Source: Desulfatiglandales bacterium
Lineage (GTDB): Bacteria > Desulfobacterota > DSM-4660 > Desulfatiglandales > Desulfatiglandaceae
Assembly (NCBI GenBank): GCA_963662465.1
Contig: OY759599.1
Coordinates: forward strand, 256,001-320,000
Direction of reading: 5' to 3'
Length of the DNA stretch: 64,000 bases
The notes beneath the pieces were generated by a model that searched no databases, was not told where the DNA came from, and saw only the letters and a program-made list of their open reading frames with translations. Shown here in pieces: positions 1 to 64,000 of this stretch. A program made the translations under genes and the position numbers. How positions within the stretch are numbered: position 1 is the first letter of the stretch; every line of letters starts with the position of its first letter.

Positions 1-1475
1 GCCAGGGGCTTGCTTTCACAAATAATAGCTGTCTCGCTGTTGAGACGTTCGCTTCTGGGATCCAGATTGTGAGATCCAACCAGTGATACGGTGCGATCAA
101 AGACCGCGTATTTTGAATGCATGGTTCCCTGACTTCGCTCAATGGTTCCTGCCTTGCGCCCCTGCCATTCCCAAATCTGAACCCCCGCAGTGCCGCTGGG
201 GCATTCCTTGACGGCCGCCTCCTGGTTGACTTCCAGTAATTGTGTGTAATGACTTCGCCCTATAATCGTGATCTCAGGGAGATCATTGGTTTCAAGGCTG
301 TTGGTGATGATAACAATCTTGACGCAGCGCCTTGCGGCATCTTTGATGGCATCGATCAGTGGCTCTGTTGCAACAAAATAGGCATTTGCAATTAGGATTT
401 CTTTTTTTGCATCTTGAATCAGCTTCAAGTAGGCCTGAGTGATGTAAGATTCTTCAAGTCGGGGTCTGTTCTGAAAAAAACGGCAGCGGGCAGGTTTGTA
501 TATGGGTCGAAATGGGAGTTCCGCTATGTATGCAACCCGCTGTTTAAGACGCGCATCGGTTTCATAGCTCATTTTGAGTTTTCCGAATGCATCAAATAAC
601 CCTTTGGTCATGTCCCAGTTTCCGAGTTCATCAAGGACGTCTTTGGTCGAGTTCCAGTAACGGTCGGCATCAGCAATGCCTCTTTTTTTCTTAAGAGTTT
701 GCAGGTATTTATAGTTTCTGTCAAATGCCGCTACAATGTCCTGCACAACTGCTCCCCTGATGATAACATCCTGGTCGCGCCAGTAACGGCTTGGATTTGA
801 AAAATCAATTCTGAAATATTCGTTCCCGATGTTGAGTCCACCCACAATGGCAATACCGTGATCGGTTTCACCGTCAACGATCCACATCTTCTCATGAAAC
901 CGCTTGTTTGGATCGACGGACCGGACAAAGGGGTCCGAACTGCCGAAGGAAGTTTCGTTCAACCATTCAAGTCCTAGAATTTCGTAACCTTCCACCATAA
1001 TGCCGTGCTGTTGCAGATCGAAATACATCTTCTTGGTTTGATAATTCTGATTGCTTAGGGCGTCCACGAAGACCCTTACGTCCAGGCCCTGTGCTCTTTT
1101 GTATTTCAGGATTTGGGCAATATAGAGCCCGGATTCATCGCCTTGGAAGGTCAAGGCCTGAATGCGAATTGATGTGTCGGCTGCCATGATTGTTTTGATC
1201 CGCATGGAGAATGAAATTTCACCGTTTGGCAGAAGCGCAACCCAGTTTTTTTTGGGTGACCGGCCTTCAAAGAGACCGCTTCGGCCGATGCCCGGCATCG
1301 GGCTCCCCTTGAAATTTTTCGTGGGACCGAAAACCGACCAGGAACATACGTTTTCGTTGATCATTTGATTTTTGATTGAAACGGTATCGGAAATGTTCGG
1401 AAACTCTGCAGCCGAGATTCCAGTGTTTTCCAAAGAAAAGAGGAGAAGCAATAATAGGTAGCATAAGGTCTTCAT
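1..1475 (-). CDS. Secreted phospholipase D / cardiolipin synthase-like protein (runs off the left edge)
   Basis: Absent from the ORF track; translated by hand. Starts MKTLCYLLLLLLFSLENTGISAAEF (signal peptide-like, GGAG upstream) and carries two HKD motifs, HEKMWIVD..GGLN and HSKYAVFD..GSHN. Confidence 0.85.
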   Translation of the reverse strand, partial: MKTLCYLLLLLLFSLENTGISAAEFPNISDTVSIKNQMINENVCSWSVFGPTKNFKGSPMPGIGRSGLFEGRSPKKNWVALLPNGEISFSMRIKTIMAADTSIRIQALTFQGDESGLYIAQILKYKRAQGLDVRVFVDALSNQNYQTKKMYFDLQQHGIMVEGYEILGLEWLNETSFGSSDPFVRSVDPNKRFHEKMWIVDGETDHGIAIVGGLNIGNEYFRIDFSNPSRYWRDQDVIIRGAVVQDIVAAFDRNYKYLQTLKKKRGIADADRYWNSTKDVLDELGNWDMTKGLFDAFGKLKMSYETDARLKQRVAYIAELPFRPIYKPARCRFFQNRPRLEESYITQAYLKLIQDAKKEILIANAYFVATEPLIDAIKDAARRCVKIVIITNSLETNDLPEITIIGRSHYTQLLEVNQEAAVKECPSGTAGVQIWEWQGRKAGTIERSQGTMHSKYAVFDRTVSLVGSHNLDPRSERLNSETAIICESKPL

Positions 1476-1529
1476 TTAACGTGCTCCAAATAAAACCTAT
1501 GGTCCATTTTCCGAAAACTTTACCACAAA

Positions 1530-2078
1530 TTGCCAAGATCTGCCATAAGATTAACCCGAATTCACGGGCGTCAAAAAAACATTATGCTTTCACAATGGGG
1601 AGAGTCTGAAAACTTTTTCAAAGAGATGATGTCCCTGTACAACTTCAATTATTATCCCGGCTATAATCTTAAAGAACTTGAAGAACAGCCCCTCGTAGAT
1701 AATTCTGAGGTAAAAACAATAAAAAAGACGATCAAGGGAATTAAACAAAAGATGGGGCAATTGGCGCTTGCAAAACAACAAACAGAGTTCAAAATAGAAG
1801 CACGAAAAGATCTTCGTCTTAAAAAAAAGCTAAACACGCTCCAGGAAGAGATAGAGAAATACGACAAAGAGCTTGACGGCTTTCAGGCAGCCTTAAAAGA
1901 AATGCCTGACAAAGTATGGATAATTGAAGTGCTGCAAAACAGACCAATGAACAAGGCAGATCTGGAGAAAAAGAAGCTCTACGACCTGATACAAATGATT
2001 GCCTTTCACTCACGCGAGCATCTGGTTGGCCTGTTCCGTTCATGTTATGATGATCCGCGGGATGTGAAATGTTGGTAA
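1530..2078 (+). pseudogene. C-terminal fragment of a putative transposase
   Basis: WGESENFFKEM segment followed by a coiled coil resembles DDE transposase C-termini; no N-terminus; abuts other IS debris. Confidence 0.5.
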
Positions 2079-2199
2079 TCGCACTGAGCCATAGCTATTC
2101 TTGGAGGTATTTACAAAGTCTACGAACCGATGATATAGGAGTGGGTGGAATAAAGAGGAAAGGAATTGACCTCGATAAATCAACCAAGCCCTGCAAGGA

Positions 2200-2959
2200 G
2201 ACAGAACAAAATGCTCGCGGCAGCCCGCGCTTCATGAAGGTCTGCTTTAAGCCGTGTATCAGACATTCGGCGGTTTCAGCCAGGTATAACTGCAAATGGC
2301 AACAGAGCCTTGAGTGATCATCGAGGATAGCCAGGGCCATGGGGCGATGCCCTTTTCCCGCAGCATCCAGAATGCCGATTTTAGCCTGGTGGAAGTCCAG
2401 GTGCCACAGACCATGGACATGAGGGACTTCAAAGCTGCGCACTTCGCGGTGTTGGAGCCGGTCAGCCGCCTGTTGTTGGCCTGGGCTGGGTTGTGCCGGT
2501 TCATGGGTTCGCAACCATCCGTTATCCCGCATGCAACGCAGCACAGTTTTGTAGCTGGGCACAGGTTTGAATTGGGGCTTCTCCTGGGCCATGGCTACCA
2601 GGTTGTTATAGTGCCGTTGGACATTCCAACGGCGATGAGCCTGGTACTGGGTTTTTAGCTTGGTTAATAGTACCTCTGACATGGACCAGCGGATACCGGC
2701 GTCGGAACGGATCTTTCGGTCTAACGCGGCAATCGGATCATCAGTTCCCCCTGGCCTTGTAATACCAACGTTCGATGGTGGACGACCCGATCCTAATCCG
2801 CCGACTGGGGTCAATGGGGTGTTGATAGTTTTTTTGGGCCAGTTGATTGATACCACTTTGCAGTTGTCCTCTTTGTGGTGGAGAAGACAAAAGTGTACCG
2901 ATCACCGAGTATCGGAAGTTGGCCCAACGCTGCCACATGGGCATTTGAGGTTCGCTCAT
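2200..2959 (-). pseudogene. Frameshifted, 3'-truncated DDE integrase-type (IS481/Mu-like) transposase
   Basis: The N-terminus (FRYSVIG...STIERWYY, ORF 2741-2959) shifts into ORF 2095-2856, which has LWHLDFH and ILDDHSRL..RGLP and then breaks off. Confidence 0.8.
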
Positions 2960-3119
2960 GAAATCTCTCCTTTCGGTTCGCTTCCACTGACCTCCACAAT
3001 GGAGATAAACAGGGTCGAACCGGGGTTCAGAGCCATGTTATGTATTTATTTGGGTTTGACAGCCGTCCATCTTCTGCGTGAACCACCGACGGATGGCGAC
3101 GACCTCAGCATTCATGGCC

Positions 3120-3692
3120 TTATGGGCCTAAGGCAAGGGCTCGTAAGCAGTTCGCCAACGCCGCCTCGGGTCCACAGCAGGCTGAGTCAAAACGGGACAG
3201 TAGGGTACTGGGTAGGTCAGGATCGATAGGAGGCAAGAGACGTCCGGACAATCGCCTATAGCGGATGCTCTGAGTAAGCATTTCTTGAAAATACTGCTCC
3301 CAGCGCTTGACGGTTAAGCGACATACCTTGAAAAGCGCCTTAAGACGCTTCAACGTAATCACAGGTTTTTGTCCCTGACGAAGGGCGCTGACCAACAGCA
3401 TCACCGGCGCCCAGTAAACTCGTCGACCCCAAAAACGAACCGAGGGTGGCAGCACACGGTGACGGCAACCCGGACGGCCACAGTACAGACCAAATTGAAC
3501 CTCAAAAGCCTCTTCAAGTTCACGGGGCCCATCCCGAGGCTTTCGTGGGTAATAGGCGTTATGCAGCGGACCCCCGCAAAAAGGGCATCGCTTTGTTTTT
3601 GTATCTTCGGCAAAATCCTGGTCCAGCTTGTAAAGAAGGGAAAATAACGATTTGCTGTTAAGAACTTCAGGTGGTATTATAGCTCCCGCCAT
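3120..3692 (-). CDS. Transposase-associated Zn-ribbon protein (DUF6431-like)
   Basis: CPFCGG...YPRKP...CGRPGC...LPPSVRF with an HTH-like C-terminus; lies directly upstream of the DDE gene. Confidence 0.6.
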   Translation of the reverse strand: MAGAIIPPEVLNSKSLFSLLYKLDQDFAEDTKTKRCPFCGGPLHNAYYPRKPRDGPRELEEAFEVQFGLYCGRPGCRHRVLPPSVRFWGRRVYWAPVMLLVSALRQGQKPVITLKRLKALFKVCRLTVKRWEQYFQEMLTQSIRYRRLSGRLLPPIDPDLPSTLLSRFDSACCGPEAALANCLRALALGP

Positions 3693-3980
3693 TTATGGTA
3701 TTTTTGGCAGGAGCCCCCTACTACGAACTGGTCAAAGAACGCGAGGGGGCTCCATCATTTCTCCCCTGCTGTTCTCGTCTATTTTCTTCCATTTTTCCAT
3801 CATTTTCCGTGGCCGTGTTCAAGGGTTCAAAAATTTCATACTGAGCCTGAGCGAGTCCTTCGAATCTTTTCTGCATGGTTAAGTTCCTCCTTTGAATCAA
3901 TATAATTCATTGATTTTGAAAAGGAAGTTAACCGAAAATTATTTTTCGGATAGATTCGTGGGTTTCAACCTTTAAAATCT

Positions 3981-4135
3981 GGTTCATCGCGGATTAACGT
4001 GAAATCGCGCTTTGAGATTGTTTCGGTTCGGGCTGTAGGTGCGACTTCAGTCGCACAGGGTCGGCTTAATGTGCGACTGAAGTCGCACCTACAATCGGCT
4101 CAGAAGCCAAATCTCACGCGAATCCACGATGAGCC
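3981..4135. repeat. GTAG-type REP doublet (4034-4093) inside a larger imperfect inverted repeat
   Basis: TGTAGGTGCGACTTCAGTCGCAC...GTGCGACTGAAGTCGCACCTACA; the flanks GGTTCATCGCGGATT...AATCCACGATGAGCC also pair. Confidence 0.75.
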
Positions 4136-4242
4136 TAAAATTTCAAATATCTTTGGCTAGGATTAACAGTCTGAAAGTTGTTCGACCATAAGATGTAGTA
4201 GTCCTTTGATTCTGATTTAGTGAACTTAAACCAGAGCGGCCA

Positions 4243-5538
4243 TCATAAATGAGCTATGTTTGGTAGCACTAGCATTGACGCCTGTTCGACAACTCTCGTT
4301 TTCGCTGAAAGGATTTCATAAATCAAACACAGATGATACCATTCCGCAATTGCTGTCAATAGCCACCCCGCTAACCAAAAGGAAATAAAAAACTTCCCCA
4401 ATTTTTTCACCACGATCACATATGCAAGCAACCCCAGCATATTCAATTCACTGAAAACGCGAAGGAAACTTGTGCTGTTGCCCCACACGGCCGTCCCTGT
4501 GCAGGCGGCCAGAAGTATGTAGAATATCCAGGAAATTAGCAAGAGGGGAGGAAAAAGCCTAATCCTACGGGAGAGGAAAATCTGGTAGGCAATAACCGTT
4601 GATGCCATCATGAGATAAAAGCCGGTTTTCGGATTTAGGTTTATGATGTTCTCGCCCATTGCGTGAATAAATCCCACCAACGGTGGCCCCAGTTTGGAAC
4701 TGGTCGCGCTGTCCAATAACACTGAAGACCAGTTGTTGTAAAGCCAGAGTTGCCACAGGAAAAAAGTGAGTGTCGGATACAACCAAAACGAAAAATGTGG
4801 GAAAAGATTGTCTTTGTTGCCCTTTTGGAGAATTTTCCCAATCAACCAGGTAAAGAAGCCCGCTGCAACAACCAAGGTCGTGGTTTCTCGGGACAACACC
4901 GCAAGAGACAACAATATGGCTGCCACAAGGCTTTTCCTGTGTGCTAGCATAAGCAGGCTTGAAATAACCATGAAAAGAGCCAGTGGTTCCGTCAAAAATC
5001 GTCCAACAGAGATAACAAATCCCGGGTAAAGAGCAAATAGAAGTCCATACCAAGCAGATATTCCAAAATAGCTCAATAACAGGCTGCTAACAAAGGTGCA
5101 TCCTGCAACTGCGGCGAGATTGATGGCCATCATAACAATTGGAGTAATTCCCGGATCTCCTCGCGCAACCAACCATGTTAAAAAGGGCAACAAGATTCGT
5201 TGTTGACGTAATAAAGGCGTATCCAAATTGACCCCAAAGGCTTCTTTTTGGTTGGTAAACGGATCAAGGGCCAGTCTGTAATAGAACTGACCATCATAGC
5301 CAGGTTTCGGGTGGGCATACTTCTTCCAGGGTATCTTATCAGATTCGGCATGGGTAAGTTCCTGTGAAAACCCATAGAGCCCATACAAGTGATTTTTTAT
5401 CAAAGGCATCAGTACAGAAATGAATGATACATAGATCACAATGGCAATGAATGTGACACCTAATGAAAGGAAAATATTTGAAACTCTGAATGGTTTGATG
5501 GATGAATCGGCCTTTTGATGGATTTGTTTCTCTGACAT
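4243..5538 (-). CDS. Polytopic membrane protein, GT-C-like (YDGQFYY motif; cell-surface glycopolymer formation-type)
   Basis: GYDGQFYYRLALDP, LTEPL and LSRET motifs; many hydrophobic segments. Confidence 0.6.
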   Translation of the reverse strand: MSEKQIHQKADSSIKPFRVSNIFLSLGVTFIAIVIYVSFISVLMPLIKNHLYGLYGFSQELTHAESDKIPWKKYAHPKPGYDGQFYYRLALDPFTNQKEAFGVNLDTPLLRQQRILLPFLTWLVARGDPGITPIVMMAINLAAVAGCTFVSSLLLSYFGISAWYGLLFALYPGFVISVGRFLTEPLALFMVISSLLMLAHRKSLVAAILLSLAVLSRETTTLVVAAGFFTWLIGKILQKGNKDNLFPHFSFWLYPTLTFFLWQLWLYNNWSSVLLDSATSSKLGPPLVGFIHAMGENIINLNPKTGFYLMMASTVIAYQIFLSRRIRLFPPLLLISWIFYILLAACTGTAVWGNSTSFLRVFSELNMLGLLAYVIVVKKLGKFFISFWLAGWLLTAIAEWYHLCLIYEILSAKTRVVEQASMLVLPNIAHL

Positions 5539-5878
5539 CGGGTAGTTTCCTCACTAGAGCTCATCAAGACGTGAGATATTCGTAAGTTCGAGGTAGATGA
5601 CGGTTTTTTACATGGATTAATTTAAGTCAACTACAACCGCTTGAAGGTGAGGTTTTTTCTCCCATTACCTAAAGGAGACATTAACCTCTAAACCTTCAGC
5701 TATGCTCATGATGCCTGGCAAGCCTGACAACAACCGGACGCAACAGCGCACACGAAATCCTCAAGAATTTGAATAACATTAAGCAGAACAATTAACGATA
5801 CTTTCGTAGCATAGCACAACTTTCGGAATCGGATAAAGAGATTTTTCGACACAGTCACAGTCATCTATGACATTTATG

Positions 5879-5967
5879 GTGCGACCGGAATGGTCGATAA
5901 CTAACTGGTGAGAGTCCAGTCACGGACCTGAAAGGAGGTAACGTGTAGGTGAAGGTAAGGGTGCCTG
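5879..5967 (+). ncRNA. 5' stub of a group II intron
   Basis: GTGCGACCGGAATGGTCGATAACTAACTGGTGAGAGTCCAGTCACGG resembles a group II intron 5' end and domain I start; nothing further follows. Confidence 0.5.
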
Positions 5968-6123
5968 AAGAAACTCCCATGTGTTGATTACCTCTTTGTT
6001 CTGCCAAGATGTTAAGGTGTTATTTTGACCGGTAGATATTTTGTGTAGAGCAGAAATTTGGAAACTCAAAGTGGTAAAAAAAATAGTTGGCTATTCAACA
6101 CAGTATGTTAGCTGTGATGCAAG

Positions 6124-6445
6124 TCAGGTAGGTGCTGGGATGAGGTTCGCCGTCAACAAAGCTGTATATTCATGGATATCGAATATGCCGAAAAACTGTT
6201 CCCAATAAGCAATGACGTATGACGGTTGAAATCCGGGGGCTCTTTTGGCAGCAATGGATTTTTCTCTAAAGCGCCTGCCGTATTTGGATATAAACAGGAT
6301 GTGAAGGTTGAACATGATTATCGAAAAGAAAATATGAGCGCGAATGGCGTTGAATTTCGAACAGTGGAATTCTTCCAGAGACCAGTATTGGCAGAGTTCC
6401 TTGATGGCATTATTCTCAATGAACCATCGCTCTCTATAAGCCTGA
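6124..6445 (-). pseudogene. C-terminal transposase fragment (IS4/IS5-like DDE), cut by the adjacent IS
   Basis: YRERWFIENNAIKEL matches the Y-xx-R-W-x-IE signature; the fragment ends at the TIR at 6446. Confidence 0.65.
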
Positions 6446-8099
6446 GAGCCTCTTGCAAAATACATTTGCGTTGATCTTTTCTCAGCAATTCTCATTTTGA
6501 GATCAGCAGTTCCTCATTCCGCTTCCCCACGTTTTGCGTAGGAAACTACATCTGGACGCTCTGCGCCCTATTGCGTGAATTTTGTTTCCTTCAACCCTAT
6601 GAGGGTTTGATACAGGACCCAGAGCGTCCCAAAAACCGTTCCCACGAAGAACGGGGGAACCCGATTGAAAATCCACAGCCATGATGAGAATTACTGATAT
6701 TTTATTGACTTAGCGTAATAATTGTGTGTAGTTACATCTGTTTCGGAAGTTAAGGTGTTTTGGATCGGAGGTCGCTCGAATATGGGTTTTTTGGAGAATA
6801 TTTCGCAATATTGGTATCGAGTGCAGATGGACCTTTTTCCGTGGATCGAAGACATAGTTGGGGAGTTAAGTGCAAAACAGCGTTTACTTGTCGGCATATT
6901 GGAACTTATAAGGATAGAAGAATTTGTCCCGTGTATGAGCGGATTGCCTGGGCGGAATCGTAAAGAACGGGCAGCTATAGCTCGGGCTTTTGTAGCAAAG
7001 GCCGTATACAATATGCCGACAACCCGATATTTGCTGGATAGATTGTCAAGCGACCAGAAGCTTTTGAGAATCTGCGGCTGGGAAAAGGGTCGGGATATCC
7101 CCGGTGAATCGACCTTTTCAAGGGCATTTGCCGAGTTTTCTATGACCCAATTGCCCACACGAGTGCATGAAGCGATGATAAATGGGACGGTGTCCAATGT
7201 GATAGTTGGGCACATTTCACGAGATTCGACAGAGATAGAGGGCCGTGAAAAGCCGGCGAAAAAAGAAATTGTGGCTGAGAATAAGCCGAAGAAGAAGCGC
7301 GGTCGAACAAAGAAAGGAGAAGAGAAAATTAGTGAGCCTACGCGCCTTGAGCGACAGAAAGAGATGTGTTTGGAAGAGATGTTGGACGACCTTCCCAATG
7401 CCTGCGATGTCGGAACCAAGAAGAATAGCAAAGGATACATGGAGAGTTGGATTGGTTATAAGTTGCACATTGACGCAGCCGACGGTCATATTCCTGTCAG
7501 TTGCATTCTGACATCAGCCTCACTGCATGACAGTCAAGTAGCCTTACCCCCTGGCAGAGATATCTCGGACAAGGGTCACGAACTTGTATGACCTAATGGA
7601 CTCGGCTTATGACGCCCCCATCATTAGGGAACACAGTCAGTCCATCGGCCACGTGCCGATTATAGACATCAATCCCCGCAGAAACACAAAACTGAAGGAG
7701 GAGCTGAAGTGGGAAGCCAAACGGCTCAAAGTTATTAACTTTGAGATGCCCGAGGACCGTCGTTACAACGAACGTTCCAATGTTGAAAGGGTGAACGGTC
7801 GACTGAAAGATGAATTCGAGGGCAAAAATGTTCGTGTGCGAGGGCATGTCAAAGTGATGGCCCACTTGATGTTCGGAATCCTGGCCCTCACAGCAGATCA
7901 ACTGCTACGCCTCGTCACATAGCTTCCTTATAACCCTACGTTTTAGTGTATATCACCGAAGACGAGGGTGGAGTATGTCCAAAAATCGTCATCAAACCCG
8001 GAAAGTTGACCAAAACTGCTCCAACAGCCACGCTCTTTGGCTCTCCCGAAAAACTTCCAGTAAAACTTACAGCCTCAGTTAGCATTTTGCAAGAGGCTC
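6446..8099 (+). mobile_element. IS5/IS1182-like insertion sequence
   Basis: 16-bp terminal inverted repeats GAGCCTCTTGCAAAAT (6446) and ATTTTGCAAGAGGCTC (ends 8099) enclose a transposase. Confidence 0.8.
6781..7922 (+). pseudogene. Transposase, frameshifted near the C-run at ~7546
   Basis: ORF1 has PGESTFSRAF, ISRDST and GYKLH..HDSQVA; ORF2 has LMDSAYD and YNERSNVERVNGRLK. Confidence 0.8.
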
Positions 8100-8204
8100 G
8101 ATTGCATAATGTTCGCTCCACCAAACAGCCGGATGAAATCGCGTTACGCATTGTGGCGGCTTTCTGCATCTCGATGATTCTGAAGTGAAAAGCCGAATAG
8201 GGTG

Positions 8205-9680
8205 CTAAATTGTCTTTTCCATCAATTTCAGGTGAGCGCGGGCTGCCGCAAGGATGGCATCCCCGGTGAAGCCGTTGCTCAGCATCTCTTTTTCCAGGTT
8301 TTGCCGGTTTTCCAGTAAAGAAATAACGTTGGCGTATTCCCGGGCCGCATCCGTTTTTTGGGAGGTTTCCTTGAATATATCCGCCAGGTGAAGGCGGGCC
8401 AAAGGGTTGCCGGGTTCGAGGTAGGTCACTTTTTTCAGGTATTGGGCTGCCTGGTCCAGGTTGGCGGCGTTGCGGTAGATCATGGCCAGCATGAAATAGG
8501 CCTGTGTATGGAGCGGGTTTTGCCTGATGATGTCGTCCAGGATCTCCACCGCCGCCATGGTTTCGCCCCGGTCCGCGAGCCTGGCGGCACGGGATAATGG
8601 CGAATCGATGGTTTTTGTTTGTTCTGCCAGGGGTTCCTTCGATTTGGGAAAAATGGCTTTTTCAGCGCTTGCTGGAATATGGGGCGCCTTTAGTTTTTGG
8701 AATACGGGTCTTCCGATTTGGGTCCGGGGCGTCGGCATGGATAAGGCGGCAGGCTTTTTTGGGGAGCGGGGGAGGGCGCTCTTTGGCAGAAGTGAAGGGG
8801 GGGCGGCTGCTTCTTGTCCCGGGGACGGTTTCTGGTAAATGAAAGCATCCTCCACCTGAATGGGCACGAAGTCTTCATTCAGATAACGCATGGTTTCCGA
8901 AAACCCGGCAAAGAGAAAGCCGCCATCTGCCAGGGTGTCGTAGAAGTTTTTCATCAGTTTTCGGCTGTGATCGGCGGTGAAATAGATGATCACGTTACGG
9001 CAGAATATGATGTCCCACAGGGGCATGGATGCTGTTGGAAAGGGATCTTCGGAGAGATTGAGATGCGCAAAATCCACCATGCCTTTGATTTCAGGACTCA
9101 ATACATACCCATTTTCCTGTTTTGAGAAATAGCGGTTCAGATAGCGGGCATCAAGGCCGCGAATCGCCCGCTCCGTATAAATGCCTTCTTTTGCCTTTGA
9201 AATCGCCTGCAGGCTGATGTCCGTACCGTGGATACGAACCTTGGTTTCGGGGTTTTCAGGGATGAGATCCCGGATGAGCATGGCGATGGAATAGGCCTCC
9301 TCTCCGTTGGCGCAGCCCGCGCTCCAGATGTTGATTCGGCTGTTTTTCGGATTCTTTTTTTTCATTATTCGTGGCAAACAGAAATGCCGCAACGCGTTGA
9401 ATTGGGCGTTATGACGGAAGAAAAAACTCTCCTGAATGGTCAGGATATCCATCAGCGTGTTGAATTCCGGGTGGTTTTGGGCAGGTTCATGGAACAGTGC
9501 CCAATAGTCCCTGATATGATTCAGGCCCAGTAGATCGCAACGGGTTTTGATGATTTCCGAAAGCTGCAGCCGTTTACGGTCATCGAAGCCGATGCCCGAT
9601 TTTTCGGTGATGTGGTTGCAGATGAAATTAAGGTTAGGGTCTTTTTCGTCGCGCATGGTCATGTGAATGAAAAGCCTCAA
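8205..9680 (-). CDS. cheR: CheR methyltransferase with C-terminal TPR domain
   Basis: ESFFFRH, IWSAGCANGEEAYS, GTDIS and DIIFCRNVIIYF motifs; TPR-like C-terminus. Confidence 0.92.
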   Translation of the reverse strand: MRLFIHMTMRDEKDPNLNFICNHITEKSGIGFDDRKRLQLSEIIKTRCDLLGLNHIRDYWALFHEPAQNHPEFNTLMDILTIQESFFFRHNAQFNALRHFCLPRIMKKKNPKNSRINIWSAGCANGEEAYSIAMLIRDLIPENPETKVRIHGTDISLQAISKAKEGIYTERAIRGLDARYLNRYFSKQENGYVLSPEIKGMVDFAHLNLSEDPFPTASMPLWDIIFCRNVIIYFTADHSRKLMKNFYDTLADGGFLFAGFSETMRYLNEDFVPIQVEDAFIYQKPSPGQEAAAPPSLLPKSALPRSPKKPAALSMPTPRTQIGRPVFQKLKAPHIPASAEKAIFPKSKEPLAEQTKTIDSPLSRAARLADRGETMAAVEILDDIIRQNPLHTQAYFMLAMIYRNAANLDQAAQYLKKVTYLEPGNPLARLHLADIFKETSQKTDAAREYANVISLLENRQNLEKEMLSNGFTGDAILAAARAHLKLMEKTI

Positions 9681-10738
9681 TTACCTGTTTTTACGTATCG
9701 TTCAATTGCCGAAGCGATTTCTGAAAGGGGCAGTACCTGGTCTATGGCGCCCAGAGCGATGGCTGTTTTGGGCATGCCGAAAATGACGCTGGTGGCCTCG
9801 TCCTGGGCGATGGTTTTTCCACCCTCCGCCTTGAGCATCGCCATGCCCTGGGCCCCGTCGTTTCCCATTCCCGTGAGGATAACGCCCAATGCCTGGGGCC
9901 CATAATGATTCCCGATGGATTCCAGCAGCGTGCTTCCGGAAGGCCTGTGTCCACCCAAAGGGGGGGATTGAACCAGTTTGATGCGGTGATTTTCGTTCAC
10001 CGTGAGGTGCGCATTGTCGGGGGCCAGCAAGGCTTCCCCGGGTAGCAGTACCGCATTATCCTGGGCCACGCGAACCCGTATGTGATCCTCGTGATTGAGC
10101 CATTCGGCCAGACCATGGATAAATCCCGGACTCATATGCTGAACAATCAGTATGGGCGCCGGAAAATCAGCCGGCAGAGCGCGAAGAATTTGAAACAGGG
10201 CATTGGGGCCGCCGGTTGAGGATACCATGGCGACGACCTTAATGCCATTGGTTGCATTGGGGGTCACAAAAACCCGTTTGACGGGATCAGCCGTTCTCTG
10301 CCTGGCTTCGGTTGCCTCACAATGTTTCTTGATGGAAAGCCGGCTCACTTTCGACAATAATTTTATTTTTCGAATAAATCCCGCCACCACATCCGGTCGT
10401 GTTCGCCATCGATAAAGATCTTCCTTTTTAATGACCTCCAGAACACCACAGCCAAAAGCGCGGGCGGGTGTGTCAGCGAGGAAATCGGATGAGGCCGTGA
10501 GCATGATAATGGGTGTGGGCTTGACCTTCATGATTGCTTCAGCCACTTCATATCCGCTGGTTTGTCTCAAGTGGGAATCCAGAATAATCAGATGGGGATG
10601 ATGGCTTTTGACCATGTCGATGGCCTTTTCTCCATTGTCGGCCATGGCGCAGACATGAATGCCGGGATCAGTGGCCAGCATATCCCTGATCATCTCGCGA
10701 GCGGATTTCAGGTCATCTACAATAAGGACTTTAATCAT
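9677..10738 (-). CDS. cheB: Chemotaxis methylesterase CheB (REC-CheB)
   Basis: N-terminal receiver domain; SSTGGP, VQHM and LTGMGNDGA motifs. Confidence 0.95.
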   Translation of the reverse strand: MIKVLIVDDLKSAREMIRDMLATDPGIHVCAMADNGEKAIDMVKSHHPHLIILDSHLRQTSGYEVAEAIMKVKPTPIIMLTASSDFLADTPARAFGCGVLEVIKKEDLYRWRTRPDVVAGFIRKIKLLSKVSRLSIKKHCEATEARQRTADPVKRVFVTPNATNGIKVVAMVSSTGGPNALFQILRALPADFPAPILIVQHMSPGFIHGLAEWLNHEDHIRVRVAQDNAVLLPGEALLAPDNAHLTVNENHRIKLVQSPPLGGHRPSGSTLLESIGNHYGPQALGVILTGMGNDGAQGMAMLKAEGGKTIAQDEATSVIFGMPKTAIALGAIDQVLPLSEIASAIERYVKTGN

Positions 10739-10751
10739 GGCTCTTTTAATC

Positions 10752-12872
10752 TTACCCGATGAGTGTTTGAATAGTTTGAATCAGCGACTCCTGGTTAAAG
10801 CTTTTTTTCAGCAGAAATGCATCGGCGCCGGCCCGAAGGCCCTCTGCCCGTTCTTCTTCCCTTTCAAGGGACGTTACGATGATGATGGGAATGCGGGAGA
10901 ACCGCTTGTCTCTTTTGAGTGTTGCGGTCAGGGTGAAGCCATCCATCCGCGGCATTTGAACATCGGTGATGACCAGGTCAAAAGACATCTTCTCCAGTTT
11001 TTCGAGGGCCATGGCGCCGTCCTCGGCGGTTTCCACAAAAAAACCGGCTGCCTCCAGAATGCTTTTTTCCAGCAACCGTGTGGTCATCTGGTCTTCAACG
11101 AGCAATATCCGCTGCCGGGTATCAGAAGGGGCTTTTTGGACTCCCCGTTCAAGAAAAATGTTGCCTGCCTTGATTTGGGCCGCTGTAAACAGACGCGCTA
11201 CGTCGATGATCAGGGCGATGTCTCCCGTGCCCAGGATGCTGCTTCCGGAAAAAATGGGAAGCCTTCCCAGATGACTGCCCAGGTTCCGCATGACGATTTC
11301 TTCCACGCCCATGACCTCATCCACCTGAAAGGCGATTTTTTTTCCCCCATGTTTGAGGAGCAGAAACGATAATTTTTCGTCATATTTTTTCGCCGGCGGT
11401 TCAGGAAAGGACAGGGTGGCGTCCAGGCGTGTCCCGGGGATAATTTCCCCCTGCCAGTAGAGGGCTTCACGCCCCTTGATGGTTTGAATGGTTTCAGGCA
11501 TGACTCTCAAAATCTGAATGGCGGAGAAAACAGGCACGGCCAGAATATGGGTTGAACAACGGACCAGAAAAGCGCGCGTGGTGGCCAGGGTCAATGGGAG
11601 GGCGATGCGTACCCGGGTTCCCTGCCCCGGAACACTGGCGATTTCAACTGAGCCGTTGAGCTTTTCCACATTGGTTTTGACCACATCCATGCCGATGCCG
11701 CGACCCGACAGTTCAGTGACCATTTCAGCCGTACTGAAACCCGGCAGAAACAGCAGATCGAACACTTCGGCGTCCAGCATGTGTTTCGCTTCCTCATGGG
11801 TCAGGAATCCTTTTTCCAGCGCTTTTTTCTGAACGCGGTCTTTATCGATGCCCGGACCATCGTCAATGACCTCGATAATCACCTTGTCAATATCCTGAAA
11901 AGCGCGAAGGATGATTTTGCCTGTTTTATGCTTGTGGGCAGTTTCCCGCGCCTCCCTGGTTTCCATGCCGTGATCGATGGCGTTTCTCAGCAGGTGCAGC
12001 AGGGGATCACTCAATTTTTCAATGGCCCGTTTGTCGATTCGGGTTTCTTCTCCTTCAATGATGAGGTCAACGGCCTTGTTCCGTTGTCGGGCCAGGTCTC
12101 GGACGGATCGGGAGAAGGGGTGGAACAGCAGGGAAATGGGCAGCATTCGAATATCCATGACCAGTGCCTGGGTTTCATTCACAAGCCGGCTCAGGAATTG
12201 AAGGGATTCGTGAAACGCTTCGGAAAATTGTTCGATCGTTTCCCGGCCCTCTGTCTTCAGTTTTTCCAGGGAGCTTTGCATGCGGTTTCGGGTAATCACC
12301 AGTTCCACGGCGATGTTGAGAAGTTTGTCCACTTTTTCCGTGGGAACCCGCACCGAGTCGTAGGCGATTTTATTGGCGGTTGAGGCGCCGGCCTGCTTCT
12401 TGCCGACAGGGGATACCGGTGGGGCAAAACCGCTTTTGTCAGCGGGCATCAATGCGGCCATGGCATGGACAATGGGGGTTATGTCCACCGAACCGCCCGA
12501 TGAAGCGGTCAGTGTTTCCAGGATAGCGTTATTGGTGTCGTTGGCCTGGAAAAGGACATCAAAAACCTTTGGTTCGGCGCCCACGCGTCCCTCATGGATT
12601 TCCCGGATAAGGTCTTCCATGGTGTGGCAGAGGGATGCCATTTCGTCGATCCCAATGGTCATGGCGGCGCCTTTAAGGCTGTGCGCATTGCGCAAAATGC
12701 TTTTCATGGGTTCCGGATCGGATGTGCCCTTTTTTTCAAGCTGGAGCAGGCCCTGGTCAATGGCCCCAATATGGTCCCTGGCTGATCCAATGAAGCTGGG
12801 TAAAAATTCCCTGAGTTCGGGGGGTATGGGGGATTGGTTTTTCGGATCGGATTTTTCTTCCATGGGTTCCAT
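10752..12872 (-). CDS. cheA: Hybrid CheA kinase (HPt-dimerisation-HATPase-CheW-REC)
   Basis: AHSLKG, HLLRNAIDHG, DDGPG and SGRGIGMDVV motifs; C-terminal receiver TDVQMPRMDG. Confidence 0.95.
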   Translation of the reverse strand: MEPMEEKSDPKNQSPIPPELREFLPSFIGSARDHIGAIDQGLLQLEKKGTSDPEPMKSILRNAHSLKGAAMTIGIDEMASLCHTMEDLIREIHEGRVGAEPKVFDVLFQANDTNNAILETLTASSGGSVDITPIVHAMAALMPADKSGFAPPVSPVGKKQAGASTANKIAYDSVRVPTEKVDKLLNIAVELVITRNRMQSSLEKLKTEGRETIEQFSEAFHESLQFLSRLVNETQALVMDIRMLPISLLFHPFSRSVRDLARQRNKAVDLIIEGEETRIDKRAIEKLSDPLLHLLRNAIDHGMETREARETAHKHKTGKIILRAFQDIDKVIIEVIDDGPGIDKDRVQKKALEKGFLTHEEAKHMLDAEVFDLLFLPGFSTAEMVTELSGRGIGMDVVKTNVEKLNGSVEIASVPGQGTRVRIALPLTLATTRAFLVRCSTHILAVPVFSAIQILRVMPETIQTIKGREALYWQGEIIPGTRLDATLSFPEPPAKKYDEKLSFLLLKHGGKKIAFQVDEVMGVEEIVMRNLGSHLGRLPIFSGSSILGTGDIALIIDVARLFTAAQIKAGNIFLERGVQKAPSDTRQRILLVEDQMTTRLLEKSILEAAGFFVETAEDGAMALEKLEKMSFDLVITDVQMPRMDGFTLTATLKRDKRFSRIPIIIVTSLEREEERAEGLRAGADAFLLKKSFNQESLIQTIQTLIG

Positions 12873-12873
12873 A

Positions 12874-15105
12874 TCATGATTCCAGTTTGAATCCGGAGAT
12901 AATCTCTTTTAAATTTTCACTCATTTGCGTCAAGCTGTTGGCGGATTGAGTGCTTTCCCCGGCAGCAGCGGCCATCTGTCGGGCCACGTCCGACAACTCA
13001 TGCATGGTCAGCACGATCTGTTCACTGGCGCTTTTCTGCTGGCCGGTGGCCATGGAGACCTGTTTGGCCGAGTCCGTGGTTTGTTCAGCCATTGAGACAA
13101 TTTCCTTCATGGCTTTTTCGACCCGGGACAGTTTCAGGGCGCCTTCCTTGACCACCTTGACGTTCTCTTCGGAGGCCATCACCGATGCATTGGCCGCCGA
13201 CTGGATTTCCCTGGCCATGTCTTCAATGGCGCCCGTGGACTTTACCACATTTTCAGCCAGTTTGCGGATTTCAGAGGCCACAACGGTAAACCCCTTGCCC
13301 GCTTCACCCGCCTTACTCGCCTCGATGGCGGCGTTTAGCGACAACATTTTGGTTTCCGCGGCCACGTCATTGATGATGCGCAACACCTTTCCGATTTGTT
13401 GGGATTTTTCCCCCAGGCTCATGATCTTTTCAGCCCCATTTTCCGTATGGCGTTGGATGATCGCCATCAATTTAGCGGCTTCATCCATGGCTTCAGCGCT
13501 TTCCTCGGCATTTTGCTGGGTGGATTCGGCCATGCCGGCCTGGATATCGCTGTTTTCGGCGATTTGACCCGCCGTGGTCGACAGCTCTTCAATGCTGGCG
13601 GTGGTTTCTCCCACGCTCGCTGCCTGTTCGGAAGCCCCGGATGCCTGTTCCTCGGAGCCGGCAAGGATCTGGTTGCAGGCCGTGATGATTTTGAGAATGG
13701 CTTCTCTCACCTGAACAATGACTTTTGTGAGATTTTCCTGCATCCGGTTGAATGCCTGGCCCAGGTCCCCTTTAAATTCCACCTGTCCCGTCAGGTCTCC
13801 CTTGGCAATCTTATTGGCCTGTTGGGAGAGCTTGTTGAGTTCCTGCTGCATGCGAAAAAAGCTGTGGGACAAGGCGCCGATTTCATCTCCCGTAATGACA
13901 TCCACGGGGCAGGAGAGATTTCCGTCCGCAATTTTATCGGCAACCGCTTCCAGCTTTTTAAGAGGGGTCGAGGCGTTTTCCGCCAGGCGGTAACTCAGGT
14001 AAAAGGCGATGAGCAGGATGGCGAGACTGGAGATAAGGATGCTTCCCAAAAGGGATGTCATTTCATTTTTGAGGGCATGGAAGGGAATGACTTTGACCAG
14101 CAGCAGTTTTTTGTTTTCCAGCGGCAGAGCGTAATAGATCCTTTGTTCCGCATAGCTCTTATGGGTGGCGTATTGGCCTTGGGGATCGATTTTCTCCAGC
14201 AGGGTCAGAAAAATAGATTTTAGATTTTCCGCGTTTTGATGGTTCTGCAGTATTTCATTTTTTCCGGTGGGCGCATTGCCGTTTTTGTTTAGCAGAAAGA
14301 AATTCGAATCTGCTTTTTGGGAGGCGTTTTGAAGTATTCCGTCAAGCTCTTTTTCTCGTCCTTCGGCCCTTAAATTTTCGAGGATCGGTTTTAGCTGTAA
14401 AAGTTCATCGCGACTGCTTTCTCCCCGTAAGCCTTCCACCAGTCGATGAGAATGACTGAAGGTGACGCTGCCCTGAAATAGCACCGTGACCACCATGATG
14501 GACAAACACACCATTAGAATTTTATTAAACAGGCTCAGTACCCTGGGGGGCGCCGACATGCCGAATTTTTCAACCCAGCGCCCTAGATAAGGGGATAGAA
14601 TCCGCTCATTGTTAAAAAAACAACAAACGGCATAGATCATTGCGACCATGATGCCGATCGCCAGGGTTTCGATGGATTGTTCCCGGTCAAAATCGGCAAA
14701 AATGATCATCTGCACAATGCCGATGGCAAATCCCAGAAAAATGACCATCAACGTGGTCCAGGCAATTTTCAGGGGCAGGCGAAGCCCGCGGGTTACCACT
14801 TCGTTTAACGCGCTCTGCGTTTTGCGTATCTTTTCTTCAGCATCATCCCGAGTCAATTGCAGGGCGCCCACCCATCGCATGGGCAAGCCGATACAAATGA
14901 TCGCGAAAACCGGCGCTTCCCAGGCATAAACAATCAACAGGGTTTTCAACTGCGTCCACGTCATGACCAACGTCAGAAGGAGATAGGGTATGAACAGGAG
15001 TCCCACAACCGCGAGAAAAAATACGCCCTGGTGAAGACCGACTTTCTTCTGTAGATTATCCATGATCGTCTCTCCTGGATTCGGATGTTTCTTGAAATGA
15101 GGCAA
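12874..15105 (-). CDS. Methyl-accepting chemotaxis protein, multi-TM N-terminus, HAMP
   Basis: [30 protein letters not shown]; the real start is probably ~15063. Confidence 0.93.
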
Positions 15106-17167
15106 TGAGATCCCCCAATTCCTGAGCCAATTGGTGAAGCCCCTGGACCGAAGTGGTGGTTTGGGTGGAAGCGGCTGCCATCTGCCGGGTCACTTCGGAT
15201 ATCTCCCGCATGGCCACTGCCGTCTGTTCGCTGGCTGTTTTTTGTTGTCCCGTTGTCATGGAGACCTCCTTTGCCGCATCTGTTGACTGTTCGGCAAGGT
15301 GAACGATTTCTCCCAGGGCGGTTTTTACCCGTTCCAGCTCTCGGACGCCGGTGGCCACGATTTTGACATTCTCCTCCGAAGCCATGACGGACATGTTTGC
15401 CGCCCCTTGAATTTCCTTTAGCATGTCTTCTATGGCGCCGGTTGACTTCACCACGTTTTCAGCCAGTTTGCGAATTTCCGCGGCCACCGCGGAAAACCCT
15501 TTGCCGGCCTCTCCGGCCCGGCTTGCTTCAATTGCGGCGTTTAAGGACAACATTTTGGTTTCCGCCGCGATGTCATTGATGATTCCCAATACTTTGCCTA
15601 TTTTCTGGGATTTTTCTCCCAGATCCATGATTTTCGCGGCGCTGATTTCAGTTCTTTGTCGAATATTCGACATGACGACTTCGGCTTCGGCCATGGCTTG
15701 CAGGCTGTTCTCGGCGTTCTCCATGGTGGATTCGGCCATGCCGGCCTGGGCTTCGCTGTTCTCAGCGATCTGTCGGGCCGTTGCGGACAATTCTTCCAGG
15801 GTGGCGGTTGTTTCACCGACGCTGGATGCCTGCTCGGCGGCGCCCGACGCCTGTTGTTCCGCGGCTGCCACAATTTCGTTGCTGGCTGAGTTGATTTGAC
15901 CGGCGGCCTGCTTCACCTGCAGGATAATCTTTTTAAGAGCGGTCTCCATTTGGAAAAAGCTGTATGCCAGCGCACCCACTTCATCGCCGCTGCCGGTAAC
16001 GGGGTAAAGGCCGAACTCACCCCTTCCAATACGTTTTGCGGCTTCGTTGAGATGCTTTAAGGGGTTTGAAACGCTGAATGCCAAACCGTAGCTCAGAAAA
16101 ATCGCCACAATGAGGATCAAGCCGGATACCAGAAGCGCCCGTTTAAGGAAAACCGCTTCCAGTTTTTCCAGTTTGCCCACGTCAATAACCCGGATCAGCA
16201 TTTGTTGGCCGTCTTCAAGGAGAACGGCACAAAAAGTCAGATTGTTGATGATGTCCTTGTGTATCGGCTTTTTTTTGAGCTTTTCAAAGAGTTCCCCCAA
16301 GGCTCTAGGGTTATTGGTCCCCGGAGGGAGCGCCGGTTTTCCGGAGATAATGGCGCCTTGACTGTTTAACAGAAAAAGAGAATCGTTTTTTTCTCCGTCT
16401 ATGTCGATACCATTGAGAAGGATTAATCCCTTGTGAATTTCCTCTTTTGAGAGGGAATTCTCATAAAGCAATGCTTTGATCCGGTCCAGTTCCTGGATGG
16501 CCCCTTTGCTCAATTCCGATTCAAGAAGTGCTACGGAGTGCATATAGCTGACGCTGACCTCAAAGAGTACCGCAACAAACATGATGCCGACACAAACACA
16601 CATGACTTTGCTGAAAATGGAAAACACGCCGGGTGGGGAGTTGATGCCGGACTGGTGAACCATTTTGCCCAGGTACGGTGCAATGGACCGTTCAATATTC
16701 AAAAACGTGACAATGGCATAAATCACGCCGATGATGACCCCGGCGATGAATGTCTGAATTGACTGAATCAAATCGAAGTGGGCAAAGAGGACCATTTGAA
16801 GAATGCCGCCGGCAAATGCGAAAATGATGATGGCCAGCGAGACAAGGGCAATTTTACGTGGAAATTGAAACGCCGTTGTAATGATCTGTTCCGGATGTAT
16901 GGATTTTGCTGATTGATTGAGAAAAGACGTTTTTTCGTCGATGGAGATGATACGCGCCCAGTGCATGGGTAGCCAGATGCATATGCCGCAAAATAAAATC
17001 CCTTCCCATGCATAAATGACCAGGATTCGGTTAAGTTGATCGGGCGTCATTTCAAGGGAAAAAAGGACATAGGGAACGCCCAGAACGCCCACCACCAAAA
17101 CAAAGTAAAGGAGCTGATTGAGACCGATTTTTTTTTGCAACGCATTCATTTGGAGTTTTCCTCCCAT
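15056..17167 (-). CDS. Methyl-accepting chemotaxis protein (paralogue of its neighbour)
   Basis: [30 protein letters not shown]; multi-TM N-terminus and HAMP. Confidence 0.93.
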
Positions 17168-17186
17168 TCTATTTTAACAACCAATG

Positions 17187-17606
17187 TCATTTATCCCCTG
17201 TTTGTAACCGATCCGGATCCAGAAGGAACGCGATTTTTTCATCCAGCAGGGCCAGTCCCCACAAAAAAGAATGCGCTTTATGAAAATCAACCAAAGGCGG
17301 CAGTCTTTTGATTTGGGCTAGATTCAGGCTGACGATGCCTTCCACCGTATCCACTGAGATAACCGCCGGGCCGGATTCCCCGTTCACTTCCAGAAAGGCG
17401 GGTGAAAAATCCCCGTCATTGGGCGGCAGGTGAAAAATATCCCTGAGGCTAACCGGTTCCATGTCCGAATCCATTTGAAACATCTTTCCGATGCCGACGC
17501 GAACAACCTGTGTCGCCGGCGCCCCCAAAAGAAACGGCCCCACGCAAAAAAGGACGAAATCAAAAGTTTTGGGTCCCGGGCTTTGAATTTCAGTTGCAGG
17601 CGTCAT
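17187..17606 (-). CDS. CheW-like adaptor
   Basis: VDTVEGIVSL..IKRLPP..LWGLALLDEKIAFLLD CheW-like pattern; operon context. Confidence 0.7.
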   Translation of the reverse strand: MTPATEIQSPGPKTFDFVLFCVGPFLLGAPATQVVRVGIGKMFQMDSDMEPVSLRDIFHLPPNDGDFSPAFLEVNGESGPAVISVDTVEGIVSLNLAQIKRLPPLVDFHKAHSFLWGLALLDEKIAFLLDPDRLQTGDK

Positions 17607-17612
17607 GACGCG

Positions 17613-18563
17613 CTATTTTCCGTGAATATTCATTTTTTCAGAGGCCATGATTTTCCGGTAGTTGAGAATGACCACCAGGCTTTCATCCAGGCGTGCTTCG
17701 CCGTCAATAAAATCCACATATTCTTTTTCAAAGGTGATCATGGGGGGATCAATGGATTTCAGGGGGAGATCGATAATCTCGTCCACACTGTCAACGATAA
17801 AGCCCACATCAACCTCTTTCATGCTGGTGATCATGATGGATGCCTGGGATGGGGTTTCAGCCTGAATTCCCAACAGGGCCTTTAAATCCACCACTGAAAT
17901 GATTTCGCCGCGTGTGTTGATAATTCCCAGGATGTGCGGAGGAAGGGTCGGAACGGGGGTAACGGCCTTTGCCCGGCATATTTTTTTGATATAATCCATA
18001 TCAAAGGCATATTTTTCCTTTCCCAGTGTAAAGGTCATCAGATGACGAATGGCGGCTTCGGGATTATCCACGGGAACTGATTCAGCGGTTTTTGTCAAAG
18101 CGTCAAGTATGCGTGAGGATGTTTTTTCGTGGGTTTTAGGGTTGAGGCGGATATGCTTCAGGGCAATCTCAATTTTTTCAGAACGAATGGGCTTTTCCAT
18201 GACGTCGTCCATGCCGGCATCCAGGCATGCCTGCCGGGTTTCTTTTTCATCGTGGGCGGTCAGGGCGATAATGGGGATGGGCCGGGGATGATCAGCATGG
18301 GAGGAAGACGGAGAAAGGCTTTTCTCCCATTGTCGGATTTTTTTTGTGGCCTCAAGCCCGTTGATTCCGGGAAGTTCTATGTCCATCAACACCATTTGGT
18401 AGGGTTTCTTTTTGACGGCTTCCACCGCGGATTCGCCATCCAAAACGCTGTCAACCTGAACATTCTGTTTTTTAAGCAACATCTGCGCTACTTTGAGGTT
18501 GACGGGATTGTCGTCTACCAGAAGAATTGTCGGCGTATCCCTCAAGGTCGAGACTCCTTTCAA
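17613..18563 (-). CDS. REC-CheW fusion protein
   Basis: N-terminal ILLVDDN..LMDIELPGINGLEAT..ALTA..KP; C-terminal GIINTRGEIISVVDL..VDSVDEII. Confidence 0.85.
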   Translation of the reverse strand: MKGVSTLRDTPTILLVDDNPVNLKVAQMLLKKQNVQVDSVLDGESAVEAVKKKPYQMVLMDIELPGINGLEATKKIRQWEKSLSPSSSHADHPRPIPIIALTAHDEKETRQACLDAGMDDVMEKPIRSEKIEIALKHIRLNPKTHEKTSSRILDALTKTAESVPVDNPEAAIRHLMTFTLGKEKYAFDMDYIKKICRAKAVTPVPTLPPHILGIINTRGEIISVVDLKALLGIQAETPSQASIMITSMKEVDVGFIVDSVDEIIDLPLKSIDPPMITFEKEYVDFIDGEARLDESLVVILNYRKIMASEKMNIHGK

Positions 18564-18818
18564 TGGAACGTTATTTTTGGTTTATTCGTGACCTTTATGA
18601 AACAAGTACGTTGATAGATAGAGAAGAAAAATAGATAGATGTTAGACTATATTTTGGTTTAAGTCAAAGGGGATTGCGAACACCCAGCAATTCTAATTAT
18701 GGTTTTTGAGATAGGCTGCGGTTTGTTTTTTTCGTTGCCATTCACGGACGTCGCATTCCCCTTATTCCCATATTCTGCCCGGGGATAAGGGGAAAAACAT
18801 TAGGCGCTGGATGTTATT

Positions 18819-18909
18819 GTAGGGGCAGGTCCCTGTGCCTGCCCTGCTGATGCTGTCCAAGCACCGAAAGAAAGGACAAGCAGGGCAACCACGGGGGGAT
18901 TGCCCCTAC
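18819..18909. repeat. GTAG-type REP-like palindrome pair
   Basis: GTAGGGGCAGG..CCTGCCC ... GGGCAACCAC..TTGCCCCTAC. Confidence 0.6.
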
Positions 18910-19151
18910 GACGCGACATAAAACTGGATGTGTAACGAGATGTGTTTGTGGGCGCCGCTTTCAGCGCCACTAGAAATCGTGGTGGAATGCCGTATACCAG
19001 GTGTTCTGACTGTTTCATATCTGAATCATATAATACATTGATATTATTTATAATTATTTTTTTTATGGACATTTTTTTCATATAATGATAATAGATCCTG
19101 AACAAGAATACCTCATATTATTGGAAACAAACTGATAACCACATTCGAAAT

Positions 19152-20213
19152 TTGATGGATGAAGTTCCACCCTCCGAAGCATATCCGATGTTCCATTATG
19201 TATTTGATGGAATAAAGGGATCAAAACAACTAAATACATTTCGTTCCTACGGCAACAATTTGTTGTGCGCACTGGATGGAACTTATTCCTTTTCTTCCGA
19301 AAAGATCCATTGCGAAAATTGTAGCAGCAAAGAACATAAAAACGGAACCATAACCTATTTTTACTCGGCAATCACACCCGTACTTGTCGCTCCAGGTCAG
19401 AAAAAGGTTATTTCATTGCCCCCCGAGTTTGTAACGCCTCAGGATGGATACCAAAAACAGGACTGTGAAAATGTTGCCGCGAAACGTTGGATAAAGCAGT
19501 ATGCACCATTATACAAAGACCTTGGTATTATCATTTTGGGCGACGATCTGTATTGTCGGCAACCCATATGCACGTTGATATTGGATAAGGGCCTCCACTT
19601 CATCCTCGTTTGCAAACCTAACTCGCACAAAATACTCTATGAATGGGTCGAAGAGCTCCAAGCAATGAATGCCGTCGAAACGGTCGTGGAAAAGATACGG
19701 AGAGGTAATACTCATCATATACATACATACCGTTTCGTAAATAAGGTCCCTTTGCGTGATGGCGAAAAGGCTTTGGAAGTTAACTGGTGTGAACTGACCA
19801 TTACTTCCGCTGCGGGTAAGCGCTTATATAAAAACGCGTTTACAACCGATTTCACCATATCAAAAGACAATGTGAAACAAATCGTCGCCGATGGTCGGGC
19901 GCGCTGGAAAATTGAAAATGAAAACAATAACGTATTAAAAACAAAATGTTATCATCTTGAACACAATTTTGGCCATGGCAAAAAACATCTATCAAATTTC
20001 TTATTGACGTTAAATCTTCTGGCTTTTCTCTTCCATACTGCGTTGGAAATGTTTGACGACGTTTATAGGCGGATTCGAGAAGATTTGCCAACTCGAAAAA
20101 CCTTCTTCCAAGACATTCGAGCTTTAACTCGGTATGTCTGCTTCAATAGCTGGGAGGCAATGCTGACGTTCATGGCCCGGGGCCTCGATCTAGATCTCCC
20201 AGATACAAGCTAA
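19152..20213 (+). pseudogene. ISNCY-family transposase, 5'-truncated
   Basis: ALDGT..IHCENC, KQDCE..AKRW, LGDDLYC and RARWKIENENNNVLK..HNFGHG motifs. Confidence 0.8.
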
Positions 20214-20446
20214 AAATAACCTTCCCAGTGCAATACGTCGAAAAATTAGTACACCACCCAGGGAGTACTATGCCTTTTTCTGTGCCTAATTCCAATGCCA
20301 ATATTCTTTTTCTTTCGCCGGACCATAATGCTTCATTTCCCCGGATCGATACCAATGCCCGCATTCAAAAAATGAGGATATCCCAATCTAAAACCGGCGG
20401 ATAAGCTAGAAAACGGTTTAGGCTCCATTCAAATTTAGAATTGCTG

Positions 20447-21571
20447 TCAGCGCCTGTACGGATAACCGCCCCTTATGCCTTTTTTTGAAAACACAATTTG
20501 CCACAACTGATTCCTCCTTGACCTGAAACTGCCGGCGCATGAAAGAAGATAATAGGTCCACATACGATAAAACCGCTCATCATATGCATTTTTGAGTTTG
20601 ACCCAATTTTTTGTGAAATTGTGGTACCAGGCCATCAACGTTCTGTCATAGCATTGCCCGAAGCTATGCCAATCCTCGAGTACAAACAACCCTTCCGTTG
20701 CCGAGGTGATCTGTTTTGTGGACGGCAACATTGAATTCGGGAAAATATATTTATTAATCCAAGGGTCTGTTGAATTCGTGGAAGTGTTCCCCGCTATCGT
20801 GTGCAACAAAAAGAGGCCATTCTCTTTTAGACATCGATGGACAACTTCCATGAACGTCCTGTAGTTTTTTAATCCCACATGTTCAAACATGCCGATGGAA
20901 ACAATGCGATCGAATTTTTCCGTTAACGCCCTATAATCTTTCAGTTCGATTTTTATCTCAAGCCCTTGGCAGAAATTATTTACAAATTTCACCTGCTCCC
21001 GGGACACTGTTATGCCATGTACCCTAGCGCCATATTTTGCGGCTGCATATTTTGCAAAACCACCCCAGCCACACCCGATATCCAAAACCTTCATGCCCGA
21101 CTTTAATCCGATTTTTTGACAAATTAAGTCCAATTTAGCTTCCTGCGCTGTATCGAGCGTTTCGGCGTTTTTCCAGTAAGCACAAGAATAATTTAGCCCT
21201 TTATCCAGCATAATAGAAAAAAGATGATTACCGATGTCGTAATGCCGTTTGCCGACGATGTAGGCACTTGATCTGTTCTGAGTATTTATTACCTTTGCCT
21301 TCAGCATTATCCACAGCGATATTGCGGCATTTGTCTTTGATTTCTTGTCTAAGCGATTCTCCATGATTTTTTCAAAGAATTGATCAATGGCTTCACAATC
21401 CCACCAGCCATCCATGTAGCTTTCCCCCAGAGCAAGGGAACCTCCTGATAAAACCCTTCCGTAAAAATCGGGGTTGTGTATCCGGATATCCCAGGGTCTA
21501 TCCCCATTAATCTGAACATCAGAAGGGTTAAGCAATTTTTGAACAATCTTTTTCATTTTTGCCGCCTCCAT
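20447..21571 (-). CDS. cfa: Cyclopropane-fatty-acyl-phospholipid synthase
   Basis: LGESYMDGWW, HYDIGN, VLDIGCGWGG, SIGMFEHVG and WINKYIFP motifs. Confidence 0.95.
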   Translation of the reverse strand: MEAAKMKKIVQKLLNPSDVQINGDRPWDIRIHNPDFYGRVLSGGSLALGESYMDGWWDCEAIDQFFEKIMENRLDKKSKTNAAISLWIMLKAKVINTQNRSSAYIVGKRHYDIGNHLFSIMLDKGLNYSCAYWKNAETLDTAQEAKLDLICQKIGLKSGMKVLDIGCGWGGFAKYAAAKYGARVHGITVSREQVKFVNNFCQGLEIKIELKDYRALTEKFDRIVSIGMFEHVGLKNYRTFMEVVHRCLKENGLFLLHTIAGNTSTNSTDPWINKYIFPNSMLPSTKQITSATEGLFVLEDWHSFGQCYDRTLMAWYHNFTKNWVKLKNAYDERFYRMWTYYLLSCAGSFRSRRNQLWQIVFSKKGIRGGYPYRR

Positions 21572-21699
21572 GTAATTATCTTTTGTTCGATTATTGACTC
21601 TACGACATTATTTTACAGTCTAAGTAGAAAATACTTAAGAATCAAAGCTTTATTCCGTATTCATCAAGGGCCTTGAAAATTTTTGGTTTTAGATGGGTG

Positions 21700-21785
21700 T
21701 CAAAACGACAAGCGCACCAGCGCCTCCTCCGGGCCCCCGCCAAGACCGCAGAACTTTCAGGCGTCTGGTGCAGCCTTGGTTCGCC
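21700..21785 (-). other. Integron attC site (R' degenerate)
   Basis: Minus strand GGCGAAC-CAAG-GCTGCACC...GGTGCGC-TTGTC-GTTTTGA; closely similar to the sites at 33760 and 38148. Confidence 0.75.
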
Positions 21786-22143
21786 AACTCCGTCTTCATT
21801 TTTTGCAAGGATCTTTTCCATATCAATGAACATAACGGCTTTTTTGGAACTGAAAATTATTGGTTTCCGGTTTTGATATGTGGTTCGTATCTCAACATCT
21901 TCTTTGGTTGTGGTACGTAGCAGTTATACCCAACTTATGTAATCCAGAAAACTGTCACTTTCATGCATCTCTCAGTTCTCAGTTGCCCCCCCTTCCCGAT
22001 GATGGTATCACAACCATTCGGTTGCGAGAAATCGGTGATGATATCCATCGGCTGAAATTGTGGAATTGGCCTGGTGAGATGTGAAAAACAGTTTGAGCCA
22101 TAATTTCAGACCTCGTTATGCTAAAAAAAAATCAGTTCCAAAA

Positions 22144-24047
22144 TTGATGCACTCGTAAAAAGTCAGGAAGCATTTAGGCCAAAATTATGATCATATACTC
22201 ATAATTATGAAGAAATATACCTGAACTTTTTTCAGCCGAGTTCGAAATAAGAAAAAATGCTCTTTGAAAACAAGAATAGCGTGAATTTGAGCAGAAGACC
22301 CTCCTCCCTGAGGTGTTTTAGCACTGTTCATAACCGTTTTGAGCGGCAGTTGCCCTGAAGAGGTTGATTGCTGTGGCTTTTAAGGTGGCACAAAACCGTA
22401 CTGCTTTAAGGCCCCTCACTCTAAGATGCTTAACTCCGGTTTTTCTGTCAAATTCAGACATGGCCGCTTCGACACCTGCACGCCACCGATAACGATCTTT
22501 GAATTCATCTGTTTGTTCATAAGATCTTCGTTTTGCCAATCGCATCTCTTTGGCCTTATAACGAAGGTAGTGGTTCTTTTTCCCTGTCTTTACCGGGCAC
22601 GTTTCCTGAAAAGGACACGCCATGCAGTGTTGAGAATCAAATATGGCGGTGTGCCTGGTTCCAGCTTTGTTTGTTTTGGTTTGGACCGGCGCATGACCTT
22701 CAGGACAGGCAAGAACAACGCCGTTTTCAGATGATTCAAAATCCGAAAGGTTCAGGTGATCTTCTTTCTTTATGGAACCCATAGTGGGGGCTAAAACCTG
22801 TACTCCCAGTGCCTCAGCTTTTTGACAATTCTCATCGCTGCCATAAAGGCTGTCCGCCAGGATTTCTTCGGGAGAGACATTGCGTTGTTTAGCAGATTCG
22901 ATAGCTGGTATCAGAGCATTTGCATCGCTTTCGTGAGAAGGCTCCACTTCGATGTGGGTAATCAAATTCAAACTGGTATCACTTTCACTATCTTTACTGT
23001 AGGTCTCCATGACCTGAACTTGATACCCTTGGCCTTTGTGACCACTATAGGTTGCATCGGGATCTGAAGGGTTTTGAAGAGAATTTGAGGGGATTTCCTT
23101 GGGTTTTTTCACTTCAACTTGTTTGCCGTCATCGGACACATTGCATTGTTCGTTCAAAACACGCTCAAGCAATTTGAAGCTATGCATGCTTTTGATTGCC
23201 GGGTGAAATTTGAATTGTCCAACCAAATCAAATAGATCTGAGCTTACAGAAGCAAGTGTTTTGGATGATTCTGAAGGTTTTACCATGGAAAAACATTGCA
23301 GAGATTTTTCAGAAAGATATTTGTCCCGGATGCTTGCATCTATTGCATCAAACAGCTCTTTGTGATTCCGCTTTAAATTGACCAGGAACTTATGGACAGT
23401 GGCGACAAAAATGCCAATTCTACCCAAACGCCGCATATTCGATTTGATATGAACAGAGTCAATCCTCTGGTTTTCGATATTGGAATTGAAAAGCAGTGCC
23501 GGTTTATTTGTAAAACGATCAAACACCATTGTATCCAGAGACTTTTCAGTAACGATCTGACGCATATTCCAGAAGGTTTTTGCACACATATACTTAGAGG
23601 CATCTGATTCATCAGTAATATTAAGAGCATAGTGCCACTGAATATTAAAAGCCAGCTGGTTTACGGTTTCATCGTCGGTGACGTCATGCGCTTGCTGGAG
23701 GAGTAGAACTCCAAGTACAGTGTAGAGTTCTTTTGTGGGGCGGCCAAAATCTTCTTTAAAAGAAGACGCTATTTCGTCAACGGGCAGTTCGCGGAGGAGT
23801 TCTTTTTGAAATAGCCCGGCCCACGATTGATCCAGCAAATCTCGACGTCTCGGGCTCAAAAAATGCCATGGGTCGAAAAGAACACCCTGATTTTGGTCTT
23901 TGATTCGAATCATACCGTGCACCTGAAGTTTGGTTGATGATATGACTCCTTACGTATCAAAATGTAAGGCAAAATGGAAGCGAAAAAGAGCTATATGCTA
24001 AAATATTTCAACAACTTAAATGAATTTGCTTTTTACGAGACCATCAA
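22144..24047 (-). mobile_element. IS1182-like insertion sequence
   Basis: Imperfect TIRs TTGATGCACTCGTAAAAAG and CTTTTTACGAGACCATCAA around a transposase. Confidence 0.8.
22318..23922 (-). CDS. IS1182-like transposase
   Basis: FGRPTKE, RIDSVHI, SDPDATY, ADSLYG, CPEGH..CMAC..CP and YRWRAGVEA motifs. Confidence 0.88.
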   Translation of the reverse strand: MHGMIRIKDQNQGVLFDPWHFLSPRRRDLLDQSWAGLFQKELLRELPVDEIASSFKEDFGRPTKELYTVLGVLLLQQAHDVTDDETVNQLAFNIQWHYALNITDESDASKYMCAKTFWNMRQIVTEKSLDTMVFDRFTNKPALLFNSNIENQRIDSVHIKSNMRRLGRIGIFVATVHKFLVNLKRNHKELFDAIDASIRDKYLSEKSLQCFSMVKPSESSKTLASVSSDLFDLVGQFKFHPAIKSMHSFKLLERVLNEQCNVSDDGKQVEVKKPKEIPSNSLQNPSDPDATYSGHKGQGYQVQVMETYSKDSESDTSLNLITHIEVEPSHESDANALIPAIESAKQRNVSPEEILADSLYGSDENCQKAEALGVQVLAPTMGSIKKEDHLNLSDFESSENGVVLACPEGHAPVQTKTNKAGTRHTAIFDSQHCMACPFQETCPVKTGKKNHYLRYKAKEMRLAKRRSYEQTDEFKDRYRWRAGVEAAMSEFDRKTGVKHLRVRGLKAVRFCATLKATAINLFRATAAQNGYEQC

Positions 24048-24722
24048 TAATTGATCCATGATAACCTCCATTCCTCCTCATTTGCGTTTTTCCGTGGCTG
24101 CCATTGATTCGAAAAGCGATCCTTGTAATGGGCCTCCTAAAACGCGGATGTCTTTTAACCTCTTATACAAAAGTCAAGACACTTTCGTCACAAAAAAAAT
24201 GATACTTTGGGTTTGCAATAAAAAACCAAAGTATAAGAACCCTCAGAACATTCTGAGAGCTCATCTCTCAGAATGTTGGGATCTATTTGATAATAATAAA
24301 CTTTTCAGCTGCGATGAAAATTGCAAATATCTTTGGCTAGACTTACATCCTTGCGGAAAGAGTATTTCCTCGGATTTGAAAATACTCAGACTCCCCCCTG
24401 CTGCCTCACTTTCTATGCCAAAATCCAAGATATCGTAAGCTCAAAAAACCTGTGATATCAAAAAATCAGATGGCTTGAACGAACGTTGTTATCATGCTAT
24501 CTCTCAGGGCCGGTCGTTCTGGGTATATATTGAGTTATGTTGCGGCCTGCCATAACCCCCTGAAAAACCCTTAATTTTCGCCCTCGCCACGAGATATCGA
24601 GATTAAGCAATAAAAGCAATAGTTTATTTCATATTTTGAGCAACCCGTCTCTCCAAGAGACAACATAATATTTTTACCTTATTCGCAGCTCTCCGTAAAG
24701 GGCTATTGTTTGCATGCCCCCG

Positions 24723-25742
24723 CTATAGACTGTCCAACCAGGCCATCAAATCCCCCTCATTTTCATAATGGAGTAATTCATCTATCTTGGAATCGTCCGT
24801 CAGGGCCGATTGCATGTGCCTCATGAACTGCCTTTGAATGTGGCGCCGTCGATCCAGGTCCAAATGCAGATAGATCGAAGTGGACTGGATGTTGTCATGC
24901 CCCAGATGATTCTTGATATCCGTGATGGGGTCACCGTTGTGGAGCATATCAACTGCTCGCGAGTGCCGGAATGAATGAACGGGATTGATATGTTTCAGAC
25001 GTTTTGGAGGGAGGGCCTTTTGGAGATATTTCCTGCAAATCCGGTAGATTCCATGGCGAGTGAATGACTCTCCCTTTTGATTGATAAAGAGCCGGTTTTC
25101 AAACATGGGCTTTGGGGATATCCGGTATTGTCGAATGTACAACTGAAGCAGGTCACAGGTTTTTGACTCAAGCTTTATGAGTCGAAACCGATTGCCCTTT
25201 CCCAGAATACTGAGGGTTTTCCGGTTGGGGTTAAAATAGTCGATATTCAACTCTGCAATTTCACTGGCCCTGGCTCCGGAATCGTAGAGCAGATGGAGCA
25301 CGGTGTAATCCCTGAACCCCTCTTTTCGTTTAAAATCAACCGCCTGAAACACCCGAAGTATTTCATCCTGGTAAAGAAATCCGATAAGACTCTTCTGCTC
25401 CCGTTTCTGGGGAATATTGAGGATAGCGGTTGCGGCATCCTGTTGATCCGGATGCATAAAGCGAATCATTTTGGCAAAGGATTTGAGTGCCGCAAGACGA
25501 TGATTCCGGGTTTTGGCCCCATTTTTCCTGTCACTTTGAAGATTTTCAAGGAACGAGACGAGAAGTTCCGTTTTAATATGTTCCACACGAAGCGATTTGA
25601 CCTTGATGTTGTAAAACGATGCCGCAAAGGGAAGAAAAATCCTGAAAGCATCCCGATAGGCCTTTATGGTCTGGTAACTGAGCCCCCTGATGGAAGTCAG
25701 GTATTGATCAAAGAACTGATGCACCAGGGGTGAAAGTTTCAT
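24723..25742 (-). CDS. Tyrosine recombinase (RitC-like, outer element)
   Basis: YDSGARASE, GKGNR, HSFRHS and LGHDNIQSTSIY motifs. Confidence 0.92.
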   Translation of the reverse strand: MKLSPLVHQFFDQYLTSIRGLSYQTIKAYRDAFRIFLPFAASFYNIKVKSLRVEHIKTELLVSFLENLQSDRKNGAKTRNHRLAALKSFAKMIRFMHPDQQDAATAILNIPQKREQKSLIGFLYQDEILRVFQAVDFKRKEGFRDYTVLHLLYDSGARASEIAELNIDYFNPNRKTLSILGKGNRFRLIKLESKTCDLLQLYIRQYRISPKPMFENRLFINQKGESFTRHGIYRICRKYLQKALPPKRLKHINPVHSFRHSRAVDMLHNGDPITDIKNHLGHDNIQSTSIYLHLDLDRRRHIQRQFMRHMQSALTDDSKIDELLHYENEGDLMAWLDSL

Positions 25743-25937
25743 TTGTTTACTCTCTGCCAAAGACAAAAATCAACGAGATCTTTGCGATTCATGGCATCTG
25801 AAACCCGGAGATAAACACTGGTGCAAATGTAATCCGTGTGACCCAGATAGGCCGCCAGTATGGGTAAAGCGTTTTGGGCGGATTCACCTGATTTCCGGAT
25901 TCTGTTGAGGGTGTTCACGGCAAAAGAATGGCGCAGC
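25739..25937 (-). pseudogene. C-terminal part of the interrupted outer RitB-like recombinase
   Basis: LRHSFAVNTL...LAAYLGH..TSVYL; joins 29421-30205 in frame once the insertion is removed. Confidence 0.9.
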
Positions 25938-26097
25938 AAATCCAAACGTTTGGATTTGCTGCGTTATCCAAACCTAAATAAAATCCAAACCTTTTCTTAA
26001 ATAACCTGATATTTAAGTATTTTTATCGGAAAAGGTTTGGATTTTATTGCATAACGTATGACCTTTTTATCAAACAAATGAACAGGAGGTCATACGA

Positions 26098-27336
26098 ATG
26101 AATGTACAAAATCTGCGGGATAATTATCCCAAACTCATTTCCTACATGGAAACCAACGGTTACTCAAAAACTTACGTTGACAGTTTTAAAAGGGAGATTA
26201 AAAAAACTCTGGCGTCTGAGGATTCAGAGGAATGGTCATGTTATAAAGATGTATATTTGGGATACACCAAAAAATCATATTCTCCTAACACTCTTCGCGA
26301 TAAACGGACTGTCATTGGAGCCATTGAGCAGTTTGATGTTCATGACAGATACCCGAATGGAAGGTGCAGGCATCAACTCTTCGAAAGGGGTTCTTATCCC
26401 TTGTTGTCACCGGAATTCAAATCCGTCATCGATCTTTACCATGAAGTTGAAAAGAAACGTGGCAAGAAAAAATCTGCTACCGTTTATACCGAATCCCATA
26501 ATGCATCCACATTTTTCTTATCCCTTCAGCAAAAAGGAATTAACGGCCTGGGAAAGACTACAGAAGAAGCCGTGCTTTCAATATTTATGTCCCCGGATGA
26601 AACCCTGCTCAAGAGCTGTTCTTACAAAAAAAACATTGCTGCGGTATTGAAGGCGTGTATCCCTTATCATCCAGAAACATGTCCTCAAATTTTAGCCTTC
26701 CTTCCCGCTTTAAGGGAAACTCGAAAAAATATTCAGTACCTTACATCGAAGGAAATCCAGAAAGTTAAGGGCGTACTGGCTGATGGTGAAAATCTTCTTA
26801 CGCTCCGTGACAAAGCAATTGGAATGCTTGCACTTTACACAGGCGTGCGTGGCTGTGATATTGCAGGATTGAAACTTGACGATATTGACTGGAACAGGGA
26901 TTTTATTGATATCAAACAGCAGAAAACAGCAATCCCTCTTGAACTTCCTTTAACAGCAGTTGTCGGAAATGCCATTTATGACTATCTGACGTCAGAGCGC
27001 CCACGCACAGAAAGCAGATATATTTTTGTTTCCCAGCTTAAACCATATGAACAACTGAAAAACAAAAGCATTGGCAACGTGGCAGCTCTGATCATGAAAG
27101 CAGCAGGTATCCGGCAGTTAAAAGGCGATCGGAAAGGATTTCATATCTTCCGCCATCACTTTGCCACAGAACTTTTGGGGAACGGAGTTCCTCAGCCTGT
27201 TATCAGCAGGACACTTGGTCACACTTCACCAGATTCTCTTGAATCATACCTAAGAGCAGATTTCCCGCATTTGAAGGAATGTGCCATCAGCATAGAAGGT
27301 GTTCCTGTACCAAAGGAGGTGTTTTACCATGAATAA
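26098..27336 (+). CDS. Tyrosine recombinase (RitA-like)
   Basis: YTGVRGCDI, QQKT, HIFRHHFA and LGHTSPDSLESY motifs. Confidence 0.93.
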   Translation: MNVQNLRDNYPKLISYMETNGYSKTYVDSFKREIKKTLASEDSEEWSCYKDVYLGYTKKSYSPNTLRDKRTVIGAIEQFDVHDRYPNGRCRHQLFERGSYPLLSPEFKSVIDLYHEVEKKRGKKKSATVYTESHNASTFFLSLQQKGINGLGKTTEEAVLSIFMSPDETLLKSCSYKKNIAAVLKACIPYHPETCPQILAFLPALRETRKNIQYLTSKEIQKVKGVLADGENLLTLRDKAIGMLALYTGVRGCDIAGLKLDDIDWNRDFIDIKQQKTAIPLELPLTAVVGNAIYDYLTSERPRTESRYIFVSQLKPYEQLKNKSIGNVAALIMKAAGIRQLKGDRKGFHIFRHHFATELLGNGVPQPVISRTLGHTSPDSLESYLRADFPHLKECAISIEGVPVPKEVFYHE

Positions 27337-28303
27337 ATTCACTTCTTTTCTTGCGCCGCTCATGCAGGCATATGTTTTCTATCAAAAAGCATCCGGACGT
27401 TGGAGTGAAGCTTCTTCTTATGGACCAAACCTCATCCTGTTTGACCGATACTGCAAGAAGCAACATCCGGAAGCTGCACTTCTATCTCAGGAAATGGTGA
27501 ATGGATGGTGCCATCAGCGCGACACAGAATCCAACAATTCGTGCAGATCAAGAATCAATGTTGTTGTAAGTTTTATACGATACTTGAGAAAGCGCGGAAA
27601 AACAGATGTCATGGAGCCTGAAATTCCAAGGAAAGAGCGATGCACATATATTCCCCATTCTTTTACAGGTGTTGAGCTGGAAAATTTTTTCCATGCTTGT
27701 GATAGCCTGCCTTCAGTATCCCACACTCCCGAACAGCGATCACGGAAAATAACTATTCCTGTGTTCTTCCGTTTTCTTTACAGTAGTGGAATACGAACTT
27801 ATGAGGCAAGAATGCTGAGGGTTAAGGACGTCGACTTGTGCAATGGGATTATGAATATCCGTTATTCCAAGGGGAGTGCTCAGCACTACGTAGTGCTACA
27901 TGACTCCATGAATAAACTTTTAAAAATATATGACGAAGCTATACGGAAGCAGTACCCTCACAGAACTTATTTTTTCCCTGCAAAAGGTAACACTTTCCAT
28001 AAAAGGAAATGGGTACAGACAAATTTTCGGGAATTGTGGGATAAATATAATAGCTCTCATGCTACTGCATATGAGCTCAGGCACCATTATGCCATAAAAA
28101 ACATCAACCGCTGGACAGATGAAGGCTTTGGGTTTGATGCGAAACTGCTCTATCTCAGCAAAAGCATGGGACACAGCACACTGGAAAGCACAAAATATTA
28201 TTATTCCCTTGTTCCCGGAATGGCTGACATCTTGGAAGAAAAAACAGGAATGGATTTCGAAAGCATTGTGCCGGAGGTGGATTATGAAGAAAGCGACGAA
28301 TGA
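27329..28303 (+). CDS. Tyrosine recombinase (RitB-like)
   Basis: YSSGIRTYE, SKG, YELRHHYA and MGHSTLESTKYY motifs. Confidence 0.93.
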   Translation: MNKFTSFLAPLMQAYVFYQKASGRWSEASSYGPNLILFDRYCKKQHPEAALLSQEMVNGWCHQRDTESNNSCRSRINVVVSFIRYLRKRGKTDVMEPEIPRKERCTYIPHSFTGVELENFFHACDSLPSVSHTPEQRSRKITIPVFFRFLYSSGIRTYEARMLRVKDVDLCNGIMNIRYSKGSAQHYVVLHDSMNKLLKIYDEAIRKQYPHRTYFFPAKGNTFHKRKWVQTNFRELWDKYNSSHATAYELRHHYAIKNINRWTDEGFGFDAKLLYLSKSMGHSTLESTKYYYSLVPGMADILEEKTGMDFESIVPEVDYEESDE

Positions 28304-29333
28304 GTCTGTTGTAATCGCACGCCATATCAATGCTTTTTTGAATGAATATGTTCCTTCCCAGAAAAGTCACAGCAGCCACACATTGAAATCCTATCAGTAT
28401 GCTCTGGCTTTATATATCGGTTTTTTGGAGGCCAAAAAAGGAATAAGTACAGAAAGCTTGTGTGGTGGATGTTTCAGAAGAATAATAATCGAGGAATGGC
28501 TGCAATGGCTGATAGAAGTGCGTTGTTGCAGGCCGGAAACCTGTAACAACCGGTTAGCATCCTTAAGAGCATTCCTAAAATACATGGCCAGTAGGGAAGT
28601 CCGCCTGCTGTACCTTTCCGAGGAGGCAACAAGAATTCCACGGAAAAAGGAAATACGCAAAAGAGTAAAAGGGATGAGCAAAAAAGCAGTACGGGTATTG
28701 TTATCGGTTCCGGATTTATCCAGAAAAACAGGGCGAAGGGATCTATCACTTATGATTGTCATATACAGCACTGCCGCCAGAATAGATGAAATACTGTCTT
28801 TAAAAACAGAACAACTTCATTTGGACGTGGAAAAGCCGAATATCACCATCATTGGAAAGGGAAGCAAAATAAGAACCCTGTATCTTCTACCTAAGGCTGT
28901 TGCACATTTAAAAAAATATCTGGGAGAATTTCATGGTGATACTCCAGATCCAGAAGCTTATGTTTTTTATTCAAGGAACACCGGATCACATGGGAAAATG
29001 AGTCAGACTGCAGTAAACAAGCAACTGAAAAAACATGCCAGAGCCGCCCATGAAATATGTGATGAGGTACCACGAGATCTTCATGCGCATCAACTGAGAC
29101 ATGCAAAGGCCTCCCACTGGCTGGAAGATGGCATGAATATCGTACAAATTTCATTTCTTTTAGGGCATGAGCAGTTACAGACAACGATGATATATATGGA
29201 CATTACCCTAGAGCAGGAATTGAAAGCCCTTGCAACACTTGAAGATGAAAACGACAAGAAGGTATCAAAGAAATGGAAAAATCAAAAAGATGGTCTGGCG
29301 GATTTCTGTGGCGTTAAGTCAATGAAGAAGTAA
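28284..29333 (+). CDS. Tyrosine recombinase (RitC-like)
   Basis: YSTAARIDE, GKGSK, HQLRHAKA and LGHEQLQTTMIY motifs. Confidence 0.93.
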   Translation: MKKATNESVVIARHINAFLNEYVPSQKSHSSHTLKSYQYALALYIGFLEAKKGISTESLCGGCFRRIIIEEWLQWLIEVRCCRPETCNNRLASLRAFLKYMASREVRLLYLSEEATRIPRKKEIRKRVKGMSKKAVRVLLSVPDLSRKTGRRDLSLMIVIYSTAARIDEILSLKTEQLHLDVEKPNITIIGKGSKIRTLYLLPKAVAHLKKYLGEFHGDTPDPEAYVFYSRNTGSHGKMSQTAVNKQLKKHARAAHEICDEVPRDLHAHQLRHAKASHWLEDGMNIVQISFLLGHEQLQTTMIYMDITLEQELKALATLEDENDKKVSKKWKNQKDGLADFCGVKSMKK

Positions 29334-29420
29334 AAAATAAAATCCAAACTTTTTTGTATCGAATTCCTTAAATATCAGACATCTTTAAAAAAGGTTTGGA
29401 TTTTATTTAGGTTTGGATAA

Positions 29421-30205
29421 CGCAGCGAATGAGGTGTGGGTCCGTTGAAGTTCACATTGCCCAAAACTTTTCTGGGTTGCTTTAAGCCAGTGTCACTTAC
29501 CGCCTTATGAAACGCGGCCCTGACAGTAGTGTCACTCAAACTCCGCTCTTTTCTGCCGGCAAACAGAAAGGGATTCTTATCGTTTGGGCGAAGACTTTGG
29601 CGGACAGAGAGATAGTTTTCGATCTCTGCCACAACTTTTTTGGGAATCGGAATGATTCTGTCTTTGCCGAACTTGGTCCTTTCAATATAGAGGGTGGCAT
29701 CATCCCGGCGGTAGTTGCACCGCAAAAGTTTGATGGGTTCAGAGATCCTTGTTCCGCACCGGGCCATGACCAGCACCACCATATAAATAGCCAGGTCAGT
29801 CAAAAAACATCCGTTGGTCGTTCGAATGTTTTTGGAGACCGACTTCAACAGCAGGTCGATTTGATCGGGAGAGAAAACAAAGGGTACAACGACGTTTTTT
29901 TTAAGCCTCGGAACATCCTGTAAGGGATTATGGTCCACATAACCACGACCGGCAAGAAAATGGAAGAAGCCCCGAATCGAGGAAAAAATAGCGTTGATAC
30001 TCCGCGTTTCCTGGGTGAGTGCTGCTCTCATTTCAAGGAAAAAATCAGGCGTAAAAGAATGCCGGTCAGCTTCTGTTTTCCGAAGATAATCATCAAAAGT
30101 CAGAAGATGTGAGAGAACAGACCCCTTTTTATAGCCGAGACTTTTACGACGATACCGAAGGTAATCCTCCATCTCAGAGGCAAGAAAGCTTTTAAAGGGT
30201 CTCAT
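29421..30205 (-). pseudogene. N-terminal part of the outer RitB-like recombinase, interrupted at PHSLR|H
   Basis: CGTRISE and TKFGKDRIIP motifs; ends ...PTPHSLR and then reads into the inner TIR. Confidence 0.9.
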
Positions 30206-31139
30206 TGAGCAAAACCTTTCTCATCAGTTCGATGTGGATGTGGAGATACCGCTGAGTGCACCGAATGTTCCGATGCCCCAGCATTTCCTTGATTTCATAA
30301 ATGGAACGACCCACAATCAGTAAACCCTGTGCATAGCTGTGTCTGAGCCAATAGGCACTCGAAGACAGTCCGGCTTCTCTCATGGCGTTTGAGATATGAA
30401 AACCAACCAAATTGGGCCTCATTGGCCTATAGGGCTTGTCGCAGGTCAAAAATAGTTCTCTGCAATCGCTTTCAGACCGGGCCTTGTGGACATAAGCCGC
30501 AATGGCTTTGAGGGTCTTATGGGGAATGGGCAGCACAACGGGATTGCCATTTTTCCTGCTGTTTATGGTGATCTCTCCTTCTTGAAACGATATGTCATCC
30601 AGGGTGATGCGGCTGATCTCATCGGGTCTCAAGCCCAACGAGTAGGCCAGAACCGTCATGGCATAGGTTCGAATCTGTGTTGGCGTCTCCAGGCTGAGGC
30701 TTTCGAAGAGTGTCTTGATTTCATTCGGCCGGAGAAATTTTGGCGGTCTTAACTGGTTGAACACCCGGGGACTCACCACCCCATAAGACAGGTCTTTTCT
30801 GGTAATCTTTTCGTCAAACAGATAGCTTAAAAATCTTCTCAGCTTACCTCGATAGATATTTCGGGTCTGGGTGGAAAAGGATTTGAGAAAATCGGCCTGA
30901 AAAGCATCAATATGTTCGAGCTTCAAACCGGAAAGTGTAATTTGGTGCTGTTCAAGATAGAGGTGAAATGAAGCCAGGACCCGTCTTGTGGCTTTGGCAT
31001 TCTTACTGGAAATGACCTGACGTTCACGGATACAAAAGAGATGCTTCTCGTAAATATCGGGGAGGCGAATCTGGTGGTTTTGAACCGGGTGGGGCGCCAT
31101 CCGGTCTTTTCCATACCGTCTGATATCATCTGTTCCCAT
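30192..31139 (-). CDS. Tyrosine recombinase (RitA-like, outer; N-terminus possibly shortened)
   Basis: YSLGLRPDE, YWLRHSYA and LGHRNIRCTQRY motifs. Confidence 0.88.
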   Translation of the reverse strand: MGTDDIRRYGKDRMAPHPVQNHQIRLPDIYEKHLFCIRERQVISSKNAKATRRVLASFHLYLEQHQITLSGLKLEHIDAFQADFLKSFSTQTRNIYRGKLRRFLSYLFDEKITRKDLSYGVVSPRVFNQLRPPKFLRPNEIKTLFESLSLETPTQIRTYAMTVLAYSLGLRPDEISRITLDDISFQEGEITINSRKNGNPVVLPIPHKTLKAIAAYVHKARSESDCRELFLTCDKPYRPMRPNLVGFHISNAMREAGLSSSAYWLRHSYAQGLLIVGRSIYEIKEMLGHRNIRCTQRYLHIHIELMRKVLLNETL

Positions 31140-31140
31140 T

Positions 31141-31527
31141 TCAGATCTCCCTAATAGATTGCTGGATAAGGTTCTCTATTTTCAACCTTCCATGGTTTTG
31201 CCGGTGCTTTTTGGGGGCCGATTCTTTGGGTAAATCGAGTACCTGGAAAAGGCTTCCGTCAAATGCAATCAAATCCGTTTTTATCAGAGAGTCCCGGGCT
31301 TCAATGTATTCATCCACGGTGATTTTCAGAAACTTACAGATCCTGTCATAGGAGTAATAGGAAAGGCCGTTTCGATCGGAAGCCAAAACAAGAAAGAAGT
31401 ATAAAAGGATTTCCTGAGGCCTTAAAGCGTCCAGAAAACCATCCCGAAGGAACTTGTGAGGAATAAAACTGAAGCCGCCATTAATGCGTCTGACCCGATC
31501 CGGGTCCAGTATCTTTTTCTTGATCAT
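31141..31527 (-). CDS. Small HTH-like protein carried by the element
   Basis: LLYFFLVLASDRNGLSYYSYDRICKFL resembles the winged-HTH N-termini of replication-initiator-like proteins; GGAG RBS. Confidence 0.6.
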   Translation of the reverse strand: MIKKKILDPDRVRRINGGFSFIPHKFLRDGFLDALRPQEILLYFFLVLASDRNGLSYYSYDRICKFLKITVDEYIEARDSLIKTDLIAFDGSLFQVLDLPKESAPKKHRQNHGRLKIENLIQQSIREI

Positions 31528-31661
31528 GATTGACTCCTTTCCGGGTCTGATTTGGGGAAATCAAGATGCATGAGTTCATCAAGCTGGCTGAACAACCATC
31601 GACAAACCGCTTTTTGGTATCTTTCATGCTGATTCCTCCCCGTGGAGCCAATCTACGACCT

Positions 31662-32273
31662 TTAAAGGGGTGGGTCAGTCCCCGTATGGTGTTGGAAGCG
31701 GTTATTCCTGATTTTTTCTGATCCAGGGTGGGTACAAAAGCCCAAAGGAGGCGGCAGAATCTGTAGAAATGGGGCTGCATATTGCCGGAGTTCTGGAAGA
31801 ACATATGACACGCAAAGCGTCTGGCGAAAGGACGACAAGGTCGGCTCACAGGCTGAAAACATAGAAGGCATAAGTTCGATCAACATCTTTAATGCTGATC
31901 GGATGGGAAGGATTCTCCGTCTAACCCAGCGAAGGGCACCCGGGAGAAAAATATCAACGCGAATCCTTTCAACTGCCTTCTCTTGAGATGGGGCTTTTTC
32001 AACTTCTTCGATGATGTTTTCGACTTGTTTCAATTCCCCCGGTAGCCTTGCCGATAAACAGTCCGGGAGAAAGCTGAATGTTTCATGCCCCATTTTGCAG
32101 TACCATCTGGCGATTTTTGTTCCTTCCGGATACTTTCTACTGTAGGTGCCGTTCTTACCAAAACCACAGCCACCTTCAGGATGAATCGGGCATTTTTCAA
32201 GCTTTACGTCCTTCCAGGCTTCGCTTTGAACGTATTCCTCAGCGGATAAATCCGTTGCAAACCTCAGTTGCAT
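31662..32273 (-). CDS. Zn-ribbon protein (DUF6431-like) carried by the element
   Basis: CPIH..C..NGTYSRK...RWYC..HETFSFLPDCL. Confidence 0.6.
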   Translation of the reverse strand: MQLRFATDLSAEEYVQSEAWKDVKLEKCPIHPEGGCGFGKNGTYSRKYPEGTKIARWYCKMGHETFSFLPDCLSARLPGELKQVENIIEEVEKAPSQEKAVERIRVDIFLPGALRWVRRRILPIRSALKMLIELMPSMFSACEPTLSSFRQTLCVSYVLPELRQYAAPFLQILPPPLGFCTHPGSEKIRNNRFQHHTGTDPPL

Positions 32274-32318
32274 AACAAAGCCCTTGCCTCAAATGGAAAT
32301 TAATGAGAGCATCCGGTC

Positions 32319-32720
32319 ATGGTCAAAATCGGTCGAAATGCACCATGTCCCTGTGGCAGTGGTAAAAAGTATAAGAAATGCTGCTTGTCGGCACAACCAG
32401 AGAAATGGCCCGTCAAAGAGCAGCGGTTCATACCGGTCTACACGGAACTTGATCAACTGTCGAACAGCGTCGTTGATCTCATAAAACAGAAAAAACTCGA
32501 TGAAGCTGAAATCATATCACGGAAATTTCTTGATGAATACCCCGACCAAGTCGATGGCTTTAACCGGCTGGCGATGGTTTATGAGGCCCGTGGTGAAAGA
32601 AGAAAGGCCGCGGAGTACTTCAGAAAAGCCCACCGTTTCGCTATGTCAAATGAGGGTTTCGACCAAGACATTGTTGATTGGTATTTATCGGAGGCGAAAC
32701 GGTTGGAATCTCAAAAATAA
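32319..32720 (+). CDS. SEC-C motif plus TPR protein
   Basis: [20 protein letters not shown] followed by TPR-like helices. Confidence 0.85.
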
Positions 32721-32965
32721 GATGGAATGAAAGGAATTAAATGGATTCCTTATAAAAGGAATCTGGGAATCAAAAGGAAGGAATCAAATCTCGCAACATA
32801 ACGGACCCCGCAACATAAATTGAGAGTATCCAAAAAAATCGGCACCATCATAACCTTGTGATACCCCTTATATGCCCCCAGCTACCGTCATGCTTGCTTT
32901 TCCCTTTCCAGCGTAGCATAAGAAATCACCTGTGAAGGATTTCAAGCTGGGACTACCTCATTTTG

Positions 32966-33760
32966 ACCGGATAGGTCGGAGGCCTTACGGCCTCCTTCCC
33001 TACACGGCTCAAGCCTCCGGTAAGGTTTCCCTGGTGGGGATTCCCGCAGATTTGCATCTGCTTCACGTTACAAGCCGGCTGTCAGAATAGCCAAAGGCAC
33101 ACGGGGCGCACCAGCCTCAAGGGCCGTCATTCGCCCGTTTCACTGGCTGCTTTCCCCGCTTTCATCTGATTCCTCCGGTGTTCACGTGATCGGACACCGC
33201 GATGAACGTCTGCCTCCTTACGGAGCCGGGAATGTTTCACCCGGTATCCGAACCATTACAGCCCGGCATTCGCTTTTTTCAGTCTCCTACTCCGGCCCGC
33301 CAACAGCATGCCTTACGGTTAGCCTGCCCCCAAAAGGGGCGACGGGACCGGGTTTCCATGTTCCACATAGTTGATCCAATGGATGACTTAGGTGCGCCCT
33401 CTACGCCGGTGGTACAACAGTTCCGTGCAGGCAGTTGACAGACCTGCAACCTGACCACATCCGCTGACACTGGGCAGCGGCATAAGACCTGTTAATCCTC
33501 GTAGGCCCTTCGCTTGTGATCGACGCTTAAAGACATTCAGATACCTTCACCATATCATCCGACCCTGGCCCTTAACCGGGGAGGATTCCCGGAGGGGTTC
33601 TCCTGTCGCCATTCAAACCCAATTCGGTACGTTGTCCGCAGGGCTTCACACCCCGTCATCAGCGCAACGGCAGCATGCCTGCGTAGGGTCCGGTAGGAAC
33701 ATACCGGGTACTACATGTAACTACATGAATACACTCAAACTATGCGACTTCGTGTCGCAA
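32966..33760 (-). ncRNA. ORF-less group II intron (relative of the 35583-38147 intron), D5 partly deleted
   Basis: 5' end TTGCGACACGAAGTCGC; shares GCAGCCAGTGAAACGGGCGAATGACGG (RT start region) with the other intron; 3' end GAGCCGTG|TAGGG..GGAGGCCGTAAGGCCTCC..CCTATCCGGT. Confidence 0.8.
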
Positions 33761-33845
33761 GCCAACGTTAAGCTCACCAGCGCTTCCTCCGGCCCCCGCT
33801 AGGACCGCAGGACTATCAGGCGTCTGGTGCAGCGCTTGGTTCGCG
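33760..33845 (-). other. Integron attC site
   Basis: Minus strand CGCGAAC-CAAGC-GCTGCAC...GTGAGC-TTAAC-GTTGGC; L'' carries the extra G. Confidence 0.85.
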
Positions 33846-34096
33846 ATTCCAGCGGCTAATTGGAATAACGCAGATTTTGGCCCTAAAAACGGAAATATAG
33901 CCCCAAAAAGGAGCAATATTTAGAAACAAACTCTTATATTTTTAGTCAGTTAGCTTGGCCCGACCCCATTTGCACCCCCAATGCTACGGTTCCTTAAAGG
34001 CATGTTTTTGGGGGCGAAAAAAAGTTTTCAAGGTCCAAAACCACCCTATTCCTATCACTAAAACACTGAATGCATTGTTGTATTCTCGGTCCGACC

Positions 34097-35290
34097 CTAG
34101 CCCGCATTGCCTTTGGACCCGGCAAGAACATCAGTCAGCTTTCCCAACCCCCATTCCAAGCTGTACTTGTTGCCGTGCCGCTCCCAGGCCTTGAGACATA
34201 CCAAAAAGACGGTGACCGCCGCCAACCCCAGGACAAATGAGGGAATGGCGCCCATCAAGTCGAATTCCGGATGCCGCCCAGTAAAGAGATACATGATCCA
34301 TAGCGGCAGGGCGATTAGGGGGTAATGTATAAAATAAACGGTTAATGAATGTCTGCTCATGCGCTTAAACCAGGCAGCAAATACCCCGGTTCCGGGAACA
34401 GGGTCTCTTCCATCGTAGTAATAGTACAACAAGGTAAACACTATCAGGGCTTGCCCCACCTGTAGGTAAACCATGGTGTTGGAATCGGGAAAGAGACTGA
34501 AAGGCGAGATGTAATCTGTTATGTGAGACGATTCGGCCCGCAAAAGGCTGGCATAACCGGCGGCAAACGAAAGAAAGATCAGAACAAACCCGATAACCAA
34601 CAGAAAAGGGAGATCTCGTTTCATCTGATTGGCTACGATACGCCGTCCGATCACTAAACCGAACAGGGGAAAGACAAGCCAGGGAAAAACGGGGAAAAAT
34701 CCCGTTAAAAAAAAGCCCCTTATCATTTTAGAAAACCGCCAACTGGGTTCATATTCGCCTGCAGGCTCCACCAGGATGCCTGGAAGGTATTCGGAAATGA
34801 CGGGTGTTTGAATGAATTGTCCTCCCCAGTCGGTCGCAAAATCCACAAAGCCCCGAAGCCAAGGCGACATGAAGACAATTGCTGCGGCCAGAAGGAGAAG
34901 CAGCCATGAAGGTAAAAACCGGCAGAAGTGAAGGACAATGTAGGCTGAACCGATCAGGGTCAAAACGTCCCAGTTCCACACGTTTTTCGGTCCCCAGGCG
35001 AGAACGTTCATCAGGAGTCCGGCAGTAAACACGTATGCGCCGCGAAGAAAGGCCTTCTTCATCAGGTTGTCTTCACCCATCCCTTTTCTTCGTTCGCTGG
35101 AAACCGCCTGACTCACCCCTACCAGCAATAGAAACCAGACCGCACCGAAATCGCCAAGGGCATGGTCCATAATGAAATAAAGCGGATTTTCCGCAGCCTG
35201 AGCATTTCCGTACTCAAGCATATAGTGGCAGATGACCATTCCCGTTAGGGAAAAACCTCTCAGTACATCAATGGATACAATACGCTGCAT
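34097..35290 (-). CDS. Cassette gene: DUF1624/HGSNAT-like membrane protein
   Basis: RIVSIDVLRG, DVLTLIG, FPVFPW and SLTVYFIH motifs; multi-TM. Confidence 0.8.
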   Translation of the reverse strand: MQRIVSIDVLRGFSLTGMVICHYMLEYGNAQAAENPLYFIMDHALGDFGAVWFLLLVGVSQAVSSERRKGMGEDNLMKKAFLRGAYVFTAGLLMNVLAWGPKNVWNWDVLTLIGSAYIVLHFCRFLPSWLLLLLAAAIVFMSPWLRGFVDFATDWGGQFIQTPVISEYLPGILVEPAGEYEPSWRFSKMIRGFFLTGFFPVFPWLVFPLFGLVIGRRIVANQMKRDLPFLLVIGFVLIFLSFAAGYASLLRAESSHITDYISPFSLFPDSNTMVYLQVGQALIVFTLLYYYYDGRDPVPGTGVFAAWFKRMSRHSLTVYFIHYPLIALPLWIMYLFTGRHPEFDLMGAIPSFVLGLAAVTVFLVCLKAWERHGNKYSLEWGLGKLTDVLAGSKGNAG

Positions 35291-35655
35291 GGCTCCTCAT
35301 TTTCAATACACTGAAATTATTCGAATCATCCTTACAGATATGCGTTTCCGGAAAATATAGAAAAAATCCGATCGGGTCCATAAGCATTTTTGAGCTCTGT
35401 CAACAGATGAAAATCGCACAGAATTTCTTTCAGTCAATCATCGTCAAACGATTGGATCTTTTGCCTCATTGGCAGAAAACGACATTCAGATGTTTTGGGT
35501 TCCGAAAAAACACATTGGCTCCAATGAAAAAAACGCAAGCAATTAGATCCAATCACGACTTGCGCGGCCTTTTCCGTTATGGGTCGAGTAGCCAGGGGAT
35601 GTTGCCATCCCCCAGCCCTCTAAGAACCGTGCGTGCGCCGTTAAACGCACACGGC

Positions 35656-37513
35656 TCAAGCATTCCAAAGGCAAGCCCTTTCGGGGCTACCCGGTTGTGA
35701 CGTTTTATGCTCTTTACGCCTGTCTGCCTTCTGCTGACTGCGTTGGGCATATTGTTTCCTGAAATATTGTTCATATTTCGGATCGAAGGGGTTCGCATCC
35801 CCTCGAATTTTGACATGGCGTTTTATCTTGACGTCGTAAGCCTTCTCAAGTTCAATTCTGGCGGATTTCGCATAGCCGTCCTTGATCACCGCTGAAAAGG
35901 ACCACGGGCGAGATCCTTTTGACCAGTATTTATCCACCAGCCAACTCTTACTCTTGCCCGAATGTTTCCTCCTCATCCATTGCCAAATATAGCTGTAGAT
36001 ACGGTGATCTACAAGCCCGAAAGTTCTACCGGAAACCACATGCCTGTGGTAATTGGCCCACCCCCTGATTTTGGGATTGAGTACTTTAATCAGAATGTCG
36101 GCTCTTGATGCCGCATGCTTTCGGATTGTTTTCCGGATATTGCCTAAAAAGGCTTTCACGTTTTTGCGAGAGGGCTTTATCAAAAGTTTTCCTCCGTATT
36201 TGCGTGAACTTTGTCCGAGAAAATCAAATCCTTCTTCTATCCTTGTGATCAACGTCTTTTCCGCTGAAAGCGAAAGACCTCTTCGCTCCATAAATGCTTC
36301 AATTTCCAGCTTGATCTCATTTAGCATCTCTCTGGAATTCCCGGTGATGATAAAATCATCAGCGTAGCGGATTACGTTTATCTTGGACCGTATATTTCCC
36401 TGAATTCTTATCGGGGCGGTGCTTTTGGCTGCCGCTTCCAGACCATCCAGGACCATATTAGCCAATGTTGGAGAGATAATCCCGCCTTATGCAAAGAAAG
36501 TAATTATGCAAAGTAAACCGTAAAAGCCATAATAATTCAAGAGATTCTTGTTGATTTGCTTAGCATAATCTCCACTTATGGTGAATGAGAAAAAGTTCAA
36601 AAAATCATTAGACAAAACAAAGGAGCTATTTTTATCCAAAACAAACGAAGAATGCTGCATCATTTACTTGGCTTTCAAGTCTGAAGTAGTCGTGATATTA
36701 TGCAAAGTAAATTCAGTGCATATGCTTGAAATATTGCACCTTAACTGATTTACTTTGCATAATCGTTAACTTTGCATAAGGCGGGTTATGCAAAGCTTTG
36801 CATAACCCGCCTTGCGGGGTTCCTCTGTATGTCGGATAGAGCTTGCCTCCTTCTACATACCCGGCTTTCAGGCATTTCTGAAGCGTCCGTTTATCCATCG
36901 GGATATTTTCGAGTATCCATTGATGGCTGATTTCATCAAAACAGGCCTTTATATCTCCCTCCAGAATCCATACGGGTGAGTAGCGCTTGGCCAGAGAAAT
37001 AAAACACTGACCGATGGCATTCGCACATCCCCGATAGGGTCTGAACCCGTAAGAGTTCGGATCGGCGGTGGTTTCCGCCACCGGATCAAGCGCCAATTTG
37101 TACAATGCCTGCATGGCTCTGTCCTTCATTGTGGGAATGCCCAATGGGCGTTTCTTGCCGTTTTTCTTGGGTATGTAAATTCGGCGCAGCGGTTTGGGTC
37201 GGTAGGCTCTTCGGCGCAGGTCGTTTACCGCTTGCATTTTGTCAATGTGGGTGGACCATATGACTTTATCCACTCCCGGTGTGCGTTTACCCCGGTTGGA
37301 AGTAACGCGCTTGATAGCCAACAACTTGGCATAAAACGAATGAGTCAAAAGCCACTGTATCACCTTGACTTTTCCCCATCGCTTTTCCTTCACAGCTTTT
37401 GCGATACGCACCTGCAGTCTTCTAACATGCTCCCCGGCGGTTTTCCAGTTTATGGATTTCCACCAGTTTGTTCCGTCCAAAGGTGCACCAGTCGCCAGAA
37501 CGGCCACCGTCAT
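35656..37513 (-). pseudogene. Group II intron reverse transcriptase/maturase, split at GTPQGG|IISP
   Basis: KRPLGIPT..DRAMQ, SYGFRP, GDIKACFD, GTPQGG | IISPTLAN, RYADDF, FDFLG and LNPKIRGWANY; no obvious HNH domain. Confidence 0.93.
36487..36779. mobile_element. 293-bp non-autonomous RIT-like mini-element
   Basis: Ends TTATGCAAAG-N7-TTATGCAAAGTAAA and TTTACTTTGCATAA-N7-CTTTGCATAA; no recombinase-sized ORF. Confidence 0.85.
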
Positions 37514-38147
37514 TCGCCCGTTTCACTGGCTGCTTTCCCCTGTTTGAAGATTCTACAGATTATCTCGCAATGGAACACCGGTCAGAAGTCTGCTCTCTTT
37601 CGAGCCGGATCATGTCGGTGATTACCATCAATCCGTATCCCCATCATTACAACGAGGCATTCGCTTTTTCTGACATCCTTTACCCGCAACCCCATGGGCT
37701 CACCTTGCGGTTCGCTTTCCCCGTGGGGAGGGTTAACGGGCTTACCATGTTCCGCGTAAGTACCCGAGCAGGTTAGGTTCCGCCCTTACGCCGGTGGCAC
37801 GACATCTGCGACGGAGGAGTTCGCAGCCTCCGTTCCTGGCCACGTACCTTTTGGTCCAAGCCTTTCAGCATCTTAGGCTTGTTCTCGTGACGACGCTGCA
37901 GTGATTCACATGTGTTAACCGTACTGCTCAATTCTAGCTCCCTCACCGCATGATGCTTGCAGAGTTGAGGTCCCCTCGCGGTTCCCTCTCCCGGAAAATT
38001 CCGCGGGCTTCATTGTCCCGAGAGCTTCACATCCCCGGATTACTCCGGACGCATGTCCCGGTAGAATACCTGTTGCAGAAAACAGGGTTTTGTTGTATGG
38101 TTTATATTGATATATAAAACAGATACTTACGCGACATCACGTCGCAC

Positions 38148-38229
38148 GCGAACGATAAGCTCACCAGCGCCTTGCACCGGCCCCCGCAAGGACCGCAGAA
38201 CTTTCAGGCGTCTGGTGCAGCGTTTTGTT
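38148..38229 (-). other. Integron attC site with introns at both ends
   Basis: Minus strand AAC-AAAAC-GCTGCAC...GTGAGC-TTATC-GTTCGC; R'' is restored to TGCCAAC once 38230-39056 is removed. Confidence 0.88.
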
Positions 38230-39056
38230 GTGTGCCGGGCACGGCACGTGTTCTTAAGGGTGCGCGCAATGTACCATGCTTCCGATATTTTACGCAAGTC
38301 CCAGACCCAGCCAGGTAGTGGCGAAGGGTGTAGCGGTATCACAACCGGGTACCCGGTAACGGGCCTGGAGAGGCAGTGGCCTTGCCGCGGCAGGGCACCG
38401 CAAACGCACGGGGCGACGAACAGAAATCGAGTGAGGCGGGTCTGGTGGGACGAGTTCGCAACACAGAACAAAGTCCTCTAACTACTATAGGCCAGGCACG
38501 TTGTCGGCGCTCGTGTGCGGAAAGACACGTGTTTACCCCGGGAGGCCCGTTGCGTCTCGTAGGGAGCTGCAACTGAAATCTACCGGAATATAAGGGAAAA
38601 CCGGTAAAACAAAACCCTGGCGTCAGGAACATTTCGAGTCAGAGCCCTGACGAGCCCGGCCTATTGGTCGGGAAACACAAACAAATGGACTCGACAGATT
38701 GCGGAAACTACGAGTGAGCGAACCGCAAGGGGAGCCCACCGCGTAACGGGAGTCAGCAGAGGGCATATTAAGCCGGAGAAACGAGCCCTGAATAAAGGGA
38801 GGCCTCACTCCGGTGAAGGCCCGGACTGTGCCACCTGCCGAATGGCAGGGGTAAATGGTTGTGTTTGTCAAAGAACGTGTACTTATTGGTCTAATGCAGC
38901 AGTAGCTGAAAGGTCGATAACGTCGCATTCTGGAAAACCCGGTAGGGCGGAACCTGTTTTATCCGTGCCTGCTCTGACCAGCCGAATCGCCGTATACGGA
39001 CCCGTATGTACGGTGGTGTGGGAGGGGGGAGCTGTGAGGCTCCTCCCTATCCCTAT
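38230..39056 (+). ncRNA. ORF-less group IIC intron in the attC bottom strand
   Basis: 5' end GTGTGCCGGGCACGGCAC; short D5 with CGC triad (CGCCGTATACGGACCCGTATGTACGGTG); D6 ends CCCTAT; no RT ORF. Confidence 0.88.
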
Positions 39057-39357
39057 GGCAGCCCATAGTTCAGGTAATAGCACGGAATTACGGAGGAAAT
39101 ATCTTGGCACTTTGCCTCATAGATGAAGTCTTATTTCCTCTGCAGATTTCGTCTATGCCTGTCACATTCCGCAAAATGTCATAGGGAAAAACAGCTTTGC
39201 ACAACTCCCCTTTGAAAATAATTTTATTCCCTATTCGTAATTCCCATCACTTTAAATTACCCTTCTGACCTCTTCATTTGCCTTCGGATATACTGCTCCC
39301 GTGCGCCAGTCAACAAGAAGCTCAACAGTTCGGTTCTGCAGTCAGAGGAACGTATGG

Positions 39358-39792
39358 TTAGGTGATTTGATTTACACATTTTTCTGCATTCTCAATAAGT
39401 GTAGGAATATTCGGTTTATTGAAACCCATTTCTGGTGCAGGAATTCGGTTATGTTTAATATCGGGTGGAATATGTTTATGATGGGGGTATGAACTTTTCA
39501 GAACAGGATCATTCGGATGAGGCTGAGAATCATACCAGTATAGCTTTTCTTCATCTTTCCATACCTCATAGCCGTACCATTCTATAGTAAGCGGTAAACG
39601 ATCATACAAGAGTCGTTCCCTCACGATAATTCGGACGGAACCGTCAAAATACAATTCACCTGCTACTCTCGCGAGTGTTGCCCCCACCCGGACGAAAGTT
39701 ACGGTCGAATGGCGTACAACGGGGAACTGTTCAGTAATCGTGTACAAAAACAGTTCATAATCTTCCGGTGAGCGAAGCGGATTTTCCTGCAT
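39358..39792 (-). CDS. Cassette gene: DUF6516/TumE-like toxin
   Basis: YGY..WYDSQPHP...SYPHHKH motif; overlaps its upstream partner. Confidence 0.7.
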   Translation of the reverse strand: MQENPLRSPEDYELFLYTITEQFPVVRHSTVTFVRVGATLARVAGELYFDGSVRIIVRERLLYDRLPLTIEWYGYEVWKDEEKLYWYDSQPHPNDPVLKSSYPHHKHIPPDIKHNRIPAPEMGFNKPNIPTLIENAEKCVNQIT

Positions 39793-40057
39793 AGGATACC
39801 TTTATCAGTCCTTTTAGACCCGATGATGATTGGCGGATACGCTGAATCTCATTCCGGTATTCTGCCTGCCGGAAAAGCCATGTCCGGTAGATGCTTGCCC
39901 ATTCACCAAAATCCAGAACCCAATTGTCATCTTCAGGTTCTTCACCCTCAATATATGCAGCATACAGGGTTTCAGAGCGAATACCGTATTTGCGCTCAAA
40001 ATTTAGGAGTTCCGTTTCAAGAGCATGAATATCAGTCAGAGTATCATATAAATTCAT
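39755..40057 (-). CDS. Cassette gene: TumA-like antitoxin
   Basis: L..FERKYG..SE..Y....G......DF.EW pattern. Confidence 0.65.
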   Translation of the reverse strand: MNLYDTLTDIHALETELLNFERKYGIRSETLYAAYIEGEEPEDDNWVLDFGEWASIYRTWLFRQAEYRNEIQRIRQSSSGLKGLIKVSYAGKSASLTGRL

Positions 40058-40434
40058 TGTTTTTCCTCATCAATTGGCTGGTCGCCCTCGAACCCTGTTA
40101 ATCGCTCGGCATCATATTAGAAAATGACGTAGCGCCTTGCGTCAAAGATAACGCCTTATTTTCTTTGCAAAGTTGGCTCGGATTTCCCACTCTCGCACAA
40201 TTTTACAAGATCATAAGGATTTTGAATAGTTCCCCCAATAGTTATCATACGTCAGGCGGAGCATTCAACCAAAAACCGTATGGAAACAATGCAAATCACA
40301 CTGAATTACATAGGAAATAGGGCAAAGCTTTAGCACATAGATGATGCCTCCCATCACATATGGATGTTTCCCATCACTTTCGGCTACCCACCAAACCTCT
40401 TCATACCTATTCGCAGTTGCTCCTCACGTCCGCA

Positions 40435-40559
40435 CGCCAACATTGAGTTAAGCTGTAATTTTTCGGCCCAAAAATTGCCGCCCTCCCAACGTGAAAAACG
40501 GCGACAAACTCTCAAATGCAATTTTTGGGACGAAAAATATCAGTCTTGAACCATTGGTT
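40435..40559 (-). other. Integron attC site (longer type)
   Basis: Minus strand AAC-CAATG-GTTCAAG...CTTAAC-TCAAT-GTTGGCG, with an internal hairpin ATTTTTCGGCCCAAAAATTGC / GCAATTTTTGGGACGAAAAAT. Confidence 0.8.
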
Positions 40560-40938
40560 GTGTGCCGGGCACGGCACGTGTTCTTAAGGGTGCGCGTAAT
40601 GTATCATGCTTCCGATATGTTACGCAAGTCCCAGACCCAGCCAGGTAGTGGCGAAGGGTGTAGCGGTGTATCACAACCGGGTACCCGGTAACGGGCCTGG
40701 AGAGGCAGTGGCCTTGCTGCGGCAGGGCACCGCAAACGCACGGGGCGACGAACAGAAATCGAGTGAGGCGGGTTTGGTGGGACGAGTTCGCAACACAGAA
40801 CAAAGTCCTCTAACTACTATAGGCCAGGCACGTTGTCGGCGCTCGTGTGCGGAAAGACACGTGTTTACCCCGGGAGGCCCGTTGCGTCTCGTAGGGAACT
40901 GCAACTGAAATCTACCGGAATATAAGGGAAAACCGGTA
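40560..40938 (+). ncRNA. 5' fragment of the same IIC intron
   Basis: Near-identical to 38230-38606; inserted after GGTT of the attC; lacks D5/D6. Confidence 0.88.
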
Positions 40939-41171
40939 TCCTTCATTTTCCAGTTTACACTTTTGTCCCCATGCATTTCGTTTCCAAACATGAAACTCCC
41001 CCCAGAGACAAGGCATGCCTTGTCTCTACAGCAGCTGCGTGCGTTTGTACAACCTGCTTTTGTGTTCGATGAGAATGTACCGGCCAAAATCCCCGTACAA
41101 ACACCCCGCCGTCAAGTAAAAACCCCTTTTTCTCTTCGCTGTCGTTTTTTCCTTTTACGACCTCTTTTTAT

Positions 41172-41256
41172 TTCTCGCGCCAAGACGCCAAGACGTCAAG
41201 ACGCAAAGTTTTTAAAACATAGTCTTTTTCTTTGCGCCTTTGCGTCTTTGCGCGAG
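41172..41256. repeat. Palindromic element made of 8-mer units
   Basis: TCTCGCGCCAAGACGCCAAGACG... pairs with CTTTGCGCCTTTGCGTCTTTGCGCGAGA. Confidence 0.6.
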
Positions 41257-41269
41257 ATTATTTTTTAGT

Positions 41270-42088
41270 CTACGGACGATGAGCCATCTCCGCTAGTTTA
41301 ACAGCGAGACGCCGAACTGCCGCCATATAATCTGAAAACCCTCGGGCTAGGATGTCATTATGGTTGGCGCCGGGGATTTTAAGCAGTGTTTTATCAGGGG
41401 CGGGGCAGGCATCAAACAGGGCTTGTCCGTCGGAAAAGGGAATGATGTGGTCATGCTCCGCGTGAATGATCAGGGTGGGTTTTGAAAAGGTCTTTATTTT
41501 TGATACGTTTTTAAAGCCCACCCCCTCATCCAACCCTATGGCCCCGGAATTGATGCCCAGAAGGCGAAGAAGTGGACCGGCAAAGGCAAACCCGCTTTCA
41601 ATGATCAGACCGTCCATCTGATCTTCGTAGTGAAACGCAAGTTCGAGGGCTGATGCACTGCCCAGAGATCTTCCCATGATGATCAAAGGGCCTGTATGAC
41701 CGGTGGCGGCACGCTGTTCCTTCACGAAGTGAAAAATCCGGTGGCAGTCCCGCATCATGGTGGTAACGGTGGGTTGCCCCGTTGACCGTCCGTAGCCCCG
41801 ATAATCAACAGGCAGAAAGTTGATGCCGTTATGGTTGTAGAAAGTCGCTATTTCATCATAGTCCGACACGATTTCGCCATTCCCGTGAAAAAAAAGGATT
41901 GTAGGTGCGTTTTTTGCGCACAGATGTGCCCTGGCGCCCACCACGATGTGATCTTCGACGGGAATGAGAATGTCTTCTCCGCCATTTTGATCTCCGGCGT
42001 TGTTCCATCCTTGTCTCGGGTGAAAGAGATGCATGAGGATCTCCGGATGATCCAACCCTGAGTAATCGGTTTCAATATTTTTTTTCAT
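41270..42088 (-). CDS. Alpha/beta hydrolase
   Basis: FFHGNGE, DYRGYG, GRSLG, HAEHD and GANHND motifs. Confidence 0.9.
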   Translation of the reverse strand: MKKNIETDYSGLDHPEILMHLFHPRQGWNNAGDQNGGEDILIPVEDHIVVGARAHLCAKNAPTILFFHGNGEIVSDYDEIATFYNHNGINFLPVDYRGYGRSTGQPTVTTMMRDCHRIFHFVKEQRAATGHTGPLIIMGRSLGSASALELAFHYEDQMDGLIIESGFAFAGPLLRLLGINSGAIGLDEGVGFKNVSKIKTFSKPTLIIHAEHDHIIPFSDGQALFDACPAPDKTLLKIPGANHNDILARGFSDYMAAVRRLAVKLAEMAHRP

Positions 42089-42116
42089 GGAAAACCTCTC
42101 CTTGAAAGTTTAGGCC

Positions 42117-43796
42117 CAATACCCGTGAATGAATTGGCTTCACTTTTTCTGAGGCCAATCCTCAGTAAAGATAATCGTCAAAATAAAAAGAAATTCTATA
42201 TAAAAGCGAGAAAAAACGATCTAATAAGGCCATACGGCTGATTTTAGCGAATAATGCCGCAATACGGAGCGGGACATTCGCTTCATACTCGTTTAAACTC
42301 TGATGGGTTCATGTAAAGACCAACTAATCAGAAAACTTAGACGAGGATAGAGTCATGATCAAAAGGGTTTCAGAAATTTTTTCCAAAATTGAAAGTGATT
42401 TTGAGTTTGCTCCTTTTGAAAAAATTATTCAACCGATCATTGAGGATGCTCTCAAAGAACATCAGAAAGACAAATACAGGAAAGGCACGATTCTGACGCC
42501 GGTTGTTTTGGTTTGGCTATGCTTTGCATTAGCTTTGCGTCGAAACTTGAATTACGACAAAACTTTGAACTGGCTGGTCGCCGGTATGCGCTGGAAGGAT
42601 TTGGATTTCCATGGAAAATTTGTAAAAGCAGGCACGATTAGCCATGCTCGATCCAAAATGGGAATTGACGTCTTTCGTACCATTTTTTACAGATTTGCTT
42701 CGACTTTCAAAGACATTGAACCTCCTGATTTTCATGGAATGAGAACCGCTATGTTTGATGGTACCTCCTTGACAATGCCGGACACTGAAAGCAATTGGCA
42801 AAAGTTTGGAAAACACAACTCGGGAAGAGGCTACGGCGCATTCCCGCAAATGAGATTGGTTGCATTAATGGGTCTGACTGCCCGTCGAATTATAGATATT
42901 GCTTATGCTCCCTACAAAGGAAAAAAGACCGGCGAAAGAACCTTGATGTTTCAAATCCTGAAAAGATGTTCAATAGAAAGCGCATTATTGCTTTTTGATG
43001 CTGGATTTTACTCATTTGATTTGGCCAATTATATGTTCGAGAATGGGATTCAACACATTATGAAAATAGCAAAATCGGGAAAATTAAAACCAATTCCTGG
43101 TTCCCAAATGCTTGACGGCAGTTATCTGAGCAAAATTGACGGGAAAATCGTTGAATCGGAAGACCCGAAAACCGGCCGGAAAAAATGGAAAAAGGTTGAA
43201 ATAATCGTTCGTGTAATTCATTTCCAAATTCCAGGTTTTCGACCTGTACGTTTAATTACAAGCCTCTTGGATTCAGATATCAGCGCAAAAGAGATTGTCA
43301 CCCATTATCATAAGCGCTGGGATATAGAAATTGCTTTTGATGAAATTAAAACTCATCAGTGCGCTACTCTTAAAGGGCAAATGCCGACCATAATTCGTAG
43401 TAAACGCAGTGATTTGGTTGAACAGGAATTGTATTCAATAATGATCGTATACAATCTGATTCGCTCTTTGATCCAAGAAGCAACAAACATGGAAGGCGGT
43501 GATCCTTTGTTGATCAGTTTCGTAGATACTGTCGATCTTATCATACAAAGTGCCCCACTCATGAGTATGATAACGGGAAAGAGAAAAGAAAAGCGGTCTT
43601 TTCTGCTTAAAATGATCGCAGAATCAAAAATTGATAGACCACGCAGACCCAGACGTAATCCACGGGTCATAAAAGTAAAAATGTCTAATTTCAAACGAAA
43701 GCGTAGCAAGGATAAATCGCAAACCGTCCATTTCAATCAAGATGTGGAAGTCCTGTACAAAAAGGCAGCATGAACATCATTCATTCACGGGTATTG
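42117..43796 (+). mobile_element. IS4-family insertion sequence, intact
   Basis: 18-bp TIR CAATACCCGTGAATGAAT; 10-bp target duplication AGTTTAGGCC (42107-42116 and 43797-43806). Confidence 0.95.
42355..43773 (+). CDS. IS4-family transposase
   Basis: FDGT, FPQMR, LFDAGF and YHKRWDIEIAFDEIK motifs. Confidence 0.93.
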   Translation: MIKRVSEIFSKIESDFEFAPFEKIIQPIIEDALKEHQKDKYRKGTILTPVVLVWLCFALALRRNLNYDKTLNWLVAGMRWKDLDFHGKFVKAGTISHARSKMGIDVFRTIFYRFASTFKDIEPPDFHGMRTAMFDGTSLTMPDTESNWQKFGKHNSGRGYGAFPQMRLVALMGLTARRIIDIAYAPYKGKKTGERTLMFQILKRCSIESALLLFDAGFYSFDLANYMFENGIQHIMKIAKSGKLKPIPGSQMLDGSYLSKIDGKIVESEDPKTGRKKWKKVEIIVRVIHFQIPGFRPVRLITSLLDSDISAKEIVTHYHKRWDIEIAFDEIKTHQCATLKGQMPTIIRSKRSDLVEQELYSIMIVYNLIRSLIQEATNMEGGDPLLISFVDTVDLIIQSAPLMSMITGKRKEKRSFLLKMIAESKIDRPRRPRRNPRVIKVKMSNFKRKRSKDKSQTVHFNQDVEVLYKKAA

Positions 43797-43971
43797 AGTT
43801 TAGGCCTATGGAGGGTTATCTCCTAAATTTGGTGAGATAGCCATGGCATTTTTGATCGAAATGGCATAAAATCTTAAAGGCTGAGAAGGTTGTGCTGATT
43901 TTTACGCCCAATGCCCCTTTTGTCAAGGGTTACCGATATCATAACCTCTAATTTTTACAGGAGCGGAACAT

Positions 43972-45681
43972 TTGGAAAAACGCATACAAGGAAATGGTCC
44001 AAATATTAGAAACAATCATGGAATTTTGCCCCTTGACGGGGTCTTTTTGGATGATCTGCACCCCCTTTCAGGTGGAAAGGCTTTGGAGAGGGTTTTAAAT
44101 CACCCGGATCCTCCCCGTTTGATCCAAAGCATGAGCAGTGAGGATTTTTTATGGCTGGTCAAAAAGGTGGGTGTGGATGAATCTCTTGAATTGCTGGAAT
44201 TGGCTTCACTGGATCAATGGCAATATATTATTGATGTGGAATCGTGGGAAAAGGACCGTCTCGACCTGAACCGCACCGACCAATGGATGATGCGGTTGAC
44301 GATGGCGGATCCCGAGCGATTGGTGGAATGGCTGTATTCCGATGGGCAGGGCCTTGCTTACTATTACCTTTATCGAAGCATCGTGGTGGAAGCGATGGAA
44401 GGAAACGACCTTTATGACGTGGGCCCCGAATTTTTTACCATTGACGGGCTTTTCTACATTCGGGCACTGCGGGAAGACCAGCGGGGAACCATTGAAAAAC
44501 TGCTGCGAACCATGGCTGATAAGGACCTCCTCAAATACCATGCCCTTCTGATGGGTATGGCGGGGGTGCTGCCGGCGGAATCTGAAGAGGACATGTACCG
44601 CATGCGAAACATTCGTCTGGCGGAACACGGGTTTCTTCCCAGGGATGAGGCCATGGTGGTTTACGCTCCTCTGAAGCCGGAGCGCTTGAAAATGGATGCG
44701 CCAAGCGCTTCTGATCAGCCGGTTCCGGATGAAGATGACCTTGACCTTGTTCCCCGTTGGCCGCTTCAGTACATTCAGGGGGAAAACCTCTTGGCCAAAA
44801 CCATTGCAAGCCTTTCGGATGCAACGCTTTTGGATCGCATTCGCCTGGAGTTCGCCGGCCTTTGCAACCAGATCGTATCCGCTGAAGGTTTGGTGGACAG
44901 GGATGTGGATGATCTTCAGGAAATTCGCCTGCAAGCGGCCGGCTACTTGAATTTAATTTTAAAGGAGCGGTGCAGTGAAGATATTGTAACCGCCGAAAAG
45001 CTGTTAAGAATGAATTCTCTGTTGTCTCTGTTTCGCGCGGGTTTTGGTTTGGCCGTGGATTTGAAATGGAAAGCGGATCGGTGGTTAAAGACCTGCTGGT
45101 TTCACGAGGCCGGTTTTGAACCGTCCTTTTGGGGAGAGGAATGGGGCGGTATCCTCGAAGGTCTTTTGAAAAGGCTGCCCCTTTTCTATTGCGGAAGCGA
45201 GTCGGAGAATGGTTTCCGGCACTTTCAATCCTTATCGGAACTGTCATCCACCGCCGCGGTTCTGCGCCATCTGGATTGTTTGGACGGCCTCATGGCACGG
45301 TTGACAAAGCAACACCCTTTGGACGCTCCGGATTCCGGGCCCTTTGATTTAACCTTTTATCCGCTGCTTTTTACCTTGTGGGCCCGGCAACTGTTAGACA
45401 TGCGTCCCGGTTTTGATGCTATCTCCCTTGATCAGGCAAGAGCGTTTTTCTGCCTCCTCAGGGAAGGGGACACATCACCTCCCTACCGCATGTTCGGTTT
45501 CGAGGAACGGTTCCTGAAGGCCTTTGAAATGCCGAATTCGGGACCTGGGGACTGCCCTTCAGAAAATCTAAGAGAGGCCCTCTCCCTGGTCTGGCGTGAC
45601 TTCAGCAATGAAATGGGACAGGTGCCGACGGATGCCGTGGATGCGAAGTACAGCAAATATATTATGATTGCACCCAGTTGA
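43972..45681 (+). CDS. Conserved hypothetical protein (DUF6178-like)
   Basis: Long ORF; EEDMYRMRNIRLAEHGF motif recalled from deltaproteobacterial proteins. Confidence 0.65.
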   Translation: MEKRIQGNGPNIRNNHGILPLDGVFLDDLHPLSGGKALERVLNHPDPPRLIQSMSSEDFLWLVKKVGVDESLELLELASLDQWQYIIDVESWEKDRLDLNRTDQWMMRLTMADPERLVEWLYSDGQGLAYYYLYRSIVVEAMEGNDLYDVGPEFFTIDGLFYIRALREDQRGTIEKLLRTMADKDLLKYHALLMGMAGVLPAESEEDMYRMRNIRLAEHGFLPRDEAMVVYAPLKPERLKMDAPSASDQPVPDEDDLDLVPRWPLQYIQGENLLAKTIASLSDATLLDRIRLEFAGLCNQIVSAEGLVDRDVDDLQEIRLQAAGYLNLILKERCSEDIVTAEKLLRMNSLLSLFRAGFGLAVDLKWKADRWLKTCWFHEAGFEPSFWGEEWGGILEGLLKRLPLFYCGSESENGFRHFQSLSELSSTAAVLRHLDCLDGLMARLTKQHPLDAPDSGPFDLTFYPLLFTLWARQLLDMRPGFDAISLDQARAFFCLLREGDTSPPYRMFGFEERFLKAFEMPNSGPGDCPSENLREALSLVWRDFSNEMGQVPTDAVDAKYSKYIMIAPS

Positions 45682-45874
45682 CAATCTCCTGTTCCGAAAA
45701 ACAGCCGGTACGGGCTTTGCCCCAGAGCGAGAAGGTTTTTTCCGCCTGATAAGGTTTCAGGTGGGTATATCCGTCGTCCATGAATCGCTTTAAGGCGGAG
45801 ACCGGCAGGGAAGCACCTGCAACTTGAACGTTTTGGCCAACATTTTTTCCGGCAATCAGTTCTTCAATTTTCAT
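45662..45874 (-). CDS. Small hypothetical protein
   Basis: 70-aa ORF with a GGAGG RBS. Confidence 0.6.
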   Translation of the reverse strand: MKIEELIAGKNVGQNVQVAGASLPVSALKRFMDDGYTHLKPYQAEKTFSLWGKARTGCFSEQEIVNWVQS

Positions 45875-46022
45875 AAAAAAACCTCCCTGTTCTAAGTTGA
45901 AAGTATTGGCATTTGCTTACCATGAAAATAGAGCCATTAGCTGTTAGCTATTAGCCGTTAGTTTAAAAGCGGTAGATGTTATTTCCATCCGCGGGGGTGG
46001 TAAAACCTTTTATCATGGGTGT

Positions 46023-46406
46023 TTATTCTTCAATCGCGGCATCGTTTGTTTTGGCATGTTTTTCCAGAGTGCCCGCATCGTAACCGGCTTTTTCGTAATT
46101 GTCGATAGCCCGCATTTTCAGTTGGTTGTCCTTGATTTTTTCCGAATGGGTGTCAGCCAGTTCGGCCGCATGACTCCACATCCCTTCCTTCTCATAGGAA
46201 GCGATTTTTCGGTTGATGCGCACATGCTCTTCCGAAGGCTCCATAACGGCCGATCGGCACCAGGAGATGATTTTTCTGACGCCCTGTCCGCAGGCGGGGC
46301 AGTGGGTAAGGGGGGCTTCATTGATTCCCTGGATAAATTCAAATCCTCCCCGGCACTTTTCACAGCTTCCGGCAAAATCCAACGGTTCATATTCATATAT
46401 GGGCAT
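46023..46406 (-). CDS. FmdB-family zinc-ribbon protein
   Basis: MPIYEYE..CEKC...CPACG..VRKIIS. Confidence 0.85.
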   Translation of the reverse strand: MPIYEYEPLDFAGSCEKCRGGFEFIQGINEAPLTHCPACGQGVRKIISWCRSAVMEPSEEHVRINRKIASYEKEGMWSHAAELADTHSEKIKDNQLKMRAIDNYEKAGYDAGTLEKHAKTNDAAIEE

Positions 46407-46449
46407 GGTTGCAGCTTTCTTTTAGCGATCCTAAGTTACATAAAAAAGT

Positions 46450-48798
46450 TCACGGTATTTCAACCGATCTCCGCCATTGCGGTCCCTCTTGTGTATCGAT
46501 GACCTCAATCCCCATTTCTTCGATTTCCTTTCTCAGAATGTCGGCTTCGGACCAGTCTTTTCGGCTTCTGGCCAGTTCCCTTTTCGAAATGAGTGCGTCC
46601 ACTTCCGGATTCGCGGCGGGGGGCTTCAGATTTATAAACCCCAGGACCGAATTGATTCGCTTAAGGGCTGCCAGCAATTTTTCCCGGTCCGAAGGGGAAA
46701 GCCCTCTTTGATCCATCTTTTTGTTGACGATGCGGGTAAACCCGAAAAGGGCGGCCAGGCCCGCAGCCATGTTGAAGTCATCGTCCATGGCCGCCGCAAA
46801 CCCTTGCTTGAGGCCATAGATCGTCTGGTCAAGGTCGGGGTCCGTGGAGGCCGGTTTCGCAAAATGTATTTTTTGAACGAATTTGTCCAGATGAGCGATG
46901 GTATTTTTAACGGCGGAAAGCTTGGTATGGGAAAAAAAGATCGGTTTTCGATAGTGACGGCTGAGCAACCAGTATCGAATTTCTCTTCCCGTGTACCCTT
47001 CGGCCAGAAGGTCTCTAAGGGTCAGGTGAATGCTGTTTGATGCGTTGGGGCCGTTGAACATGACCGGTTCATTGTGAAGCCAGTAATTGGAAAGGGGCTT
47101 GTCGGTTGCGGCCTGGCTAATGGCGATGGCGTTTTCATGGTGGGGGAATGCCAGTGCGACCCCGCTGGTGTGGATGTCATGGGTGGAACCGAGGGTTTTG
47201 AGGGCAATGGCCGCACATTCAAGATGCCATCCCGGTCGCACATTTCCCCACTTTGTCTTAAAAAAGAGGCCGTTTTTCAGCTCATTGAGGGTGGATCTTT
47301 TCAGCAGGGTAAAATCTTTGGGGTTTTCTTTTTCGTATTGATCCAGGTCAACGGTTTTGCCGATTCTGATTTTATTGAGATCCACGTTGGAAAGTTTTCC
47401 ATAATTTTTGAAGCGGGAGATATCAAAGTATATGGACCGCAATTTTTCATAGGCATATCCCTTTTCAAGAAGCGTTTGGGTTAGTTCAATCATATCGTCC
47501 ACATGTTCGCTGGGCCTGGGATACTGGGACGCTTTTTTGATGTTGAGACTGTTTAGGTCTTCCATAAAGGAATTGTAAAACATATCGGTAAATTCCTTAA
47601 GTGAAACACCGGCCTTTTGAGCGCCTGAAATCGTGCGGTCATCCAGGTCCGTCACATTCATGATATGGGTGACGCCGTACCCTTTATAAGTCATGTAACG
47701 GCTGATCAAATCGGAAAAAAGCAGCCGCCTGCATTGTACGAGATCAATGACCTGGCAAAGGGTCGGGCCGCAAGAGTACAGGGTGACATGATTGTCTTTG
47801 ATGGGGATGAAATCCTCTTTTTTGCGGCTCATGGTATTGTACACCCGAAGCCCTGATTTTTTTCTGGCCATGAACAGGGGCGTGCTGAGGTATCTCTCTC
47901 CTCCGTCGGGCAAAATTACGATAATGCGGCCCCGTTCCATGTTCCGGGCGACCTTCAGGGCCACTGCCATGGCGGCCCCGGAACTCATTCCCACGAAAAT
48001 GCCTTCTTTCCGGGCCAGCATCCGAGAGGTCTCAAAGGCCTCTTCGTCTTCAATATTGATGATTTGGTCGGCTCTCTTTTTTTCAAATATCCCCGGCTGA
48101 TAGGACTCCTTCATGTTTTTGAGACCCTGAATTTTATGCCCCAGATAGGGTTCCACGCCGATGATCTGAACGGAAGTATCCAACTCCTTGAACCGCCTGG
48201 AAATGCCCATGAGAGTGCCGGTGGTTCCCATGGTGGCCACAATGGCATCCAAACGCCCCTCGGTTTGTTCCCATATTTCCATGGCCGTACCGTCATAATG
48301 GGCCATCCAGTTGGCCTCATTGTTAAACTGGTCGGCCAGCCAGAATTTTTCCGGGTTCTCACGGGCCAGGTTGTACACATGTTCAATGGCGCCGTCCGTT
48401 CCCAGATGCGCCGGGGTGAATTCTATTTCCGCGCCCAGGGCCGCAAGGATCTTGATGCGCTCTTCGCTGACCGCCTCCGACATGGTCAGCAGAATCTCGT
48501 ATCCCTTGACGGCGGCTACCATGGCCAGACCGATCCCCGTATTCCCACTGGTCGCTTCAAGAATGATTTTGCCTTTCTTCAGCGCCCCCGTTTTTTCGGC
48601 TTCTTCGATCATTTTCAAGGCTGGCCGGTCTTTGATGGAACCACCCGGGTTAACGCTCTCCAGTTTGGCCAGGATTTCAACATTTTCGTTGGCGCCAAGC
48701 CGGGTTATGGAAACCAGGGGGGTCTTGCCGATTTTGTCGAGAATATTATGGTATTGATGGGGCATGATTTTTTTCGCTTTCCGTCGTCGTAAAACCAT
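46450..48798 (-). CDS. Cysteine synthase (CysK/CysM) fused to a cysteinyl-tRNA synthetase-like domain
   Basis: NPGGSIKDR, ATSGNTG, GTTGT and GMSSG; then CGPT, NVTDLDD, GRPGWH-like VRPGWHLEC, FPHHEN, HYRKP and MDDDFN. Start probably ~48765. Confidence 0.9.
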   Translation of the reverse strand: MVLRRRKAKKIMPHQYHNILDKIGKTPLVSITRLGANENVEILAKLESVNPGGSIKDRPALKMIEEAEKTGALKKGKIILEATSGNTGIGLAMVAAVKGYEILLTMSEAVSEERIKILAALGAEIEFTPAHLGTDGAIEHVYNLARENPEKFWLADQFNNEANWMAHYDGTAMEIWEQTEGRLDAIVATMGTTGTLMGISRRFKELDTSVQIIGVEPYLGHKIQGLKNMKESYQPGIFEKKRADQIINIEDEEAFETSRMLARKEGIFVGMSSGAAMAVALKVARNMERGRIIVILPDGGERYLSTPLFMARKKSGLRVYNTMSRKKEDFIPIKDNHVTLYSCGPTLCQVIDLVQCRRLLFSDLISRYMTYKGYGVTHIMNVTDLDDRTISGAQKAGVSLKEFTDMFYNSFMEDLNSLNIKKASQYPRPSEHVDDMIELTQTLLEKGYAYEKLRSIYFDISRFKNYGKLSNVDLNKIRIGKTVDLDQYEKENPKDFTLLKRSTLNELKNGLFFKTKWGNVRPGWHLECAAIALKTLGSTHDIHTSGVALAFPHHENAIAISQAATDKPLSNYWLHNEPVMFNGPNASNSIHLTLRDLLAEGYTGREIRYWLLSRHYRKPIFFSHTKLSAVKNTIAHLDKFVQKIHFAKPASTDPDLDQTIYGLKQGFAAAMDDDFNMAAGLAALFGFTRIVNKKMDQRGLSPSDREKLLAALKRINSVLGFINLKPPAANPEVDALISKRELARSRKDWSEADILRKEIEEMGIEVIDTQEGPQWRRSVEIP

Positions 48799-48937
48799 TC
48801 GGCCCGGAGGCCTGGATTGTTGATAACTTCTTGACCCTCGCTTATCGTCTTGTTAATGTGTTGCTCGGTCTTTTTGGCTTTTCATCAATTAAAAAACGGA
48901 ATATGCAATCCTACTTGCGATGACAGGAGAATTCAAA

Positions 48938-49894
48938 ATGAAAATACTGGTTACCGGCGGGGCCGGGTTTATCGGTTCCAATGTGGTGGACGGGTACATT
49001 CGAGCCGGACACGAGGTTTTGATCCTGGATAATCTTTACACCGGAAAGCGGTCCAACGTCAACCCACAAGCGCGATTCTATGAATTTGATATTCGTTCTC
49101 CTGAAGCCGCCAGGGTCATTGAACAAGAAAAACCCGATATTTTGAATCACCATGCCGCCCAGATGAGTGTGCCGGCATCCGTTGTGGATCCCGGTTTTGA
49201 TGCGGATGTCAACATCAAGGGCTTTTTGAATCTTCTGGAGGCGTCGGTAAAATCAGGTGTCAAAAAGGTCATTTTCATCTCCTCCGGCGGCGCCATATAC
49301 GGGGAGGCGGATGAATATCCCACATCCGAGATTTATGTTCCAAAGCCGCTTTCCCCTTATGCCATCACAAAATTTTCGTCGGAACATTATCTGGCATACT
49401 ACCGGTACCAATATGGCCTTGATTATACCACCCTTCGGTATGCCAATGTCTACGGCCCCCGTCAGGTTCCCCATGGAGAGGCGGGTGTGGTGGCCATTTT
49501 CATGGACAACCTGGTGGAAGGAGCCCCATCCATGTTGAATCATTTCCCGGAAGACGACAGGGGCATGGTGCGGGATTATTGCTTTGTGGTCGACGTGGTC
49601 AGGGCCAATCTTGCGGCGTTGAACTGGGGCAGCGGCGATTTCTTCAATATTGGTACAGGGCGCGGAACCAAAACCCTTGACCTTTATGAAATAATTCTGA
49701 GTGCATTAGCGGATATGGGCAGGCCCGCGGCCAAGGAATTGTATGAAATGAAAAAACAGCTGGCTCGGCCCGGGGATTTGAAAAGAAGCTGTCTGACGAT
49801 TCAAAAGGCAGCCGATGTTTTGAATTGGCAGCCGAAGGTTCAGCTGAAGGAGGGTATTCGTGAAACCCTACAATGGCGTCTGAACCGAAGTTGA
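48938..49894 (+). CDS. NAD-dependent epimerase (UDP-glucose 4-epimerase-like)
   Basis: TGGAGFIG, YAITK and RYANVYGPRQ motifs. Confidence 0.9.
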   Translation: MKILVTGGAGFIGSNVVDGYIRAGHEVLILDNLYTGKRSNVNPQARFYEFDIRSPEAARVIEQEKPDILNHHAAQMSVPASVVDPGFDADVNIKGFLNLLEASVKSGVKKVIFISSGGAIYGEADEYPTSEIYVPKPLSPYAITKFSSEHYLAYYRYQYGLDYTTLRYANVYGPRQVPHGEAGVVAIFMDNLVEGAPSMLNHFPEDDRGMVRDYCFVVDVVRANLAALNWGSGDFFNIGTGRGTKTLDLYEIILSALADMGRPAAKELYEMKKQLARPGDLKRSCLTIQKAADVLNWQPKVQLKEGIRETLQWRLNRS

Positions 49895-50072
49895 CCTAGG
49901 CGCTGAGTTCCCTTTCCATAATTTGTCCTGCCATGTTTTTTGGTCCTTGCCCTTGACATTCCCGGGGTCGATATTAATTTTCTGTGCAATGAGACCTACG
50001 ACTGCAACGCTTCATTTTTATTGCAATGTCAAGGGTCTCAAGAGATTTTCCTCTACCCATTTCAAAACAAAG

Positions 50073-50207
50073 GACCACGCAACCTTCGTCTGTTGACTTG
50101 TACCATGTCGCCTGGCGGAAGTATTCTGGAGGTCATTCACCGTTATCCGGCCGGGAGGAAATGAACAGGGTTGCCTGGAGGCGTTCAGGCGAGAGGATGT
50201 AGGGTTT
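50073..50207 (+). ncRNA. Possible structured RNA or leader upstream of groES
   Basis: 5' ACCACGCAACCTTCGTCTG pairs with 3' CAGGCGAGAGGATGTAGGGT, followed by a T-run. Confidence 0.3.
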
Positions 50208-50268
50208 TTTTTGGTGAACCATATGGCGTTTATGCAAAAACACACTATTTGATGAGGAGAAAAGAGAA

Positions 50269-50556
50269 ATGAAAGTAAAACCGTTGCATGACCGTGTTAT
50301 CGTAAAGAGAATTGAGGAAGAAGCAAAGACCAAGGGTGGCATTATTATTCCCGATACGGCCAAGGAAAAACCCGTTGAAGGCGTTATTTTGGCTGTCGGT
50401 GATGGGAAAGTGTCGGATGAGGGAAAGAAAATCGCCCTCGAAGTAAAGGTAGGCGACAAGGTTTTGTTTGGAAAGTATGCCGGTACGGAGATTCAGATCG
50501 ATGGGGAAGAACATCTGATCATGAGAGAAGACGATATCATTGCTGTCATAGAGTAG
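50269..50556 (+). CDS. groES: Co-chaperonin GroES
   Basis: [22 protein letters not shown]. Confidence 0.98.
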
Positions 50557-50634
50557 ATATTTTCGAAAGCCTACTCCTAAATTTGGCGTAATAGCAGGAC
50601 CTTTAAAAATAATTTTCAAAGAGGAGAACTATAG

Positions 50635-52290
<1,656 letters not shown>

Positions 52291-52342
52291 ACAGCCATTC
52301 CATCGGCTCAAAGGTCCACACGGATTTTTGATGTATAAGATT

Positions 52343-52379
52343 GCGCCCGGGGAGATTTTTCCCCGGGCGCTTTTTTTTT
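52343..52379 (+). terminator. Rho-independent terminator after groEL
   Basis: GCGCCCGGGGA...TCCCCGGGCGC hairpin followed by T9. Confidence 0.9.
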
Positions 52380-52497
52380 GCGCAAACGCGACGACGGCAA
52401 ACCCTATTCCGGGTTATCCGGCTTAAGGGGGTTTACTTATTACGCTATTTGCACTAAAAGTAGGAAGAAACGTAAACTTTTGAAGGAAAAGGCGGCT

Positions 52498-53466
52498 ATG
52501 GCATTTGAGGATCAAACGGTTTTGGTAACGGGTTCCGCGGGGTTTATCGGTTTCCATCTCTCTAGAAAACTGCTGGAAATGGGATATCATGTGGTGGGCG
52601 TGGACAACCTGAATCCCTATTATGATGTAAGCTTGAAAAAGGCACGGTTGAATTTGTTGATGCCCCATGATAATTTCCGGTTTTTCAAAGTGGACATCCA
52701 TGACCTCCAGGCCATGCGCCAGGTTTTCAGTCAACATAAAATCACCCGTATCTGCAATCTGGCGGCCCAGGCCGGGGTCAGATATTCCCTGAAAGATCCT
52801 TTTTCCTACCAGAAAAGCAATATAGAAGGGTTTTTGAACCTTCTTGAATTGGCTCGGGAGTTTCGGGTGGAAAATTTCGTTTACGCCTCTTCATCTTCCG
52901 TATATGGAAAAAACAAGAAGAATCCCTACCGCGTGGAAGACCGGGTCGATAATCCCATCAGTCTCTATGCGGCTACGAAAAAGGCCAATGAACTCATGGC
53001 CCATGCGTATAGTCACCTATTTGACATTCCCTGCACGGGTCTCAGGTATTTTACCGTATATGGTCCATGGGGTCGTCCCGATATGGCGCTTTTCCTTTTT
53101 ACGGATGCGATCCTGAATAACCGCCCCATCAATGTTTTCAACCATGGCAATATGCGGCGTGATTTTACTTATATTGATGATATCGTGGCGGGTACGGTGA
53201 GCGCTATTGAGCGGCCGGTCCCATACGAAATTTTTAACCTGGGCAACGCCGATTCAACGGCGTTGATGGATTTCATTCAGGTGATCGAGGCGGAACTGGG
53301 GCGGAAAGCGGAAAAAAACATGCTGCCCATGCAGCCGGGGGATGTCGCGGAAACGTCCGCCGACATTGCTAAATCCAGAGAACTGCTCGGGTTTAATCCC
53401 AAAACGCCCCTGAAAGAGGGGATCAGGGCGTTCATGGCCTGGTATCGGGAATACTACGGGGTCTAA
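52498..53466 (+). CDS. NAD-dependent epimerase (UDP-glucuronate 4-epimerase-like)
   Basis: TGSAGFIG, AAQAGVRYS, YAATKK and YGPWGRPDMA motifs. Confidence 0.92.
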   Translation: MAFEDQTVLVTGSAGFIGFHLSRKLLEMGYHVVGVDNLNPYYDVSLKKARLNLLMPHDNFRFFKVDIHDLQAMRQVFSQHKITRICNLAAQAGVRYSLKDPFSYQKSNIEGFLNLLELAREFRVENFVYASSSSVYGKNKKNPYRVEDRVDNPISLYAATKKANELMAHAYSHLFDIPCTGLRYFTVYGPWGRPDMALFLFTDAILNNRPINVFNHGNMRRDFTYIDDIVAGTVSAIERPVPYEIFNLGNADSTALMDFIQVIEAELGRKAEKNMLPMQPGDVAETSADIAKSRELLGFNPKTPLKEGIRAFMAWYREYYGV

Positions 53467-54623
53467 AACGCCTTTGCCATCAACGGAATGGCCACAAACG
53501 CGCCCAATGAACTACCCAGGTTGGTCAATACAACGATCAGCAAAATCCGGGTAATCTTGTTTTTCCAGAAACCCTTGACGGAAACAATGTCTTCCGGCAG
53601 CCGTTCAAAGTCTTTTACCTTTGGTTTAACGAGAAAGACCTGCACCAGACCTGCTACCCAGCCCGCGGCGATCATGGGGTTTAAGGAGGTAACGGGGGAG
53701 GCGATGAATGCGGTCGCTATCGTCAAGGGGTGCGCCAGGGCGCAGGCGGCGCCCAGTCCGGCCAGGACGGCGTTGGCCAAAACCCACCATTTGACCATGT
53801 TCGCGCCGGCATTGGCCCCCGCCATATAGAAACCGAAAACGATCAAGACAATGACCAGTGAAGGAATCCCCCATTTTAAAAATCCCACCCATTTCCCCTT
53901 GGGGGGGATGATTTCAAGGGCCTTGATGTCCACCGGTTCATGCCAGTATCTTTTGATGCCCGGAACATGACCGGCCCCCACCACGGCAACGATTTTCTTT
54001 CCGGGCGCCGTCCTGATTTTGTATGCCAGATATTGATCCCTTTCATCGATGAGTACCCGCTGCAATTCGGGCAGCGTTTTTCCCAGTTCGCTCAACAGGG
54101 ATTCAAGGACATCCTGTTCCTTCAGTTTTTCAATGTCCTCCTTTTCAATGTCGTCCATGTCTCCCATGGAGGTGATCAATTGTATCAGCAATTTCACTTT
54201 CGTCCAGAGCCCCATGAGCCGCCACGTTCGGGACAAGGTGGTGCGGATATCCCTGTCAGCCAGGTGTATGGTCGCTTTTATGTCATTGGCCGCCGCTATG
54301 GCGCGCAACATCTCTTCCCCGGGCTTGATGCCGAGTTTTTTGCCGATTTTTTTCTGAAAGGAGGCCAGCATGAGATTGGAAAGCAGCAGAAACGCTTTTT
54401 TTTCCTTGATAACTTTGATTAAATCGGTTTCTTTCCACCTGTTTTCCTCGGTCATGGCCTGGTATCTTGACGCGCAGAGTTCCACTGCCACGGTGTCCGG
54501 TTTCTCTTCTTCGATCACGCTTGCCACCAAATCGGTACTTTCCCTGGACACGTGGGCGGTCCCGATAAGGATGATTTCCTTATCTTCCATGGTGAGGTGA
54601 TGTTTGTTATGGTCGCTGATCAT
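53463..54623 (-). CDS. TraB/PrgY (pheromone shutdown-like) family protein
   Basis: GTAHVS, VELC, DRDI, ERD and VVGAGH motifs; C-terminal TM segments. Confidence 0.9.
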   Translation of the reverse strand: MISDHNKHHLTMEDKEIILIGTAHVSRESTDLVASVIEEEKPDTVAVELCASRYQAMTEENRWKETDLIKVIKEKKAFLLLSNLMLASFQKKIGKKLGIKPGEEMLRAIAAANDIKATIHLADRDIRTTLSRTWRLMGLWTKVKLLIQLITSMGDMDDIEKEDIEKLKEQDVLESLLSELGKTLPELQRVLIDERDQYLAYKIRTAPGKKIVAVVGAGHVPGIKRYWHEPVDIKALEIIPPKGKWVGFLKWGIPSLVIVLIVFGFYMAGANAGANMVKWWVLANAVLAGLGAACALAHPLTIATAFIASPVTSLNPMIAAGWVAGLVQVFLVKPKVKDFERLPEDIVSVKGFWKNKITRILLIVVLTNLGSSLGAFVAIPLMAKAF

Positions 54624-54782
54624 GAGTATGCCTCAAATGAGATGTGAAACAATGCCTAATAGCACAAATGTTTTCGGTTTCCAAGGGGTTTTGTTTTGAC
54701 TCCGTTCTGTTTTGTCCTTGACCTGACCACCCATCTGTGGTCGAAAAAGGGCGTGGAGGTGGGATAGATTTTTATTTGGTAT

Positions 54783-55979
54783 ATGATAAAGGACAAAGGG
54801 ATGATGGATAAGAAGATGATTTTGGCGGGATGGGTGATTGATGGGACCGGCGGTCCGGTTCGGGAGAATGTGCTTTTGCGACTGGAGAATGGTCTTTTTG
54901 AGGAAATATGGGATTTCCCTGTTGGTTCCGTTGCGTCTTCAGCTTATCTGGATTTATCAGGGCATACGCTTTTGCCGGGGCTGGTAGATGCCCATGTTCA
55001 TCTGTTCATGTCCAGCACGGAGGATCAGAACAGGCGGAAGCAACAGTTAAATGAAGGATTTTATCGGGTGAAAGAGACCATTTCCCGCCACCTGCGGCAA
55101 TTGCTTGCGCATGGTGTATTGGCGGTGAGAGACGGGGGCGACAAAGAGGGGTACGCCCTGCGCTACAAGAAAGAGTGTATGGAAGAGAAAGATTTTTCTT
55201 TTTGTCTTCATGTTGCGGGAATGGCGTGGCATAAACCTGGAAGGTATGGTAGTTTTGTGGGGCGTGCGTTAAAAACCGGCAGCCTTGCCGACGGTATTCG
55301 GAATGATCGTCATACCCTGGATCATGTGAAGATCATTCAGTCCGGGTTGAACAGCTTGACGGCGTTTGGAAAAGAAACGCCCAGCCAGTTCGGTTTGGCG
55401 GCATTGAAAGGCGCTGTGCGTGCAGCCGCTGAAAGGGGCCTCAAAACCATGGTGCATGCTAATGGTGAAATTCCCGTACAAATTGCCCTTGAAGCGGGTT
55501 GCCATTCCATTGAACACGGCTTCTTCATGGGGCAGCGGAATTTAGAGCGTATGGCGGCCGGCCATGTCTTCTGGGTTCCCACTGTCTGCACCATGAAAGG
55601 CTATGCGGCGTATGCCGGCGGCAGCGCCGGGGAACGCCGCATCGCCTTAAGAAACCTGAATCACCAACTGGAGCAGATGGCGATGGCAAGAAAACTGGGC
55701 GTGCCCGTGGCCCTTGGAACGGATGCGGGAAGTATCGGTGTACACCACGGCAGCGCCGTAATTGAAGAGCTGAAACTGTTGATGGAAGCCGGATTCTCAA
55801 TTGAAGAGGCGATAAAATGCGCCTCGCTAAATGGTATGCGACTTTTGGGCCTGGAAAAAAGAGGGTTGATAGCCAAAGGGATGAGAGCGGATTTTGTGGC
55901 GGTAAAGGGTGGGCCGGAGGGTCTGCCGAACAGCCTGAATGACATTTTTCAGATCCATATGGGTGAGCGATTTTTATGA
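54783..55979 (+). CDS. Amidohydrolase family protein
   Basis: PGLVDAHVH, VHA, SIEHG and GTDAG motifs. Confidence 0.88.
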   Translation: MIKDKGMMDKKMILAGWVIDGTGGPVRENVLLRLENGLFEEIWDFPVGSVASSAYLDLSGHTLLPGLVDAHVHLFMSSTEDQNRRKQQLNEGFYRVKETISRHLRQLLAHGVLAVRDGGDKEGYALRYKKECMEEKDFSFCLHVAGMAWHKPGRYGSFVGRALKTGSLADGIRNDRHTLDHVKIIQSGLNSLTAFGKETPSQFGLAALKGAVRAAAERGLKTMVHANGEIPVQIALEAGCHSIEHGFFMGQRNLERMAAGHVFWVPTVCTMKGYAAYAGGSAGERRIALRNLNHQLEQMAMARKLGVPVALGTDAGSIGVHHGSAVIEELKLLMEAGFSIEEAIKCASLNGMRLLGLEKRGLIAKGMRADFVAVKGGPEGLPNSLNDIFQIHMGERFL

Positions 55980-57232
55980 TGCTGCAATTGAAATTGATTC
56001 TGTTTTTGGCAACCTTTTGCTTCGTGGTCCCAATGTTTGCGGGTTGTACGGTTTCCAAGATGCCCCAGGGAATGGAAGCGGTTCTGGTGAGCAGGGAAGA
56101 CCCTATTTTTGACAATAGTTTTGAACAACTTTCCCCGAAAGACATAGACTTGAAAAACATGTGGATGGAAAGGGACGCTTTTGGGCCCAGGGAAAATGTC
56201 GCCATTCACAACAACACCTTTGCGGATATCGCGGAAAGCGCAAAAGACGGGGTCGTCAACATTTACACCCGCAACCTGGAAGAGAAAGAAGCCCGGTTCG
56301 GGATTTCGCCCAATGATATCCTGCCCATTCGAATTCCGCTTCTTTCCTATCTGTTCGATATCATTCCCTTCAAAGTTCCCATTCCCTATAGAAGCGAGGG
56401 ATTCAGCCTCGGTTCCGGATTTATCATTAACGAACAGGGATATATTCTCACAAACGCCCATGTCATCCATAACGCAACGGATATTCGCGTGGTCCTTTCG
56501 GAAGGGAAAAAGGAATATCCCGCCAAAATAGTGGGCGCCGATAGAATTACCGATACGGCGCTCATCAGGATCGAACCGGATCACCTGTTGACGGTCCTTC
56601 CCCTGGGTAACTCGGATCGTTTGAGGATCGGCGAGATGGTGTTGGCCATCGGAAATCCATTGGGGCTGCGGCATTCCGTGACGTCGGGGATCGTGAGTGC
56701 AACGGAGCGGATCTCTCCCGGTCTCAATGAAAAACTGGTGGATTTTATTCAAACGGATTCCGCCATCAACCCCGGGAACAGCGGCGGACCATTGGTGAAT
56801 CTTCATGGCGAAGTGGTGGGCATCAATACGGCGGTGATCAGTGAGGCGCAGTCCATCGGGTTTGCCATCCCTATCAACACTGTGAAAAAAGTGATGCCCC
56901 TGCTGGTTTTGGGAAAGACGGAACGGGGCTGGCTGGGGATCCAGGCGATTCCCCTTCTGCCGGGAAAGGCCTTCGAATTGAAATATCCCGATGAGGGAGG
57001 CATTCAGGTGGTGGTGGTTGAAAAGGACAGTCCCGCGGAGGCGTCAGGCGTTAAACCCAATGACATCATTATGAGCTTAAACGGTCAACCCGTGGGGCGC
57101 TTTATTATGCTCAGACGGGAATTACTGGGGTTGAGTCCCGGCGCCGAACTGACCCTGACGATCTTCAGGGGAGGGACTATCCGGGAGATTAAGAGTGTTT
57201 TGGGAAAGAAGGCAACCGATAAGGAAAAATGA
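55976..57232 (+). CDS. HtrA/DegQ-like serine protease with PDZ domain (probable lipoprotein)
   Basis: GSGFII, TNAHV and INPGNSGGP motifs; FAGC lipobox-like sequence. Confidence 0.92.
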   Translation: MMLQLKLILFLATFCFVVPMFAGCTVSKMPQGMEAVLVSREDPIFDNSFEQLSPKDIDLKNMWMERDAFGPRENVAIHNNTFADIAESAKDGVVNIYTRNLEEKEARFGISPNDILPIRIPLLSYLFDIIPFKVPIPYRSEGFSLGSGFIINEQGYILTNAHVIHNATDIRVVLSEGKKEYPAKIVGADRITDTALIRIEPDHLLTVLPLGNSDRLRIGEMVLAIGNPLGLRHSVTSGIVSATERISPGLNEKLVDFIQTDSAINPGNSGGPLVNLHGEVVGINTAVISEAQSIGFAIPINTVKKVMPLLVLGKTERGWLGIQAIPLLPGKAFELKYPDEGGIQVVVVEKDSPAEASGVKPNDIIMSLNGQPVGRFIMLRRELLGLSPGAELTLTIFRGGTIREIKSVLGKKATDKEK

Positions 57233-57287
57233 TTTGGCTTGAGGCTGAAAACCTTCGCGGGTTTATGCTTAAGCTTTTCAAACATCT

Positions 57288-57749
57288 TTACGTTGATCCA
57301 CCCAATTCCAAATATCTCTTGCTGTATGTTTGAATGCCCTCGACAGCATTCATCAGGGGCGGCGACAACGCTAAAACCCGTTCGAAAATTTCCAGAATGG
57401 TTTGTCGCTTGTATTCATGCGCAATTTCGTTTCGAACCATGCGGATATCAACAAAATCATCGGCTGATTCAATAATACCCCGTTTTTCCGCACGATTGAT
57501 GCGGTCCCGTACAGTTCCCCGGTCATCCAGATCCAAGGCATCGAGTGTCCTGAAAACCTTCTGGATCATGATATCGCTCAACCTGGCGAAACGAGCCGTG
57601 AGCGCCTCAAAACGTTCCATTGTCTCGTTATCCAGACCGTCTTTCACGGAGAGCCGACGGCAACGGTCATAAGAAAAACGGAGTGCGTCTCGTGCCTTTC
57701 CAAGGTCATCCATTTCGTTTGCCAGGAGTTCTGTCAAAACATTACTCAC
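57288..57749 (-). CDS. HEPN-like protein (MNT partner)
   Basis: RNEIAH (Rx4H); overlaps the MNT gene. Confidence 0.75.
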   Translation of the reverse strand: MSNVLTELLANEMDDLGKARDALRFSYDRCRRLSVKDGLDNETMERFEALTARFARLSDIMIQKVFRTLDALDLDDRGTVRDRINRAEKRGIIESADDFVDIRMVRNEIAHEYKRQTILEIFERVLALSPPLMNAVEGIQTYSKRYLELGGST

Positions 57750-58027
57750 AATAGGACCCCTTCATGCAAGGCGATTTTTACGAATGGATCCGTTGTGTCG
57801 CGGCCAATGACCAGGTGGATTGACTGGTCTTCGAGTGATTGGAAAATCCGGGCCTTGATTTTCAGTTTGTCGGCGAATGTCAGGCGCTGCGACAAGGCCA
57901 AAATGTCGATATCTCCTCCTTTTTTATTATCGTCTGTTCGAGAGCCGAATAGATAGACCTTAGCGTCCGGGTCTCGTTCTTTCACCGATTCTTTGAGGAT
58001 TTTTCTCTCGTTTTCTTTAATACGCAT
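57746..58027 (-). CDS. Minimal nucleotidyltransferase (MNT)
   Basis: LFGSRTDDNKKGGDIDI. Confidence 0.85.
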   Translation of the reverse strand: MRIKENERKILKESVKERDPDAKVYLFGSRTDDNKKGGDIDILALSQRLTFADKLKIKARIFQSLEDQSIHLVIGRDTTDPFVKIALHEGVLL

Positions 58028-58216
58028 GGAAAAATTACGCTGATTTAGGTTAAAAGATAACAAATTCTAAGTGAAATTCATGGGATATGTCAATCTAAAA
58101 ACGCAAAATCACTTTGCATTTCGGCAGGCTTGATGATACGCTCACGCATATCTCTTGCCAAATAATAACTGCCTATGGGAGAACTGAAAATGGAAAGCGG
58201 GAAAGGAAAGCTGCTA

Positions 58217-59390
58217 TGATACCGGATTTCTTTGAGTTTTACAACCCGACAAAAGTGGTATACAGCCCTGGCATTGCTTCGGATTTCAAGGCCGAACTCG
58301 ACCTTTTGGGGGCATCAAAGTACTTCATTGTATCCGACAAGGTCATCAGCGATAATGGTCTTGTGCAAAGGGTGGTGGATGGGCTTGAATCCACCGGCAT
58401 CGAGATTACCGGGGTGTTTCTGGATGTGCCTCCTAATTCCGAGGTAAAGGCAGTCAATGCATGCGCTGAACAGGCTAAGATTTCGGGTGCTGAAGGCCTG
58501 GTAGCTGTAGGGGGGGAAGCGTTATTGATACGGCCAAGGCTGCTAACATCCTGATCTGCGAGGGCGGCGATCTTGTAGAGGATTACTCCGGCGCCCAGAC
58601 CTTGACAAAACCGCTGAACCCTTTGGTTGCAATACCAACTACTGCCGGTACAGGCAGCGAAGTAACCATGGTAGCGGTTATCTATGATGAGGAAAATAGC
58701 GTTAAGATGGCTTTTACCGATAAATTCCTCCTTCCCAATTTGGCTGTACTCGATCCTGAAATGACGATTTCAATGACGCCAAGGCTTACGGCATCGACGG
58801 CCATGGACGCGATGACCCATGCTGTGGAGGCATATGTGGGCTTGCAATGGTCGCCTGTTTCAGATGCCCTGGCATCAGGCGCCATCGAACTTATCTGTGG
58901 AAATATTGTGCAGGCCACCCGGAATGGGAGCGACATCGCGGCTCGTGGGAGTCTGTTGGTGGCTTCGACCATGGCCGGCATTGCCTTTTCCCACTCGATG
59001 GTGGGATGCGTGCATGGCATGGCCCATGCGGTTGGAGGGCTCTGTCAGGTGCCCCACGGGATTGCCAACGCGATACTCCTGCCCCATGGTCTGGAATACA
59101 ACTTTGAGGAAATCATGGAAAAATTGGCCAAGCTTGCGTCTATCATGGGTGAAGACGTATCCGGGCTATCACCAAATGATCGGGCCAGGAAGGCCATCGA
59201 ATCAGTGAGGAAACTGACTGGAAAGCTGAACGAGATGGGCGCTTTGCCCTTAAGATTGAGAGAAGTGGGCGTTCCCGAGGAACGGCTGTATGAAATTGCC
59301 GAGGCAGCGGTTATGGATGGCACCAGCTTTTATAATCCGCGAGAGGTAGTTGCCGATCAGATATTGGTGCATCTAAAGAATGCATATTAA
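58217..59390 (+). pseudogene. Iron-containing alcohol dehydrogenase, frameshifted at a G7 tract (58510-58516)
   Basis: One extra G restores VAVGGGSVIDTAK; IPTTAGTGSE, DAMTHAVE and HGMAH..PHG motifs. Confidence 0.88.
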
Positions 59391-59419
59391 ACATTATTGA
59401 CAGGAATGGGGGAAAATGG

Positions 59420-59833
59420 ATGGGATTTTTTAAAAGCGCTGAGGAATTTGAAGAAATGCTGGGTGGTTTTTTCAAGCAGGTCGTTGACGTACCGGTGATT
59501 GGCGATAAGCTGCTTGCTTCAAAATTAATTATCAGATTTAGCTACAGTGATCCGGATGTGGTATTATTGATTGACTGCTCAGGGGACGAGGTTGAAGTAA
59601 GGGCTGGAGACGCCGATACCAAGGCTGATGTCAATATGTCCATGAGTGCGGACATTGCTCACAAGTTCTGGTTCGGGAAGGTGAATTTGATGGCGGCTCT
59701 GACCCGGAAGCAGATGGTGGCAAAGGGGCCAATACCAAAAATATTGAAGCTTTTGCCCGCAATAAAACCTTCCTATGCCATGTATCCCAAGTATCTCGAT
59801 GACAACGGCTATGGGCAGTATAATATTTATTAG
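59420..59833 (+). CDS. SCP2 sterol/lipid-binding domain protein
   Basis: ADVNMSMSADIAHKFWFGKVNLMAALTRKQMVAKG. Confidence 0.75.
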   Translation: MGFFKSAEEFEEMLGGFFKQVVDVPVIGDKLLASKLIIRFSYSDPDVVLLIDCSGDEVEVRAGDADTKADVNMSMSADIAHKFWFGKVNLMAALTRKQMVAKGPIPKILKLLPAIKPSYAMYPKYLDDNGYGQYNIY

Positions 59834-59916
59834 TTGCCGTTCATGACTTCAGAGGCTCAGGGTTTTTTGAGTTTTATGATGAGGCGTGAAGCGCAACTGC
59901 TTAGGAGGTATTCAGT

Positions 59917-61824
59917 ATGGGCGGTTATGCAGGGAGCATTCTTTACGTCGATCTGACATTTGGGAATATCGAGACAAGGCCCTTGGATTTGGAATTTGCC
60001 AGGGAATACATTGGCGGCCTGGGCTTTGGGACCAAAATCTATTTTGATCTCATAAAAGAGAAACCTGACTTTGACCCCCTTTCCGCGGACAACCCCTTTG
60101 TGTTGATGACCGGACCTTTAACCGGTATGAGAACCAATGCTGTCGCCAGGTGGACTGTTGGTGCAAGATCCCCCCTCACCGGATTTTGGGGCGATTGCAA
60201 TATCGGTGGTTTTTTCGGAGCGCAACTGAAATTCGCGGGCTATGACGGTATCGTGATTACCGGTGCGGCGAGCAGCCCCGCCTATATATACATCGAAGAC
60301 GCAAAGGTCGAGATAAGGGATGCACGGAAATACTGGGGAAAGGATGTTTACACTGTTAACGATGAGATGATCGCAGATCATAAAACGGTGTCTAAAAAGT
60401 CAGGCCAGGTCTTTGCAATAGGCCCTGCCGGCGAGAATCTTGTGAGATTTGCATCCATTATTAACGATAAGGGACATGTGGCCGGACGTACTGGGTTAGG
60501 CGCCGTATGGGGTGCAAAGAAACTCAAGGCCATTTTTGTCAGGGGAACCGGAAAACTCGGTGTAGAATATCCTGACAGGTTTGATAGCCTACGTTCAGAG
60601 CTCAAGGAACTTTATGACGGGAATATTACCACTGAAGGATTGCATGCCTTTGGGACTGCCTCACATATGGATATCGGCATTATATCCGGCGACATCCCCA
60701 TGAAGAACTGGCAGATGAGCGATTGGGAGCTGCTTGATGAAATCGGACCCATAGCCTATGAAGAAAAGATCCTGGCCGGTAGCGGTACGTGCTATGCGTG
60801 TGGGGTAACGTGTAAGAGAGAAGCGGAGGTGAAGAATGGAGAATTTAAATTTACAAAAGGACCCGGTCCCGAATATGAAACCATCGCTACCTTTGGGACT
60901 ATGTGCCTGAATGCCAGTCTGGAATCTATTGGTAAGGCGAACGATATTTGCAATCGCTACGGTATGGATACCATGACGTGCGGTGCGACCATTGCCTTTG
61001 CCATAGAGTGCTATGAGAACGGTTTGATAAATGAAAAAGATACTGACGGTCTGAAGCTTACGTGGGGTAATTCAGCGGCTATCGTTGCCATTGTGGAAAA
61101 GATAGGAAAGAGAGAAGGGATTGGCTCGATCCTGTCTGAGGGAAGCGCCAAAGCAGCAGAACAGATTGGCGGCAACGCCAGGGACTTCCTGACCACGGTT
61201 AAGGGTCTTGAAGCTCCCATGCATGATCCCAGGGCAGCACACAGCTACGGCCTGGCTTATGCCGTTTCGCCGAGGGGGGCATGTCACGTGGCCAGCCTCG
61301 TTTATCCGGTCGAAGGCCTTGGTATGTATTTACCTGAGATTCCGGAATTAGCAGATGAAATAACCGGAATGAACAGTGAGGGAAAGGCCAAGTTAAATAT
61401 CGCCTATCAGGATTATGGAATGTTTTTTTCCCACTGTGCAGGGTTCTGTAGTTTGGGTGCGGCAATCCTGAATGCGACCCAGGCCGTGGACATGGTAAGA
61501 CACGTGACAGGCTTTGACTACACCCTTGAAGAGGTGATGCAATTAGGGCGGAGGATCTGGTACATGAAGCGGGGTTTGTCTAATCTCTTCGGGGCTAGAG
61601 CAGGGCACGATGTTTTACCAAAGAGACTCATGACGATCATGGATACGGGCCCGACAGAGGGGAGCATCCCTGATATGGATTTGATGTTGAAGGAGTTCTA
61701 TGCGCTAAGGCGCCTTAATGAAGACGGGGTGCCGGAAAGGGTTGTACTTGAAGGGCTTGGATTAACAGAATTGGCGGTGCTTCTTTACAACAGAGTGTAT
61801 CAGGAAAAGACAAACGGAAAATAA
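59917..61824 (+). CDS. Aldehyde:ferredoxin oxidoreductase family protein
   Basis: SPLTG, LKFAGYD, GRTGLGAVWGAKKLKA, CYAC...C, EYET, CNRYGMD and HDPR motifs. Confidence 0.93.
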   Translation: MGGYAGSILYVDLTFGNIETRPLDLEFAREYIGGLGFGTKIYFDLIKEKPDFDPLSADNPFVLMTGPLTGMRTNAVARWTVGARSPLTGFWGDCNIGGFFGAQLKFAGYDGIVITGAASSPAYIYIEDAKVEIRDARKYWGKDVYTVNDEMIADHKTVSKKSGQVFAIGPAGENLVRFASIINDKGHVAGRTGLGAVWGAKKLKAIFVRGTGKLGVEYPDRFDSLRSELKELYDGNITTEGLHAFGTASHMDIGIISGDIPMKNWQMSDWELLDEIGPIAYEEKILAGSGTCYACGVTCKREAEVKNGEFKFTKGPGPEYETIATFGTMCLNASLESIGKANDICNRYGMDTMTCGATIAFAIECYENGLINEKDTDGLKLTWGNSAAIVAIVEKIGKREGIGSILSEGSAKAAEQIGGNARDFLTTVKGLEAPMHDPRAAHSYGLAYAVSPRGACHVASLVYPVEGLGMYLPEIPELADEITGMNSEGKAKLNIAYQDYGMFFSHCAGFCSLGAAILNATQAVDMVRHVTGFDYTLEEVMQLGRRIWYMKRGLSNLFGARAGHDVLPKRLMTIMDTGPTEGSIPDMDLMLKEFYALRRLNEDGVPERVVLEGLGLTELAVLLYNRVYQEKTNGK

Positions 61825-61840
61825 AGATGTGGAGGTTGGG

Positions 61841-61999
61841 ATGAAGTGGAGAGCGGTATGTTTGGGAATGGGTATGCTGTTGCTGCTGGTGAGCATGAGC
61901 CTTTCAGCGTGTGTTGATAAGTCCAAATGGCGCGCCAAGGACCATGGGGGTCCACCGAACTGGGAGGAAGATTTCGGCAGACCCAATTATGATTGGTGA
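61841..61999 (+). CDS. Small predicted lipoprotein (52 aa)
   Basis: Translated by hand: MKWRAVCLGMGMLLLLVSMSLSACVDK...; GGAGG RBS; LSAC lipobox. Confidence 0.6.
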   Translation: MKWRAVCLGMGMLLLLVSMSLSACVDKSKWRAKDHGGPPNWEEDFGRPNYDW

Positions 62000-62048
62000 T
62001 GGGTTTTGTGAAAAACCGATGGCCGGTCTGAATGAATTTGGAGTTTAA

Positions 62049-63068
62049 TTGCCCGTGAACCAGGAATCTCTCATATTGATTCTGGAGGCCATGGCCATAT
62101 ATTTTTTGGTCTTATGGTCTCATTCGTTGCGCCATCGGTTTGGCCTGGCCCATTTTTATGCCCTCATCGGGGGGCTTACGGCCATCATGAGCTGGATTAC
62201 CGATGCCGGCGTTAAGGTGGAGGTTATGGGCGTTACCTTCATGGTCGGGTCCACCGTTTTTTACACATCTTTGCTGTTAAGCGCTTTTGTGGTGTATGTG
62301 TTTGATGGTCCCAGGGCCACGCGGATTGCCATTTCCACCATTGTGGGCGTATCCATCTTTGTTCCCCTCATTGCACTGGCATTGCATTTTCAGATGAATA
62401 TCACCCACCCGGCGCCCATGGGATATGTGCCGATCCCCAGTTTGAGAATCAACGCCGCTTCCGTGACGGCCACCCTGGTGGATTTGCTATTCCTGGCCAT
62501 TTCCTGGGAATTCCTGGGTCATGGGCCGTTGAAGCTTTGCCTTTGGCTTCGGGTTTTTATCACGTTGCTGGGTGTTATGTGGCTGGATGTGGTCCTTTTT
62601 GCTACGGGCGCTTTTGCTCCGGGACCGGAATATATTAGTATTATCAAAGGATCGCTTTTGAGCCGTTTGATCATTTCCATCTTTGCCTGTCCCTTTTTAT
62701 ATGTCTATTTTAAATGGCAGAACGTCAAAAAAGGGATGAGAATCGAAAACCGTCCCATATTGGCCATTCTAAAACAGGTAGCGGAAATCAAAAAAGAGTT
62801 GACACTGGCCCAGGCGGAGATTGAGCGAAGGAAGGCATTGGAGCGGGAGCGAGAGAAATTGATTGCCGAACTTCAGCAAGCCTTGTCGGAAATCAAAACC
62901 CTTCAGGGTTTTTTGCCGATCTGCGCCAGCTGTAAAAAAATTCGCGATGATGAAGGGTATTGGCAACAGATCGAACAATATATCCAGGACCGATCCGATG
63001 CCAAATTCAGCCACAGCATCTGTCCCGAATGTGCGAAAAAATTGTATCCCGATCTTGACCTGTTCTAG
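62049..63068 (+). CDS. Multi-TM protein with a coiled coil and C-terminal Cys/His domain
   Basis: About 7 TM segments; LPICASCKKIRDDEGYW...FSHSICPEC. Confidence 0.75.
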   Translation: MPVNQESLILILEAMAIYFLVLWSHSLRHRFGLAHFYALIGGLTAIMSWITDAGVKVEVMGVTFMVGSTVFYTSLLLSAFVVYVFDGPRATRIAISTIVGVSIFVPLIALALHFQMNITHPAPMGYVPIPSLRINAASVTATLVDLLFLAISWEFLGHGPLKLCLWLRVFITLLGVMWLDVVLFATGAFAPGPEYISIIKGSLLSRLIISIFACPFLYVYFKWQNVKKGMRIENRPILAILKQVAEIKKELTLAQAEIERRKALEREREKLIAELQQALSEIKTLQGFLPICASCKKIRDDEGYWQQIEQYIQDRSDAKFSHSICPECAKKLYPDLDLF

Positions 63069-63206
63069 TTGTTTTGGGCGGAACCGGGCCAATTGTAATT
63101 GTTAACTTATTTGATGCTTTCAACGATTGTTTTTTTAAGGTTCTCATTATTTGAAATGCAGAAACAATATAAGTAATGTATTAAAAAAATAACATTCAAA
63201 TATTGA

Positions 63207-64000
<794 letters not shown>

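Follow-up and report, generated by a model that had tools for sequence, protein, structure and literature searches.

RITs are known from Cupriavidus metallidurans CH34 and C. necator pHG1, where they consist of three overlapping tyrosine-recombinase genes in the order A-B-C, span approximately 3.5 kb, carry TIRs and a flanking palindrome, occur as identical copies within a genome and insert into genes of mobile elements such as radC and IS66 tnpA (PMC2864759, PMC3414803). The element described here, which lies in a 64,000-nucleotide stretch of a Desulfatiglandales genome (the window), is like them in these respects; unlike the RIT descriptions given for CH34 and pHG1 in those papers, it also displays a codon-level target rule, a three-core layout and an orientation flip (PMC2864759, PMC3414803). 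Table 1 of a 2023 paper gives the target specificity and movement of RITs as not tested, and by then no laboratory had managed to reproduce the transposition of a RIT (PMC10214605).

The mobile integrase cassettes (MIC) of Bifidobacterium longum are similar in having three contiguous integrases, a long inverted repeat and a conserved 20-bp palindrome; compared by description only, they differ by their IS3-type flanking sequences, and the description of the cassettes offers neither a target rule nor a core analysis (PMC2430713). SE elements and Tn554 likewise have several tyrosine recombinases, target specificity and a 6-bp spacer; one of their junctions retains the spacer of the target, while the other receives a 6-bp footprint that the element brings along. 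They differ in having one circle-joint spacer, in their gene sets (IntA/Tfp/IntB/Srap and TnpA/B/C, respectively) and in that no terminal palindrome is described for them (PMC10214605). In the present family, unlike in SE/Tn554, half of the paired cases have identical cores at the 5' and 3' junctions, and the element is found both ways round. Tn916-type coupling sequences show that non-identical 6-bp cores can be tolerated and carried between sites, as in our family, but those elements use a single integrase plus Xis, choose loose A+T-rich targets and are conjugative.

The interrupted gene, a minus-strand recombinase gene that we call host ritB, extends over 25739-30205. Deletion of a 3489-bp insert (25938-29426) produces one 325-aa open frame reading through Pro-His-Ser-Leu-Arg-His-Ser-Phe-Ala, and uninterrupted orthologues with 84-89% nucleotide identity are present in two related genomes (two copies in G004, one in G005), bearing out the proposal of an earlier note that a RIT is nested in the HSLRH motif of another recombinase. 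An assembly artefact is unlikely, given the single-contig genome, a second copy of the same design and the empty orthologues. The features of the insert and its cores are:

25932..25937, minus strand: core 3, a 6-bp crossover core between the palindrome and the 3' half of host ritB
25938..25957, no strand: perfect 20-bp palindrome, two back-to-back copies of a 10-bp end motif; inserted DNA
25958..25963, plus strand: core 2, an internal 6-bp core between the palindrome and the left TIR
25964..25995, plus strand: left 32-bp TIR, with the end motif at 25964 and 25981 and a third, inverted copy at 26035-26044
26098..27336, plus strand: inner ritA, 412 aa (R251 K276 H349 R352 H375 Y384), 38% identical to pHG1 RitA over 165 aa
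27329..28303, plus strand: inner ritB, 324 aa (R156 K181 Y248 R251 H282 Y290), 28% identical to pHG1 RitB
28284..29333, plus strand: inner ritC, 349 aa (R166 K192 H269 R272 H295 Y304), 28% identical to pHG1 RitC
29389..29420, minus strand: right 32-bp TIR, with the end motif at 29411 and 29394 and a third, inverted copy at 29340-29349
29421..29426, minus strand: core 1, in host ritB the last base of the Ser codon, the Leu codon and two bases of the Arg262 codon

The TIRs are perfect over 32 bp, as the earlier note had reported, or 38 bp counting the adjoining 6-bp cores, and span 3457 bp from end to end. However, the insert does not stop at the TIR: deleting the TIR-bounded part alone leaves a frameshifted product of 277 aa, and the 6-bp core 2 and the 20-bp palindrome outside the left TIR, both missed previously, belong to the inserted DNA. 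The layout runs from target-5' through core 1, TIR-trio-TIR, core 2, the palindrome and core 3 to target-3'. The palindrome recurs in all 3 copies in the source genome and at 61 distinct related ends, and a search of 400 genomes from the phylum did not turn it up.

The three inner recombinases have the R, (H/Y)xxR, H and Y residues previously ascribed to them: all three ORFs match PF00589 above cut-off, and R-K-(H/Y)xxR-H-Y is invariant in 33, 39 and 35 distinct family members of RitA, RitB and RitC, respectively, with Tyr replacing the first His of the set in inner RitB. The genes lie on one strand and neighbours overlap by 8 and 20 bp, compared with the 4-8 bp given as typical of RITs in the literature. 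Position by position, the proteins best match pHG1 RitA, RitB and RitC, as judged against this one reference trio rather than from a tree, and the length of approximately 3.5 kb, TIRs of 28-34 bp, adjoining palindrome and kept catalytic residues are likewise those of RITs. The inner element is a RIT variant, and the element class itself is already known. Near-identical copies at different targets and RitB proteins 81-96% identical across several phyla imply, at the sequence level, that it probably moves as a unit. A DDE insertion sequence was rejected, since there is no DDE ORF inside and the flanking 6-mers differ in 10 of 20 paired elements, as was an SE or Tn554-type element, since the trio, with a longest recombinase of 412 aa, fills the inner element and leaves no room for a Tfp, Srap or TnpC gene.

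The interrupted gene itself belongs to a larger outer element:

24535..32818, no strand: outer element, probable extent, approximately 4.8 kb minus the insert, with ends inferred
24723..25742, minus strand: outer ritC, 339 aa, intact, its start overlapping the host ritB stop
25739..25931, minus strand: host ritB 3' part, bearing His263, His293 and the catalytic Tyr302
29421..30205, minus strand: host ritB 5' part, codons 1-262, running 14 residues into the TIR and then stopping (276 aa)
30192..31139, minus strand: outer ritA-like recombinase, 315 aa, intact, short for a RitA

Its extent is based on homology to an uninterrupted relative at G000:3489355-3494139, and it contains short inverted end motifs, the trio, an HTH_36 ORF, a 203-aa ORF and a SEC-C/TPR ORF; the 10-bp motif occurs 42 times in the source genome. 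The outer A-B-C trio matches the RIT types (29%, 23% and 31% to pHG1 RitA, RitB and RitC) and is intact in relatives. Its RitA of 315 aa compares with a RIT norm of approximately 400 aa and a doubled core-binding domain, and the unit, at approximately 4.8 kb between its probable ends and with three extra ORFs, with approximately 3.5 kb. Because the break at Arg262 parts His263, His293 and Tyr302 from the rest of the protein, host RitB is predicted to have lost catalysis.

A second copy in the source genome, with one mismatch to the window copy in 3.5 kb (an IS insertion aside), occupies the same codon of a different RitB, only 40-60% identical to host RitB. Among 80 distinct upstream flanks of relatives, 59 end in [His/Tyr]-x-[Leu/Phe/Ile]-Arg; 43 belong to confirmed tyrosine-recombinase genes, and all 43 are cut at the Arg codon. 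Downstream, 54 of 61 flanks begin with a His codon and 47 lie in confirmed tyrosine-recombinase genes. These targets are diverse (median identity 24% among 32 long ones), so that the recurrence at His-x-Leu/Phe/Ile-Arg/His codons anticipated in the earlier note is borne out, while the random, non-recombinase insertion that it named as the contrary outcome is not what the flanks show. Targeting is strong but not exclusive: 21 of the 80 upstream flanks have no coding motif, 16 more have the motif in genes unconfirmed as recombinases, and 14 of the 61 downstream flanks are likewise unconfirmed. Off-target ORFs include DUF1353, DnaG zinc-finger, DruA-profile and serine-recombinase genes, and non-coding frames are hit as well. 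RitB-like genes make up 29 of the 47 confirmed downstream targets (approximately 60%); the remaining 40% or so include stand-alone and IS91-linked integrases. G061 has 13 copies of an IS91-linked integrase, of which 3 are occupied; two of the three elements are identical over 3467 bp and lie in opposite orientation. No further copy of the inner element was found in 60 related genomes. Self-targeting was also considered and rejected: the element's three genes bear the motif, but no flank is more than 50% identical to its own proteins.

Insertion at the motif is not due to chance, since the upstream half-motif occupies a fraction of only 5.7e-4 of positions in the source genome and uninterrupted orthologues exist. 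Eleven of the 21 motif-less upstream flanks retain a His-like triplet in their DNA and 16 retain the last core base, which points to a target chosen by DNA-sequence recognition. We considered whether the specificity could be loose, for a short DNA dyad, with recombinase genes dominating because insertions elsewhere are purged. Off-target sites do exist and a minimal dyad is common (943 sites in the source genome), but recombinase ORFs hold 35 of these sites (4%), compared with 54% of upstream and 77% of downstream flanks, and all 3 source-genome copies and all 3 G061 copies sit in recombinase genes. As bacteria can do without most of their genes, purging by itself would hardly produce such enrichment, making this explanation improbable. 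With a longer consensus, 18 of 23 sites fall in recombinase ORFs, but recombinase genes were the source of that consensus, which makes the result circular. Of the 53 recombinase ORFs of the source genome, most bear the motif yet stand empty.

Other RIT lineages strike other codons of the same catalytic region, namely Arg-His, three bases on, in G005 and the catalytic Tyr in pHG1, where the integrase label of the target derives from its RefSeq name and visible motifs, the 5' part being without a Pfam family. A sister subfamily with the same end motif sits in a Toprim-like gene. These other codons, together with the over-representation of RitB-like targets, are what might be expected if the target protein or its transcript guided insertion, for example via a Rit subunit that binds the host recombinase, with disabling of a competitor being selected. 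However, the off-target sites keep the DNA motif in non-coding frames, the targets are only 24% identical and no guide-like feature was seen in the element, and we consider guidance of this kind very improbable. Ricker 2013 is said to have listed genes that RITs prefer as targets, integrases perhaps among them, and some of the targeting seen here may have been published there. A literature search that excluded Ricker 2013, Van Houdt 2009 and the supplementary tables of PMC3414803 and PMC2430713 found no paper stating that RITs insert at catalytic codons.

The cores provide clues to how the element moves. The trio points either way (32:33 and 22:29 among assignable ends), whereas the palindrome always faces the target 3' half, and none of 222 reverse-polarity translations matches the recombinase profile. 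Cores 1 and 3 are identical in no more than 10 of 20 paired elements, counted by hand, so that a 6-bp target duplication was rejected. Core 3 varies among relatives and is frequently foreign to the target, reading non-canonically in 5 of 47 recombinase targets, compared with 0 of 43 for core 1. In L023, the one pair for which a true empty allele is available for junction comparison, the 5' junction keeps the core of the target allele and the 3' junction has another core; next to one and the same 3' flank, L059 and L183 carry different cores 3, and in the second source-genome copy the host protein fits either core. Core 2 resembles codons of a former target, and its logo matches those of cores 1 and 3. 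The three-core design is also present in the pHG1 RIT, a G005 RIT and a third family in the source genome, one copy of which is inverted.

Our favoured reading, to which we assign a probability of roughly 60%, is that the inner RIT in the Arg codon of host ritB moves by tyrosine-recombinase crossover at 6-bp cores, through a two-core palindromic circle. Recombination of core 1 with core 3 would give a circular form with a two-fold symmetric joint, carrying two usable cores around the 20-bp palindrome. Integration through either core would yield the two orientations, the 5' junction retaining the target core and the 3' junction receiving either the target's core or the carried one. The two His codons of the motif would set an A-T/C step symmetrically around the core, like the arms of the element, and specificity would come from approximately ten further bases on the 3' side. 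Such a circle, we infer, fits the orientation flip, the fixed palindrome side and the foreign cores. Cores 2 and 3 are equal at 23 of 61 ends (shuffle mean 1.3), which the model accommodates only if the element has hopped repeatedly among similar targets; otherwise a copying step would have to be added to it. Repeats can make short metagenome contigs chimeric. No circle joint, empty site or inversion joint was seen in four runs, two of them possibly from the source sample, for which assembled contigs alone were searched and are uninformative on circles. MT838797, a 4.9-kb "phage" record considered as a RIT circle, is actually a linear, integrated distant RIT.

With the same targeting, the two orientations could also stem from in-place inversion between cores 1 and 2, with no excision needed for the internal site to recombine with a second target. 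Cores 1 and 2 are indeed inverted and TIR-flanked, and 7 paired elements have upstream-type flanks on both sides compared with 2 that have palindromes on both sides, an excess expected if the internal site attacked a second target. These numbers are small, and misassembly yields the same products; moreover, inversion alone cannot spread copies or import foreign cores. Neither an orphan palindrome joining two recombinase tails (7 viral matches and 400 other genomes) nor a strand-change joint (the four runs, contigs only) was observed, and we judge inversion unlikely. Slightly less likely still is a folded single strand, or an intermediate with hairpin ends, as the moving form, in which case copying would regenerate the palindrome as a hairpin. 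The left end of the element folds strongly (z -10.5), as any inverted repeat is expected to, and there are symmetric two-arm palindrome variants in L055, L084, L059, L135, L021 and L030. The 23 ends with equal cores 2 and 3 would suit this scheme, but in the other 38 of 61 the cores are unequal, and several palindromes are mismatched on one side. Each core, furthermore, separates inverted arms by 6 bp, as the duplex sites of tyrosine recombinases usually do. Hairpin intermediates were proposed by Nielsen 2017 after circle mapping had failed (PMC5737581).

Under crossover through a two-core circle, what the element gains is most likely a place to land: the site is conserved across phyla, abundant on mobile DNA and, as a rule, dispensable. 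Breakage of the host recombinase would be a consequence of that choice. The outer element may be immobilised, as the earlier note inferred, and a benefit from disabling it would account for the data no better than a conserved neutral landing pad. More tentatively, RITs may be site-specific integrators whose lineages have been re-aimed at different invariant codons of the enzymes of other mobile elements, with one Rit subunit as an exchangeable target selector and a two-core joint that leaves a live attachment site. If so, RITs would switch recombinase genes off reversibly and shuffle their domains, and would offer naturally occurring integrases that are retargetable and do without core homology. 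The shared codon probably discloses how this little-studied class of transposons chooses its targets and where it crosses over. The family gives a concrete consensus for the target, sets the crossover boundaries exactly, predicts a circle joint and supplies a rule for orientation, so RIT movement is now a question for PCR and plasmid assays. Homing on the best-conserved codons of an enzyme family present on most mobile DNA can give an element reach across many phyla, and truncated integrase and RIT genes are explained as nested insertions.

ORF calling and domain searches identified two recombinase trios in the window, one nested within the other:

24723-25742, minus strand: outer trio gene 3, 339 aa
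25739-30205, minus strand: span of the interrupted middle gene (ritB) of the outer trio
30192-31139, minus strand: outer trio gene 1, 315 aa
between the inverted repeats (outer limits 25964 and 29420), plus strand: inner trio, 412, 324 and 349 aa

The earlier note described the inner recombinase-in-trio (RIT) element as an insert with perfect 32-bp terminal inverted repeats (TIRs). The repeats are as described, but they do not delimit the insert: deletion of the TIR-bounded part alone leaves a frameshift in the host ritB, and deletion of 25938-29426 restores a 325-aa RitB. The inserted DNA therefore runs on past the left TIR, taking in a 6-bp putative crossover core and a 20-bp palindrome without mismatch. 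Read along the host gene, the 5' half of the target is followed by core 1, TIR-trio-TIR, core 2, the palindrome and core 3, and then by the 3' half; all three cores are identical in the window copy. The host gene is broken within Arg262, the far side holding His263, His293 and Tyr302 (residues numbered by hand). Uninterrupted orthologues with 84-89% nucleotide identity are found in two related genomes (two in G004, one in G005), and the proposed nesting of one RIT in the recombinase gene of another is real. The GC content of the inner element is 40.8%, versus 49.5% for the genome, and no further copy was found in the 60 relatives searched. The outer trio is accompanied by an HTH_36 ORF, a 203-aa ORF without Pfam or NCBIfam match and a SEC-C/TPR ORF (window 31141-32720; both genome copies), an unusual cargo for a RIT.

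The same genome (G000, contig C1) contains two other copies of the inner element. Copy 2 (7045550-7051367) is one base and an IS insertion apart from the window copy and occupies that same codon in a different RitB, which shares 40-60% identity with the window host; all three of its cores are unlike one another. The IS of approximately 2.3 kb, with a 5-bp duplication (7047256-7049580), splits the ritB of copy 2 and forms a third nesting layer. An uninterrupted relative of the outer element (3489355-3494139) has a native core identical to core 3 of copy 2, reflecting either past occupancy or merely ancestral codons. Copy 3 (2867878-2870100) is a remnant with a 3' junction identical to that of the window copy. 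It is disrupted at the ritA start by an insertion with an ORF that we take to be reverse-transcriptase-like, and also has a deletion that stops at an end motif of the outer-element type. Compared to the window, 12/313 bases differ in the inner part (4%) and 7/1407 in the outer part (0.5%), which suggests a separate insertion or subsequent conversion.

The window neighbourhood is dense in mobile elements. Two DDE transposase ORFs (19152-20213 and 22318-23922) lie on either side of a 374-aa, presumably methyltransferase-like ORF (20447-21571). A 70-bp repeat, approximately 90% identical, brackets the nested elements at 21704-21774 and 33764-33833, 12 kb apart, and the ORF at 35656-36465 contains a YADD motif and is presumably a group II intron reverse-transcriptase fragment.

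To sample related insertions, GTDB was scanned at the protein level, with 20 loci whose RitB is 81-96% identical, from deltaproteobacterial MAGs, Bacteroidales, Lentibacillus, Clostridium and others. In metagenomes, a search for the TIR pattern yielded at least 141 stretches, a non-random sample. Ends from the metagenome matches listed and the genome copies were pooled (171); 18 with flanks below 45 bases were dropped, duplicates were collapsed by host flank, and two mis-typed ends were excluded (the left end of L029, whose palindrome has one extra base, and L034, which belongs to a distant family). There remained, among the matches listed, 80 ends that lack a palindrome and 61 that have one. 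One stretch (L107) has a TIR pair only approximately 500 bp apart, a miniature of the family without genes, adjoining an ORF that matches a DruA profile.

Among the matches listed, 53 of the 80 ends without palindrome finish in His-x-Leu/Phe/Ile plus the first two Arg bases, or 59/80 when Tyr is accepted for His; the background rate of this half-motif is 5.7e-4 per position. PF00589 matches 33/63 scannable upstream flanks, and Pfam, our own profile and a BLAST panel together confirm 43/80 as recombinases, every one cut at the motif codon (43/43); a further 16/80 have the motif in an unconfirmed gene and 21/80 lack it (all among the matches listed). On the other side, 54/61 palindrome ends run on into a His codon, and 47/61 adjoin confirmed recombinase 3' halves, 45 beginning at His and 2 at Arg (Pfam alone, 17/51 scanned flanks), again among the matches listed. 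As controls, reversed fragments reach E 0.12 at best, and the recombinase profile matched none of 222 opposite-polarity translations.

The targets listed are diverse (median identity 24%, n = 32). RitB-like genes make up 29/47 confirmed 3' halves among the matches listed, and a recombinase gene is next downstream in 10/13 RitB-like targets with enough context versus 0/7 others. The targets that are not RitB-like are stand-alone integrases, one paired with an IS91 transposase. In the window's own genome, most of the 53 recombinase ORFs found carry the motif, and the family sits solely in RitB-type ones. The suggestion that the element is aimed at HxLRH codons thus holds for diverse tyrosine recombinases and is well-supported, though not exclusive, given the upstream flanks without motif. 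A literature search not covering Ricker 2013, which reportedly lists RIT target genes, possibly integrases, found no published statement of this codon rule.

In sequence logos, position -4 is A, position -3 is T/C, core position 6 is G and positions +2 to +4 read C-A-T/C; bias continues to +12. Read from the sequence, the A-T/C step stands at mirror positions about the core, set by the two His codons of the target, and at the same positions in the element's own arms. The 21 upstream flanks without coding motif retain A at -4 in 14 cases, a His-like triplet in 11 and the last core base in 16 (among the matches listed), which favours target recognition at the level of DNA sequence; some of the remaining flanks look like subsequent deletions. 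The minimal dyad, at 943 genome sites with 35 inside recombinase ORFs, is too frequent to account for the recombinase bias. With the 3' extension, 18 of 23 sites are inside such ORFs, but this consensus is circular, being derived from recombinase targets.

Orientation of the trio is free: of the assignable ends among the matches listed, 32 have ritA next to the target 5' half and 33 have ritC there, and the palindrome adjoins ritA in 22 and ritC in 29. No palindrome faces a recombinase 5' half among the matches listed. In one genome (G061), 3 of 13 copies of an integrase gene are occupied, two neighbouring ones by elements that match exactly over 3467 bp and point in opposite directions. In the third (L023), a variant allele was entered, the 5' junction having the allele's own core and the 3' junction another. 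Likewise, L059 and L183 have a 3' flank in common and different core 3 sequences. By hand count, the 20 elements with both junction types among the matches listed have all cores equal in 6, only 1 = 3 in 4, only 2 = 3 in 3, only 1 = 2 in 1 and none equal in 6. The core 2 logo is codon-like, same as the other cores, a pattern that the remnant of a previous target would be expected to show, and core 2 equals core 3 in 23/61 ends versus 1.3 by shuffling (among the matches listed). Among the matches listed, seven elements are flanked on either side by 5'-type sequence and two on either side by a palindrome, arrangements that may have arisen by recombination at a second site or by misassembly.

The end design extends to other RIT lineages. 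The RIT of the archetype plasmid pHG1 (NZ_CP039289.1; L221:1080-4605) has three cores and a 20-bp palindrome like the inner element, and probably interrupts a site-specific integrase at the catalytic Tyr codon; the target has no Pfam match, its identity being that of the annotation. In G005 (C16:1-4400), a different lineage sits inside an orthologue of the window host ritB, at a point displaced three bases downstream from the insertion site in the window. A third family with the same end design has four copies in one repeated target (G000:C1, 1.58, 2.49, 4.39 and 7.14 Mb), the 7.14 Mb copy being inverted and the 4.39 Mb copy containing a 4.7-kb insertion. A sister subfamily (L224, L227) has the end motif and palindrome of the inner-element family and adjoins a Toprim-like ORF rather than a recombinase gene (weak Pfam match, L224 only).

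Published accounts describe RITs as 3.5-kb trios with a 28-29 bp repeat and a palindrome that are found inserted into radC and a transposase, and truncated pHG1 trios (PMC3414803), inactivation of radC and IS66 tnpA (PMC2864759), and RitA/B/C subgroups (PMC8138268). Other papers report a 20-bp palindrome in MIC elements, a feature common to the inner element (PMC2430713), propose hairpin intermediates (PMC5737581), list RIT specificity and movement as untested and mention footprints of SE and Tn554 elements (PMC10214605).

The layout and the cut position are observed directly, as are the polarity, the freedom of orientation, the foreign cores and the conservation of catalytic residues in all three proteins. 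From these, we infer a mechanism in which crossover would occur at the 6-bp cores without requiring a core match. The element would form a circle whose joint consists of two cores flanking the palindrome, and could integrate via either core. No circle, empty donor or inversion joint was seen in the material, which is assembled contigs only. Core 3 keeps the Leu/Phe/Ile-Arg reading in 42/47 confirmed targets among the matches listed because carried cores derive from homologous codons, so that in most cases the target gene would be whole again after a precise excision.

Follow-up and report, generated by a model that had tools for sequence, protein, structure and literature searches.

Two RIT-type insertions lie in the window, which is the whole stretch of 64,000 nucleotides that was analysed (Table 1). 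The inner RIT interrupts the middle gene of a second recombinase trio (the outer trio), and a mini-RIT (the mini) interrupts a group II intron reverse transcriptase (RT) gene. The two junctions, 25932..29426 and 36481..36811, have exactly the architecture described in the original prediction, and removal of everything but one core restores the targets, as it had also claimed, giving ...GPTPHSLRHSFAV... at the tyrosine recombinase HxLRH motif and ...RGTPQGGIISPTLANMV... in the group II intron RT. Each insertion is written here as A-c1-palindrome-c2'-element-c3-B, in which A and B are the target flanks and c1, c2 and c3 are 6-bp cores. At the ends of the outer trio, no palindrome of at least 14 bp and no clear inverted repeats were found.

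Table 1. Features of the two insertions and of their targets (positions in the window)
Feature	Position	Strand	Remarks
Outer trio, third recombinase	24723..25766	-	
Target gene (outer trio middle recombinase), 3' part	25739..25931	-	
c1, inner RIT (CGCAGC): outer core, palindrome side; probable carried-core slot	25932..25937		unequal to c3 in the copy C1:7045576 (element 100% identical)
Perfect 20-bp palindrome, inner RIT: two back-to-back 10-bp putative recombinase-arm motifs (AAATCCAAAC)	25938..25957		half = element motif at position 18
c2, inner RIT (GCTGCG): inverted inner core; centre of a second complete putative crossover site (palindrome arm/core/element end)	25958..25963		
Inner RIT element, 3457 bp	25964..29420	+	terminal inverted repeats identical over 32 bp; each end with three copies of the motif
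ritA-type tyrosine recombinase, 412 aa	26098..27336	+	PF00589; best reciprocal type match is pHG1 RitA; catalytic motifs
ritB-type tyrosine recombinase	27329..28303	+	overlap with ritA 8 bp; start inferred
ritC-type tyrosine recombinase	28284..29333	+	overlap with ritB 20 bp; start inferred
c3, inner RIT (CGCAGC): far core; probable target-derived slot	29421..29426		in related insertions, identical to the core of the empty allele
Target gene (outer trio middle recombinase), 5' part	29427..30205	-	interrupted within HSLRH, at its S-L-R codons
Outer trio, first recombinase, 315 aa	30192..31139	-	
Group II intron RT gene	35656..37513	-	mini splits the PQGG codons; PF13655, PF00078, PF08388
c3, mini (CCCGCC): far core	36481..36486		in the RT reading direction GGCGGG (Gly-Gly); GGCGGG in 5/5 empty RT copies
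Mini-RIT, 293 bp, gene-less	36487..36779		
c2, mini (GGCGGG): inverted inner core	36780..36785		GGGGGT and GGAGGC in two sister copies
Perfect 20-bp palindrome, mini: terminal motif TTATGCAAAG doubled	36786..36805		
c1, mini (CCCGCC): outer core, palindrome side	36806..36811		foreign in C1:3338795 and C1:3346638

The inner element has three adjacent, co-oriented genes in the RitA-RitB-RitC order; PF00589 is found in all three proteins, as are the catalytic R...H-x-x-R...H/Y motifs, by a motif scan and the C-terminal sequences, and the A, B and C proteins of pHG1 match the inner A, B and C proteins by type, with 22-34% identity. The RIT elements ritABC of Cupriavidus metallidurans CH34 and pHG1 are likewise described as three overlapping tyrosine recombinase genes, A-B-C, of about 3.5 kb with terminal inverted repeats, inserted in conserved genes of other mobile elements (PMC3414803, PMC2864759). 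The gene overlaps of the inner RIT, which depend for B/C on inferred starts, compare with 4-8 bp in PMC3414803, and its length and identical ends (83% identity over 95 bp) agree with the RIT size of about 3.5 kb and repeats of about 28-34 bp. The protein lengths of 412 and 349 aa are compatible with the domain description of RitA (two core-binding domains) and RitC (an extra C-terminal helix) in PMC8138268. The inner RIT is mobile as a unit, as a 100% identical copy is present in a different target gene (C1:7045576).

The mini occurs in this genome as seven full copies and one partial copy, in both orientations. Its ends are 77% identical over 89 bp to those of the full RITs L111 and L284, autonomous kin that encode RitA/B/C homologues, and the L111 proteins are 29-37% identical to those of the inner RIT; an autonomous partner was not found in this genome, where the best match has 37% identity. 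With its 293 bp and no gene, and so no recombinase trio, the mini is a non-autonomous RIT derivative. The two insertions had been called unrelated, which is too strong: both are RIT-type and related, their terminal motifs share 8/10 bases, and both ends have the same motif spacing (1, 18, ~73). The description of each palindrome as the element's own 10-bp end motif doubled is correct for the mini (TTATGCAAAG), but in the inner RIT the palindrome half AAATCCAAAC is the second end motif, at position 18, and matches the terminal motif TTATCCAAAC at 8/10 positions.

The perfect palindromes of 32 and 36 bp compare with a longest palindrome of 20 bp in 30 dinucleotide-block shuffles of the window. 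They recur at 3 and 7 places in the genome and also in complete plasmids and chromosomes; the inner RIT palindrome is present in relatives from several phyla, and the core/palindrome/core junction is found in the archetypal pHG1 RIT. A junction palindrome is seen in 123 of the 169 loci examined, most of which were fetched by the palindrome pattern. An exact search of 209 genomes of the class found the mini palindrome in this genome alone, and the degenerate junction pattern has matches in 10 of 151 genomes of the phylum, several of them chance-like and few usable. The explanation as assembly artefacts or chance palindromes thus carries practically no weight and is already refuted for the one-palindrome junction; contigs with two palindromes may be chimeras made by the assembler.

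All of the cores are flanked by a pair of 10-bp motifs that face inward, which on sequence grounds is the arm/6-bp/arm arrangement of a dif-like site, and the palindrome therefore supplies two mirror-image crossover sites. For any one target, the side on which the palindrome is found is always the same; c3 is the core of the target itself, and c1 and c2 are often the cores of other targets. Most likely, the palindrome provides the RIT with a pair of mirror-image crossover sites, whose 6-base centres remain from sites of earlier insertion and are not a fixed address. Both 20-bp palindromes and inversion have reportedly been described by Ricker (2013) and in Ricker's thesis. In a literature search, with supplements outside its scope, no paper on the junction rule was found, and there is no mention of RITs in bioRxiv 2024.07.17.603846.

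The cores were compared in 63 complete insertions, a set from which two-palindrome contigs, L078 (a truncated two-palindrome case), a false hit in L030 and elements with no palindrome are excluded; L022 (irregular core, missed by the pattern) and L278/L287 (2.6-kb insert between c2 and the end) also fall outside it. The set of 130 junctions still includes this false hit and both ends of the two-palindrome contigs. Many of the loci come from short reads assembled through repeats, and loci that are related do not count as independent. All three cores are equal in 16/63 insertions; c1 = c3 in 33/63 (c1 = c3 only in 17), c1 = c2 only in 11/63 and c2 = c3 only in 2/63, with c3 being the core of the empty allele in both of the latter. 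The original prediction took the carried 6-bp core to be an address. As a strict rule, in which the carried core must match the target, this has hardly any probability left and is refuted, despite the 33 identical pairs and despite an excess of identical outer cores (14/27, with a shuffled mean of 0.72 and a maximum of 5 in 5000 shuffles), because c1 and c3 are unequal in 30/63, with at least three mismatches in 16 and 5/6 bases different in two, because the mismatch counts resemble a spike at zero plus a background and not a gradient, and because identical elements occupy different cores (C1:281964 and C1:7045576; L268 and L269). A weaker form survives: the excess of identical outer cores could reflect a preference for matching cores or copying after insertion.

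Where c1 and c3 are unequal, positions 1-6 match in 25, 24, 13, 21, 12 and 8 of 30 pairs, and the profile of the c2-c3 pairs is similar (37, 31, 12, 27, 21 and 20 of 45), the conservation of positions 1-2 being confounded by the target codons. The idea that carried and target cores share three of the first four bases in IS66 targets held in four cases and failed for L282, in which the two cores match at one position only. In the HxLRH family 14/16 foreign cores still code (L/F)-R, the mini cores vary at glycine wobble positions, and c2 varies independently of the target in relatives. The foreign cores thus resemble, in their sequences, the codons found in other targets.

The end-core-palindrome-core'-end' joint that had been proposed for the mobile intermediate follows from this geometry, but its likeness to a replicated hairpin is unsupported. 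Such a hairpin needs equal cores around a perfect palindrome; c1 and c2 are equal in 55/130 junctions and different in 75/130 (some at 5/6 positions), the palindrome is perfect in 87/130 and imperfect in 43/130, and in the IS66-targeting family an asymmetric centre is retained from copy to copy. The unequal cores, the foreign c1 and the codons of other targets support neither a fixed address nor a replicated hairpin. A replicated hairpin is therefore very unlikely, as is a linear intermediate of the protelomerase type with its cut in the middle of the palindrome, and a hairpin formed in every cycle is largely refuted, even though the joint is palindromic, over two-fifths of the junctions have c1 = c2 and hairpin intermediates are suggested for RITs in the accessible part of PMC5737581; the breakpoints are at the cores and not at the palindrome centre, so that breakage on the axis with symmetric arms is not what is found. 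In viral contigs, the circle-joint pattern and the TCATGCCG pattern gave 0 matches each, and no circle or inversion joint is listed in the contigs of four runs. The sole end-core-palindrome-core'-end junction, in L092, lies where its contig ends and could be artefactual. The skip of 36480-36806 was rejected as evidence of excision, being explained by empty RT paralogues.

When an empty allele was found for an insertion with unequal outer cores, c3 is the target core and c1 is foreign in 6/6 cases (C1:3338795, C1:3346638, C1:1582171, L025, L030 and L269; one-sided binomial 0.016), of which one (AGCGGG) may be a point mutation. No empty allele was found for L023, C1:4989741 or the two outer-trio genes, and the search for C1:3216236 gave diverged paralogues only. 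In L022, which has one irregular additional base, c2 = c3 but c1 is not the same, so that this could be a product of the opposite kind. It is unlikely that a circle with two crossover sites exchanges both strands, in the manner of IntDOT and Tn916, with the heteroduplex cores being segregated or repaired. This would be in agreement with the position profile, since the first exchange of IntDOT uses 2 bp of homology and the second none (PMC2034462, as far as accessible); repair would explain the frequent identity of c1 and c3, and inversion in place needs a two-strand exchange. However, segregation should then place the target core beside the palindrome, with the carried core at the far end, about half the time, and this is seen in none of the six proven cases and in at most one unproven case (L022).

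Both element orientations occur, as anticipated: 45 of the 130 junctions have the left end near the palindrome and 51 the right end, with 34 unassigned. Some inversion in place, which had also been proposed, is likely, but most flips are accompanied by a swap of the carried cores and a reversal of the palindrome, and this speaks for the second site having been used, not for inversion in place. The core swap with the flip is seen for L259/L240 (same sample, same element) and L233/L237, and in the Priestia plasmid pair L268/L269 an identical element is flipped, with the donor core in c1 and c2. The asymmetric palindromes turn with the element in 4/5 IS66-targeting copies of this genome and in the two-palindrome contigs L057, L073, L088 and L248; the two orientations are not tied in C1:7140208 and in the family of L258/L104 versus L264/L222. 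These swaps, and the nearly 50:50 orientations, also fit a folded single-strand circle like that of the CTX phage, in which one strand is copied out, the mirror sites pair as a hairpin attachment site, the element flips at every hop, and the new c1 and c2 are the donor c2 and c3. The CTX attP likewise has two inverted dif-like sites (PMC3089051, as far as accessible), the joint of the inner RIT, with its identical ends, would be a 96-bp perfect palindrome, and exonuclease-resistant RIT DNA with no circle reads is reported in the accessible part of PMC5737581. This reading is nevertheless quite improbable, as the stem-pairing c1 and c2 so often differ, and as c2 should equal the latest previous target, yet identity of c1 and c3 only far exceeds that of c2 and c3 only.

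A two-site circle that integrates through either site by a strand-biased exchange with little homology, carrying the cores of earlier targets, is probably the best description. The RIT would leave as a circle, whose joint would hold two mirror-image sites (end-core-arm and arm-core'-end), and either of these could recombine with a new target; the use of either site would give both orientations and make the carried cores change places. Of the strands, the one cut on the side of flank A and the element end would be the first to be joined, one or two matching bases being a help but not a requirement. In the product that survives, the carried core would be next to the palindrome and the far core would be that of the target, for which the simplest reason is that a one-strand exchange is resolved by replication. 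The target core would enter the element later. For this, c1 could be converted to the target core, which would account for c1 = c3 in 33/63, or c3 could be copied out as in SE/Tn554, two routes that the data do not separate. Therefore the target would be chosen mainly by protein recognition of the flanks and not by the carried core, and the unused inner site would permit occasional inversion in place.

It is possible, though speculative, that the RIT is a rewritable two-slot register, in which every hop writes the core of the new target into the element, the slots change places through the mirror site, and insertion becomes more probable when a slot matches. The element would thus partly re-address itself with DNA acquired from its latest hosts. 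Cleavage on one side of the cores could then serve to excise a single strand and cleavage on the other side to integrate it, and the three recombinases could divide these roles. If this is true, the order of past insertions could be readable from genomes.

The two-site circle resembles known systems in part. The SE elements follow a 6-bp footprint rule (PMC10214605), and in SE/Tn554, which are also tyrosine recombinase transposons, the donor 6 bp are likewise on one side of the insertion and the target 6 bp on the other, as in all six of the empty-allele cases here. SE/Tn554 have one joint and one carried 6-mer, whereas in RITs a palindrome lies between two carried cores and both orientations of insertion occur, and the gene sets of SE/Tn554 (IntA, Tfp, IntB, Srap; TnpABC), with a large and an ordinary recombinase, are absent here, with only three RIT-type recombinases inside the ends; the inner RIT works like SE/Tn554 but is not a member. 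From the accessible part of PMC2034462, CTnDOT/IntDOT likewise tolerates unequal crossover regions, with homology mattering only beside the first cut, but it has a single integrase, exchanges both strands and uses one attachment site. The integration of CTX at dif, as described in the accessible part of PMC3089051, likewise exchanges one strand pair and leaves one site unused; unlike the RIT it has no recombinases of its own and depends on XerCD of the host, its substrate is a single strand that folds so as to bring together sites spaced by about 90 bp, and it integrates in one orientation.

A 'palindromic sequence' beside the RIT repeat was noted in 2012, and in PMC3414803 the RIT features are said not to fit known binding-site layouts; in the accessible parts of that paper and of PMC2864759 no crossover site, second site or core rule is given, unlike here. 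RITs are widespread, and their transposition is neither reproduced (PMC10214605) nor explained in the accessible parts of PMC10214605 and PMC3414803. The junction rule fixes the cut positions and accounts for the one-sided palindrome and for both orientations. The predicted long palindromic circle joint may be the reason why circle-junction reads were missed in the mobilome study (PMC5737581, as far as accessible). It also follows that the donor in a working assay must contain the palindrome and both carried cores, and the 293-bp mini defines the minimal cis unit. The junction rule thus offers a model, open to testing, of how this family of transposons moves, which has not been worked out.

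Re-reading the window sequence places both junctions exactly at the coordinates first reported, and deletion of everything but one core regenerates the HSLRH and PQGG motifs, as had been claimed; the breakpoints lie in the cores. The two perfect palindromes measure 32 and 36 bp, whereas shuffling the window 30 times gave none longer than 20 bp. The first recombinase of the outer trio (window 24723-31527) is short (315 aa), and an HTH_36 gene lies upstream; clear RIT (recombinase-in-trio) ends of this trio were not seen in that region, and homologues are found at C1:3491142 and C1:7044338. The split reverse transcriptase gene is surrounded by group II intron pieces, nested or in tandem (about 33005-38900); the genome contains at least 11 copies of this intron family, five with an empty PQGG site.

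RIT insertions and empty-allele cases (window coordinates, or C1, the contig of the window's own genome, G000; L-numbers are comparison loci)
Feature	Position	Content or comparison	Target
Inner RIT	25964-29420	three tyrosine recombinases encoded	middle gene of outer recombinase trio, HSLRH codons split
Mini	36487-36779	293 bp	group II intron reverse transcriptase, PQGG codons split
IS66-targeting RIT family	G000 C1:1582172-1585616, 2491143-2494586, 4393491-4401673, 7140202-7143652, 5169549-5169985		
Empty-allele cases, window's genome		two minis, one IS66-targeting RIT	
Empty-allele case L025		10 empty paralogues in G209	
Empty-allele case L030			
Empty-allele case L269		Priestia plasmid copy versus two empty plasmids	

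Motif copies lie at positions 1, 18 and about 73 of each element end; two more, placed back to back, make up the palindrome, so that each 6-bp core lies between inward-facing motifs. Below, c1 denotes the outer core beside the palindrome, c2 the inner core in inverted orientation, and c3 the core at the far end. Their flanking is like that of dif, which is built as arm, 6 bp, arm (Table I, the part consulted of PMC3089051). The same junction is present in a third RIT family of the genome, which sits in IS66 transposase genes and is 55-60% identical to RitA/B of pHG1, and in the archetypal RIT of pHG1 itself; the junction thus is genuine and general to an already known transposon family. The inner RIT and the mini, originally described as unrelated, belong to related families, as their terminal motifs (TTATCCAAAC and TTATGCAAAG) have 8 of 10 bases in common and complete RITs that end like the mini (77% identity over the first 89 bp) sit in intron reverse transcriptase genes (L111 and, on a complete Bacillus plasmid, L284). 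An autonomous partner of the mini was not found in its own genome. Gene-less minis occur in other RIT families (L048:4847-5296, 450 bp; L121, 221 bp), and in L278 and L287 (NZ_CP125297.1) the space separating the inner core from the RIT end is taken up precisely by a 2.6-kb integrase-plus-transposase segment. A REP-like palindrome, GAGACAAGGCATGCCTTGTCTC (22-30 bp), frequent in G000 (about 24 places, e.g. C1:753452), is unrelated to the RIT junctions.

The comparison covers 41 loci of the inner family, 78 metagenome loci among the matches listed (124 stretches) and 45 viral-collection loci with the palindrome-plus-end pattern, and added plasmid records. The 130 junctions, from 123 of the 169 loci scanned, and the 63 curated complete insertions (42 from the scans, 13 from the window's genome and eight from plasmids), the metagenome parts being among the matches listed, include related, non-independent loci, and binomial values are a guide only. 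All cores are equal in 16 of the 63 insertions (scan part among the matches listed) and all different in 17, with only c1 and c3 equal in 17, only c1 and c2 in 11 and only c2 and c3 in two; c1 and c3 are unequal in 30, and at least three bases apart in 16. The inner RIT has a 100% identical second copy in the genome carrying three different cores, and at least one odd core is found in five of the seven full minis of the genome. The three cores are thus not three copies of the target.

For six insertions whose outer cores differ, empty alleles (target copies without the insertion) were located. The target's core is the far core and c1 is foreign in all six, one of which could be a point mutation; L022, whose core is irregular, might be a reverse case. 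By sequence, the foreign cores look like cores of other targets. In the HxLRH family 14 of 16 foreign cores still encode (L/F)-R, the variation of mini cores falls on glycine wobble bases, and the rare cores GGCGGC and GGGGGT turn up again in different slots of sister copies. The same footprint rule is described for SE and Tn554 elements (excerpt of PMC10214605), from which RITs differ by their two carried cores.

A carried core acting as a strict address is refuted by the tolerance of up to five of six core mismatches (L282), and the original inference of a fixed address does not hold. Equality of c1 and c3 is nevertheless far above chance (14/27, versus a shuffled mean of 0.72), which may reflect post-insertion conversion of c1 to the target core, movement between paralogues of identical sequence, or a preference. 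When unequal (n = 30, scan part among the matches listed), c1 and c3 match at positions 1-6 in 25, 24, 13, 21, 12 and 8 cases, a profile that recalls the 2-bp homology needed by IntDOT (excerpt of PMC2034462) and is confounded by conserved target codons; the c2-c3 profile is much like it. An IntDOT-like reaction, exchanging two strands, is considered unlikely. By inspection, the flanks of HxLRH-family targets (CATGA-core-NCAT) look similar to the arms of the element, which suggests that the flanks are recognised by protein. Target choice is not dictated by the palindrome, because a relative on Priestia plasmids (L268, L269) shares the palindrome of the inner RIT and hits LHELTHA codons, which we take to be an HExxH-like motif.

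With respect to each target, the side of the palindrome is constant and the element lies either way round. Over the 130 junctions (metagenome part among the matches listed), 45 elements have one orientation and 51 the other (34 not assigned), the palindrome is perfect in 87, and c1 equals c2 in only 55, whereas a replicated hairpin would equalise these two cores. The palindromic joint foreseen originally thus has the right shape, and its reading as a replicated hairpin fails and is very improbable, although hairpins were suggested for RIT DNA that is exonuclease-resistant and without circle reads (excerpt of PMC5737581). In the IS66-targeting family the asymmetric palindrome centre serves as an orientation mark, and it turns with the element in four of five copies in the genome; asymmetric palindromes in four two-palindrome contigs likewise turn with their elements. 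A CTX-like folded single strand, flipping at each hop, is doubtful, more so than the two-strand reaction. Between L259 and L240, and between L233 and L237, the element is flipped and c1 and c2 are exchanged, and L268 and L269 show an identical element that is flipped, with the donor's core in both c1 and c2; such flips would be expected of a circle that can recombine through either of its sites. We regard as fairly probable a joint model in which a circle bearing two mirror sites would undergo strand-biased exchange on the palindrome-side flank, replication would resolve this exchange, and conversion or copy-out would bring the target core into the element. The tie between palindrome and element orientation is broken in C1:7140208 and one more diverged family, and therefore inversion in place, as anticipated, probably also happens.

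Elements without a palindrome, between two far-type flanks (L015, L027, L035, L047, L284), and two-palindrome forms, between two palindrome-side flanks (L029, L042, L057, L064, L073, L085, L088, L123, L248) and seen in draft assemblies only, are expected from recombination between opposite copies. Palindromes without an adjoining element are seen in L285:1331 (genome G361), with His-side target flanks on both sides, and in L286:1501 (G357), with one target flank and unrelated DNA opposite; these arrangements would fit direct recombination of the inner site with a second target, and both genomes also contain palindrome-less elements (L038, L015). No circle turned up in the run data, which consisted of contigs. 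In L092:1157-1221, next to an IS630-like gene at the end of a contig, an end-core-palindrome-core'-end junction forms a 60-bp perfect palindrome, a single case that is possibly a circle or tandem joint, or an artefact.

No account of the two-site arrangement or of core inheritance in RITs was found in the literature searched, supplements aside. The palindrome may reportedly be described in Ricker 2013. For RITs, the part consulted of PMC3414803 describes an inverted repeat of 28-29 bp that a palindrome overlaps, fitting no known site layout, and RIT transposition is not yet reproduced according to the excerpt of PMC10214605. The junction rule opens the unexplained mechanism of the RIT family to direct testing.

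Follow-up and report, generated by a model that had tools for sequence, protein, structure and literature searches.

We found that two kinds of group II introns very probably home independently to the attC sites of an integron cassette array in the window, a 64,000-nucleotide stretch of a Desulfatiglandales genome, with one kind, types A and B, doing so via base pairing to the R' box. In the proposed mechanism, a class IIC intron would enter the bottom strand of attC after the GTT of R'', while types A and B, which are of a CL1/IIB1-like type, would reverse-splice into the top strand 5–6 nt into R'. The AAC of their EBS1 would read the invariant GTT crossover core plus adjoining variable bases, EBS2 would loosely read the L' end and spacer, and priming would be supplied by replication, as their reverse transcriptase (RT) comes without an endonuclease.

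A preliminary description of this DNA had placed intron junctions at 38147, 33760, 38230 and 40560; a sequence check confirmed all four, and Rfam matched group II domains at each. Here the top strand of attC is the minus strand of the window and the bottom strand is the plus strand. The top-strand junctions read GTTCGC/GTGCG (38147) and GTTGGC/TTGCG (33760), and the bottom-strand junctions TTGTT/GTGTG (38230) and TGGTT/GTGTG (40560). The features are as follows.

32966–33760, minus: type B intron, CL1/IIB1-like, with no ORF and with most of domain V gone, 6 nt into R'
33434–33439, minus: type B EBS1 GUCAAC in a stem-loop, pairs with GTTGGC, one G-U
33512–33517, minus: type B candidate EBS2 ACAAGC, 6/6 to the family-consensus L'/spacer and 4/6 at its own site
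33761–33845, minus: attC0, crossover G at 33766, R'' matching the R' triplet at 38150–38148
34097–35290, minus: cassette gene, HGSNAT_cat / Acyl_transf_3 family
35583–38147, minus: type A intron of 2565 nt, CL1/IIB1-like, at the head of the cassette spanning 38152 to 33766
35583–35659, minus: type A domains V-VI, fold z -6.3
35656–37513, minus: type A RT/maturase ORF, interrupted; RVT_N, RVT_1 and GIIM, no HNH match
36489–36813, no strand assigned: 325-bp MITE-like insert with terminal inverted repeats, inside the type A RT ORF
37819–37824, minus: type A EBS1 GCGAAC, pairs with GTTCGC 6/6
37884–37889, minus: type A candidate EBS2, partial pairing with L'/spacer
38148–38229, minus: attC1, both ends occupied, crossover G at 38153
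38230–39056, plus (bottom strand): class IIC intron in attC1 R'', ORF-less, CGC triad in domain V
39057–39060, minus: displaced outer part of attC1 R''
39358–40057, minus: TumE/TumA-like toxin-antitoxin cassette genes; Pfam TumE over cut-off, NCBIfam matches below cut-off
40431–40435, minus: 5-nt match to the intron start (GTGCG) at +6 of an empty R', possible scar
40436–40559, minus: attC2, of a different attC family, crossover G at 40441
40560–40938, plus: IIC 5' fragment in attC2 R'', 379 nt

The attC at 38148–38229 is indeed flanked by both intron classes as described, with the IIC intron on its bottom strand and the CL1/IIB1-type intron on its top strand, six bases into R'. Both strands of all three attC sites fold, and the two sites with top-strand introns each score 8.5 in our attC detector, for which a score of 7 was reached by 0.3% of 3000 random genome positions. 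By this detector, which is our own and not the IntegronFinder model, the sites have R''-L''...L'-R' boxes, a bulged L'' base and an R' matching the R'' of the cassette itself. None of the four introns in the window is intact, and no IntI gene over the TIGR02249 cut-off was found within the window, while the genome has five such matches.

Types A and B have domains I and V-VI, an AGC triad and a GUGYG-type start, as judged by Rfam (RF02012, RF00029) and folding; the type B start is UUGCG, like that of the published intron UHB.I2. The type A RT at 38147 is split by the 325-bp insert, but other loci of the genome hold intact copies of 510 aa, and one intact type A intron lies at 3329531–3331756 of the genome. 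Intact A and B RT copies exceed the TIGR04416 cut-off and contain RVT_N, RVT_1 and GIIM. RVT_N is presumably a pointer to CL1, and the resemblance of A and B to this class rests on that domain and on a by-eye likeness to the UHB.I2 protein, the trees having no class-labelled references. With their AGC triad, top-strand position, R' location and cassette orientation, both types fall outside the definition of group IIC-attC introns. The introns at 38230 and 40560 agree with it in triad and placement (CGC triad; bottom strand, in R'', opposite to the cassettes), the former being 827 nt long versus 2123 nt for an RT-bearing copy. The IIC-attC consensus is quoted as TTGT/T (PMC7923331); all 10 IIC copies in the genome instead lie after TTGTT or TGGTT, one base further and thus after the full GTT.

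EBS1 is complementary to R' in both top-strand introns of the window, as homing to this box had been expected to require, with 6 of 6 pairs each and one G-U wobble. Within EBS1, an AAC pairs to the GTT core in a register that moves with the insertion offset: 33 of 37 NNNAAC loops face GTT at -6, 12 of 13 NNAACG loops face GTT at -5, and none crossed. Mean EBS1 pairing was 4.9/6 over 50 copies. At -1 to -3 there are 69 Watson-Crick pairs out of 99 versus 44.9 in shuffles (0 of 10000 as high; related copies are not independent), and at locus L180 a compensatory CAUUAC loop faces a GTAATG site. EBS2 scores were 4.5 for 20 genome copies (null 3.25 ± 0.20) and 4.17 for 27 others (null 3.34 ± 0.16), so pairing is above null yet partial, being weak at many sites, with none at attI-type ones; these loops were identified by local folds and alignment, not by a full domain I model. 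With 2851 occurrences of GTTCGC in the genome, and with only 3–4 of 6 positions paired at some occupied sites, EBS1 alone is insufficient for specificity, and an extra determinant would restrict insertion to integrons.

All 29 A/B 5' ends in the genome lie in an integron context (21 full attC, 4 attI-type, 3 tandem and 1 half attC); among 5' ends of two other resident intron lineages, 0 of 18 pass the detector. Homologues in other genomes also lie mostly at attC, with 26 of 42 unique flanks passing the detector against 0 of 82 for other CL1-like introns. GTT stands at -5/-6 in 35 of these 42 flanks, which are type-B flanks from outside this genome; 16 of them fail the detector, and L101 and L175 are without any EBS1 match. 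Outside this genome, type A has two attC copies only, L016 and L017 in one genome, and a third assigned flank, L138, fails the detector. A scan of genome contigs gave only 9 loci, a second search of the phylum largely yielded those of the first, and no IntI was found beside the outside junctions, where loci are short. The +6 site, without target duplication, is fixed by 15 intron-less copies of one multi-copy cassette, and the +5 and +2 sites in other genomes are confirmed through intron-less homologues. At -1, both copies of the multi-copy cassette that bear the intron depart from every one of the 15 empty ones, a sign of flank exchange among intron copies or of co-conversion. Insertion has occurred repeatedly and independently, flanks and 3' exons differing among near-identical A/B copies. 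At 441432/440620, a +6 intron seemingly separated an older +5 intron from its first base, so the insertion position is measured from the attC side. Double occupancy of attC is no more frequent than chance (4/48 versus 2.4 expected, Fisher p=0.20, including hand-added site 3353252); the denominator is one attC family, as genome-wide detection is noisy over 8 Mb (337 real versus 380 reversed-sequence matches at score 8).

The preliminary description had proposed one second attC-homing lineage. The homing part stands, but the two window introns may not form one clade: their RTs share only 54% identity, and A and B may be separate lineages. Clade B has an SH-aLRT of 100 in both RT trees, and the A+B sister branch has 86 in one and under 80 in the other; both trees are quick searches without bootstrap, and one labels L021 as attC although its junction lies outside its contig. 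R' is also used by a +2 CL1 lineage and a class-E-like +6 lineage, giving at least three non-IIC lineages in total.

Targeting could alternatively begin with structure, as for IIC-attC introns, with the RNP recognizing the top-strand hairpin and EBS1 merely setting the register. The two strands fold about equally well, several sites pair at GTT alone, highly different attC sequences are used, and speculation along these lines appears in the available text of PMC7923331. We nevertheless regard this as unlikely, as EBS1 covaries with variable bases and shifts with the offset, EBS2 pairs with L'/spacer bases that a hairpin would lock, and L178, 41 nt beyond attC at a site failing the detector, has 6 of 6 EBS1 pairs. 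Hairpin recognition and homing by base pairing are compatible, not exclusive.

Also improbable, and somewhat more so, is insertion coupled to IntI, either into the top strand exposed by IntI while the bottom strand is folded, into excised cassette circles, or into attI directly. Introns or a 9-nt intron start occupy 5 of 11 attI homologues, comparable to 19 of 48 for the main attC family, although attI has no hairpin; cassette transport explains the attI copies equally well, and an IntI gene or fragment adjoins just 3 of 5 attI-type sites. By a hand count against global GC-skew extremes, the leading-strand template carries 31 of 33 top-strand introns, while the lagging-strand template holds IIC introns (10/10) and two non-integron lineages (11/13 and 5/5); array orientation, however, forces such a strand bias. 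We find it hardly credible that a few old insertions spread solely by IntI and recombination between copies, with no homing. Copies have evidently exchanged sequence, since their domain VI ends are swapped and some share an odd 5' junction (ATGCG begins two of them), but the 17 examined 3' exons are all distinct except for two subfamilies of one multi-copy cassette, R' triplets vary widely, tandem stacks occur at one junction, and the same position recurs across unrelated attC families and genomes.

Under homing by base pairing, top-strand insertion has a consequence for cassettes. It keeps G/TT and both L boxes intact and the intron runs in gene direction, so the intron could splice from the transcript of the array, and it forms the opening part of the cassette downstream; contig data, the only kind used, held no sign of splicing. 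For the window cassette headed by the 38147 intron, the R' triplet ahead of the intron agrees with the far-end R'' (3/3), in agreement with the earlier proposal that the intron becomes the start of the next cassette. IntI could then move an intron-headed cassette. The further proposal that the intron travels with its cassette gains support from the attI-type copies and from one exact duplication, of a 4977-bp cassette with 0 mismatches that ends exactly at the terminal crossover GTT, but the duplicated cassette is headed by a class-E-like intron, not A or B. No cassette with an A or B intron was found at two places, so direct evidence of travel does not extend to these types. A 3-kb flank shared behind seven copies, considered as cassette transport, is really a recombinase element that interrupts the intron between domains V and VI.

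Stubs of 4–9 nt of intron start occur at +6/+7 of 12 of 71 intron-free cassette starts in the genome and of none of 43 in genomes that lack the intron pattern. Stub cassettes include those at genome positions 5899302 and 3200387 and at 40441 in the window. In relatives the signal is weak (6/73, p=0.08; three are one cassette family whose start also follows a +5 intron as its 3' exon), a search for the pattern over 105 genomes gave one further locus, and the mirror test for IIC stubs at R'' gave 1 of 59, with 5 nt. Extended R'/R'' complementarity does not account for the stubs, being absent at stub cassettes with a located R''. Imprecise intron loss is the plainer reading. That top-strand introns attach new DNA to R' and so contribute to making or rewiring the 5' ends of cassettes, leaving stubs as footprints, is in our view very doubtful; it would mirror the role at cassette 3' ends proposed for IIC-attC introns in the model of Leon and Roy 2009, as summarised in PMC7923331. 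If stubs mark cassette formation, the open question of cassette origin becomes testable.

The available texts of reviews and integron papers treat attC targeting as a IIC speciality, yet one complete CL1 case at attC is already in print: UHB.I2, a IIB1/CL1 intron in a soda-lake cassette array (Sonbol and Siam 2021, PMC7923331). Like A and B, it is without endonuclease, in cassette orientation and directly after attC; its printed 5' end and RT N-terminus resemble theirs by eye, and its coordinates (attC c(7295..7364), intron c(5096..7296)) would give a +5 insertion if attC ends at the seventh R' base. It is a single copy, for which its authors saw poor exon conservation and speculated on a role of the hairpin, and the available text of that report has no defined lineage, R' register, EBS1-GTT pairing, attI copies or double occupancy. 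The window IIC introns share R'', bottom strand and orientation opposite to the cassettes with group IIC-attC introns (S.ma.I2 and relatives; PMC3001079, PMC4424553, as far as these sources were available), from which A and B differ in class, strand, R box and a 6-bp EBS1 plus EBS2. An Enterobacter cloacae intron, a single case cited as ref. 31 in PMC7923331, shares the top strand of attC with A and B but is of class IIC. The class-E-like lineage here is similar to the CALIN fragments H.ha.F1/F2 (class E, cassette orientation, with RT likeness by eye to H.ha.F1); those are 5'-truncated according to the same partial source, whereas the lineage here is complete, with three copies at +6 of R' and a fourth in tandem.

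In the main non-IIC lineage (CL1, +5/+6), base pairing reads the one invariant part of the otherwise variable attC, which offers a ready test of how retroelements recognize attC. Introns inside cassettes would have a route for spread between hosts, and homology between repeated introns could delete or shuffle arrays.

The cassette array of the window lies on its minus strand, here called the top strand, and holds three attC sites:

33761-33845, minus strand: attC0, followed by a top-strand intron at 33760
38148-38229, minus strand: attC1, occupied at 38147 by a top-strand and at 38230 by a bottom-strand intron
40436-40559, minus strand: attC2, with a bottom-strand intron fragment at 40560

Group II domains were found with Rfam at all four introns, including both that flank attC1, so that the earlier reading of this site as occupied on both strands holds. 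All four copies are damaged: the reverse transcriptase (RT) of the 38147 intron is broken by a 325-bp insert, the 33760 intron has no ORF and little domain V left, the 38230 intron lacks an ORF, and the 40560 intron is a 5' fragment only. Genes in the cassettes comprise one of the acyltransferase family and a TumE/TumA-like pair. The R' triplet before 38147 is matched by the R'' on the other end of its own cassette, and so is the triplet of attC2; the 38147 top-strand intron therefore physically begins the downstream cassette, as the preliminary description had proposed. Just beyond the array, at 24723-31139, are six clustered tyrosine recombinase genes, none of them an integron integrase.

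Across the 8.16-Mb genome we counted 5' ends of 12 type A introns (CL1/IIB1-like, as at 38147), 17 type B-like introns (as at 33760) and 10 class IIC introns. A home-made attC detector, whose background pass rate was 0.3% at random positions and 2.0% at random GTT sites (3000 of each), was passed by 21 of the 29 type A and B ends, 19 at +6 (bases into R', GTT included), one at +1 and one at +7; the other eight comprise four attI-type sites, three introns in tandem behind another and one half attC. Three of four class-E-like copies also sit at +6, and none of the 13 + 5 copies of two other resident lineages passes the detector. From 15 copies of an IS91-like transposase cassette that have no intron, the insertion point can be placed, and no target duplication is seen; at -1, the base 5' of the intron, however, neither of the two intron-bearing copies agrees with them. 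This gene is packaged as a cassette in 17 copies (G000:C1 4413960-4425223; L261), including a tandem run with 1.6-kb spacing and one copy with 12-bp complementary ends. Elsewhere, introns A, A and B are stacked head to tail after a single attC (G000:C1 3329531-3334806). A MITE-like insert (window 36489-36813), seen in both orientations, breaks the RT of 7 type A copies at one conserved motif and also hits two class-E-like RTs. At least seven intron copies carry, between domains V and VI, a ~99% identical element of 3.17 kb that encodes a large serine recombinase (G000:C1 3323114-3326287 and six others; L008:3380-5473). In a further lineage (G000:C1 453399 and 12 other copies), one conserved repeat hairpin precedes 11 of 13 copies.

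At least 164 outside 5' junctions were gathered by RT and a 5'-end pattern common to attC and non-attC introns, and 15 were left out because their flanks were short or their assignment was weak. Among the outside matches listed, the detector was passed by 26/42 type B, 2/3 type A and 2/3 introns of a lineage inserting at +2, versus 0/82 unique flanks of other CL1-like introns (shuffled flanks, 28/1800), and GTT stood at -5/-6 in 35/42 type B versus 1/82; homologues thus lie mostly in attC sites, as anticipated. Several failing flanks resemble degenerate attC, and L101 and L175 have neither GTT nor an EBS1 match. The +2 introns, a separate CL1-like lineage in genome G206 (L026, L031, L033), interrupt the R' GTT after its first T at three different sites, two of which pass. 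In L054, L078 and L083, CL1-like introns that belong to neither clade A nor clade B stand after a common motif ending in GTT (+3), which fails the detector.

The predicted complementarity of EBS loops to R' was borne out for EBS1. This loop, held by a stem-loop in domain I, was scored in 50 of 66 aligned copies (8 truncated, 3 tandem, 3 +2-lineage and 2 unparsed copies left out): NNNAAC loops go with GTT at -6 in 33/37 and NNAACG loops with GTT at -5 in 12/13, with no crossed combinations, and variable positions covary (69/99 pairs versus 44.9 shuffled) among copies that are related to one another. EBS2 pairing with the L' end and spacer is above chance and incomplete. Since GTTCGC alone occurs 2851 times in the genome, EBS1 is insufficient, and another determinant (EBS2, hairpin, RT or IntI) confines insertion to integrons. 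The bias of top-strand introns towards the leading-strand template is forced by array orientation and so shows only that this strand can serve.

In RT trees, which contain no class-labelled references, type B forms a single clade (SH-aLRT 100). The supposed kinship of the window's two non-IIC introns is only partly upheld: type A is sister to type B at 86 in one quick tree and has no firm placement in the other, and their RTs share 54% identity. As the +2 lineage branches away from A/B, top-strand attC use arose at least three times, the class-E-like lineage included, and possibly four.

Whether such introns travel with their cassettes was assessed on duplicates and attI copies. A 4977-bp cassette headed by a class-E-like intron is present twice, 42.6 kb apart, with 0 mismatches; the duplication ends at the terminal GTT, and the preceding cassette differs at 12 of ~1630 bases. 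This pair is the best direct evidence for cassette movement, with a conversion tract ending in attC as a possible alternative. No duplicated cassette headed by type A or B was found in the genome. In 5/11 attI homologues an intron, or the first 9 nt of one, stands at +5 to +7, and three of these five adjoin an IntI gene or fragment. With neither hairpin nor EBS2 match at attI, the simplest explanation is that IntI carried the introns there, direct insertion into attI being the alternative. An IntI with a long N-terminal extension lies next to this intron-bearing attI family (open frames span 474-490 aa; L008:469-1773, G000:C1 6845296); IntI of comparable length is frequent across the order.

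Short intron-start stubs were tallied at 71 unique cassette starts without a junction intron, including starts read after removing an intron. GTGCG occurs at +6 in 3/71, at +7 in 4/71 and once at any later offset, and a 4-nt form at +6 in 7/71 and +7 in 5/71; the longest stubs reach 8 and 9 nt, and attC2 bears its own (40435-40431). Arrays of genomes without the intron pattern have 0/43 (p=0.003) and intron-bearing relatives 6/73 (p=0.08), one cassette family supplying three of the six. The controls look more AT-rich, and G at +6 is partly expected through R'' complementarity. For several stubs, deletion between short sequences shared by the two intron ends would fit, which suggests imprecise intron loss as the likelier cause.

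Within the main attC family (48 of 55 matches, those passing the detector), a top-strand intron is present at 19 sites, IIC at 6 and both at 4, which fits independence of the two kinds (p=0.20). Our literature search, which excluded subscription journals and bioRxiv supplements, found a sole paper on non-IIC introns at attC; it reports two fragments of class E and one complete CL1 intron which, like types A and B, is oriented as the cassettes are and lies directly 3' of attC (PMC7923331). Only IIC is named at attC in passages of PMC3001079, PMC4424553 and PMC12901181. These sequence comparisons indicate that homing of non-IIC introns to top-strand attC by base-pairing guidance is real, widespread and independent of the coexisting IIC-attC introns. 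Such homing is foreshadowed by the single case in PMC7923331, to which the window adds a test showing that double occupancy fits independence, several origins, evidence that introns travel with cassettes, and stubs.
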